Source: a virus (Duplodnaviria > Caudoviricetes). From it: a stretch of 38,228 nt of DNA. The translations under genes were made by a program, and so were the position numbers. Positions 1 through 38,228 of the stretch are shown in pieces; the first letter of the stretch is position 1, and each line of letters opens with the position of its first letter. The stretch lies in the IMG/VR virus record IMGVR_UViG_3300008117_000123, positions 1 through 38,228 of that record; one strand, 5' to 3'. Under the pieces are notes generated by a model, which was given only the letters and a program-made list of their open reading frames with translations, was not told the DNA's origin and ran no database searches.

Positions 1-603
1 GATTGGAGTAAATGTGGTCGTAGTAAAGGTGTAATTGCCGATGAAGATTATGTGGATCATCCTGTATGGGTTGAGAAATACACAAAGTATGTTAGACCCA
101 TTTGTGTGGCCATTCGTGTTGTGCTCGACTTTATTCACCCACCAATCAAATATGTAAAAATTGACCGCTATGATACATGGTCAATGGATTACACTTTGTC
201 ATATATCATTCTACCAATGCTTAAACAGTTGAAAGAAGAAACTCATGGTTCGCCATGGATTGATGATGAAGATGTGCCTGCTGAGTTGCGTGGTTCAAAA
301 AGAAAAACAAAATCAAAACGCCATTCTAATCCCGACATTCAAATGTTGGATATGAACGAGGACGATTTAATTCATAAACGCTGGGCATGGGTGCTCGATG
401 AAATGATTTGGGCTTTTGAACAGAAAGTTGCTGATGATCCTGAATCCAAATTCTTTGATTACACCGAATGTGGTGATAAATTACCTTGGGACGAAAATTA
501 TACTGGACCAAAGGTTGATTGGGATGGACTAAATGCACACAATGAAAGAAAGCGTAACGCATTTAGATTGTTTGGTAAGTATTATGAAAACTTATGGGAT
601 TAA
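1..603 (+). CDS. Conserved phage hypothetical protein, 5'-truncated
   Basis: Frame is open from base 1 (DWSKCGRSKG...) to TAA at 601-603. The GTG at 52 is probably internal. Confidence 0.75.
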   Translation, partial: DWSKCGRSKGVIADEDYVDHPVWVEKYTKYVRPICVAIRVVLDFIHPPIKYVKIDRYDTWSMDYTLSYIILPMLKQLKEETHGSPWIDDEDVPAELRGSKRKTKSKRHSNPDIQMLDMNEDDLIHKRWAWVLDEMIWAFEQKVADDPESKFFDYTECGDKLPWDENYTGPKVDWDGLNAHNERKRNAFRLFGKYYENLWD

Positions 604-606
604 ATT

Positions 607-852
607 ATGTTATCATATTATCGGTATTGGCAGGCTTTAAAACGATTGGAATCATCACAAAAAACCATCGAAACCATCGAAATGATGGCACCTGATGTAC
701 CAAATATGATACAAGCTCAACATGAAATGATTCAACGTGAGATGGAATATTACCAAGAAGAATCTCATAAGATTACCATAATATTGTTGACTTTAATTGT
801 GTTTTTTAGTATAATGTTAGTATTATACACTCAAGGAATGTTTCATGTTTAA
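607..852 (+). CDS. Small membrane protein
   Basis: 81-aa ORF with a C-terminal hydrophobic helix (ITIILLTLIVFFSIMLVLY), tightly packed with neighbours. Confidence 0.7.
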   Translation: MLSYYRYWQALKRLESSQKTIETIEMMAPDVPNMIQAQHEMIQREMEYYQEESHKITIILLTLIVFFSIMLVLYTQGMFHV

Positions 853-1111
853 AAAAATTAATGAATGGTTACAAGCAAATAAAACTTTGTTTTTTGTGGC
901 AGTTGTTGTGTTTGGTTTAACATTCTATTACACTCCATATTTTATTAATTCACCCGTCAATGGTAACTTTGATGGGAGCATTCAAAATAAATTAGTTTGG
1001 TCTGTTAAGGGTGAATGTTTTTTTGTTCGACCACTAAATCAAACCGATACATTATTAGTTCGTGTTAAAGATTGTGATAAAAGTGAAGTAATTCAAAAGG
1101 TAGGTAAATGA
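845..1111 (+). CDS. Small membrane-anchored protein
   Basis: N-terminal TM segment (LFFVAVVVFGLTFYY), AAGGA upstream, overlaps the previous stop. Confidence 0.7.
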   Translation: MFKKINEWLQANKTLFFVAVVVFGLTFYYTPYFINSPVNGNFDGSIQNKLVWSVKGECFFVRPLNQTDTLLVRVKDCDKSEVIQKVGK

Positions 1112-1281
1112 AAACAAACGGGGATTTTAAATTAAGTAAAGAAACAAAACGTATGCTTGCTCTGATGCCATCAGATAAACGAGGCCATTGGAAAAACATG
1201 ATGATTGAAGCTGAAGTGTTGGAAAAACGTGCCAAATTGGCCAAACTAAAAGAAAATAAATCTGAAAAAGGAGAAGTGTGA
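1108..1281 (+). CDS. Hypothetical 57-aa protein (not in ORF track)
   Basis: Manual translation MKTNGDFKLSKETKRMLALMPSDKRGHWKNMMIEAEV...GEV*. ATGA overlap upstream and TGATG overlap downstream fill the gap exactly. Confidence 0.75.
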   Translation: MKTNGDFKLSKETKRMLALMPSDKRGHWKNMMIEAEVLEKRAKLAKLKENKSEKGEV

Positions 1282-1538
1282 TGTCTTTATTTGTTGAAGT
1301 GGATTCAGTAGAAAAAGAATGTAAAGTAATTATTAATTTGGATGGTGTTAGTGAAGTTGCTCCTTTGAGTACCGGTGGTTGTGCACTATTTTTGCTACAT
1401 GGCGGTATTTTAAAAGTAAAAAATGAATATGATGAATTCAAACAATTCGCTATGCAAACCGTTTCAAGTGAAGATATTGCAAAACGTGTTAAAGCACTTA
1501 AAGGTAGCGCTAAACCGTTGGAGATTCCAACACTATGA
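1281..1538 (+). CDS. Hypothetical protein
   Basis: ATG coupled to the previous TGA, AAGGAG upstream. Confidence 0.7.
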   Translation: MSLFVEVDSVEKECKVIINLDGVSEVAPLSTGGCALFLLHGGILKVKNEYDEFKQFAMQTVSSEDIAKRVKALKGSAKPLEIPTL

Positions 1539-1816
1539 GCAGATTTACATTTATTTGTGAAGATGATCCAATGCCATTTGCTGATGCAATTGTCACCAAA
1601 AAAACGTTTGAGTTTAATGCCGATCATTTACATGGCGTTATTGGTGAATTTGAAACTTTTTTAAAAGGATGTGGATATCACATCGATGGTAATTTAGAAA
1701 TTGTAGAAGAATCGAAATCTCTCAGCCAAATTGAGCCAATTCAAAAAGTTGATCTCGATGATTTAGATTCTATCTTTAATGGTAAAAAAAGTCTGATTCG
1801 ATCTGATGAGTGTTGA
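1535..1816 (+). CDS. Hypothetical protein
   Basis: 93-aa ORF with ATGA overlap. Confidence 0.7.
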   Translation: MSRFTFICEDDPMPFADAIVTKKTFEFNADHLHGVIGEFETFLKGCGYHIDGNLEIVEESKSLSQIEPIQKVDLDDLDSIFNGKKSLIRSDEC

Positions 1817-2100
1817 TGAACGATTTATTTTATAATCTCTTTGATTGGATTCGTGATGACTGGCGAAGTGGTCGTTTCCGTTTTATTGTTGAGTTGTTGG
1901 CTTGGGCTATTAGTATTGGTTGCTCTATTACTATGGCACTTACCGTTCCGAACCCACCGTTACTTGTTTTATATCCTGTTTGGATTACTGGTTGTGCTCT
2001 GTATGCTTGGGCTAGTTATACTCGGAAATCATTTGGGATGCTTGCTAACTACATCTTGTTAACTACTATTGATACTATTGGTTTAATTAGAATGCTATGA
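1816..2100 (+). CDS. Small multi-pass membrane protein
   Basis: About three hydrophobic segments. The ATG at 1816 is coupled to the previous TGA. Confidence 0.7.
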   Translation: MNDLFYNLFDWIRDDWRSGRFRFIVELLAWAISIGCSITMALTVPNPPLLVLYPVWITGCALYAWASYTRKSFGMLANYILLTTIDTIGLIRML

Positions 2101-2687
2101 ATATATTTTATCTTGACCATAATCCTGTGAAGTGTGCTGAAATGCACGTTGACCGCCATGTTTGTAAAATGGTGATCGAGTATGCTCAGTTACTTTCTAC
2201 TGCACACCGAGTTCTTGATGGTGAGATGTACCTTGGTAAAACAACCAATAATCGTAATATCAAACGGTGGCGCCTGCCAGATGAACGTGAAGAACGATTG
2301 ATGAAGCCTACGATGATGAACCATCCATCAGCCATATGGGTTCGCCAAAGTAAGGCCAACTATACTTGGCTCTATAATATGTGGTGTGAACTACTTAAAG
2401 AGTTTACATATCGTTATGGTAAAGTTCATGCCACGGCACGATTGATACCTGACTTGGCTCGTGTACCGGATAATTGTCCAATTGGTTCATTTACTGGCCC
2501 CACACCTGCCATGCCAGATGAGTGTAAAGTGCCGAATAATTCATTACAATCCTATCATAACTATTATCGTATGAATAAATCACATCTTTGGTCATGGAAA
2601 GGTAAGATAAATAAAAGAGAAGTACCAGTCTTTATGAAAGAATGGTTTCGAAAAATGAATGAATCACTTGCCCATGAGTATAGTTAA
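2097..2687 (+). CDS. denV: Pyrimidine-dimer DNA glycosylase / endonuclease V (DenV)-like protein
   Basis: MNIFYLD...HVCKMVIEYAQLLSTAH and NHPSAIWVRQS...Y..L motifs typical of this family. Confidence 0.7.
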   Translation: MNIFYLDHNPVKCAEMHVDRHVCKMVIEYAQLLSTAHRVLDGEMYLGKTTNNRNIKRWRLPDEREERLMKPTMMNHPSAIWVRQSKANYTWLYNMWCELLKEFTYRYGKVHATARLIPDLARVPDNCPIGSFTGPTPAMPDECKVPNNSLQSYHNYYRMNKSHLWSWKGKINKREVPVFMKEWFRKMNESLAHEYS

Positions 2688-2968
2688 TGCCAACCTATGA
2701 TTTTTTAAATAAAGAAACAAACACAATCGAAGAACACCGTATGTCATATACGGTGTTAGATGAATTCATACAATCAAATCCACATTTACAACGATACCAT
2801 TCAGCCGAGAACCTACCAGTTTTTGGTGATGTGGGTCGTATGAATGTTCCTCGTACCAAAACTGCCGATTCTGCCTTTGAGAAAGGTGTCATACAACGAA
2901 TTAAAGATACGGTACCAGGAAATACACTACACAAATCACACAAGACAAAGTTGCCTAGAGAATGGTAA
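2687..2968 (+). CDS. Conserved T4-like hypothetical protein (FmdB-like MPTY start, no Cys)
   Basis: MPTYDF.N.ET N-terminus, TAATG coupling. Confidence 0.6.
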   Translation: MPTYDFLNKETNTIEEHRMSYTVLDEFIQSNPHLQRYHSAENLPVFGDVGRMNVPRTKTADSAFEKGVIQRIKDTVPGNTLHKSHKTKLPREW

Positions 2969-3085
2969 TAGTGAACAATCAACTTCCACTTCTACTTAAC
3001 ATCAGGAGGCCAGATAATGACAAAGTTAATCCTGTAGAATCCGCTTCTAAAATTCCAAAATATAATAATAACGATAGGAGTTTTA

Positions 3086-3235
3086 ATGAGCAAAAAAAGA
3101 ATGATGTCAAAACAACAGCGGCTATATTACGAATATCAAAACAAGGAAAAAATTCGGCAGGAATTGATAGAATATATAAAGTTACAAAGAGAAGTCGACC
3201 AATTAAAAGATTACAGGAAAAATAATGTTATTTGA
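3086..3235 (+). CDS. Hypothetical 49-aa basic/helical protein (not in ORF track)
   Basis: AGGAG at 3076-3080 then ATG. Translates as MSKKRMMSKQQRLYYEYQNKEKIRQELIEYIKLQREVDQLKDYRKNNVI* and overlaps the rSAM start. Confidence 0.55.
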   Translation: MSKKRMMSKQQRLYYEYQNKEKIRQELIEYIKLQREVDQLKDYRKNNVI

Positions 3236-4676
3236 AATACACGCTGAAAAATCAAAAGATGATAAGAAAATATTTTATTATGATAACATGAGCAATATTT
3301 TAAAGGACGCCAATGGTATCGTATATGAATATCCGCAACCAATTGAAATTCCTAAAGAATACACAAAACCATATAAAGCATTTAATAAAAACAATCCTTT
3401 AAAGAAATCAAAGTTAATCACAACACTTAAAATTCAAATGGGATTAAGTTGTAATTATTCTTGTGATTATTGCTCACAAAAATTTGTTGAACGTATGCCT
3501 GAAACATCTAAAAAAGACATTGATGCTTTTATGAAAAAATTAGAAGTTTTAGAATTTGATGAAAGTAAAGGATTGAAAATAGAATTTTGGGGTGGTGAAC
3601 CATTTGTTTATTGGAAAACAATGAAACCACTAGCAGAATTGTTGGCAGAAAAATTTGAGAATTGGGAAAGAAAACCAAGATTTTCTGTTATTACAAACGG
3701 ATCTATTCTTACAGATGATATTATTGATTGGTTGATGATGTATGATTTTGATGTGGCCATTTCACATGATGGACCTGGTCAATCAGTTCGTGGGCCAGAT
3801 CCGTTTGACGATCCTGAACAAAAAGAAAGAATATTGGGTTTTTATAGAATGATGAAACGTTTGGGTAAAGTAATAAGTTTTAATCCTATGATGAACGCAA
3901 AAAATAGAAGTCGTAAAGAAGTTTATGAATGGTTTGTGAATTTAACTGGTGATGAATTTGTAACACTAGGTGAAGGAGGTATCGTAGATGCTTACGATGA
4001 AGAAGGAATTTCAAATTCTTTACTAACAAAAAAAGACCATTTTGAATATCGAAGAACGGCTTTTGCTGACATATTTTCCACAGGCGGCAAAATTGGATTC
4101 ACTATTCCAAAAGAAAAAACGTTTCAATTTACCAAAAGTGTTCTTGCTCACCGAAAATCGGATTTTTTAGGTCAAAAATGTGGCATGGATGAAGAACAAG
4201 CTTTAGCTGTAGATTTGCGTGGTAATGTAATGACGTGCCAAAACGTAAGTTCTCTTGAAATGTCAAAAAATGGCGAGTCGCATCACGGAGGTACATTAGA
4301 AGATTATGATAATGTATCAATTAAATCATCAACACATTGGTCGAACCGTAAAGAATGTTCTGGTTGTCCTGTACTACATATTTGTAAGGGTGCCTGTATG
4401 TTTTTGGATGAAAAATTTTGGGACATATCTTGTGCAAATTCATATTCGGATAACATACCATTTTTTGTTTTAGCTATACAGGATATAACAGGTTATATAC
4501 CAACACTCATAAAAGGTGATGGTCTACCACTCGAAAGGCAAGATATTTTTGGTACAATTTACGAACATAAGGAAGATTTGAAAAAGAAAATTATACCTAT
4601 CAAAATAATTAGTGAGAAGATTGGTGTGATTGAAGGTGTCGAAATTTACGGAAAATCCAAAGTAGAAACAATATAA
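3225..4676 (+). CDS. Radical SAM enzyme with SPASM domain (peptide/protein maturase type)
   Basis: CNYSCDYC (CxxxCxxC, nt 3450-3473), WGGEP, ITNG and SHDGP motifs. C-terminal SPASM cysteines: KCG...GNVMTC...CSGCPVLHICKGAC...SC. Confidence 0.93.
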   Translation: MLFEIHAEKSKDDKKIFYYDNMSNILKDANGIVYEYPQPIEIPKEYTKPYKAFNKNNPLKKSKLITTLKIQMGLSCNYSCDYCSQKFVERMPETSKKDIDAFMKKLEVLEFDESKGLKIEFWGGEPFVYWKTMKPLAELLAEKFENWERKPRFSVITNGSILTDDIIDWLMMYDFDVAISHDGPGQSVRGPDPFDDPEQKERILGFYRMMKRLGKVISFNPMMNAKNRSRKEVYEWFVNLTGDEFVTLGEGGIVDAYDEEGISNSLLTKKDHFEYRRTAFADIFSTGGKIGFTIPKEKTFQFTKSVLAHRKSDFLGQKCGMDEEQALAVDLRGNVMTCQNVSSLEMSKNGESHHGGTLEDYDNVSIKSSTHWSNRKECSGCPVLHICKGACMFLDEKFWDISCANSYSDNIPFFVLAIQDITGYIPTLIKGDGLPLERQDIFGTIYEHKEDLKKKIIPIKIISEKIGVIEGVEIYGKSKVETI

Positions 4677-4679
4677 ATA
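4672..4679 (+). promoter_or_regulatory. T4-type late promoter TATAAATA
   Basis: Perfect gp55 consensus overlapping the rSAM stop codon, 27 nt before the ATG at 4707. gp33 is encoded in the window. Confidence 0.75.
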
Positions 4680-4706
4680 CTGAATAATAAAGATTAGGAC
4701 GTAAAA

Positions 4707-5654
4707 ATGACATTACCATCATCTGGACCAATATCCGTATCGCAAATTAATCAAGAAATTGGTCAATCATCAACATATTCTAGTGATTTAAATTTTTTAA
4801 ACAATTTAGTGTTGCCGTCTATACGACCAGGTACTCCTAATATGGCTGGATTTTATGGCCTAAGTTATTTTCAAAAAAATACTGCAGGAAATTGCAACGG
4901 CACGGGAATTAATAATTGCTGTGAAAACTGCGCTTCAGGAAATTGTCCTGTAGTTGACCCATCAAATTGTAATTGTGGATGCGGTGATCAAAGTCAAAAT
5001 TGCCATGTGTGTGCTAATTGTGGAGCTATTAATTGTGCAAATTGTGATAGCCAATCATGGTTACAAACAGGAAATTGTAATCAACAACCGCCACCAACAT
5101 ATAATTGTACAAGTTTTCAATGTTATGCTCAAGCTTGTAATTGTTCAAAAATTATTTGTCATAAATTATATCAACTCGGTATGATGCCCCATGATATTTT
5201 TTATGCTGACCAAAAATATGGTAATTGGTTGAGAGAAAATGATCCAGAAGTTTATGCTGGTTATATTCGTTGGGCTCAAGTTATTGTTGATGGCATGGAA
5301 GGCAAATCTCCGGACTTTATGCTTTGGATGTCCAAAGATGAACGTAAAAAAGCTGAAAAACAAAAATTTATTAAGTGGGCTCACCGTATAGCAACTCCTT
5401 GGTCGCAACATATGGCTTATATTATGAATATTGTGAATAGAGATAATGATATTGGCCGTATATTGATGCGTGTTGGTCGACCAATTAGCCGTTTGGTAGG
5501 TAAGTTACCAAATAAAAATAAACCAGTTGGTTTATTGACCGTATATTTTATTTGGATTACATTTGCGGGAACATATTACTCAGCAGAAATTTATTCTAAA
5601 ATAGTTAAATTATTTAATAATAAATTATTCATAAGGAAAAAATACAATGAATGA
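4707..5654 (+). CDS. Cys/Asn-rich protein with virion-type N-terminus; putative rSAM/oxygenase substrate
   Basis: N-terminus MTLPSSGPISVSQINQEIG. Residues 62-146 hold 18 Cys, 13 of them in Asn-Cys dipeptides. C-terminal KIIC..LY..G...GY..WA domain followed by a hydrophobic helix and a basic tail. Confidence 0.75.
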   Translation: MTLPSSGPISVSQINQEIGQSSTYSSDLNFLNNLVLPSIRPGTPNMAGFYGLSYFQKNTAGNCNGTGINNCCENCASGNCPVVDPSNCNCGCGDQSQNCHVCANCGAINCANCDSQSWLQTGNCNQQPPPTYNCTSFQCYAQACNCSKIICHKLYQLGMMPHDIFYADQKYGNWLRENDPEVYAGYIRWAQVIVDGMEGKSPDFMLWMSKDERKKAEKQKFIKWAHRIATPWSQHMAYIMNIVNRDNDIGRILMRVGRPISRLVGKLPNKNKPVGLLTVYFIWITFAGTYYSAEIYSKIVKLFNNKLFIRKKYNE

Positions 5655-5973
5655 AAATGAAATCGTCATCGAGAGAGATTTATTGCATGAGTATGTTGAT
5701 TACTACTTCAACAATATTTTTTTCAATGCAATACTAAATTTACCTGAAGAACAACGTGCAAACGTCTTTACCATGTTAACAACTCATGTGAATGTGTTGT
5801 CCGAATTATTAAATGCTGGCAATCACCCGATATTGGACCACATCAAAGGCACACCATGGCAGACAGCAAACACAGCTTCGGAAATGAGTACAGAAGTTCG
5901 AATTAATCGTGAGCAAGCACAACCTTTGATTATGGCATATGATGAGTGGAAATCAAATAGAACAACTGAATGA
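5647..5973 (+). CDS. Hypothetical protein within the modification cluster
   Basis: 108-aa ORF, AAGGA upstream, overlaps both neighbours. Confidence 0.7.
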   Translation: MNENEIVIERDLLHEYVDYYFNNIFFNAILNLPEEQRANVFTMLTTHVNVLSELLNAGNHPILDHIKGTPWQTANTASEMSTEVRINREQAQPLIMAYDEWKSNRTTE

Positions 5974-6664
5974 CCGTGAAAAGTTTCACTGGTATCAAAA
6001 TGCGCAAAACTTATTTTGGAAATCTCCAATATGGGAAGTTCAAACAAAATTTAATGCAGAATTCAATAAAAAACTACTAGACGAAATTTATAGTATAGGT
6101 TATGGCATCGCCACTGGCCAAGATAAAAAACCAAAAGACAGCATATGGGATTATGACAAGCCCAATCTAAACATTATCAAACAAGAAATTATTGATATTG
6201 TTACAAAAACAATAACCCAACAAATTCCAGAAATCAGAATGTTAAACCTTAAAGGTTGTGAGCACTTCTTTGGCTGGGTTAATGTGCATGAACCGGGAGA
6301 AGGTTTAGAAGTACATGGCCATACAGAATCCGCTATTGCGGCCACATATTACATACAAGCACCAGAAGGATGTGGAGAGTTGGTACTATTTGACAGTTCC
6401 AACGCAATTGATTGGAAAAACACCACTTTAACCGGTACGCCTGTAGTGAAAGAACGAAGAATCAAACCTATTGAAGGTAAATTGGTCTTTACACCATCAT
6501 ATGTTCTTCATGGTGTAACGGAGAATAAATCAAATGATTTACGTATATCTTTATCTACCGATTTACGAAAGGTGGTTGACAAAAACACCAATAATACTGT
6601 AATATTAAAAAGTTGGGCCAGTCGAATGAAAAAAATTAAAGAATGGAAATGTTCACAAAGTTAA
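5939..6664 (+). CDS. 2OG-Fe(II) oxygenase (TIGR02466-like)
   Basis: WVN...VHGH...ATYY...GELVLFD...EGKLVFTPSYVLHGV...RISLS. Confidence 0.85.
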   Translation: MMSGNQIEQLNDREKFHWYQNAQNLFWKSPIWEVQTKFNAEFNKKLLDEIYSIGYGIATGQDKKPKDSIWDYDKPNLNIIKQEIIDIVTKTITQQIPEIRMLNLKGCEHFFGWVNVHEPGEGLEVHGHTESAIAATYYIQAPEGCGELVLFDSSNAIDWKNTTLTGTPVVKERRIKPIEGKLVFTPSYVLHGVTENKSNDLRISLSTDLRKVVDKNTNNTVILKSWASRMKKIKEWKCSQS

Positions 6665-7182
6665 ATTATGAGTTTTCTAAACCCATATATGCCGTTACAC
6701 AGGGGTTGAATACGTTTACGGGTGTTGATAATAAAGGTATAGATTATAAAAAGATATGGTCACCTGAACCCGAAATAATGTATAAGATTTTACCTAAAAA
6801 ATATTGGGAAGATTTTTATTTAACTGTTATGACCATCAATCGAAATATACCACCACATACAGATAGTGATATATTAACCACAATTAATTTTTACATTGAA
6901 ACTGATAACTGTAAAACGATATATTATGAACCTTTGGTAGATGATTTGCAGATATTTCAAATAAAAAATCAAACAAATGGATTCATATACAAAAAAGAGC
7001 AATTAAAAGAAGTTGGTAGTTTCGTGGCACAACCAATGGAAGTTTGGGTATTAAATGTTAAGAAAATTCATAGTGTCGAATCGGATAAAGAAGAACCTTT
7101 TAGAAAAGCCGTAACTTTAGGCACAAGAAAACATAATTATGAATCGGTGTGTGAGATGTTAAAAGAAACTGGATGTCTATGA
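6643..7182 (+). CDS. Putative 2OG-Fe(II) oxygenase (DSBH fold)
   Basis: IPPHTD (HxD), distal IHSV and RKAV; INFY strand. Confidence 0.7.
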   Translation: MEMFTKLNYEFSKPIYAVTQGLNTFTGVDNKGIDYKKIWSPEPEIMYKILPKKYWEDFYLTVMTINRNIPPHTDSDILTTINFYIETDNCKTIYYEPLVDDLQIFQIKNQTNGFIYKKEQLKEVGSFVAQPMEVWVLNVKKIHSVESDKEEPFRKAVTLGTRKHNYESVCEMLKETGCL

Positions 7183-7808
7183 ATATAATTCGTAATGATT
7201 GGTGGGTGACACCGGTGTGGGAAATACAAACAGATTTTGATGAAAAATTTAATGATAATTTATTAAGTGAATTGAAATATTTTTACACAGATGAAAAAAT
7301 TAAAAATATCAAAGATTCTAATATATGGGTGATGAATACACCTTATGTAAAATCATTAAATGATTATATAATTAAAATGGTGACAGAACTTACTTATGAT
7401 TATGTTGCAAAAAATTATGATGAATATGAATTTCATCACACAAGAGGTTGGGTTAACTATAGTTTACCTGGACAATCCATGGCAATACATGATCATGGAG
7501 GTAGTAAAATAACAGCAACATACTATATACAAACAGATGATGATTGTGGTGACCTATTATTAATTGATCCCCGTGGTGGTGTAGATTGGGACAAAGAGGT
7601 TTATAAAAATGTTAATGGAGCTAAATTTAAAAAAATAATACCGAAACCAGGAAAACTTGTATTTTTTCCATCATATGTTTTACATTCTGTAGATGTTAAT
7701 AAATCTAAAAATATGAGAATTTCATTGTCTACCGATATGCAAACATTTTCAACTAATCTATTGAACAATTTTATAGAAATGAAAGAAAAACAAAAAAATG
7801 TGGTATGA
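7173..7808 (+). CDS. 2OG-Fe(II) oxygenase (TIGR02466-like), paralogue of 5939-6664
   Basis: GWVN...HDH...ATYY...GDLLLIDPRG...PGKLVFFPSYVLHSV...RISLSTD. Confidence 0.85.
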   Translation: MSMNIIRNDWWVTPVWEIQTDFDEKFNDNLLSELKYFYTDEKIKNIKDSNIWVMNTPYVKSLNDYIIKMVTELTYDYVAKNYDEYEFHHTRGWVNYSLPGQSMAIHDHGGSKITATYYIQTDDDCGDLLLIDPRGGVDWDKEVYKNVNGAKFKKIIPKPGKLVFFPSYVLHSVDVNKSKNMRISLSTDMQTFSTNLLNNFIEMKEKQKNVV

Positions 7809-8580
7809 AAAATTAGATATTCAATTTGATATTGAAAAATTAAGAAAAGAAGTAGAAGAAAGTGTTTTTCCTCTAGGTGATCAAGTTGTTCAAGGTGAAG
7901 AATTTGAAACACAAAATTATCATGGGTTTGGTGGTTGGAGTATTTTGAGTAGGCGTGGTGATTGGAAAGATGGTTGGGAAGTTGTTCAGCATGAACATGG
8001 ATTAAAATTAGAAAATTTTCTACCGACAAGAGAATTGATTATGAAGTCGTACAAACATTTTAATATTGCTCACAGTTTGGAGCACGATAGACCAACTCAA
8101 GCTTGTGTCGGAGAAATTAAAAAGGTTGTAGATAAATTGAAAGATTTGGGATTTGAACCAAGGCGAGTAAGAATAACTTGTTTACAGCCTCATTGTAAGA
8201 GCTTGGTGCACAAAGATGCTGAAACAACAGATTATATGGCCAGAATACACATACCATTATGGACAAACAAAAAGTGTGTTCATATATGTCAAGGAAAAAA
8301 TTTACATATGCCGGCCGATGGATCAGCATACATTGTTTGGGTGAATTTGTGGCATCAAATTAGAAATGATTCCGATGAGCCTAGATATCATATTATAATG
8401 GATGCTTACGATACTAAAAAAATAACAAAGTTTTTTAAGTATGAAGGTGAATTTCAACAGTTAGAAGATTTCACCAGAAAATTTAGGCAAGATATAGAAG
8501 AAGCGGAGCTAACACAAGAAGATATTGACTTCTTTGAAGCTATTAAAGAGAAATATGTAACCAACTATAACGTAACGTAA
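7798..8580 (+). CDS. Aspartyl/asparaginyl beta-hydroxylase-like 2OG-Fe(II) oxygenase
   Basis: R.RIT.L.P...L.VHKD...RIHIPLWTN...HMPADG...VN..HQIRN....RYHII. Confidence 0.8.
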   Translation: MWYEKLDIQFDIEKLRKEVEESVFPLGDQVVQGEEFETQNYHGFGGWSILSRRGDWKDGWEVVQHEHGLKLENFLPTRELIMKSYKHFNIAHSLEHDRPTQACVGEIKKVVDKLKDLGFEPRRVRITCLQPHCKSLVHKDAETTDYMARIHIPLWTNKKCVHICQGKNLHMPADGSAYIVWVNLWHQIRNDSDEPRYHIIMDAYDTKKITKFFKYEGEFQQLEDFTRKFRQDIEEAELTQEDIDFFEAIKEKYVTNYNVT

Positions 8581-8581
8581 A

Positions 8582-8722
8582 ATGAATGCAAATACAAAAT
8601 TAGACATATGCAATACTTGTGAGAATTATAAAGTTAAAATAAAAATATGCACACAATGCCATTGTTATATGCCAATTAAAGTAAATTTACCTTTTGTAAA
8701 ATGCCCTATAGGAAAATGGTAA
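8582..8722 (+). CDS. 46-aa Cys-rich protein (DUF6171-like; not in ORF track)
   Basis: MNANTKLDICNTCENYKVKIKICTQCHCYMPIKVNLPFVKCPIGKW*, with CxxC...CxxCxC...CPxGKW. TAATG-coupled to the next gene. Confidence 0.75.
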   Translation: MNANTKLDICNTCENYKVKIKICTQCHCYMPIKVNLPFVKCPIGKW

Positions 8723-9381
8723 TGTTTAATTACTGCCCACCAAAAGTATTACAAGACCTACCATCAGAAACATTTCCTGATGGTAAACGGTTTTATAAAC
8801 TACCTGATGGTACAAAATTACCATCGGTCACCACAGTCATTGGTGCTCAAAAGAAACATATTTTTCAGGCATGGCGCAACAAAGTGGGTGAAGATGTTGC
8901 CAATGCCATTACCAAAAAAGCAACTTCTCGTGGTACAAATGTTCATACATTGTGTGAACGATATTTAAACAATGAATCATTAGGTAATATTATGCCCGAT
9001 GCACATGAAATGTTTTTATCAATCAAACCGCATTTAAATCGTATTAACAATATTCATTACCAAGAACAAGCATTATGGTCCACACAATTAAAGATGGCAG
9101 GCCGAGTGGATTGTATTGCTGAGTTCGATGGTGTGCTTTCGGTAATTGATTTTAAAACATCCAAAAAAATTAAGAGCCATGAGGACATTGAAGATTACTT
9201 CTGGCAAACATCTGCCTACGCCTTGATGTATGAGGAGTTGATTGGTCAACCTATCCATGATTTGGTTATCGTCATGGCCGTTGAGGATTCGAGTCCTATC
9301 GTATTCAAACAAAAGACCGAGGACCATATCACAGGCCTAGTCAATGCCATTTCATATTATGAGAAAAGTGGTAAATATTAA
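8722..9381 (+). CDS. PD-(D/E)xK exonuclease (Cas4/RecB-like, T4-like phage type)
   Basis: LPSVTTV...RGTNVH...AGRVDCIAEFDG.LSVIDFKTS...Q..AYA. Start reassigned to the coupled ATG at 8722. Confidence 0.85.
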   Translation: MFNYCPPKVLQDLPSETFPDGKRFYKLPDGTKLPSVTTVIGAQKKHIFQAWRNKVGEDVANAITKKATSRGTNVHTLCERYLNNESLGNIMPDAHEMFLSIKPHLNRINNIHYQEQALWSTQLKMAGRVDCIAEFDGVLSVIDFKTSKKIKSHEDIEDYFWQTSAYALMYEELIGQPIHDLVIVMAVEDSSPIVFKQKTEDHITGLVNAISYYEKSGKY

Positions 9382-9390
9382 TTAAGCTGG

Positions 9391-9419
9391 TTGCCTATAT
9401 AAGTATAAACACTTATAAT
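9391..9419 (+). promoter_or_regulatory. sigma70-type promoter
   Basis: TTGCCT-17 nt-TATAAT upstream of two small ORFs and the tmRNA. Confidence 0.6.
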
Positions 9420-9427
9420 AGGACACT

Positions 9428-9553
9428 ATGAACAAATATTGGAAAAAACTCTGCACTCCCGAGCAGAACGAAAGACAGTACGGGGCTTTAAAATTTTTGG
9501 CTGGTGGTTTAAGTTTTCTTTTTGTTATTTGGTTACTAGAAAGGATACTGTAA
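9428..9553 (+). CDS. 41-aa membrane peptide (not in ORF track)
   Basis: AGGA then ATG. MNKYWKKLCTPEQNERQYGALKFLAGGLSFLFVIWLLERIL*. Confidence 0.6.
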   Translation: MNKYWKKLCTPEQNERQYGALKFLAGGLSFLFVIWLLERIL

Positions 9554-9663
9554 TGCCTAACAAAGATTGTGTAAAAGAATATAAAGTAAGAAGTTTTGCT
9601 TTCTACATGGGCGCCTGTGCATTTGCTGTAGGTGTATTAACAATACTTTTTGTATTAAACTAA
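9553..9663 (+). CDS. 36-aa membrane peptide
   Basis: TAATG coupling and AAGGA upstream. MPNKDCVKEYKVRSFAFYMGACAFAVGVLTILFVLN*. Confidence 0.6.
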   Translation: MPNKDCVKEYKVRSFAFYMGACAFAVGVLTILFVLN

Positions 9664-9944
9664 TTCGTAGAAGTTGTTTGAAAGTTGTTGTGGACGTGGG
9701 TGCGATTCCCACCACCTCCACCAAAAGTATATTGACGAACCGAGTTTTCGGTAGCAAACACAAAAGTGGCAATATACTTCTGATGGGGGTGTTTTAGAAT
9801 CGACATGGCAATAATTAGAACAATGGAGAATCGCCAGAGAAGGCGTAATCACTAATTAAATTAAACGCAAACGATAAGTATGCACTTGCTGCCTAATAGG
9901 TAAGCGGAGTTTCGCCAGGTGAACTTAGCAACAGAATCACCTGG
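9664..9944 (+). ncRNA. ssrA: Circularly permuted (two-piece) tmRNA
   Basis: T-arm GTGGG-TGCGATT-CCCAC (9696-9712) and CACCTCC-A-CCA (9713-9723) come before the 5' acceptor strand GGGGGTG (9785-9791), giving a G3:U70 pair. Tag ORF GCA AAC GAT AAG TAT GCA CTT GCT GCC TAA = ANDKYALAA* (9867-9896). Outer boundaries are approximate. Confidence 0.92.
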
Positions 9945-10010
9945 ATAAATAAATCACCAGCATCACACAAACCGCTGGTAATACACATAAACACACACAA
10001 GGAGAAGTAA

Positions 10011-10289
10011 ATGAGTATGACACCTTATGAGATTCGGCTAGAACTCTTAAAAATGGCCAAAGATATGTTAACTGATGACTATCACACAAAACGTGATGCT
10101 CTACAACAGCAATGGCATACACAGGTCGATGCAGCTAAAATTGCTGGTACAACATCACCTGACTACCCCGCCTTACCGGCATTCCCCACAGAAGATGAAA
10201 TTGTAAAGAAAGCGGAAGCTCTCAATCAATTCGTTTCTCAAACCACTCCACAACCTGAAGTTAAAATAAAATCGAAAACAAATTCGTAA
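10011..10289 (+). CDS. Conserved phage hypothetical protein (TPYEIRLELLKMAKD)
   Basis: Strong AAGGAG RBS, 92-aa ORF. Confidence 0.8.
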   Translation: MSMTPYEIRLELLKMAKDMLTDDYHTKRDALQQQWHTQVDAAKIAGTTSPDYPALPAFPTEDEIVKKAEALNQFVSQTTPQPEVKIKSKTNS

Positions 10290-10342
10290 TTGGAGACCAA
10301 GGCGGTCAGATGTTTGGCCGCCGCAATCAATAAGGAAGAAAG

Positions 10343-10885
10343 ATGTTTAAATTTAACACACAGAAGTTTAACACATTAGCAGTAGTATTAGCAGTATTAA
10401 CAATAGTATATACAGCACCAACTCTATCGAGAGAGTTTATTACAAATGCAACACAGAAACAAGTATCGGTAGATTATCTAAAACAAATTGAATGCCTTGC
10501 TAAAAATATCTATTATGAATCTGCTGGTGAATCTTATGAAGGCAAATTAGCCGTAGCACAGGTCACAATGAATCGTGTTAATAGTGGCATTTTTCCACGA
10601 AATATATGTTCAGTTGTTTATCAGAAAACAACGGATCAAAATTTAAGAACCGTGTGTCAATTTTCATGGACTTGTATGGTCAAAGAAATGGTACACATTC
10701 ATGATCGGTATAGATGGGAAGAATCTCATTTAATTGCAAAAAGAGCATTGACAGTTTCAGTTTTACATGATAAAATAGCAGAAACAAACGCATTGTATTA
10801 CCATGCAGTTTATGTAAATCCTGGCTGGAATAAACAAAAGGTTGTAACGAAAATAGGTAATCATATATTTTACAGTAGAATTTAA
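10343..10885 (+). CDS. SleB/CwlJ-like cell wall hydrolase (Hydrolase_2) with N-terminal signal/anchor
   Basis: CLAKNIYYESAGE...AVAQVTMNRV...IC.VVYQ...CQFSW...YYHA.YVNPGW...IGNHIFY. Confidence 0.9.
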   Translation: MFKFNTQKFNTLAVVLAVLTIVYTAPTLSREFITNATQKQVSVDYLKQIECLAKNIYYESAGESYEGKLAVAQVTMNRVNSGIFPRNICSVVYQKTTDQNLRTVCQFSWTCMVKEMVHIHDRYRWEESHLIAKRALTVSVLHDKIAETNALYYHAVYVNPGWNKQKVVTKIGNHIFYSRI

Positions 10886-10888
10886 ATT

Positions 10889-11110
10889 ATGCCTAATCGT
10901 GAAGAAATTAAAAAATTTAGTATGATGATTGAAAATTTGGTGATAGAAAATCGTTTAGGTTATATGGACGCTATCTGCCACCATTGCAAAGAAACTGGTT
11001 TGGAAATTGAAGTGGCCGCAACATTAATCTCACCCGCACTTAAATCAAAGATTAAAGAAGAGGCTCAAGATAATAATATGTTGAAGAAAACATCCAGATT
11101 GCCAATTTAA
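10889..11110 (+). CDS. 33: Late transcription coactivator gp33
   Basis: F...IE..V......YMDAI...C....LEIE....LI...LK.KI..EA...N.L; sits upstream of 59 and 32. Confidence 0.85.
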   Translation: MPNREEIKKFSMMIENLVIENRLGYMDAICHHCKETGLEIEVAATLISPALKSKIKEEAQDNNMLKKTSRLPI

Positions 11111-11113
11111 ATT

Positions 11114-11719
11114 ATGACGGAGAATACCGGTTTTGCCGCATATGCTTTATGGAATGCTTTGAAGTTACATTTTACTTCCGAATCTTATGATTACTTTAGA
11201 TACAACGGAAAAACAAATGTATCTAAGCAAACATTTACTACCAACAAATCAAAATACCAATTCTATAAACTATCTCGTAAATATGATTTAGAAGAACTCA
11301 AGAACTTTTATATTGCCAATTTTATACAAGGCAAAGGTGATTGGGTAGGTGATTTACTTCAGGATGGTGACGAGAATTATACCAAGTGGCAAAAAACTCA
11401 ACAAAGCTTGACATATACCTTTGAAAATGATATAATTGTATTATTGGATAAGGTAGAAAATCCAAATGATTTATTAGTGGTAAGAAACAATGAATTTCCT
11501 AAGTTAATGCAGTATACTACACAAGGAGATATAACACTTGAAACACTTATCATTTTGAACGACCTGATGAATTTTTTCCCGATGTGGGAAAAAGAAATAT
11601 ATGATGATATTGTTTGGCCTAGTTTTAAAACTAAATGTGTGAAATATAAACCATTTCTACATTATGATAAAGAAAAGTTCAAACAAATTTTGAAAGAAAA
11701 GATTAAAGAATATGCATAA
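11114..11719 (+). CDS. 59: Helicase loader gp59
   Basis: ALKLHFT...YDYF.YNGK...F.KLSRKY...ITLETL..L; synteny 33-59-32. Confidence 0.88.
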   Translation: MTENTGFAAYALWNALKLHFTSESYDYFRYNGKTNVSKQTFTTNKSKYQFYKLSRKYDLEELKNFYIANFIQGKGDWVGDLLQDGDENYTKWQKTQQSLTYTFENDIIVLLDKVENPNDLLVVRNNEFPKLMQYTTQGDITLETLIILNDLMNFFPMWEKEIYDDIVWPSFKTKCVKYKPFLHYDKEKFKQILKEKIKEYA

Positions 11720-12197
11720 GATTACCAAGATTTACTTGGACATGGATGGTGTGATTGCCGATTTCAATAAACGATACAAGGAATTGTACAAAATTGAACC
11801 GAAAGAGGCCGACACCTATAAAACCTTTGACAAGTTCTTCACCATGTTCATTGCTGAAAGGCAGTTTGCTACATTGAACTTGATGCCTGATGCTATCGAG
11901 TTAATTAACTATCTCAGGTCATTAAAGGTACCAACAGAGATTCTTTCTTCCACTTCTTCTGAGAAACGGGATGCAGAGATTCGGGAACAAAAGATTGAAT
12001 GGTTGAATAACCAAAACATTGAGTTTCCTGTGAACTTGGTTCCAGGTAAAAGATTTAAGAGAGATTTTTCTAATTCGAATTCACTATTGATTGATGATAC
12101 ACCACAGAACATCGACCAATGGCGAGTTGAAGGTGGTATTGGTATACTTCACACGGACGCCATTACTACCATCGGTATTTTGAAGATGTACACTTGA
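11712..12197 (+). CDS. HAD-family 5'(3')-deoxyribonucleotidase-like protein
   Basis: IYLDMDGVIADF motif I, K..W, and LLIDD...W...GG.GILH. Confidence 0.8.
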   Translation: MHKITKIYLDMDGVIADFNKRYKELYKIEPKEADTYKTFDKFFTMFIAERQFATLNLMPDAIELINYLRSLKVPTEILSSTSSEKRDAEIREQKIEWLNNQNIEFPVNLVPGKRFKRDFSNSNSLLIDDTPQNIDQWRVEGGIGILHTDAITTIGILKMYT

Positions 12198-12222
12198 CAT
12201 TGGATAAATATTACTATATTAT
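12194..12222 (+). promoter_or_regulatory. sigma70-type promoter for gene 32, with embedded late-like ATAAATA
   Basis: TTGACA-17 nt-TATTAT; ATAAATA at 12204-12210. Confidence 0.65.
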
Positions 12223-12249
12223 GAGAAGTATGTGGACAAGTCGTTTTTA

Positions 12250-12275
12250 ATACACCGTTTATACACCGTTTATAC
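12250..12275 (+). repeat. Tandem 11-nt repeat ATACACCGTTT in the gene 32 leader
   Basis: ATACACCGTTT ATACACCGTTT ATAC directly before the GAAAGGAAG RBS. Confidence 0.8.
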
Positions 12276-12290
12276 GAAAGGAAGTAAATT

Positions 12291-13175
12291 ATGAGTTCAT
12301 TTGCGAACCTCAAACGCCAATCTGGCAACCTCGACAAACTATCTAAAGCAATCGAGGCACTTAATACCTCATCCGAAGGCAACGATAAATCAGATAACTA
12401 CTGGCGCCCAGCCGTAGATAAATCTGGCAATGGCATGGCAACGATTCGTTTCCTCCCAGCACCAGCAGTTGATGGTGATGATGCGTTACCATGGGTGAAG
12501 ATTTTCTCACACGGATTTCAAGGTCCAGGTGGATGGTTAATTGATAATTGTTTAACCACACTCAATCAACAATGTCCCGTTTGTGAACATAATTCCTCAT
12601 TATGGAATTCTGGTATTGAAGCAAATAAAGATATTGTCCGTAAGCAAAAACGTAAACTAAATTACATTGCAAACGTTTATATCGTATCTGATCCTTCAAA
12701 TAAAGAAAATGAAGGTAAAGTATTTTTGTTTAAGTTTGGCAAGAAGATTTTTGATAAGATTTCAGAAGCCATGAATCCACAATTTGAAGATGAACAAGCA
12801 ATTAACCCATTTGATATGTGGAAAGGTGCCAACTTTAAGTTAAAGATCCGTAAAGTTGAAGGTTATCAGAATTATGATAAATCTGAATTCGAATCGCCTG
12901 CTGCTTTGCTGAATGACGATGAAGAACTAGAGAAGATTTGGAAGTCTGAACACTCTCTACAGGAACTCTTAAAAGATGGTGAATTCAAGTCGTATGATGC
13001 TTTGAAGCAACGCTTAGATAAAGTTCTTGGTCTTAATGGTGAAGCACCACGCACAACTGTAGAACAAGCCAAAGCAAAGCCTGCACCTAAACCTGTTGCA
13101 GAAGATTCTCCATTTAAAGATGATTCTGAAGATGATGATATGGCATATTTTAGTAAACTTGCTGAAGAAAATTAA
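12291..13175 (+). CDS. 32: Single-stranded DNA-binding protein gp32
   Basis: DKSGNG.A.IRFLPAP, HGFQGPGGW.I.NC.TT...CPVCE, GKKIFDKI, GANFKLKIRKVEGY.NYD.SEF and an acidic tail. Confidence 0.96.
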   Translation: MSSFANLKRQSGNLDKLSKAIEALNTSSEGNDKSDNYWRPAVDKSGNGMATIRFLPAPAVDGDDALPWVKIFSHGFQGPGGWLIDNCLTTLNQQCPVCEHNSSLWNSGIEANKDIVRKQKRKLNYIANVYIVSDPSNKENEGKVFLFKFGKKIFDKISEAMNPQFEDEQAINPFDMWKGANFKLKIRKVEGYQNYDKSEFESPAALLNDDEELEKIWKSEHSLQELLKDGEFKSYDALKQRLDKVLGLNGEAPRTTVEQAKAKPAPKPVAEDSPFKDDSEDDDMAYFSKLAEEN

Positions 13176-13189
13176 TTTTCTTTTACTTA

Positions 13190-13219
13190 AAAGAAACCCA
13201 CCTTCATGGTGGGTTTTTT
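13190..13219. terminator. Bidirectional rho-independent terminator
   Basis: AAACCCACC-TTCAT-GGTGGGTTT with A/T tracts, between convergent genes. Confidence 0.85.
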
Positions 13220-13220
13220 A

Positions 13221-14588
13221 TTATACAACCCGTAAACTACTTAATAGCATTCTCTGAAAGGAATCTTCCATATTCCTCACAGAAGGTATAGGACCTTTTG
13301 GTTTTTGGCTCTTGGTTGAACTGATATTCGTATTGTTTGTAATCTGTGCAGTCGTAACCGATTCTGGTGTGCTTGGTAAATTCAATTCTAAATTTTCACT
13401 GGTTACGGCATTTAGTTTACTGGTTGTTTTTGGATTGGACATTTGTTCACTTGGTGTTGGTGTTTCTGTTGGTGTCACCGCTTGTGGTGTTGTGTCAACT
13501 GGTGTGGCAGTTTGATTTAATGTCAGAATTTCTTTCTTTACTCTATCTCTTTCCATTTTATAATCTTCAACAGCTTCTAGAGCACCGGGTCCCCTTTCGG
13601 CAAAACCTTTCAATTGAACGTTGTTTAATGGTTCACTTTCATTATAACTGAATTGATAATTTTTTATTTCTGCCATTGTTCTGTCATATTCAGGTAATTT
13701 TTTCTGACGATCCATTTCATCTTTAACGCCAGCTAAACCGCCAACTTTTTCTGCTTGATTCAGGCCTTTACTTAAATCAGAATCTGCGGCTTCATAACCA
13801 GAAGGATCTTTTAACATTTTCCAAAACGCCCATGCGGTAATTGCTCCGGCTGCAAGACCCATCAATCCTAATCCAAGAGGACTAATCAAAAAAGTACCTA
13901 ATTTTGCTAAAAGTTTTAAAGGTCCAAGTGGACCCAAACTAAATGCCGACAACACACCTTTAATCAGAGTGCTTATGCCATCAATAACTGACATAACACC
14001 TTTGATCGCATCACCAATCAAACCAGTTACTATTCCCAAAATAGTTGATAATAAACCAGAACCATTATCGGCCTTTGTTGCTGTTGCTGTAGTAGTTGAT
14101 GTTTGTTTTTTTCCTGTAATAGCTTCAATCAAAGCTTTGTGCCTTCTTTCTCTTTCTAATTCTTGTTCTTCTTTAAAATTGCCTTCTCTTGCTCTACGTT
14201 CAGTATCATTGTCGTTTGTTGTTTTTAGTAATGTGTATATCTTAGAAAGAATATCCATCACATTATTATCAGAATCCAACGTGTCTATTTTTGTGGCTGT
14301 AGCACCAACTTCTTTTGCTTTTTTGGTACCAGAAAAATATTGAATATCTTGTTGGGTTCTACCGAGCATGCTACCAAGTAAAGCAGGTGCAAATTTAGAA
14401 CCACCGGTCATAAACTTGGCAATATTTAATGGATCAAATTTCTCACTAAAACCTTTAGACCTTGCTTTAGATTTATCAGATAGTGTTGCTTTTATGGCTG
14501 AACCTACGCCTTGACCTTCCGACAATTTTTCAGTCAGATATGAAATATAAGATTTTTCTCTTATCTTTTTGGCTTCTTGATAGTTCAT
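13221..14588 (-). CDS. Tape-measure/baseplate-hub-like virion protein (paralogue B)
   Basis: Follows gp26/gp51 and paralogue A. Has a coiled segment and a Gly/Leu-rich hydrophobic region; N-terminus is paralogous to 14585-16159. Confidence 0.55.
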   Translation of the reverse strand: MNYQEAKKIREKSYISYLTEKLSEGQGVGSAIKATLSDKSKARSKGFSEKFDPLNIAKFMTGGSKFAPALLGSMLGRTQQDIQYFSGTKKAKEVGATATKIDTLDSDNNVMDILSKIYTLLKTTNDNDTERRAREGNFKEEQELERERRHKALIEAITGKKQTSTTTATATKADNGSGLLSTILGIVTGLIGDAIKGVMSVIDGISTLIKGVLSAFSLGPLGPLKLLAKLGTFLISPLGLGLMGLAAGAITAWAFWKMLKDPSGYEAADSDLSKGLNQAEKVGGLAGVKDEMDRQKKLPEYDRTMAEIKNYQFSYNESEPLNNVQLKGFAERGPGALEAVEDYKMERDRVKKEILTLNQTATPVDTTPQAVTPTETPTPSEQMSNPKTTSKLNAVTSENLELNLPSTPESVTTAQITNNTNISSTKSQKPKGPIPSVRNMEDSFQRMLLSSLRVV

Positions 14589-16159
14589 GTTGATCTAGCT
14601 TTCTTAATCAGAGGATTGGTATCATCCTCTTTTTCTGGCACATTACTGGCCGTTGTTTTATTACTTATATTGGTATTATTTACACTTTTACTGGTTGCTG
14701 GAGATTCCTGAAAAGATTTCTTTAATCCCATGTTCTCTTTTGTTTCTGAATCAATTTTATTACCTGACGATACAGGCGGAACAGCAGTAGATTTATTACC
14801 TTGCATATTTTTTAATCGGTCAGCGTCTAATGCGGCACCTACTTGTTCAGGAGAATTATGAGCTACGTTACCCCCAATACCAGAATAATATGAATCACCT
14901 TTTTTTAATTTTTTCTTGCCAACGTCCATATCATATGGTATACCAACAGAAGCAAACTCTTTAGCTAATTCTAATATTGCACCATCTCGGTCATCACTTC
15001 GACCTTTTACATATGCATCTACTTTTTTTCGATTTTGACCAATTAATCCATTAGCAAATAACATATCTTGTGTGGCTGGATCCAAATAAGTTGTTTCTGG
15101 ATCTATTTTTAATTTTTCAATTAAACCTTTCATAGTACCAGGAATTATTTGATATTTACCCACAGCAAAAAGTCTATCAGGATCACCTTGTTTTAATGCA
15201 CCTCGCCTCAAATATTCAGAGATGGTCATGTTACTAAAATCAATAGGCTTATCTGACGGAATCATTTTATTACCAACAGTACCTTTGTTGTACGCATTAT
15301 AACCGGCTTTGCCGCTTTCATATTTTGATATGTTGGCCGCAAGAGATTCTTTACCAACTAAAGCGGCAGTACCAGCAAGTGCACCGCCAACCAATATTGC
15401 AGCACCACCGATTTTGCCAGCAGTAGGTGGTTTAGGTGCTGTGGGTGTAGGTTTAGGTGCTGGTGCTGTGGGTGTAGGTTTAGGTGCTGGTGCTGTGGGT
15501 GTAGGTTTAGGTGCTGGTGCTGTGGGTGTAGGTTTAGGTGCAGATACAGTTGGCTTAGTTACTTCTTTTGGAGGTGTAACGGGTTCTCCTTTGGCTTTAT
15601 CTAACTGATCAGTTTTCTTTTTTTGTTTGCCGATCTCTTTACCGGCATCATCTAATTTTTTTGTTTGTTTTTTTGTTGGCTTAGCTTTTTTTCTGGTAGT
15701 CAACGCTTCAATGAGGGCCTGATTTCTACGATTTTCTTCAGATTCAATTTCTTCTTGTTGGTTTTCTCTTTGTTCTAATTCTAATTTTCTATCGTTTTCA
15801 ATTTTAACAAACAAATCATATATTTGACCAAGATATTGAACTACAGATCCAGAATCAACAGAAGAACTTTTTATTCCTTGATAATCTCGTGGCTTTTTGC
15901 CGGTAAAAAAACCAATATCTCGTTTACTTCTTCCTGTTAAAGCACCAAGAAAAGCAGGTGCAAATTTAGAACCACCAGTTACAACTCTGGCGATGTTTAG
16001 TGGATCAAAGCGTTGTTTAATGCCGGTAAAAGTTGCTTTTGTTCTATCAGAAATGGAACTTCCAATGGCAGCACCCGTGCCCATACCCGATGATAACCTT
16101 TCGGTCATCATAGACATTAAACCTTTTTTTCTGATGTCTTTGGCTTTAAAATAGTCCAT
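14585..16159 (-). CDS. Tape-measure/hub-like protein with lysozyme-like domain (paralogue A)
   Basis: ISKYESG..GYNAYN...MTISE...AVGKYQIIPGT...DPATQD...LAKEFAS resembles a lysozyme-fold muramidase. Pro/Thr-rich linker. Confidence 0.65.
   Translation of the reverse strand: MDYFKAKDIRKKGLMSMMTERLSSGMGTGAAIGSSISDRTKATFTGIKQRFDPLNIARVVTGGSKFAPAFLGALTGRSKRDIGFFTGKKPRDYQGIKSSSVDSGSVVQYLGQIYDLFVKIENDRKLELEQRENQQEEIESEENRRNQALIEALTTRKKAKPTKKQTKKLDDAGKEIGKQKKKTDQLDKAKGEPVTPPKEVTKPTVSAPKPTPTAPAPKPTPTAPAPKPTPTAPAPKPTPTAPKPPTAGKIGGAAILVGGALAGTAALVGKESLAANISKYESGKAGYNAYNKGTVGNKMIPSDKPIDFSNMTISEYLRRGALKQGDPDRLFAVGKYQIIPGTMKGLIEKLKIDPETTYLDPATQDMLFANGLIGQNRKKVDAYVKGRSDDRDGAILELAKEFASVGIPYDMDVGKKKLKKGDSYYSGIGGNVAHNSPEQVGAALDADRLKNMQGNKSTAVPPVSSGNKIDSETKENMGLKKSFQESPATSKSVNNTNISNKTTASNVPEKEDDTNPLIKKARST
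15429..15542 (-). repeat. 27-nt tandem repeat encoding APKPTPTAP
   Basis: About four copies of GGTTTAGGTGCTGGTGCTGTGGGTGTA on the + strand. Confidence 0.9.
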
Positions 16160-16351
16160 TTACTTTTTTCTTTGTCTTTCTCGTATCTTTTGGTTTTCTT
16201 CTTCAATATACGCAATCAACATAGAAACGTAAATGTCCCGTTCCCAAGGCATCATATTTTCAAGCTCTGACAAACTATACTTGTGGTGTTGTATCAATGA
16301 AAAGTTTGTCTTGTAATAATTACTCAGATTGTCATGACGAAAAATTAGCCG
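16160..16351 (-). CDS. 51: gp51-like baseplate hub assembly domain, probably reached by -1 frameshift from gp26 (not in ORF track)
   Basis: RLIFRHDNLSNYYKTNFSLIQHHKYSLSELENMMPWERDIYVSMLIAYIEEENQKIRERQRKK*. No ATG/GTG/TTG precedes the HDNL..YY.TNF block. Confidence 0.8.
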   Translation of the reverse strand, partial: RLIFRHDNLSNYYKTNFSLIQHHKYSLSELENMMPWERDIYVSMLIAYIEEENQKIRERQRKK

Positions 16352-17070
16352 AAAAAATTTTCTAGGCCTTCTACTTCTATTTTATGGTGAAACCCACACT
16401 TTGAGCAATCAATTTCAACTGTTTGTTTTAAACTTGGCAAATTATTAAAAAAATTCTCTACCTTGGCAAACTGTGATTGATTCATGCCTTCCACAAACTC
16501 TAACATTTCACCTGGTTGTGCTTCTGCTGAGTAATAGAATTGTTCACCATCATAGATATACTCTATAGAACTGGCAATCATATTAAATGTGGTTTCAGTA
16601 ATATTATTATACTTCAATGAATCTTGAACTATGTTGAACTCTGGATATTTTAATTTGATTGAGATTGTGTCGGTCAACTGAATTTCATCAGAAACACCTT
16701 CTTTGCGTTCAACCTGTAAATCTAATAGATTGATTTCTTTTTCCATTAAATTACCACATACTTTATCTTCAACTTCATTATTGCACTTATATTTTGATTC
16801 AACAACCTCACCTACTGATTTAGCACGTAAGTTAACAAAATAATATTCAACATCAATGATGGGTAATTTTTCAATATCGACACCTTCCGTTAAGGTACAA
16901 TTATAAAGGATATCTTTTACATTTTGGTGAATTGTGGATGTTTCATTCGATTCAACTGCCATCAAAAGGTTTCTTTGTTCTTTAACCAAAAATGGTCTGT
17001 ATTTAATTTTCTTTTTAGATAACGGCAATTCTATTTCATATGTCGGCACATCAAGTTTTGGTAAAGCCAT
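16345..17070 (-). CDS. 26: Baseplate hub assembly protein gp26
   Basis: MALPKLDVPTYE..LP...K.IKYRPFLVKE...D.EY.F..LRAKSVGE...C..CG....I.VEGL.NFF; AAGGAG RBS. Confidence 0.9.
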   Translation of the reverse strand: MALPKLDVPTYEIELPLSKKKIKYRPFLVKEQRNLLMAVESNETSTIHQNVKDILYNCTLTEGVDIEKLPIIDVEYYFVNLRAKSVGEVVESKYKCNNEVEDKVCGNLMEKEINLLDLQVERKEGVSDEIQLTDTISIKLKYPEFNIVQDSLKYNNITETTFNMIASSIEYIYDGEQFYYSAEAQPGEMLEFVEGMNQSQFAKVENFFNNLPSLKQTVEIDCSKCGFHHKIEVEGLENFFG

Positions 17071-17089
17071 AATTTATCTCCTTATAAAA

Positions 17090-17758
17090 TCACTTAAAAA
17101 TACTTCTTTGTATGTTATTCACTATTGATTGACCAGCTGCACTTACAGCACCTTGAGCGTTTCCACCTAAACCACCAACCACATCAGAAAAATTGGCCAA
17201 GCCAGCATCGACCAATTCCATACCAAATGATTGTAGAGAATTATTACTCCAACGAGTGTATGCAAAAGTTACTGAAAGCTTGTGTGGGTTATCGGATGAC
17301 CAATCTAAATCTAATTGATTCATTGAAATTGGAAACGCATCAAACAAATTAACAGAATATGATACTTTGTTTTCTACATCATATTGATTAATCTGTATTG
17401 TCGTGGAATAATCACCCTTGTATCTAAAATTATAATTGTATGTTGGATTAATAAAATTCATCCAAGCATCAAAGAATATTTTTTGTTGCATATCACCATC
17501 AACAATAAAAGTTAAATCCATGTCGTTATAACCAGTCAGATATGGATACTTCTCAACAGGATTAGATCCAATTTTTTGTTCTACTGTCATTAAACTTCTA
17601 CCTGGCAAATTAGCATTCTCACAACGGTACACTAAATTTCTAGCCGATTTGATATATGGTATTAAAGTTAAAGGAATAGGAATGTTCACATCAAACCTAT
17701 TTGCTCTCGCTAGGTCTTTTGTGAAACTGGATTTAAAATCGTTAATGGTACCTGGCAT
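17090..17758 (-). CDS. 54: Tail-tube-fold protein (gp54 tube initiator / gp19 family)
   Basis: ARANRFDV...CENANLPG...KYPY...LTFIVD...FFDAWM...L.DAFP...L.VTFAY..W. Confidence 0.7.
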   Translation of the reverse strand: MPGTINDFKSSFTKDLARANRFDVNIPIPLTLIPYIKSARNLVYRCENANLPGRSLMTVEQKIGSNPVEKYPYLTGYNDMDLTFIVDGDMQQKIFFDAWMNFINPTYNYNFRYKGDYSTTIQINQYDVENKVSYSVNLFDAFPISMNQLDLDWSSDNPHKLSVTFAYTRWSNNSLQSFGMELVDAGLANFSDVVGGLGGNAQGAVSAAGQSIVNNIQRSIFK

Positions 17759-18355
17759 TTAACTTTTCCTTATTTCTTCTAATGAATCTTGCCAAACTTC
17801 ATTTACCGAAGCCTTTTTAAACTGGTGAATAGGCAAGTATGCCGCAATATCCCATTCATTTGGTTGTACGGCAAGTATTTTTGACTGAATATGACCATGT
17901 AAATACTTCTTCAAGCATGGCCGAAACTCTCTATAACGCTTGGAGGCGTTTAAAATATCGTAGCTGACTCTCATACGCATAATATCATTATTGCCGTCAA
18001 GGATGGCGTAATCCATCAGTTTATCCAAAAGCGTGATTCGGTATTTTACCGGTAGATAATGTAGGTTTAAACCGAGAAAACCATCTTTATATTTTTCCAA
18101 TACCAAAACCAAAGGAAAGCGGTCATAATATGGTATATCTTTTTTCGTTTTAGGATCATAATAAAAATAATATAATCCACCAGTCACAAAACGATTTCTT
18201 TTTCTAAAAGCTTCGTTATTGATTGTTGATGGTATTCCTGAAGGATTTCTCAACTCAGCAATCTTTGTGGTTAGCCATTTAAGAGAATCACGGCTCATTA
18301 TTTGCAATTGAGCAGTTGTTCTTTCTTTGGCTAATTGTGTAAGTTTAGATCCCAT
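17759..18355 (-). CDS. 2: DNA end protector gp2
   Basis: YYFYYDPKTK..IPYYDRFPLV...GFLGLNLHYLP...R..LLD.L...PCLKKYL..H. Confidence 0.9.
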   Translation of the reverse strand: MGSKLTQLAKERTTAQLQIMSRDSLKWLTTKIAELRNPSGIPSTINNEAFRKRNRFVTGGLYYFYYDPKTKKDIPYYDRFPLVLVLEKYKDGFLGLNLHYLPVKYRITLLDKLMDYAILDGNNDIMRMRVSYDILNASKRYREFRPCLKKYLHGHIQSKILAVQPNEWDIAAYLPIHQFKKASVNEVWQDSLEEIRKS

Positions 18356-18368
18356 TGTATTATTTAGT

Positions 18369-18803
18369 CTATAGTCCTAGATGATCTTCTGTTATTAACT
18401 TAAACTCCCAACCACGATCTAAACAATATTCCGTGGCGGCCTTCCATTTGGCTTGATTGATTCCATATGTAACCACCTCATTTATGTATTGTTTTGTCAA
18501 TCGTTTTTTAGTTTCAGGAGTGATTGTTTGTTTCTTAGGTTTAACTTCAAGTAACATTGTTTTCAACACTCCTGTTTTGGTTCTAACTTTAATCAAAAAA
18601 TCTGGAAAGTAACGATGCCACAGGCCATCTTTTGGAGATTTATAAGGAATGATCAATTCTTCTGATGCCCATGATACAATATCTGGATTTTTGTCGAACC
18701 AATTCATCATCTTACACTCCCAAGAAGAGCGATAAATGATATTATTAGGATCCCCAACGTATTTTTGAGGATTAGAAGGTGTGAAACGTCCATTATAAGC
18801 CAT
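18369..18803 (-). CDS. 4: Head completion nuclease gp4
   Basis: MAYNGRFTP.NP.KY.GDP..IIYRSSWE...W.SEE..IPY.SP.D...HRYFPDF...EVKP..QT...NQAKW.AA. True start at 18803. Confidence 0.92.
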   Translation of the reverse strand: MAYNGRFTPSNPQKYVGDPNNIIYRSSWECKMMNWFDKNPDIVSWASEELIIPYKSPKDGLWHRYFPDFLIKVRTKTGVLKTMLLEVKPKKQTITPETKKRLTKQYINEVVTYGINQAKWKAATEYCLDRGWEFKLITEDHLGL

Positions 18804-18810
18804 ATAAATA
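18803..18810 (+). promoter_or_regulatory. T4-type late promoter TATAAATA for the baseplate operon
   Basis: Perfect consensus 30 nt before the gp48 ATG, at the divergence point. Confidence 0.8.
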
Positions 18811-18840
18811 CTATGTATAACTTTTTTAATAGAGGATTCA

Positions 18841-19848
18841 ATGGCCATTATTTCCATACCAAATTCTATAGGTGGAGTTTCCATACCTGGAGCCTTAGTT
18901 GAAGGTCCATTAGGTACTCTATTTGGAAATAAATTTGGTCGAACCGATTTACAATACCCTAGAGATTTACAGACATCGACAAGAGGCCATGTTGTTGTAA
19001 TTAATATCAATGAAATAACACCAGCAACATATGAAAGTGTAAAGAGCAGTTTTATTAAAGGTAAAGATAAATTATTTGGTGCTGTTAATAGTGCTGTCAA
19101 TAATGCTGGTAGTTCTTTAGAATCAGGATTAAATGCTGTTACATCTTATGTTGACGATATAAAAAGTGGAAAAATATCACTTGGTGGCGAATTAGATAAA
19201 TCGGTTGCTGGATTGAAAGATTTTCTAGGTAATGACAGTATCAACATTAAAAACCCAACCAAAAAATCTGTTGCCGGAATATCATTGTATATACCAGATA
19301 CGATGGCTTTTACATATTCTGCTTCATACGGACAATTAAGTTTGGTTGACGCTGCTGCTCAGGTACCGGGAATAGGCAGAGCAGTTGGTGCAATCGCTTC
19401 TATTGCTACCAGTGGGCCAGCAAGATTATTGGCCAAGGGTGCCGGATTTGCTTTTAACCCACAACAACAATTATTATTTGATGGTATAGATTTTAGAACA
19501 TATCAGATGGCATTTACATTTACACCATATTCTAAAAAAGAAGCGGAAACAGTTGCAAAAATTGTTAAAATGTTAAAAACACATGCAGCACCACGATTGG
19601 CAGAAGGCACAGCCGGTATGTTTTTTGTACCTCCGTCAACATTTAATTTAGAATTTTTATTTAATGGTAAAAGAAATCAAAATGTTGGCCGAGTTGCTGA
19701 GAGTGTAATTGAAAGTATTGATATCAATTATTCTCCAAACGGATTTTCAACTTTTGGTGATGGTGCACCAGTTCAAACAACAGTAACTATAAATTTCAAA
19801 GAAGTTGAACTCATTACAAGAGAAAAAATAGAAAAAGAAGGTTATTAA
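18841..19848 (+). CDS. 48: Baseplate tail-tube cap gp48
   Basis: LQYP.DL...ISLYIPD...FNP..QLLFDGIDFR.Y...FTFTP.S..EA...INYSPNG...DGAPV...NFKE.EL.TRE. Confidence 0.82.
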   Translation: MAIISIPNSIGGVSIPGALVEGPLGTLFGNKFGRTDLQYPRDLQTSTRGHVVVININEITPATYESVKSSFIKGKDKLFGAVNSAVNNAGSSLESGLNAVTSYVDDIKSGKISLGGELDKSVAGLKDFLGNDSINIKNPTKKSVAGISLYIPDTMAFTYSASYGQLSLVDAAAQVPGIGRAVGAIASIATSGPARLLAKGAGFAFNPQQQLLFDGIDFRTYQMAFTFTPYSKKEAETVAKIVKMLKTHAAPRLAEGTAGMFFVPPSTFNLEFLFNGKRNQNVGRVAESVIESIDINYSPNGFSTFGDGAPVQTTVTINFKEVELITREKIEKEGY

Positions 19849-20441
19849 TGCAATATTTCGACACATTACCAAAAATTATTAAAACCGATACAAGTGGTAA
19901 TTCATCACTAATGGTGAATTTGATGGCAAGGTGTAGTGTTATTCCCGACATACTTAATAATCCATTAGTATATTATTCATATGATATCCAAGAAGGAGAT
20001 ACACCAGAAATTATTGCTTACAAATATTATGGTGATTCTTATCGTTATTGGATTGTTTTATACGTAAATCAAATATTAGACCCACAATGGCAATGGCCAA
20101 TGCAGTCTAGTGTTTTAGAATCTTATATCACAGATAAATATAATTTTAATGCTAAAGCTACCATTCATCATTATGAAAAAGTGATTACCAAATTTAATTC
20201 AAGAACAAGCACCACGACAATTGACAATTATATTATTGATCAACAATCTTATAATACTTTACAAACCGGAGTGTTTGAACGTAACATGGCAACCGGACCA
20301 TTTACTATAACCACTAGCCGTAAAACAGTTTCTTATTATGAATACGAAACAGATTTAAATGAATCGTATAGAAATATAAAATTATTAAATTCAATTTATG
20401 TGGGTGAATTGGAAAAACAGTTTAAAAAATTAATGGCTTAA
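19848..20441 (+). CDS. 53: Baseplate wedge gp53
   Basis: MQYF..LP...YDIQEGDTPEIIAYKYYGD...YWIVL..N.I.DP...WP...HHYE...YEYE..LNE..R.IKLL. Confidence 0.9.
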   Translation: MQYFDTLPKIIKTDTSGNSSLMVNLMARCSVIPDILNNPLVYYSYDIQEGDTPEIIAYKYYGDSYRYWIVLYVNQILDPQWQWPMQSSVLESYITDKYNFNAKATIHHYEKVITKFNSRTSTTTIDNYIIDQQSYNTLQTGVFERNMATGPFTITTSRKTVSYYEYETDLNESYRNIKLLNSIYVGELEKQFKKLMA

Positions 20442-20442
20442 C

Positions 20443-21819
20443 ATGGCAGAATTTGATCAATCTTCTTTAGGTGTGGAATCTCCTGGTGCCTACTATACAC
20501 AAGACTATTCATTAGAAACTTTAAATTTTTTAACTTCAAGTGGTCAAAAATTTGAGTTAAAACGTTTAATGATTGATATGTCCTATTATGAGGACCTTTA
20601 TAGTTTTACAGCCTCAGGTTATGTTACAGTAACAGATTCTCAAGGATTTATTGAACTTTTTCAATTAACAGGTAATGAATTCATTGAAGTTAATTTTGGT
20701 AAAGTGAAAAATGGATCAAACAATAATGATCAATTGTTTCGAGTATACAAAGTTGGAGGTAAAAAACCTGCAGGAAATTTAAATACTGAAACATACACAC
20801 TATATTTCTGTTCGGAAGAATTGTTGTTATCTGAACAAATTAAAATCAGTAAATCGTATACTGGCCAAAAAATATCCACTATTGTAGAAAACATATTGGT
20901 TGATAAATTAAAAGTGCCTAGCAGCAAAATTAATAACATTGAATCAACAACTGGTTTATATGATTTTGTTATACCTCGATTAAAACCATTTGAAGCGATT
21001 AGTTGGTTGTCAACTTATGCTCGACCAGCAAATAATGGTTCCGTTGGTGCTGATATGTTATTCTTTGAAACTAAAGATGGGTTTAATTACCGATCATTGC
21101 AGTCCATGTTTAAAGAAGAACCATATGCTACTTACAAGTATCAGGCACAAAACATTGCCATGGATAAACAATCTTTTAAAGAAAAAACAATAAGTGTTTT
21201 GGATTATGAATTTGTTAAAACTTATGATTCAGTCAACGAAATAAGTTCTGGCACATTTGCAAACAGATTAATTTCAATTGATCCATTAACAAGGTCATAC
21301 AAAGTAACCGATTTTGATTATTTAAAGTATAAGAACCAAGCAGTTACATTAAATGAAGGTGAAGTAAGTAATGCGTTAAAGAATAGATTGGGGTTAACTC
21401 AATATGAAACATATGATGCAACACTAAAAGTAGCTTTGTCAAATTCTGGCCAAAATGAAGCAGCTTACTTTAAAGAAATACCAGGATCAGTTGCAAAAAA
21501 CATTGCAATAGAAACATATTTGCCAAATAGAACGGCACAAATTGCTCTCGCAAATTATACTGTTGTTAAATTAACAATACCTGGTGATCCAGGTTTGACA
21601 GTAGGCAGAACAATTGAATTTAATTTGATGTCACTAAGACCAGAAACAAACGAAAAACAATTGGACAAATTTTATTCAGGCAAATATTTGGTCACAGCAG
21701 TTCGACATATCATACAACCAAATAAATATCAAACAGTTCTTGAAATTAGTAAAGATAGTGTACCAAATAATTATCAAGAAATAGATCAAACGGCATTTAA
21801 AGAAGCGGTGGCAGAATGA
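20443..21819 (+). CDS. Baseplate hub protein (gp27-like)
   Basis: Lies between 53 and 5. YEDL...G...D, FFET..GFN..SL, and IPGD..L.VG..I...SGKYLVTAVRH motifs. Confidence 0.65.
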   Translation: MAEFDQSSLGVESPGAYYTQDYSLETLNFLTSSGQKFELKRLMIDMSYYEDLYSFTASGYVTVTDSQGFIELFQLTGNEFIEVNFGKVKNGSNNNDQLFRVYKVGGKKPAGNLNTETYTLYFCSEELLLSEQIKISKSYTGQKISTIVENILVDKLKVPSSKINNIESTTGLYDFVIPRLKPFEAISWLSTYARPANNGSVGADMLFFETKDGFNYRSLQSMFKEEPYATYKYQAQNIAMDKQSFKEKTISVLDYEFVKTYDSVNEISSGTFANRLISIDPLTRSYKVTDFDYLKYKNQAVTLNEGEVSNALKNRLGLTQYETYDATLKVALSNSGQNEAAYFKEIPGSVAKNIAIETYLPNRTAQIALANYTVVKLTIPGDPGLTVGRTIEFNLMSLRPETNEKQLDKFYSGKYLVTAVRHIIQPNKYQTVLEISKDSVPNNYQEIDQTAFKEAVAE

Positions 21820-22751
21820 ATAATTTTATAGGCAAAGATGGATTTAATTGGTGGTATGGTGTAGTAGAAGATGTTAACGATCCAGCCAAATTGGGTCGAG
21901 CAAAAGTTCGTATCTTCGGACACCACACAGATAACTTGGTAGAATTACCAACAAAAGATTTACCTTGGGCCGCAGCCGTTAATCCAGTAAACAATTCAAA
22001 ATCATTTAGTGCACCTAGATTAGGTGACTATGTGATGGGTTTCTTCTCTGACGGAACTTCATCACAATCACCAATAATGATGGGTGTTTTTCCTGGACTT
22101 GAAGCTGTACCAAATAAAAATAAAGGATTTTCACCTCAGAGTGATTTAAAACCGGCAACACCACCATCAGGCCAAGTTCAATATGAAGCAGGCAAACCTA
22201 CACTTTCACCTTTATCTAGAGGTGTGGTTGATAAAACAGCCATTTCACAATCCAATGCTAATTTAGCTCATGTGTGTGACATCTCAGTAAATATGAAATT
22301 TGAAATTGCTAAAATGGCATTTAAAACAAGTGAATTGGTAGAAACAATTAGATCCGCAATTAAAGGCCTTTGGGCTAGTGCATCTTCAAGTCCATTTGCT
22401 GATGAAATCAGAAGTGCTATAAAAACAATTAAAGCACAAGTTAAAGTAATACAAAAATTTATTAAAAAAATACAACAATATGCCGGAGCTGTTAAAGATT
22501 TAATGGATCAACTACAAAAAATAATTCAATACGTTGCTACATTACCAGCAAGAATAGCCAAATTTCTACAAGATTGTTTAAAAGAAGCTCTTGGTGGTAT
22601 ATCTGGTGCAATTGCTGTAGGTCAAGAAATTCAAAAAAATATTACAGAAGGAAATGTTTCTTTAGCGAACTCATCAGCTATTGCAGCAGAACTAGCTTTG
22701 ACCGATAAAGAAACTATTGTGCCAGTTCAAAATACGATTGTGAAACCATAA
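21816..22751 (+). CDS. 5: gp5 N-terminal part (OB-fold) with helical extension
   Basis: WWYGVVEDVNDP.KLGR.KVRIFGHH...LPT.DLPWA...GD.VMGFF.DG...Q.P.MMG. Confidence 0.85.
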   Translation: MNNFIGKDGFNWWYGVVEDVNDPAKLGRAKVRIFGHHTDNLVELPTKDLPWAAAVNPVNNSKSFSAPRLGDYVMGFFSDGTSSQSPIMMGVFPGLEAVPNKNKGFSPQSDLKPATPPSGQVQYEAGKPTLSPLSRGVVDKTAISQSNANLAHVCDISVNMKFEIAKMAFKTSELVETIRSAIKGLWASASSSPFADEIRSAIKTIKAQVKVIQKFIKKIQQYAGAVKDLMDQLQKIIQYVATLPARIAKFLQDCLKEALGGISGAIAVGQEIQKNITEGNVSLANSSAIAAELALTDKETIVPVQNTIVKP

Positions 22752-23494
22752 TGGCCGATATGTCATGGACGGAACCGGAATCAGCAGCTAATACTGATTA
22801 CCAACCAATATATTCTTATAATAATATACAACAAACAGAATCAGGTCATTCATTTGAAATGGATGATACACCAACTCGTGAACGTGTTCGTATACAACAC
22901 CGTTCAGGTTCGTTTATTGAAATGCATCCTAATGGTGATGAAGTTCATAAAATTGTTGGTAAAGGCTATGAAATTATTGCTTCTGATAAAAACGTATTAA
23001 TTAGAGGCATTTGCAACATAACTATTGAGGGTGATTCGGCACTTCACATTAAAGGTGATGCTTATACACAAATTGATGGGTCTGCATATCAAAATGTTAA
23101 AGGTGATGTAAATCAATCTGTTTCTGGAGATGCAATTCAATCTGTTGACGGTGATGTGGAAATAAATTCTTCTGGTGATATTACATTAGGTGCCTCAACT
23201 GTTAACGTAAATGCTGATTTGTATGTTCGTGGTGATATAGGCACATCACAATCAGTTCAAGCAGATGGAAATATTACAGCAGGTCTTTCTGTATCTGGTA
23301 ATAAATCTGTTGAAACTTTAGGTTATATGATAGCAGGTACAACAATTGATGCCGGCATTTCAATGTTTGCGCCAATGGTTTCAGATATGTTTGGTTCAGT
23401 ACAAATGTTTAGAATAAAAGTTAATATGCATACTCATATTGGAAACCGTGGATTCCCAACTTCACCTCCATTAAACGCACCAATGGAATCATAA
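22751..23494 (+). CDS. 5: gp5 C-terminal part (beta-helix spike)
   Basis: TESGH.FEMDDTP.RER....HRSG.F.E.HPNG, V.GD repeats and a terminal HTH motif. Confidence 0.85.
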   Translation: MADMSWTEPESAANTDYQPIYSYNNIQQTESGHSFEMDDTPTRERVRIQHRSGSFIEMHPNGDEVHKIVGKGYEIIASDKNVLIRGICNITIEGDSALHIKGDAYTQIDGSAYQNVKGDVNQSVSGDAIQSVDGDVEINSSGDITLGASTVNVNADLYVRGDIGTSQSVQADGNITAGLSVSGNKSVETLGYMIAGTTIDAGISMFAPMVSDMFGSVQMFRIKVNMHTHIGNRGFPTSPPLNAPMES

Positions 23495-23495
23495 T

Positions 23496-24878
23496 ATGTC
23501 CAGTATATACAATAGATTAGGATATAATTTTGATACCACCAAATTTGGTGATGATGTCGATTTAGCTCCTGGTGCGAATAACTTTCTTAATAATTCTTCA
23601 ATTAATTTAAGTCAATGGCAAGTTGATGATATTGCAACATCAACAGCAACAGGTTACTATCAGAATCCATATTCATCTGTATTAAGTAATATGACAGTTG
23701 TTCTTACAGGTATGGCTGCAAACTGTAACATCAGTTCAATAACTTTTAATGTAGCTCCAACACAAGCAAACACATTATATTCTTCAATTATAAATGCATT
23801 AACGGCTGTTTCTGATTTTACAACACACACAAATTATATATCTGGTGTTGAACGATCAGCCAATACTGTTTTATATCCAGATTTAAATACAGCCCTATCA
23901 ATTGGTCGCCAAGTATTAAGCTTAACCAATAAATCGGATCAAACACAAAATAACGTGCCGGTATTAGGAAATTTTACTAGCCTCTATATTCGTGACGATG
24001 TTGATTCAAGAAGTAACGCAATAATTATAGATTCAAGAACTTTAGGTAATTCTCTGTATGTTGAAGATGGTAACACATACAGTAACATTTCTGTTTCTAG
24101 TATTAACACAATTATAACAGATGTTAATTCTCTACAAACCTTGTTGGCAACCAGAAGAAACGGAGATATTAATTTTTATCAAAATTCGTTGGCAATTATA
24201 AGAGATTATCAAACCGTTTTGACTTTTTCTAGTGTTGGTGATACACAAAATTCTTTATTGCAAATAGTTGGCACAACAAAATTAAAAACTGATTTAGCTA
24301 CTGCAAAGCCTTTGGCTGTAACAGTAAATACTTCAGCCGTATTGTATAATAATCCGTTTGCATCTGCTTTAACGTCAGGCACAGGAACAGGCACAACAAT
24401 TGTAACTGGTGGTACGGGTGCCACAACTACTGGTGAAACAGGAACTTTTACTCTTACAGATACGGGTGTTAGTCCTGGAACTTATGGTTCTGCAAACAGA
24501 GTTCCTATTTTTACAGTAGATAGGTTTGGCCGCATTACATCTGCCACCTCTTTAGAAGCTGCTGGTGGTGGTGTATCGATTATTCAATTTGACACAACAA
24601 CAACTAATCCAATTGCTGTTGACAATTTTGATATTTACACATATCGAAGTGCCAAATATGAAATACAAATAACATCAGGTTCTTTTTATCAAGTAATTGA
24701 GTTAAGGGTAATGCACAATGGAATTTGTGCCTTTATGACTCAATACGGTGAACTTGTAAGTGATATTACTCTTGGTCAATTTGATGCTGATGTTGCAAAC
24801 AACGTGGTTAATTTATATTTTCGTCCTACACAAGCAATAAATACTGTTAAGATGATTAGAAGGTTAATCACAATATAA
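23496..24878 (+). CDS. Virion structural / tail-fibre-associated protein
   Basis: Tail-fibre motif TGV.PGTYGS...VP.FTVD..GRITSA and a C-terminal YRSAKY.IQ...E..V.HNG domain. Confidence 0.65.
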   Translation: MSSIYNRLGYNFDTTKFGDDVDLAPGANNFLNNSSINLSQWQVDDIATSTATGYYQNPYSSVLSNMTVVLTGMAANCNISSITFNVAPTQANTLYSSIINALTAVSDFTTHTNYISGVERSANTVLYPDLNTALSIGRQVLSLTNKSDQTQNNVPVLGNFTSLYIRDDVDSRSNAIIIDSRTLGNSLYVEDGNTYSNISVSSINTIITDVNSLQTLLATRRNGDINFYQNSLAIIRDYQTVLTFSSVGDTQNSLLQIVGTTKLKTDLATAKPLAVTVNTSAVLYNNPFASALTSGTGTGTTIVTGGTGATTTGETGTFTLTDTGVSPGTYGSANRVPIFTVDRFGRITSATSLEAAGGGVSIIQFDTTTTNPIAVDNFDIYTYRSAKYEIQITSGSFYQVIELRVMHNGICAFMTQYGELVSDITLGQFDADVANNVVNLYFRPTQAINTVKMIRRLITI

Positions 24879-24901
24879 TTTTTTAAAAAGGTGATTTTAT
24901 T

Positions 24902-26062
24902 ATGCGTTTTCATATTTTAGGTTTACCACATACTGTATCTTCAAAAGAATATAATGCTTGTGCTTATACACAAAAGGTAGTTAAATTTGGCAAAATGATG
25001 AAGTCGTTAGGCCATACTATTATACACTACGGCCACGAAGATTCAGATTTAGTTTGTGATGAACATGTTACGGTCACCACTAATAAAGATTTAGAAATTG
25101 CTTATGGTGATTATGACTGGCGTAAGAATTTTTATAAATTTGATGTCAATGACCATGCTTACCAAACATTCTATAAAAACGCCATTGTGGAGGTTGGTAA
25201 AAGAAAACAAAAACACGATTTTATTCTTCCTTTTTGGGGATCAGGTGTGCGTCCAGTTTGTGATGCACATTCAGATTTAATTTGTGTTGAACCAGGAATT
25301 GGTTATGCTGGCGGACATTGGGCTCGCTGGAAAATATTTGAATCATATGCAATATACCATGCTTATTATGGAATGACAGCCGTTGGTAGTTGCAAACAAG
25401 ATTGGTATGATGCAGTTATTCCAAACTATTTTGATCCTGATGATTTTACTTTCCAAGAAAAGAAAAAAGATTATTTTTTATTTTTAGGTCGTGTATATGA
25501 TGGTAAAGGTGTAAATGTTGCGGTTCAAGTAACTGAAGCACTTGGTGCCAAATTAATTATTGCAGGCCAAAATTCATTAACTCAAATGGGTTATAAAGAG
25601 ATACCTGCTCATATTACTGAAATTGGTTACGCTGACGTTGAGATGCGAAGAAAATTGATGTCCGGTGCAAAAGCAGCCTTTGTGCCATCAATGTATGTTG
25701 AACCTTTTGGTGGAGTTCAAGTTGAAATGTTGTTCTCAGGAACACCTACAATTACAACTGATTGGGGTTCATTTACAGAAAATAACATACATGGAATTAC
25801 TGGTTATCGTTGTAGAACCTTTGAACAATATTTGTGGGCTGCTAACAATATTCACAATATTAATCCTAAAAATTGTCGTGCTTTTGCTGAAAACTTTACA
25901 TTAGAAAAAGTTGGCAAAATGTATGAGGAATATTTTCAATCTGTTTTAAATGTTTACACTGGTAATGGTTGGTATGAAAGAAATGATGCAAGACTTCAAT
26001 TGAATTGGTTAAAGAAAAATTATCCTCATGAAATGCCTCAAACTATTAAACTAAATAGTTAG
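24902..26062 (+). CDS. GT-B (family 4-like) glycosyltransferase
   Basis: FLFLGR...KG...IIAG...[12 protein letters not shown]...GTP.ITTDWG...E...G.TG. Confidence 0.88.
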
Positions 26063-26101
26063 TTATAGAAGTACGTTTTAAAACAAAGGGGATAGTGAAC
26101 C

Positions 26102-34282
<8,181 letters not shown>

Positions 34283-34283
<1 letters not shown>

Positions 34284-34834
34284 TGCCTAGTATTCAATCA
34301 ATTTTGATGAATAGTATAAACAATGTAAAGTTGAATAATTATCTTGCTGGTTTATTTAAAACCACATATTCGGGATACTTTGCTGATAATGTTAGTTTTT
34401 TTGCAACAGCTACACCAACAACTTTTGGCGCTAACCCAGCAACATCAGTTCAAACTACCGCAATTTCAGAACCAAGTAGTGATGATGGAAGTAGTTTTAG
34501 TGTTCAATGGTTAGGTTATTTTTTACCAAACACAACAGAAACATATACATTTTTTACATCAAGTGATGATGCTTCTTATGTTTGGGTAGGTTCAAATGCT
34601 TTGTCTGGATTTACAACTGGAAACGCAACAGTAAATAATGGTGGGTTACACGGTACTGTTGAAGCAAATGGAACTGCTTCTCTTACAGCAGGTATATATT
34701 ATCCAATAAGAATACAATTTGGTGAGAATAGTGGTGGTGATGTGTTAACATTTAATTATTCCACACCAACGATAACAAAAACAACTGATGTTACCGGTAA
34801 AGTATTTTATAATCCAACAACGAACGGATTTTAA
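34283..34834 (+). CDS. PA14-domain protein (putative carbohydrate-binding)
   Basis: FSVQWLGYF.P..T.TYTF.TSSDDASY.W.G...NNGG.HG...L.AG.YYPIRIQFGE.SGG. Confidence 0.85.
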
Positions 34835-34837
34835 TAA

Positions 34838-35443
34838 ATGCCATTAAAACAAAGTGAACTTGCAAGTAGCGGTTTAGGCCGAGGTGCTACGGGCCCAATT
34901 GGTCCGATAGGTGCAACGGGTTCAACTGGACCAATTGGATCTACGGGTTCAACCGGACCAATTGGATCTACGGGTGCAGGAACAACCGGTGCTACAGGAC
35001 CAATTGGTCCTGTGGGTGCAACAGGTCCACAAGGTTCTACTGGTGCAACTGGTATTCAAGGACCAATAGGTTCAACAGGTGCAACAGGCCCCGTTGGTTC
35101 AACAGGACCGTTTGCAGATACAACAGCAACACTAAACATTACAGGTGTTAATGTTTCAAACATTTATTATTTTACAAATTATGCTCCAAGAAACTTACGA
35201 ATTAGCTATATGTCTGCAACAATAGTAAATGGTTCTGGCACTGCCACAGTAACAATTTTTAATAGTCGTGGCAGTATTGGAAATTTACAATCTGTTCCTG
35301 TTAACAACACGAGTAATAGCTTTAGGGTACCAAATGTGAATTTCAATGTTGCTGTAGGAGAAACTTTGTATGCTAGTATAACTAACAATGCTTTAAGTTC
35401 ATCCAGTGCTGTTTTAGTTATTACTTTAGGATTTTCTTCTTAA
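34838..35443 (+). CDS. Short collagen-like fibre protein with C-terminal beta domain
   Basis: About 25 Gly-X-Y triplets followed by a beta-rich tail. Confidence 0.75.
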
Positions 35444-35448
35444 TTAAT

Positions 35449-36357
35449 ATGCCTGAAATATATATTGACACTGCTGGTTCTCAAAACTGGACTGTTCCAG
35501 CAGATTGGGATATAAAAGCTCCCAATAAAATAGAACTTGTAGGCGGAGGTGGAGGTGGAGGAATCAGTTTAATTTATGAACTTTATACTTTTTTTGATTT
35601 CAACAGCATACCACAAACAAATAGACTTGGCTATAGGTTTTATAATTATGGTTTAGGTGGAGGTGGAGGTGCGTATGCGAGAATTACTAATGTAAATTTG
35701 GTTCCAGGACAAGTTATACCAGTAAGCGTTGGCGGAGGTGGTGAACAAGGTGTTCGTACTGCAATTTACAGTACGACAGGATTTAATAAAATTAATTATG
35801 GTGGTGGTGGTGGATCAACTTTTTTTGGTTCTGCAGAATCGATTATTTTTGTGTCAAGTAGGGCAGGATCGTGGAATATGGATTATATTAGTGGATTTGA
35901 GTCACCTCAAGGTGTCAATCATCAAGGAGGAATTTTTGGAGATCCAAGTAATACCAATAATGTGAAGGTTCCGCCAGGATTTTTGACAACAAGAGTTGAT
36001 TATGGACAAGGGATGAGCCGTAATTACGATTTGTCTTTTCAAATTCCTCCATCATTTAAAACAGATCCATTTAATTTACCAATAAACGGTAGGTGGCCAA
36101 CAGGAGAAAATCCTGCAACTTTTCCAGGTTTTCCTGGAGTTGCACCGGACAATCCTACATTTATAGTAAATCCTAATAATCAATCTTTTATTTATGGTGC
36201 TGGTGGCGCAGGCGAAATAATGCAAAGACCTGGAGGTTTTGCAAGTCCACCCACTCCATCATTTATTGTGGTTCCACCACAACCAGGAAATAAAGGAGTT
36301 ATAAAAATTACTTATGTTAGCACAGGTACTCATCAAAATTGTGTGTGGATATCATAA
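35449..36357 (+). CDS. Glycine-rich tail-fibre/adhesin-like protein
   Basis: WTVP.D...IELVGGGGGGG, GGGGGAY, V.VG.GG, YGAGG.G and G..GVI.ITY motifs. Confidence 0.7.
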   Translation: MPEIYIDTAGSQNWTVPADWDIKAPNKIELVGGGGGGGISLIYELYTFFDFNSIPQTNRLGYRFYNYGLGGGGGAYARITNVNLVPGQVIPVSVGGGGEQGVRTAIYSTTGFNKINYGGGGGSTFFGSAESIIFVSSRAGSWNMDYISGFESPQGVNHQGGIFGDPSNTNNVKVPPGFLTTRVDYGQGMSRNYDLSFQIPPSFKTDPFNLPINGRWPTGENPATFPGFPGVAPDNPTFIVNPNNQSFIYGAGGAGEIMQRPGGFASPPTPSFIVVPPQPGNKGVIKITYVSTGTHQNCVWIS

Positions 36358-36445
36358 TCTCAAAATTTCGAATTTTTGTGTTCCGGCTCAAGAATTTTTT
36401 TTAGCGCTTTCAAAGTTTCGAAAAGCGCATTTACTCCTAGAAGCG

Positions 36446-36454
36446 TAATAAATA
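36446..36454 (+). promoter_or_regulatory. Late-promoter-like TAATAAATA before gp25
   Basis: One mismatch to TATAAATA, just upstream of the ATG at 36459. Confidence 0.45.
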
Positions 36455-36458
36455 AAAG

Positions 36459-36851
36459 ATGGCAAACCTAACAAAGATATATTCAGACATCGACTTTACA
36501 TTTACCAAAAAACCGGTAATTGGTGATGTCGCTCTTAGCTACGATGACTTGGCGGTTATTCGTTCAATCCGTAATCTACTGTTGACCAAACATTATGAAA
36601 GACCTTTTAATCCTGACATTGGATCAAACATTGATGCGATACTATTTGAACCAATTTCACCGGTAACAGCAACAAGTTTAGAAAAAGAAGTGGAACTGGT
36701 TATAAAAAACTATGAAAAAAGAGCAAAGTTAAAAGAAATAATCATTGTACCATATCCTGATAAAAATGCTTATGATATTACAATTAGTTTCTACATTGAA
36801 AATGCTACATTACCAACATCAGTAACATTACTTCTAGAAAGAAATAGATAA
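36459..36851 (+). CDS. 25: Baseplate wedge gp25
   Basis: YSDIDF.F...P..GD......AV.RSIRNL.LT...ERPFNP.IGS.....LFEP...I.NYE.R. Confidence 0.92.
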   Translation: MANLTKIYSDIDFTFTKKPVIGDVALSYDDLAVIRSIRNLLLTKHYERPFNPDIGSNIDAILFEPISPVTATSLEKEVELVIKNYEKRAKLKEIIIVPYPDKNAYDITISFYIENATLPTSVTLLLERNR

Positions 36852-36852
36852 A

Positions 36853-38228
36853 ATGGCTGGAAATAAATCCAATATTCAGATTACAGATTTAGATTTTAAT
36901 ACAATTAAAACTAATCTTAAAAAGTTTCTGCAATCACAAAACACATTACAAGATTACAACTATGAAGGTTCTGCACTTTCTACATTGTTGGATATTCTTG
37001 CCTATAATACACAGTATAATGCTTATTACTTGAATATGGTTGCTAATGAGATGTTTTTGGATTCAGCACTACAAAGGTCATCGGTTGTTTCTCATGCAAA
37101 ACTATTAAACTATACACCAAAATCAGCATCAGCTCCATCAGCCACCATTAATATCACTTTTAATCAAGTGACTGATTCTTCGTTAACACTACCAAAATTT
37201 ACTTCTTTTATGTCCGAAGCAATTGATGGCGTGAATTATAAATTTGTAACAGTTAACTCAACCACATTAAATACAAATACTGTTTCCAATTCAGTTACAT
37301 TTTCAAACTTAACAATTAAACAAGGTGAACCAATCACCTTAAATTATACCTATGATTCTGCGGCCAATCCAACAGCTATATTTGATTTACCCGACACAAA
37401 CGTTGACACAACAACTCTGACTGTATCGGTACAACAAAGTGGTTCAAATACTGCCTATGAAATCTATAATTTAGCAGAAGATTATTTAAGTTTAAATACA
37501 ACATCAAGTGTGTATTTTTTACAAGAAGGTATCAATGGTTTCTATCAAATATATTTTGGTGATGGTATATTAGGTAAATCAATTACTGATGGTAATATTG
37601 TAACGGTTTCATATATTGTGACCAATGGTACAAGTTCAGCAGGTGCAAACAATTTCGTATTGATGGATGCTGTTTCTGGTTATTCAAACACCACAATATT
37701 ACCTATCACCTCTACAACTCAAGGTTCCGAAAAAGAAACCATTGAATCAATCAAATACACAGCACCTAAATCATACTCTGCTCAAGGTCGTGCCGTTACA
37801 AAAGAAGATTACATCTATCTAATACAGAATAATTCTGGTGTTTTTCCGGTAGATGCTGTTAACGTTTGGGGTGGAGAAGAAAATAATCCTCCTGTTTATG
37901 GTACTATTTTTATTGCCGTAAAACCAAAAGGTGGATATACTTTAACACAAACGCAAAAAAATATTATTGAAGAAAGAATTATTAAACCTATTTCTGTATT
38001 AACAATTAAACCAAAAATTATAGATGTTGACTACACATACTTAAAAATTATATCAAATATATATTATAATCCAAAATTAACAGCATTGACTTCTAATCAA
38101 TTAGAAACACAAGTGTTTAATGCTATTCAGAATTTTGCAACCAACACATTAAATAAATTTAATTCAACATTTCAATTATCATCATTAATAACCACAATAC
38201 AATCTGTCAACCAATCATTTATAACCAA
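36853..38228 (+). CDS. 6: Baseplate wedge gp6, 3'-truncated (not in ORF track)
   Basis: MAGNKSNIQITDLDFNTIKTNLKKFLQSQ...DYNYEGS.LS.LLDILAYNT.YNAYY.NM..NEMFLDSA..RSSVVSHAK; later FGDG.LG and Q.RAVT..DY. Confidence 0.93.
   Translation, partial: MAGNKSNIQITDLDFNTIKTNLKKFLQSQNTLQDYNYEGSALSTLLDILAYNTQYNAYYLNMVANEMFLDSALQRSSVVSHAKLLNYTPKSASAPSATINITFNQVTDSSLTLPKFTSFMSEAIDGVNYKFVTVNSTTLNTNTVSNSVTFSNLTIKQGEPITLNYTYDSAANPTAIFDLPDTNVDTTTLTVSVQQSGSNTAYEIYNLAEDYLSLNTTSSVYFLQEGINGFYQIYFGDGILGKSITDGNIVTVSYIVTNGTSSAGANNFVLMDAVSGYSNTTILPITSTTQGSEKETIESIKYTAPKSYSAQGRAVTKEDYIYLIQNNSGVFPVDAVNVWGGEENNPPVYGTIFIAVKPKGGYTLTQTQKNIIEERIIKPISVLTIKPKIIDVDYTYLKIISNIYYNPKLTALTSNQLETQVFNAIQNFATNTLNKFNSTFQLSSLITTIQSVNQSFIT

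Follow-up and report, generated by a model that had tools for sequence, protein, structure and literature searches.

A family of radical SAM/SPASM enzymes that carries no name and a gene encoding a tract of repeated Asn-Cys (NC) dipeptides are the core of a two-gene system that recurs in many phages and prophages, mostly at the ends of tail fibers. Because of this recurrent placement, it seems likely that these viruses cross-link the tip that grips the host. The pairing of the two genes, a promoter motif, the three-part layout of the NC protein and a seven-Cys SPASM motif in the enzyme can be read directly from the sequences. We consider it probable, though well short of assured, that the enzyme cross-links the NC tract by thioether bonds from Cys, perhaps onto the Asn in front of it, maturing a predicted fiber-tip adhesin. 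We found no published account of such virus-particle chemistry, in which the host-gripping tip of a phage is enzymatically cross-linked.

Organization of the variable site

The window is the entire 38,228-nucleotide stretch analyzed (IMG/VR record IMGVR_UViG_3300008117_000123), which derives from a freshwater T4-like phage. The preliminary description had reported eight contiguous, mostly overlapping genes, and eight plus-strand ORFs were indeed recovered at those coordinates (3225-8722; Table 1). When the most upstream starts are taken, five of the seven internal junctions overlap, and the other two are gaps of 30 bases (enzyme gene to NC gene) and 1 base (fourth oxygenase gene to Cys mini-protein gene). 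The enzyme and NC genes occur together in 24 of the 51 loci that span this same genomic site, and an NC tract is present in none of the remaining 27. In the window phage, the NC gene sits outside the tail cluster. Long collagen-like fibers are also encoded in the window (26102-34283).

Table 1. Features of the variable site and its flanks, with window coordinates.
Feature	Coordinates	Strand	Matches and remarks
Regulator and 49-aa ORF, left flank	2687..3235	+	phrog_385 (regulator)
Radical SAM/SPASM enzyme, 483 aa, predicted maturase	3225..4676	+	PF04055, TIGR04085, phrog_1802
T4-type late promoter TATAAATA before NC gene	4672..4679	+	overlaps enzyme stop codon
N-terminal module of NC protein, ~58 aa, predicted fiber-docking	4707..4880	+	gp38 attachment-domain position
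Asn-Cys tract, residues 62-146, predicted substrate	4890..5144	+	18 Cys, 13 Asn-Cys
C-terminal all-helical 'SKIIC' domain of NC protein	5145..5654	+	ends in hydrophobic helix and basic tail
108-aa protein, partner of NC+SKIIC form	5647..5973	+	
First oxygenase, TIGR02466-like 2OG-Fe(II), accessory	5939..6664	+	H126, H128, H191; PF13759
Second, HxD...H oxygenase-type protein, lineage-specific accessory	6643..7182	+	H72, D74, H143, R154
Third oxygenase, TIGR02466-family 2OG-Fe(II)	7173..7808	+	H106, H108, H171; PF13759
Fourth oxygenase, Asp/Asn beta-hydroxylase-like, lineage-specific accessory	7798..8580	+	PF05118; H138-x-D140...H186
Cys mini-protein, 46 aa	8582..8722	+	phrog_13558
Exonuclease, right flank	8701..9381	+	phrog_298

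The enzyme and the NC tract are linked in both directions

Among 143 enzyme clusters (95% identity, those with flanks), 129 satisfy the rule of an NC tract on the same strand no more than 5 kb away, and on inspection 11 of the 14 misses turned out to have an NC tail that is shorter or lies farther off, giving 140 of 143 in all. The three clusters without a clear NC neighbor are L071, L524 and L532, and in no case (0/143) does the tract lie on the opposite strand only. An NC tract was present in just one of 44 control loci that lack the enzyme. For the reverse comparison, coding NC ladders were found independently by DNA pattern and kept when at least 3 kb of sequence followed them; all 44 have a radical SAM gene, 34 of these belonging to the window-type family and 10 being other radical SAM enzymes. 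Likewise, proteins with the SKIIC domain are accompanied by the enzyme gene in 45 of 45 cases when they carry an NC tract and in 0 of 14 when they do not. The co-occurrence search across phage genomes thus upholds the earlier claim that the enzyme adjoins a Cys-rich partner, and the objection that its homologs usually lack such a neighbor fails.

The conserved element is an Asn-Cys dipeptide

The count of 18 Cys in 84 residues given previously for the NC protein was reproduced for residues 63 to 146 (19 Cys in the whole protein), with Asn directly before 13 of these 18. The tract is flanked by an N-terminal module and the C-terminal SKIIC domain, a three-part layout absent from the preliminary description, and most of it is modeled with pLDDT below 50 in the unmodified protein. 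Across related tracts, Asn occupies the -1 position of 72% of 2111 Cys residues. Between 45 and 48% of tract Cys have a second Cys at +/-2, a spacing that places the thiols on one strand face. For 753 isolated Cys, Asn is found at -1 in 77% and at -3 in 20%, and Asp at +4 in 11%, which does not fit the NxxC or CX3D/E acceptor spacings of known systems. These frequencies point to the NC dipeptide as the conserved motif.

The NC protein is probably a fiber or adhesin component

Only two T4-type late promoter sites are present in the window, and one, not mentioned in the preliminary description, lies between the enzyme and NC genes; ATAAATA precedes 46 of 54 related genes, compared with 4.8 in shuffles. 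The N-terminal module also forms the start of Gly-rich GP38-type proteins and of RCC1 proteins found at this site in sister phages, and in sister allele L227, which has this module, the sequence from residue 68 onward scores 25.3 against the Pfam GP38 cutoff of 25. The GP38 body itself (PF05268) was matched by neither the window NC protein nor any of 56 relatives. No direct HMM match joins the module to the gp38 attachment domain, and in the fold searches the results were taken up by matches to the C-terminal domain. In five of eight other loci checked, the gene bearing the module follows an S74-ended fiber gene, an arrangement not seen in the window, and two prophages place a small window-type NC protein between such a fiber and the enzyme. 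Moreover, NC tracts end the tail-fiber genes of Ralstonia phage RSP15, Achromobacter phages JWF and 2-1, and Limnohabitans and other prophages. The proposal that the substrate is structural or receptor-binding, and not a secreted peptide, is thus probably correct, and the NC protein, earlier labeled a virion protein, is predicted to be part of the virion.

The gp38 adhesin of T2/S16-type phages (PF05268, phrog_2056; PMC12032242) is likewise a small protein that docks by its N-terminal part and varies in its head. Sister alleles with the module bear GP38-type bodies, and the module gene often comes after an S74-ended fiber gene. However, the gp38 head is a beta-helix and polyglycine sandwich, whereas that of the window protein is the NC tract, and no modifying enzyme is described for gp38, whereas the NC protein pairs with a radical SAM enzyme.

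The SKIIC domain is mobile, being attached after Gly linkers to large structural proteins, and Hint or S74 domains take its place in relatives. From this position, it is possibly cleaved off. It matched no family profile, including those for Hint, Peptidase S74 and CFI-box-CTERM, and its helical model yielded no fold match (best VIA Z of 6.4, within background); it may resemble the CFI-box. Its terminal helix reaches a hydropathy of at least 1.6 in 32 of 84 copies, with the window copy at 1.26. The 108-aa partner follows all 45 NC+SKIIC genes and none of the 14 SKIIC genes lacking NC. Some of its relatives carry what reads as an EF-hand-like N-terminal insert, which is missing from the window copy.

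The enzyme shares its SPASM pattern with CteB

The enzyme exceeds the cutoffs for Radical_SAM (PF04055, 37.3 versus 29.5 bits) and SPASM (TIGR04085, 33.5 versus 27 bits) and matches phrog_1802 at E 5e-60, and at least 2853 protein clusters fall within its family at E 1e-30 or better. Its CxxxCxxC motif (C76/C80/C83) and seven SPASM Cys (319, 338, 378, 381, 387, 391 and 403) are invariant among 43 relatives. No named maturase model (PapB, QhpD, CteB/ScfB, TIGR04463, CcpM) was reached at cutoff, the best score being 87 versus 340 bits for PapB. The predicted structure (pLDDT 88) is nearest to anSME, TigE and CteB, with anSME as the best fold match. The score for the anSME model TIGR03942 is 43 against a cutoff of 349 bits. 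The seven SPASM Cys align with the pattern of CteB and not with anSME, which has eight auxiliary Cys including C261 and acts on a sulfatase substrate. Residue D277 of anSME has a catalytic role. In the sequence alignment, the family lacks an equivalent of C261 and has Gln in place of D277. Because both this equivalent and a spare Cys are absent, the first auxiliary cluster is predicted to be held by three Cys and to be open, as in CteB. However, only one of six catalytic-site residues is common to the two enzymes (S84-W122-I156-S180-Q339-N340 versus F-F-T-S-H-Q in CteB), and therefore known ranthisynthases give no guide to the type of linkage. A full RRE, too, is not evident in the model, where three N-terminal strands precede the catalytic domain and the helices are missing.

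A possible route to a cross-linked fiber tip

In the thioether reading, the enzyme would carry three [4Fe-4S] clusters, and one auxiliary iron would stay free to take up a thiol from the substrate, as it does in CteB and PapB. Hydrogen would then be abstracted from the Asn before each Cys and the Cys sulfur joined there, with a change of -2 Da each time and a ring of six members if C-alpha is used (as in enteropeptin) or seven if C-beta is used. This exact i-1 linkage is a part of the scheme that we regard as doubtful. Removal of SKIIC, as would apply to Hint or S74 in the same position, would leave the tract C-terminal, and the N-terminal module would dock the product on the fiber tip in the manner of gp38. 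Whether lineage-specific oxygenases, and in relatives B12-dependent radical SAM enzymes, halogenases and desaturases, then tailor the tract appears to us evenly balanced.

Precedents for thioether formation of this kind exist (PMC13692751, PMC8326336, PMC12395415, PMC10177961). CrpC/CrpA of Methanococcus voltae (TIGR04463; PMC13692751) and QhpD/QhpC (PMC8326336) likewise place a SPASM enzyme by a Cys-rich whole protein that becomes thioether cross-linked. However, those two systems belong to cells and rely on C-X-X-Q/D or Cys-Asp/Glu motifs, whereas the phage partner is a predicted fiber part, and the phage enzyme scores far below TIGR04463 (48 versus 525 bits) and TIGR03906 (71 versus 453 bits). 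With the ranthipeptide maturases PapB, CteB and NxxcB, the phage system has in common a seven-Cys SPASM pattern, as in CteB, and Asn as the likely acceptor, as in NxxcA (Cys23-Asn20), but the phage Asn lies at -1 and not at a spacing of -3 or +4. The geometry that an Asn-Cys motif would need is found with the enteropeptin sactisynthase, a radical SAM enzyme which joins Cys sulfur to C-alpha of the preceding residue (MKGOCPPS; PMC12395415). That likeness is one of geometry, and enteropeptin is a small antibacterial peptide with a single ring and an ornithine acceptor.

Alternative explanations

The tract could instead be a ladder of Cys that binds metal at the tip of a trimeric fiber, and the radical SAM enzyme would prepare or alter this ladder without making thioethers. 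T4 gp37, with its His-x-His iron needle, offers a model for such a ladder, and the +/-2 Cys spacing and the termination of the fiber protein by the ladder in most distant relatives both fit. We nonetheless regard this as quite unlikely, since a dedicated radical enzyme would be needless for a plain ladder, yet the linkage is near absolute both ways, and Asn is kept even before isolated Cys. Also unlikely is a different radical reaction, either anSME-like oxidation of Cys to formylglycine or thioaldehyde, or epimerization at every other residue, after which hydroxylation and methylation would follow as they do in polytheonamide. The top fold match to anSME, an active-site profile unlike CteB, and the resemblance of 2OG oxygenases, the AspH-like protein and B12-dependent radical SAM enzymes in relatives to proteusin clusters speak for it. 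Against these stand the absence of the second AuxI Cys and of D277, the seven-Cys pattern shared with a thioether former, and the low rank of the epimerase YydG (E 7e-6).

For the window lineage, the gene lies away from tail genes, in the variable site flanked by a regulator and an exonuclease, and SKIIC ends in a moderately hydrophobic helix and basic tail. These features could mean that the N-terminal module acts as a leader and that the modified tract remains inside the infected cell, either tethered through the hydrophobic helix of SKIIC or released as a peptide, for example in exclusion or signaling. This appears improbable given that the NC gene has its own late promoter, that the module heads gp38-type bodies and comes after S74-ended fibers, and that SKIIC is also attached to large structural proteins. 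A last alternative, which bears on the accessory genes alone, can be true alongside thioether formation: the oxygenases may be independent passengers, or may act elsewhere on the collagen-like fibers or small molecules, leaving the enzyme and NC protein as the whole system. This we find quite possible, if somewhat short of an even prospect. Cyanophages commonly carry dioxygenase genes in tandem arrays (PMC2938197), and oxygenases occur at the site without the enzyme (at least 4 of 27 loci) in varying order and number. However, genes of the PF13759 type lie between the NC fiber gene and the enzyme gene in prophages as well as in distant phages, and close homologs of the fourth oxygenase with enough flank are accompanied by the enzyme and a SKIIC gene in 51 of 51 cases, though these represent one lineage.

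Accessory genes

The assignment of four oxygenases, two TIGR02466-like, one of the HxD type and one AspH-like, is borne out by profiles and motifs. The third is above the TIGR02466 cutoff, the first matches this family, and both have H-x-H...H metal ligands. The second has no library match, and its H-x-D...H/R pattern is conserved in sequence. The fourth scores 34.4 versus 22.6 bits for PF05118, retains the three conserved ligands and resembles the 'beta-hydroxylase' of PDB 7v4f (E 3e-7). Their membership in the system stands in part: an oxygenase is nearby in 29 of 57 enzyme lineages and was not detected in the other 28, three window accessory genes are restricted to the window's own lineage, and the third oxygenase is missing from the 96%-identical locus L008. 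We therefore class the oxygenases as accessory to the two-gene core. Similar tandem arrays of unrelated 2OG oxygenases in phages were compiled by Iyer et al. (PMC2938197), who noted operons in which a beta-hydroxylase occurs with tail-collar or collagen-like proteins; halogenases are present in some relatives. The section of that paper on the phage arrays describes neither a SPASM enzyme nor a Cys-rich fiber substrate for them.

The Cys mini-protein has the Cys pattern reported for it, but it does not appear to be part of the system, given its occurrence in one of 143 enzyme clusters and its presence without the enzyme in L222 and L227. It is probably a passenger protein of the zinc-finger type.

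Implications

Phage receptor-binding parts are usually regarded as plain folded proteins. A broader proposal, which we advance tentatively and as rather less than probable, is that many phages build the receptor-binding tip as a RiPP, in which this enzyme family closes each Asn-Cys pair into a small ring through a thioether, the ladder is exposed when C-terminal domains remove themselves, and exchangeable oxygenases, halogenases and B12 enzymes decorate it. If so, enzyme cassettes and fiber sequence would together set host range, maturation of the natural-product type would be a further layer in both host recognition and the stability of the virion, and the enzyme itself would count as a processive, dipeptide-cyclizing catalyst of new specificity. 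This would also explain a large unannotated enzyme family and some oxygenases currently labeled auxiliary metabolic genes. Swapping or expressing tail fibers would be affected because such fibers would need their own maturase, and an Asn-Cys-cyclizing enzyme that acts on whole proteins would be of interest to peptide chemists. Cultured carriers of the system are the two Achromobacter phages named above.

The Asn-Cys tract and the radical SAM enzyme are linked across phages

All eight ORFs that the preliminary description grouped into a cassette were confirmed on the + strand of this 38-kb contig of a T4-like phage. The 483-aa product is indeed a radical SAM/SPASM enzyme, as evident by matches above cutoff to PF04055 and TIGR04085; in profile searches it also matches phrog_1802 (E 5e-60) and lies outside every named maturase family. 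The neighboring Asn-Cys (NC) protein carries 18 Cys within residues 63-146, 13 of which are preceded by Asn, and the four genes described as oxygenases all retain their metal ligands, with a library match for three and none for one. Contigs from four metatranscriptome runs (four studies) span pieces of the region, including positions 4701-5447 with zero differences; these may represent DNA and were not counted as expression.

Features of the cassette and of other loci compared
Locus	Feature	Coordinates	Strand	Remarks
Window	Regulator and a 49-aa ORF	2687-3235		left flank of variable site
Window	Radical SAM/SPASM enzyme (rSAM)	3225-4676	+	483 aa
Window	Late promoter	4672-4679
Window	NC gene	4707-5654	+	315 aa
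Window	108-aa gene	5647-5973	+
Window	Oxygenase, TIGR02466-like	5939-6664	+
Window	Oxygenase, HxD	6643-7182	+
Window	Oxygenase, TIGR02466	7173-7808	+
Window	Oxygenase, AspH-like	7798-8580	+
Window	Cys mini-protein	8582-8722	+	46 aa
Window	Exonuclease	8701-9381		right flank of variable site
Window	GT1 glycosyltransferase	24902-26062
Window	Two collagen-like (Gly-x-Thr) fibre genes	26102-34283	+	1581 and 1144 aa
Window	GLEYA/PA14 protein	34280-34834
L072	Protein with Ig-like end	4224-4955
L103	Protein with Ig-like end	5498-6352
L190	N-type ATP pyrophosphatase-like	7226-8338
L240	Shortened NC gene	4454-4708		84 codons

The co-occurrence search proposed for this enzyme family and NC tracts revealed linkage both forward and in reverse, in counts that do not equal independent events because the clusters share ancestry. 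Enzyme relatives were taken from viral contigs (80 of 98 and, separately, 80 of at least 170), from genome contigs (80 of 134) and from phage records, and loci fetched by other anchors were also searched. From the resulting 231 clusters (95% identity), 143 with at least 3.5 kb upstream and at least 2.5 kb downstream were kept and 88 were excluded. A same-strand NC tract is present within 5 kb of the enzyme in 129 of the 143, and one on the opposite strand alone in none; control loci without rSAM gave an NC-tract match in 1 of 44. Among the 14 clusters missed by this rule, 11 carry an NC tail that is shorter or lies farther away, and inspection found no clear NC tail in the other loci (L071, L524 and L532).

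For the reverse direction, viral contigs were scanned for DNA encoding NCNC[ND]C[ND]C, which yielded at least 122 loci in the portion covered; of the 80 that had flanks, 54 are coding NC ladders. Every coding ladder with at least 3 kb downstream (44/44; 34 distinct tracts) has a radical SAM gene, belonging to this family in 34 cases and to others in 10, as do 5 of 10 with short flanks. The remaining 26 loci, classed as non-coding or as something else, include three with a family enzyme nearby. Enzymes as little as ~35% identical take part in the pairing, which occurs in myovirus as well as siphovirus settings. This pair of enzyme and predicted substrate is real and widespread, and is apparently new to the literature.

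A quick tree of 81 enzymes places the systems carrying the N-terminal module found in the window's NC protein in one group of 11 (SH-aLRT 94). Some phage NC ladders (L391, L398, L407, L418, L429, L432, L456) form a second group whose radical SAM genes are more distant and frequently number two or three at one locus, and several prophage-type cassette copies occur within single betaproteobacterial and roseobacter genomes (L091, L098, L102, L114; L141, L142). The NC gene of L240 appears shortened relative to the 160 codons in near-identical L239, by a frameshift or an assembly error.

The NC protein is probably associated with the fibre tip

At distant loci, tail-fibre genes have the NC tract as their C-terminal end (Ralstonia phage RSP15; Achromobacter phages JWF and 2-1; prophages of Limnohabitans and other Proteobacteria); T4 gp37, for comparison, has an iron needle. 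The 199 tracts are followed by a stop (128), a SKIIC domain (58), a Hint domain (6) or an S74-like chaperone (1), with 6 unclassed by the script; the Hint domain behind the JWF tract was confirmed separately. Because Hint and S74 domains are self-cleaving, the tract is probably C-terminal in the mature protein. Structure prediction for the unmodified window protein gives a low-confidence fold in the tract.

In place of a fibre shaft, the window NC protein has a 58-residue N-terminal module. A survey anchored on the flanking exonuclease spanned the variable site in 51 of 80 loci: 24 carry rSAM and an NC gene, and the other 27, which are empty or hold different genes, have no NC tract. Several of these alternative alleles fuse the same module to Gly-rich or RCC1 heads, and two match phrog_2056 and Pfam GP38 (L227 at cutoff, L225 below it), with the match beginning just past the module. 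gp38 is a long-fibre-tip adhesin whose attachment domain is N-terminal (PMC12032242); the module gave no direct match to this domain. Of 8 other loci checked, 5 have the module gene directly behind a fibre that ends in S74; two of these five are prophages in which the module carries the NC tract and is followed by rSAM.

The late promoter TATAAATA lies at the rSAM stop codon, with the rSAM gene upstream of it; the window's sole other copy stands in front of a gene in the tail region. Of 54 module genes, 46 have ATAAATA upstream, where 4.8 would be expected; the other cassette genes tested all lack it. We infer a fibre-tip location for the NC protein on good contextual evidence.

The regulator-exonuclease interval is hypervariable, being empty in L199, L207 and L208 and holding other genes, with the module on Gly-rich/RCC1 heads, in L191, L195, L200, L201, L214, L225, L227 and L233.

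The SKIIC domain has no match in Pfam, NCBIfam or PDB sequences; Foldseek against the PDB returned nothing at E 0.001, the best VIA matches (Z 6.4) are unrelated helical domains within background, and Atlas matches are viral clusters without names only. A proposed likeness to CFI-box-CTERM was unsupported. A search of longer proteins found SKIIC in none of 13 candidates, though such fusions exist: this nameless, mobile family recurs at the C-terminal end of large structural proteins of phages, in most cases behind a Gly linker and sometimes directly behind a Hint-like end (L335, L346, L352, L359, L360, L369, L372-L374, L379, L380, L085).

Candidate chemistry of the NC unit

Asn occupies position -1 of 72% of the 2111 tract Cys. 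For the 753 Cys without another Cys at ±2, Asn is at -1 in 77% and at -3 in 20%, and Asp is at +4 in 11%; the window protein has 13 NC versus only 3 NxxC. Because Asn is far commoner at -1 than at -3, NxxC was rejected as the motif and the conserved unit is the NC dipeptide, unlike in NxxcA (Cys23-Asn20) or freyrasin (PMC8326336). Joining of Cys to the immediately preceding residue by a radical SAM enzyme is described for enteropeptin in PMC12395415.

The enzyme contains ten Cys and no more, each of them invariant. Its C319 aligns with anSME C255, and the anSME C261 position lacks Cys, as in CteB, so one auxiliary iron would be free; in anSME, D277 has a catalytic role. Binding of the substrate chalcogen at an auxiliary cluster is described for PapB and Tte1186 (PMC10177961). 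The six catalytic-site positions of PMC10288494 are S-W-I-S-Q-N in this enzyme, and in CteB they are F-F-T-S-H-Q. Among fold matches of the enzyme model, anSME ranks first, and a full RRE was not seen in the model. Polytheonamide enzymes and the usual RRE layout also served as comparison background. The catalytic-site residues, the fold match and the lack of a full RRE in the model argue against simply transferring a known function to this enzyme.

The most similar systems are CrpC/CrpA (PMC13692751) and QhpD/QhpC, in which a SPASM enzyme staples a whole Cys-rich protein; however, the window enzyme falls outside both the CrpC and QhpD families by score, motif and active site. Judged from sequence, the proposed thioether chemistry is plausible: we slightly favor thioether formation on a fibre-tip protein, and linkage exactly to Asn(i-1) seems rather unlikely. 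A literature search covering main texts, mostly of non-subscription papers, found no paper on such modification of phage fibres; the main text of PMC13692751 does not mention phage, and its supplements or those of PMC10288494 might list family members. Phages, radical SAM enzymes, receptor-binding proteins and thioethers came together in a single paper, PMC12801897, in which the radical SAM gene is treated as an antibiotic gene and not as a maturase of fibres.

Accessory genes vary among lineages

Of 57 lineages (70% clusters), 29 have an oxygenase within 4.5 kb of the enzyme; among the 143 finer clusters, 97 do. PF13759-type genes frequently lie between the fibre gene and rSAM in prophages and distant phages, which argues for more than chance association. 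At the variable site, at least 4 of the 27 other loci have oxygenases but no rSAM, and a 96%-identical relative (L008) lacks one of the four. Phage dioxygenase arrays have long been known (PMC2938197). The window's collagen-like fibre genes, which adjoin a GT1 glycosyltransferase and a GLEYA/PA14 protein, are a possible second fibre-modification site and alternative oxygenase substrate.

Only the window's own lineage (1/57) has the HxD oxygenase, AspH-like gene, 108-aa gene and SKIIC near the enzyme. The 108-aa gene follows 45 of 45 NC genes with SKIIC and 0 of 14 other SKIIC genes; its product has no usable match in the Atlas, and some relatives carry an insert that we take to be EF-hand-like.

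Relatives swap other tailoring-type enzymes beside the same core: a halogenase (L043, L188, L239), B12-rSAM (L176), desaturase-like protein (L229, L576), PcyA-like heme oxygenase (L068, L069) or N-type ATP pyrophosphatase-like protein (L190). An association of halogenase with a C-terminal Trp is suggestive at most (both in 3 loci, Trp only in 3, halogenase only in 4, neither in 126). A 240-320 aa protein with an Ig-like end, as in L072 and L103, is near rSAM in 37 of the 57 lineages, chiefly those whose tract forms the end of a true fibre, and is a candidate chaperone or stand-alone recognition element.

The Cys mini-protein is near 1 of 143 enzyme clusters and also occurs without rSAM, and was therefore excluded from the system and rejected as a second substrate. 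Small CxxC...CxxC proteins of two families lie behind gp38-like alleles (L201, L214, L225, L227), and the mini-protein may be an adhesin-side zinc finger like these.

Follow-up and report, generated by a model that had tools for sequence, protein, structure and literature searches.

The window analysed here, a stretch of 38,228 nucleotides (IMG/VR record IMGVR_UViG_3300008117_000123), is part of a freshwater T4-like phage with exonuclease, baseplate and fibre genes, and in it the gene for a radical SAM/SPASM enzyme is followed by one encoding a protein rich in Asn-Cys (NC) dipeptides. The question raised by this arrangement is whether the Asn-Cys tract is a substrate of the neighbouring enzyme and, if so, where in the life of a phage the product would act. 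The original prediction, made from the letters of the sequence, had proposed a precursor in which a virion-docking N-terminus, possibly doubling as a maturase recognition sequence, is fused to a core with xNC as the repeated modified unit. The analysis reported here leads to a related reading that we consider probable, namely that the protein is a fibre-tip adhesin in which an N-terminal domain caps the fibre, the NC core is cross-linked and hydroxylated, and a C-terminal domain is cut off. The anatomy of the protein, the gene co-occurrence, the exchange of its tail and the promoter are read from sequence and the docking comes from structure prediction; the chemistry and the cleavage we infer.

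Extent and architecture of the protein

The open reading frame occupies positions 4707..5654 on the + strand, with its stop codon at 5654, and encodes a product of 315 amino acids; the end previously placed at 5144, which would give 146 residues, was wrong, the frame being open up to 5654. A 747-base contig from an independent run covers positions 4701-5447 with no mismatches and no gaps. The protein has three parts (Table 1): a 55-residue N-domain, the NC core and a 169-residue helical domain, designated KIIC, which had been overlooked at first and is present in 175 of 192 fetched homologues. The homologue search itself yielded 238 homologues among 403 candidates. In an AlphaFold2 model based on an 83-row alignment, the N-domain (residues 1-55) and the helical C-terminal domain are confident and the core is not.

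Table 1 Features of the cassette, with positions numbered from the first nucleotide of the window
Feature	Positions	Strand	Details
Radical SAM/SPASM enzyme, 483 aa, likely maturase	3225..4676	+	PF04055 E 4e-9
T4-type late promoter box TATAAATA	4672..4679	+	27 bases before ATG
N-domain, predicted fibre-tip capping domain	4707..4871	+	Residues 1-55; pLDDT 83-90 over 1-50
Asn-Cys core, likely substrate	4887..5144	+	Residues 61-146; 18 Cys, 13 NC
KIIC C-terminal helical domain, likely removed	5145..5654	+	Residues 147-315
Accessory protein X, 108 aa, conserved	5647..5973	+	65/65 loci with 4 kb downstream
2OG-Fe(II) oxygenase	5939..6664	+	PF13759 E 9e-17; H126-x-H128...H191, triad inferred
Cupin-type oxygenase-like protein	6643..7182	+	H72-x-D74...H143; no Pfam match
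Second 2OG-Fe(II) oxygenase	7173..7808	+	PF13759 E 9e-19; TIGR02466 above cut-off
Asp/Asn beta-hydroxylase-like oxygenase	7798..8580	+	PF05118 E 2.5e-8, above cut-off

The whole ORF gave no family match in Pfam, PHROGs or NCBIfam, and PDB profile searches with the whole protein, the N-domain, the fibre tip and KIIC returned chance-level rows or none. Foldseek searches of the PDB with the models of the whole protein and of KIIC likewise found no match at E <= 0.001; a missing structural match does not by itself mean a new fold. The top matches in VIA-align were NEL-type E3 ligase domains, for the whole model (Z 7.2, rmsd 3.0, 107 aligned) as well as for KIIC alone (Z 4.9, rmsd 3.5, 86 aligned), and they were rejected as a common helical arrangement because the scores fall below the tool's range for helical folds and the identity is 5-9%. 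Contigs from four freshwater metatranscriptomes match parts of the cassette and are not counted as evidence of transcription.

The Asn-Cys core

A recount of residues 62-146 gave the 13 NC dipeptides among 18 cysteines that had been reported, with all of the named motifs in place. When this segment was shuffled 100,000 times the maximum NC count was 10 and no shuffle reached 11; among the 214 window ORFs of at least 30 amino acids, a threshold of at least three NC in 30 residues is reached by ORF 4707 only. In 166 distinct homologous cores, the residue preceding Cys is Asn in 79% of cases, Ala in 11%, Gln in 6% and Asp in 1%. The number of cysteines in full cores ranges from 12 to 32 (one 25-residue core fragment among the 166 has five) and is odd in 77 of the 166. 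The comparison of NC conservation with that of the spacers, suggested at the outset, thus came out as foreseen, the Asn before Cys being kept while the spacing varies. Since the number and parity of the cysteines and the spacers all vary, the selected unit appears to be Asn-Cys and not a set of fixed pairs.

These observations bear on the alternative that the core is an unmodified adhesin domain, stabilized by disulfides or by Zn or Fe-S, with the enzymes of the cassette acting elsewhere. The 18 cysteines, with their CxxC and CxC spacings, might bind metal or form disulfides, and T4-like phages often carry 2OG oxygenases (phrog_81). However, a zinc-finger or all-disulfide core is weakened by the variable cysteine number and parity, and the Asn before Cys is conserved rather than the spacing. 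Moreover, no confident fold was obtained for the core, in which the pLDDT is below 50 over residues 57-114 and 123-147 despite the 83-row alignment, and the enzyme follows NC tracts across unrelated carriers and is absent beside NC-less KIIC proteins, as described below. An unmodified core is therefore regarded as improbable, and modification of the core as the preferred reading.

The radical SAM/SPASM enzyme and its association with NC tracts

The enzyme encoded upstream carries the CxxxCxxC motif of the radical SAM domain at C76, C80 and C83, with PF04055 above its cut-off, and seven SPASM cysteines (C319, C338, C378, C381, C387, C391 and C403), with TIGR04085 at 33.5 bits against a cut-off of 27. 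All ten motif cysteines are invariant in 39 enzyme sequences. None of the cut-offs of the named maturase equivalogs (PapB, CteB, QhpD, TIGR04463 and others) was reached, the best scores being 86.8 bits against 340 for NF047865 and 48.2 against 525 for TIGR04463; for this reason thioether chemistry is proposed by analogy only.

The association between enzyme and NC tract was found in both directions. Of 98 distinct precursors in the fetched loci, 92 have room upstream, and in 91 of these a radical SAM gene lies at most three genes upstream. Starting from the enzyme only, an NC tract was present in 64 of 80 genome loci (47 of the 48 with full flanks) and in 63 of 80 viral loci (42 of the 48 with full flanks); combined, 89 of the 96 full-flank enzyme loci have one, and in the other seven no NC tract was found at the threshold of at least three NC in 30 residues. 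Among 115 distinct NC proteins beside the enzyme family, the N-domain is present on five and KIIC on two, most of the 115 being tail-fibre-type proteins with a C-terminal (NC)n ladder; in many related cassettes there is no more than a short (NC)3-5 ladder. Seen from the side of KIIC, the enzyme is absent from the loci, taken up to 6 kb on each side, of all 59 KIIC ORFs that lack NC (nine of the 59 are weak matches in the next downstream gene), in contrast to five of five with NC. The reverse search and this separation indicate that the enzyme follows the NC tract and not the flanking domains, and on the latter ground KIIC was rejected as the element recognized by the enzyme. The idea of xNC as the unit acted upon by the radical SAM enzyme gains support from this two-way co-occurrence as a putative assignment, and what the enzyme recognizes is most likely not the N-domain but the (NC)n ladder at the end, the sole feature common to all substrates.

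The family has cultured carriers, namely phage JWF and, by way of prophage-like loci, isolates of Polynucleobacter and Limnohabitans. In the Achromobacter phages JWF and 2-1, a 44%-identical enzyme is encoded two genes behind a fibre whose end is a ladder followed by a Hint domain, and in Ralstonia phage RSP15 the enzyme lies three genes after a side fibre with a shorter NC tail.

As a general rule, recognition of the substrate through the N-terminus did not hold, since only five of the 115 NC proteins beside the enzyme family carry the N-domain, which is absent from the other 110; what stands of this proposal is some room within one sub-clade. In an enzyme tree (FastTree, midpoint root; thinned at 80% identity to 76 of 263 sequences, plus that of locus L228), the JWF type is the sister group of a single clade that takes in all 31 enzymes with an N-domain substrate. 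The support for this clade is 0.86 with L228 and 0.97 without it, and it is this common clade that leaves a place for a leader role. That the N-domain doubles there as an enzyme-recognized leader, which would be compatible with the explanation preferred here, also has a parallel in CrpA, the N-terminal domain of which serves enzyme binding according to the available text of PMC13692751. Nevertheless, we find it unlikely: the domain is missing from most substrates of the family, the sister clade included, co-inheritance alone predicts a single clade, and the domain also exists without NC core or enzyme, as in Rhizobium phage Pasto, where the protein with the N-domain lacks an NC core and the 7.6 kb examined contain no annotated radical SAM gene.

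Three further observations concern the enzyme family and its neighbours. A K-K-I-I-P-I-K tail motif at enzyme residues 454-460 is kept in the family, including JWF and RSP15. RSP15 gp046 (L175:7162-7992), encoded immediately before the radical SAM gene, is oxygenase-like by eye and has no Pfam match. The jumbo phage RP12 (L178:4114-10069) has three annotated radical SAM genes beside virion genes, with no NC tract in the five neighbouring ORFs that were translated.

The downstream oxygenase genes

The genes following the NC protein form a conserved cassette: in the 65 loci with 4 kb of downstream sequence, protein X and the Asp/Asn beta-hydroxylase-like (AspH-like) gene occur in all 65, the cupin-type gene in 64 and a 2OG-Fe(II) oxygenase in 57. 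Protein X reaches no Pfam cut-off, has no ESM Atlas match and gave no match to the accessory proteins encoded by JWF and RSP15. The cupin-type family has PHxD in 103 of 113 homologues, one homologue matching PF05118 weakly. The backbones carrying the cassette are T4-like (51), podo-like (13), terminase-linked (11) and unassigned (23). One or two genes of the fatty-acid-desaturase family are inserted in 30 of 98 loci (for instance L121:7253-7987 and L042:7261-7962) and are absent from the window, and larger cassettes of the L073:7178-9306 type have an extra B12-binding radical SAM enzyme and a further Asp/Asn hydroxylase-like gene. No protease or transporter gene was identified among the cassette orders listed.

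The four oxygenases of the window are likely to add hydroxyls to the NC core, although they could act on other substrates. Their number and type would also be compatible with a different end product, in which the core would be modified into a metal-binding tip, with modified Cys and beta-hydroxy-Asn holding Fe or Cu, that mimics a metal carrier for an uptake receptor. Beta-hydroxy-Asp and beta-hydroxy-Asn chelate iron in siderophores, and a metal tip would account for the presence of four genes of the non-haem-iron oxygenase type, among which the Asp/Asn beta-hydroxylase-like one occurs in every one of the 65 loci; the optional desaturase-like genes and the B12-type radical SAM enzymes of some cassettes likewise point to tailoring beyond cross-links. 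Against it, the seven-Cys SPASM pattern fits thioether-forming enzymes such as CrpC, the ladder of many related cassettes is just a short (NC)3-5 one, and in JWF no annotated Fe/2OG oxygenase gene adjoins the enzyme. We judge a metal-binding tip to be unlikely and retain a cross-linked, hydroxylated core.

The N-domain and the fibre tip

The likeness of residues 1-55 to small fibre or adhesin proteins, as originally proposed, was borne out by hhalign (96.6%, E 5e-10) against the product of the gene behind the tail fibre of phage Pasto; single-sequence E-values are weak. Among cultured phages, to which the examination of N-domain genes without NC was confined, relatives of the domain are encoded directly after tail-fibre genes in Pasto, PhiImVa-1, MS02 and MinM2 and are placed elsewhere in Vibrio 1.081.O and PA5oct. 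The fibres before N-domain genes end in G-N-[IV]-[TS]-A-Y (G-N-I-S-T-T in MinM2), often just before an S74 domain. A fibre gene with the G-N-[IV]-[TS]-A-Y end directly precedes the N-domain gene in Pasto, PhiImVa-1, MS02 and the prophage-like loci L182, L183 and L228, and 13 distinct podo-like fibres encoded before the radical SAM gene have the same end. S74 fibres were found in three of five T4-like carriers searched, with an N-I-T-A-Y-Y end in five of six such fibres; one complete carrier genome has neither a fibre-tip nor an S74 match, and the 38 kb window has no fibre with the tip motif, a near-identical record being rated 23% complete. In the Polynucleobacter and Paraburkholderia prophage-like loci L182 (5558-5953) and L183 (5530-5985), a short form of the cap lies between an S74 fibre and the enzyme.

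A complex was predicted for the homologue L135, the N-domain of which is 60% identical to that of the window. Three copies of L135 fibre residues 30-83 with the L135 N-domain scored 0.83, the best of three controls scoring 0.02; the mark for this score is attained by 116 of the 157 solved pairs and by 2 of the 215 mismatched ones, counts that apply here only roughly. At least 95% of the contacts recur between runs, the partner has a pLDDT of 86, and the contacts join fibre residues 75-82, which form the tip motif, from all three chains to N-domain residues 7-12, 23-29 and 41-45. The score may be owed to likeness to a solved complex. This model supports the binding of one N-domain to the tip of the fibre trimer.

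The gene is also preceded by TATAAATA, which we take to be the T4 late promoter consensus. The window contains two matches against five expected by chance, so that only the position and conservation of the box count. It lies within 80 bases of the gene in 35 of 51 T4-like loci and in none of 24 podo-like or terminase-linked ones, and in the T4-like loci it is absent before all of the other 296 genes compared, which code for X, oxygenases, desaturase-like proteins and exonucleases; 6 of 46 radical SAM genes have it. The second match in the window, at 18803-18810, stands just before a structural gene at 18841. Gene position, late promoter and the predicted homologue complex together favour virion docking through the N-terminus, as first proposed.

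The word precursor, understood as the source of a released peptide, is on the other hand unlikely to apply, because the core stays joined to a fibre-capping domain or is itself part of a fibre. Excision of the core at both ends, to give a diffusible RiPP acting as antimicrobial or signal, would agree with the RiPP-cluster-like gene order and with the position of the core between two other domains, but the cassette orders listed include no identified protease or transporter gene, in most relatives the tract forms the terminus of a fibre, and the late promoter and the predicted fibre binding point to the virion. We consider such a released product very improbable; display of the core at the fibre tip is preferred.

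Elsewhere in the window, positions 24902-36357 encode a glycosyltransferase followed by collagen-repeat fibres of 1581 and 1144 amino acids, the second with Mtd_N, together with a GLEYA/PA14 protein and a Gly-rich protein; fibre glycosylation in this region is possible.

The KIIC domain and the exchange of end modules

KIIC is found in 1,473 clusters at E <= 0.001. Cys151 is kept in all 136 and Asp168 in all 145 aligned KIIC sequences, and the model is all-helical with a pLDDT of 89. The window KIIC has a moderately hydrophobic helix at residues 274-292 (best stretch 1.26), and a strongly hydrophobic 19-residue stretch occurs in 82 of 104 long and 3 of 31 short forms of the domain. In the best 149 KIIC matches the domain is C-terminal, mostly behind a Gly/Pro linker, and is carried by gp5-like (by eye), DUF4815 and Gly-rich fibre proteins, sometimes after Hint. 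In the ESM Atlas only unnamed viral clusters under 0.9 were found.

The end module of the NC proteins is exchangeable: besides the 175 of the 192 fetched homologues that end in KIIC, four end in S74, one in another module and ten in none, and two are without core. S74 follows the N-domain and NC core in P0124, P0133 and P0149, above the PF13884 cut-off, and in P0126, below it, and Hint ends the related NC-bearing fibres of JWF, 2-1 and L259-L266. Forms without any end domain, also present in genomic DNA with stop codons (L182, L183), indicate that KIIC is dispensable. In Pfam, the window protein has neither a PF13884 match with the Ser-Asp-x-x-Leu-Lys start of Peptidase S74 nor a Hint match, and its KIIC fold is all-helical, not all-beta as for Hint. 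Hint is a self-cleaving domain. S74 is a self-cleaving end domain as well, described as trimerization-dependent in the available text of PMC11058221. The slot that KIIC shares with these two self-cleaving domains suggests, by analogy, that KIIC is removed from the protein. The trimer dependence of S74 fits poorly with a cap that is monomeric, as the four S74-bearing forms would be.

Several other arrangements of these modules were seen. In P0246, P0270 and P0304 (also P0219), Hint is directly followed by KIIC at the end of Gly-rich virion-type proteins. In L347-L363, around 6417-7300, the gene after many KIIC-ended proteins encodes a divergent KIIC-like domain with weak profile matches. P0151 (around 130-267) has the N-domain and NC core followed by a different Cys-led domain with a hydrophobic tail. 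In the cultured cyanophage SynMITS9220M01 (L012:6669-8519), a Gly-rich protein encoded after a fibre gene has a poly-Pro/poly-Arg linker and KIIC.

Proposed maturation of the cap protein

The favoured sequence of events would begin with synthesis of the protein late in infection as a virion part, which the gene's sequence context makes very probable. A single N-domain would, with the same high degree of confidence, bind the three G-N-[IV]-[TS]-A-Y ends of the fibre trimer in the manner of S16 gp38, as modelled for the homologue. The two-way co-occurrence makes it likely that the enzymes of the cassette modify the NC core; for the bond itself, a thioether between Cys-S and Asn-C-beta in the style of NxxcB, suggested by analogy, the chances seem about even. 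The prospects are similarly balanced for KIIC to hold or chaperone the protein, perhaps at the membrane, until it is finished and to be removed at the CNC-S/KIIC junction by means of its Cys and Asp, a step derived from the exchange with S74 and Hint. The modified core would then be the host-contact end, displayed by the N-domain cap.

A wider hypothesis, which we regard as doubtful in its entirety, is that phages use RiPP-like, thioether-cross-linked and hydroxylated cages as swappable fibre caps and receptor ligands, such as metal-carrier mimics, and that KIIC represents a third class of self-removing end domains beside S74 and Hint, helical, Cys/Asp-driven, often membrane-tethered and present in more than 1000 virion protein families.

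If the proposed maturation is correct, the host range of a large group of freshwater phages would rest on enzyme-made chemistry that is invisible in sequence, and heterologous expression of a fibre gene alone would overlook the modification. Radical SAM thioether chemistry would extend to virions, beyond bacterial peptides and cellular proteins, and the enzyme would be one that places a series of links on an (Asn-Cys)n tag transferable between proteins. The N-domain is a common unannotated phage domain, to which its predicted pairing with G-N-[IV]-[TS]-A-Y would assign a function. KIIC, too, lacks an annotation, although it ends many baseplate and fibre proteins.

Comparison with known systems

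In our searches of the literature we met no account of this system; phage proteins may be among the CrpA homologues compiled with PMC13692751. The main text of PMC13692751 contains no mention of 'phage', 'tail' or 'Asn', the available text of PMC10288494 none of 'phage', and a cyanophage radical SAM enzyme appears in that of PMC12801897 only as an antibiotic gene.

As described in PMC13692751, CrpC installs ranthionine (thioether) links on the Cys-rich protein CrpA of Methanococcus voltae. The phage system resembles CrpC/CrpA and QhpD/QhpC in that a seven-Cys SPASM radical SAM enzyme is encoded beside a Cys-rich protein and that the thioether substrate, putative here, is a protein and not a short peptide. 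CrpC/CrpA, which has an RRE, differs in being cellular, whereas the phage system combines a putative virion fibre-tip substrate containing Asn-Cys units with additional oxygenases and an end domain that can be exchanged. According to the available text of PMC9389541, NxxcB joins Cys-S to Asn C-beta in one link. The likeness to NxxcB/NxxcA and SycC (PMC9389541, PMC10989515, available text) lies in the proposed use of a radical SAM enzyme to connect the Cys sulfur to the Asn beta-carbon, and in the tolerance of NxxcB for Ala, Gln and Asp, which in the phage cores rank after Asn at the position before Cys (11%, 6% and 1%, respectively). The NxxcB system differs in its single link, short bacterial peptide and N-x-x-C spacing, whereas in the phage core Asn is adjacent to Cys and the unit is repeated about 13 times. 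Ranthipeptide-type RiPPs have a short precursor, a released core, a protease and a transporter, in contrast to the 315-residue three-domain protein described here, with no protease or transporter gene identified among the cassette orders listed.

The closest structural parallel to the cap is S16 gp38 on gp37 (PDB 6F45; PMC6851490, available text), in which a single small N-terminal domain caps the trimer through three pseudo-symmetric contacts and carries variable cargo. The N-domain is predicted, on the homologue L135, to share the 3:1 fibre:cap stoichiometry of S16 gp38, but gp38 uses three Trp at helix apices (PMC6851490), whereas 56 aligned N-domains have no conserved Trp, and the cargo is polyglycine in gp38 and Asn-Cys in the phage cap protein. 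The N-domain has no sequence match in Pfam or the PDB, gp38 included; weak Foldseek rows included two 'Gp38 domain-containing' phage proteins (E 0.45 and 1.2, over 51-54 columns). At the other end of the protein, KIIC occupies the same C-terminal slot as S74 and Hint, its profile matches neither, and it differs from them in being all-helical, with an invariant Cys, Asp and Gly-Tyr and often a hydrophobic tail helix. While the system belongs to no named maturase family nor, on present tests, to gp38, it resembles the chemistry of CrpC and QhpD applied to a gp38-like cap.
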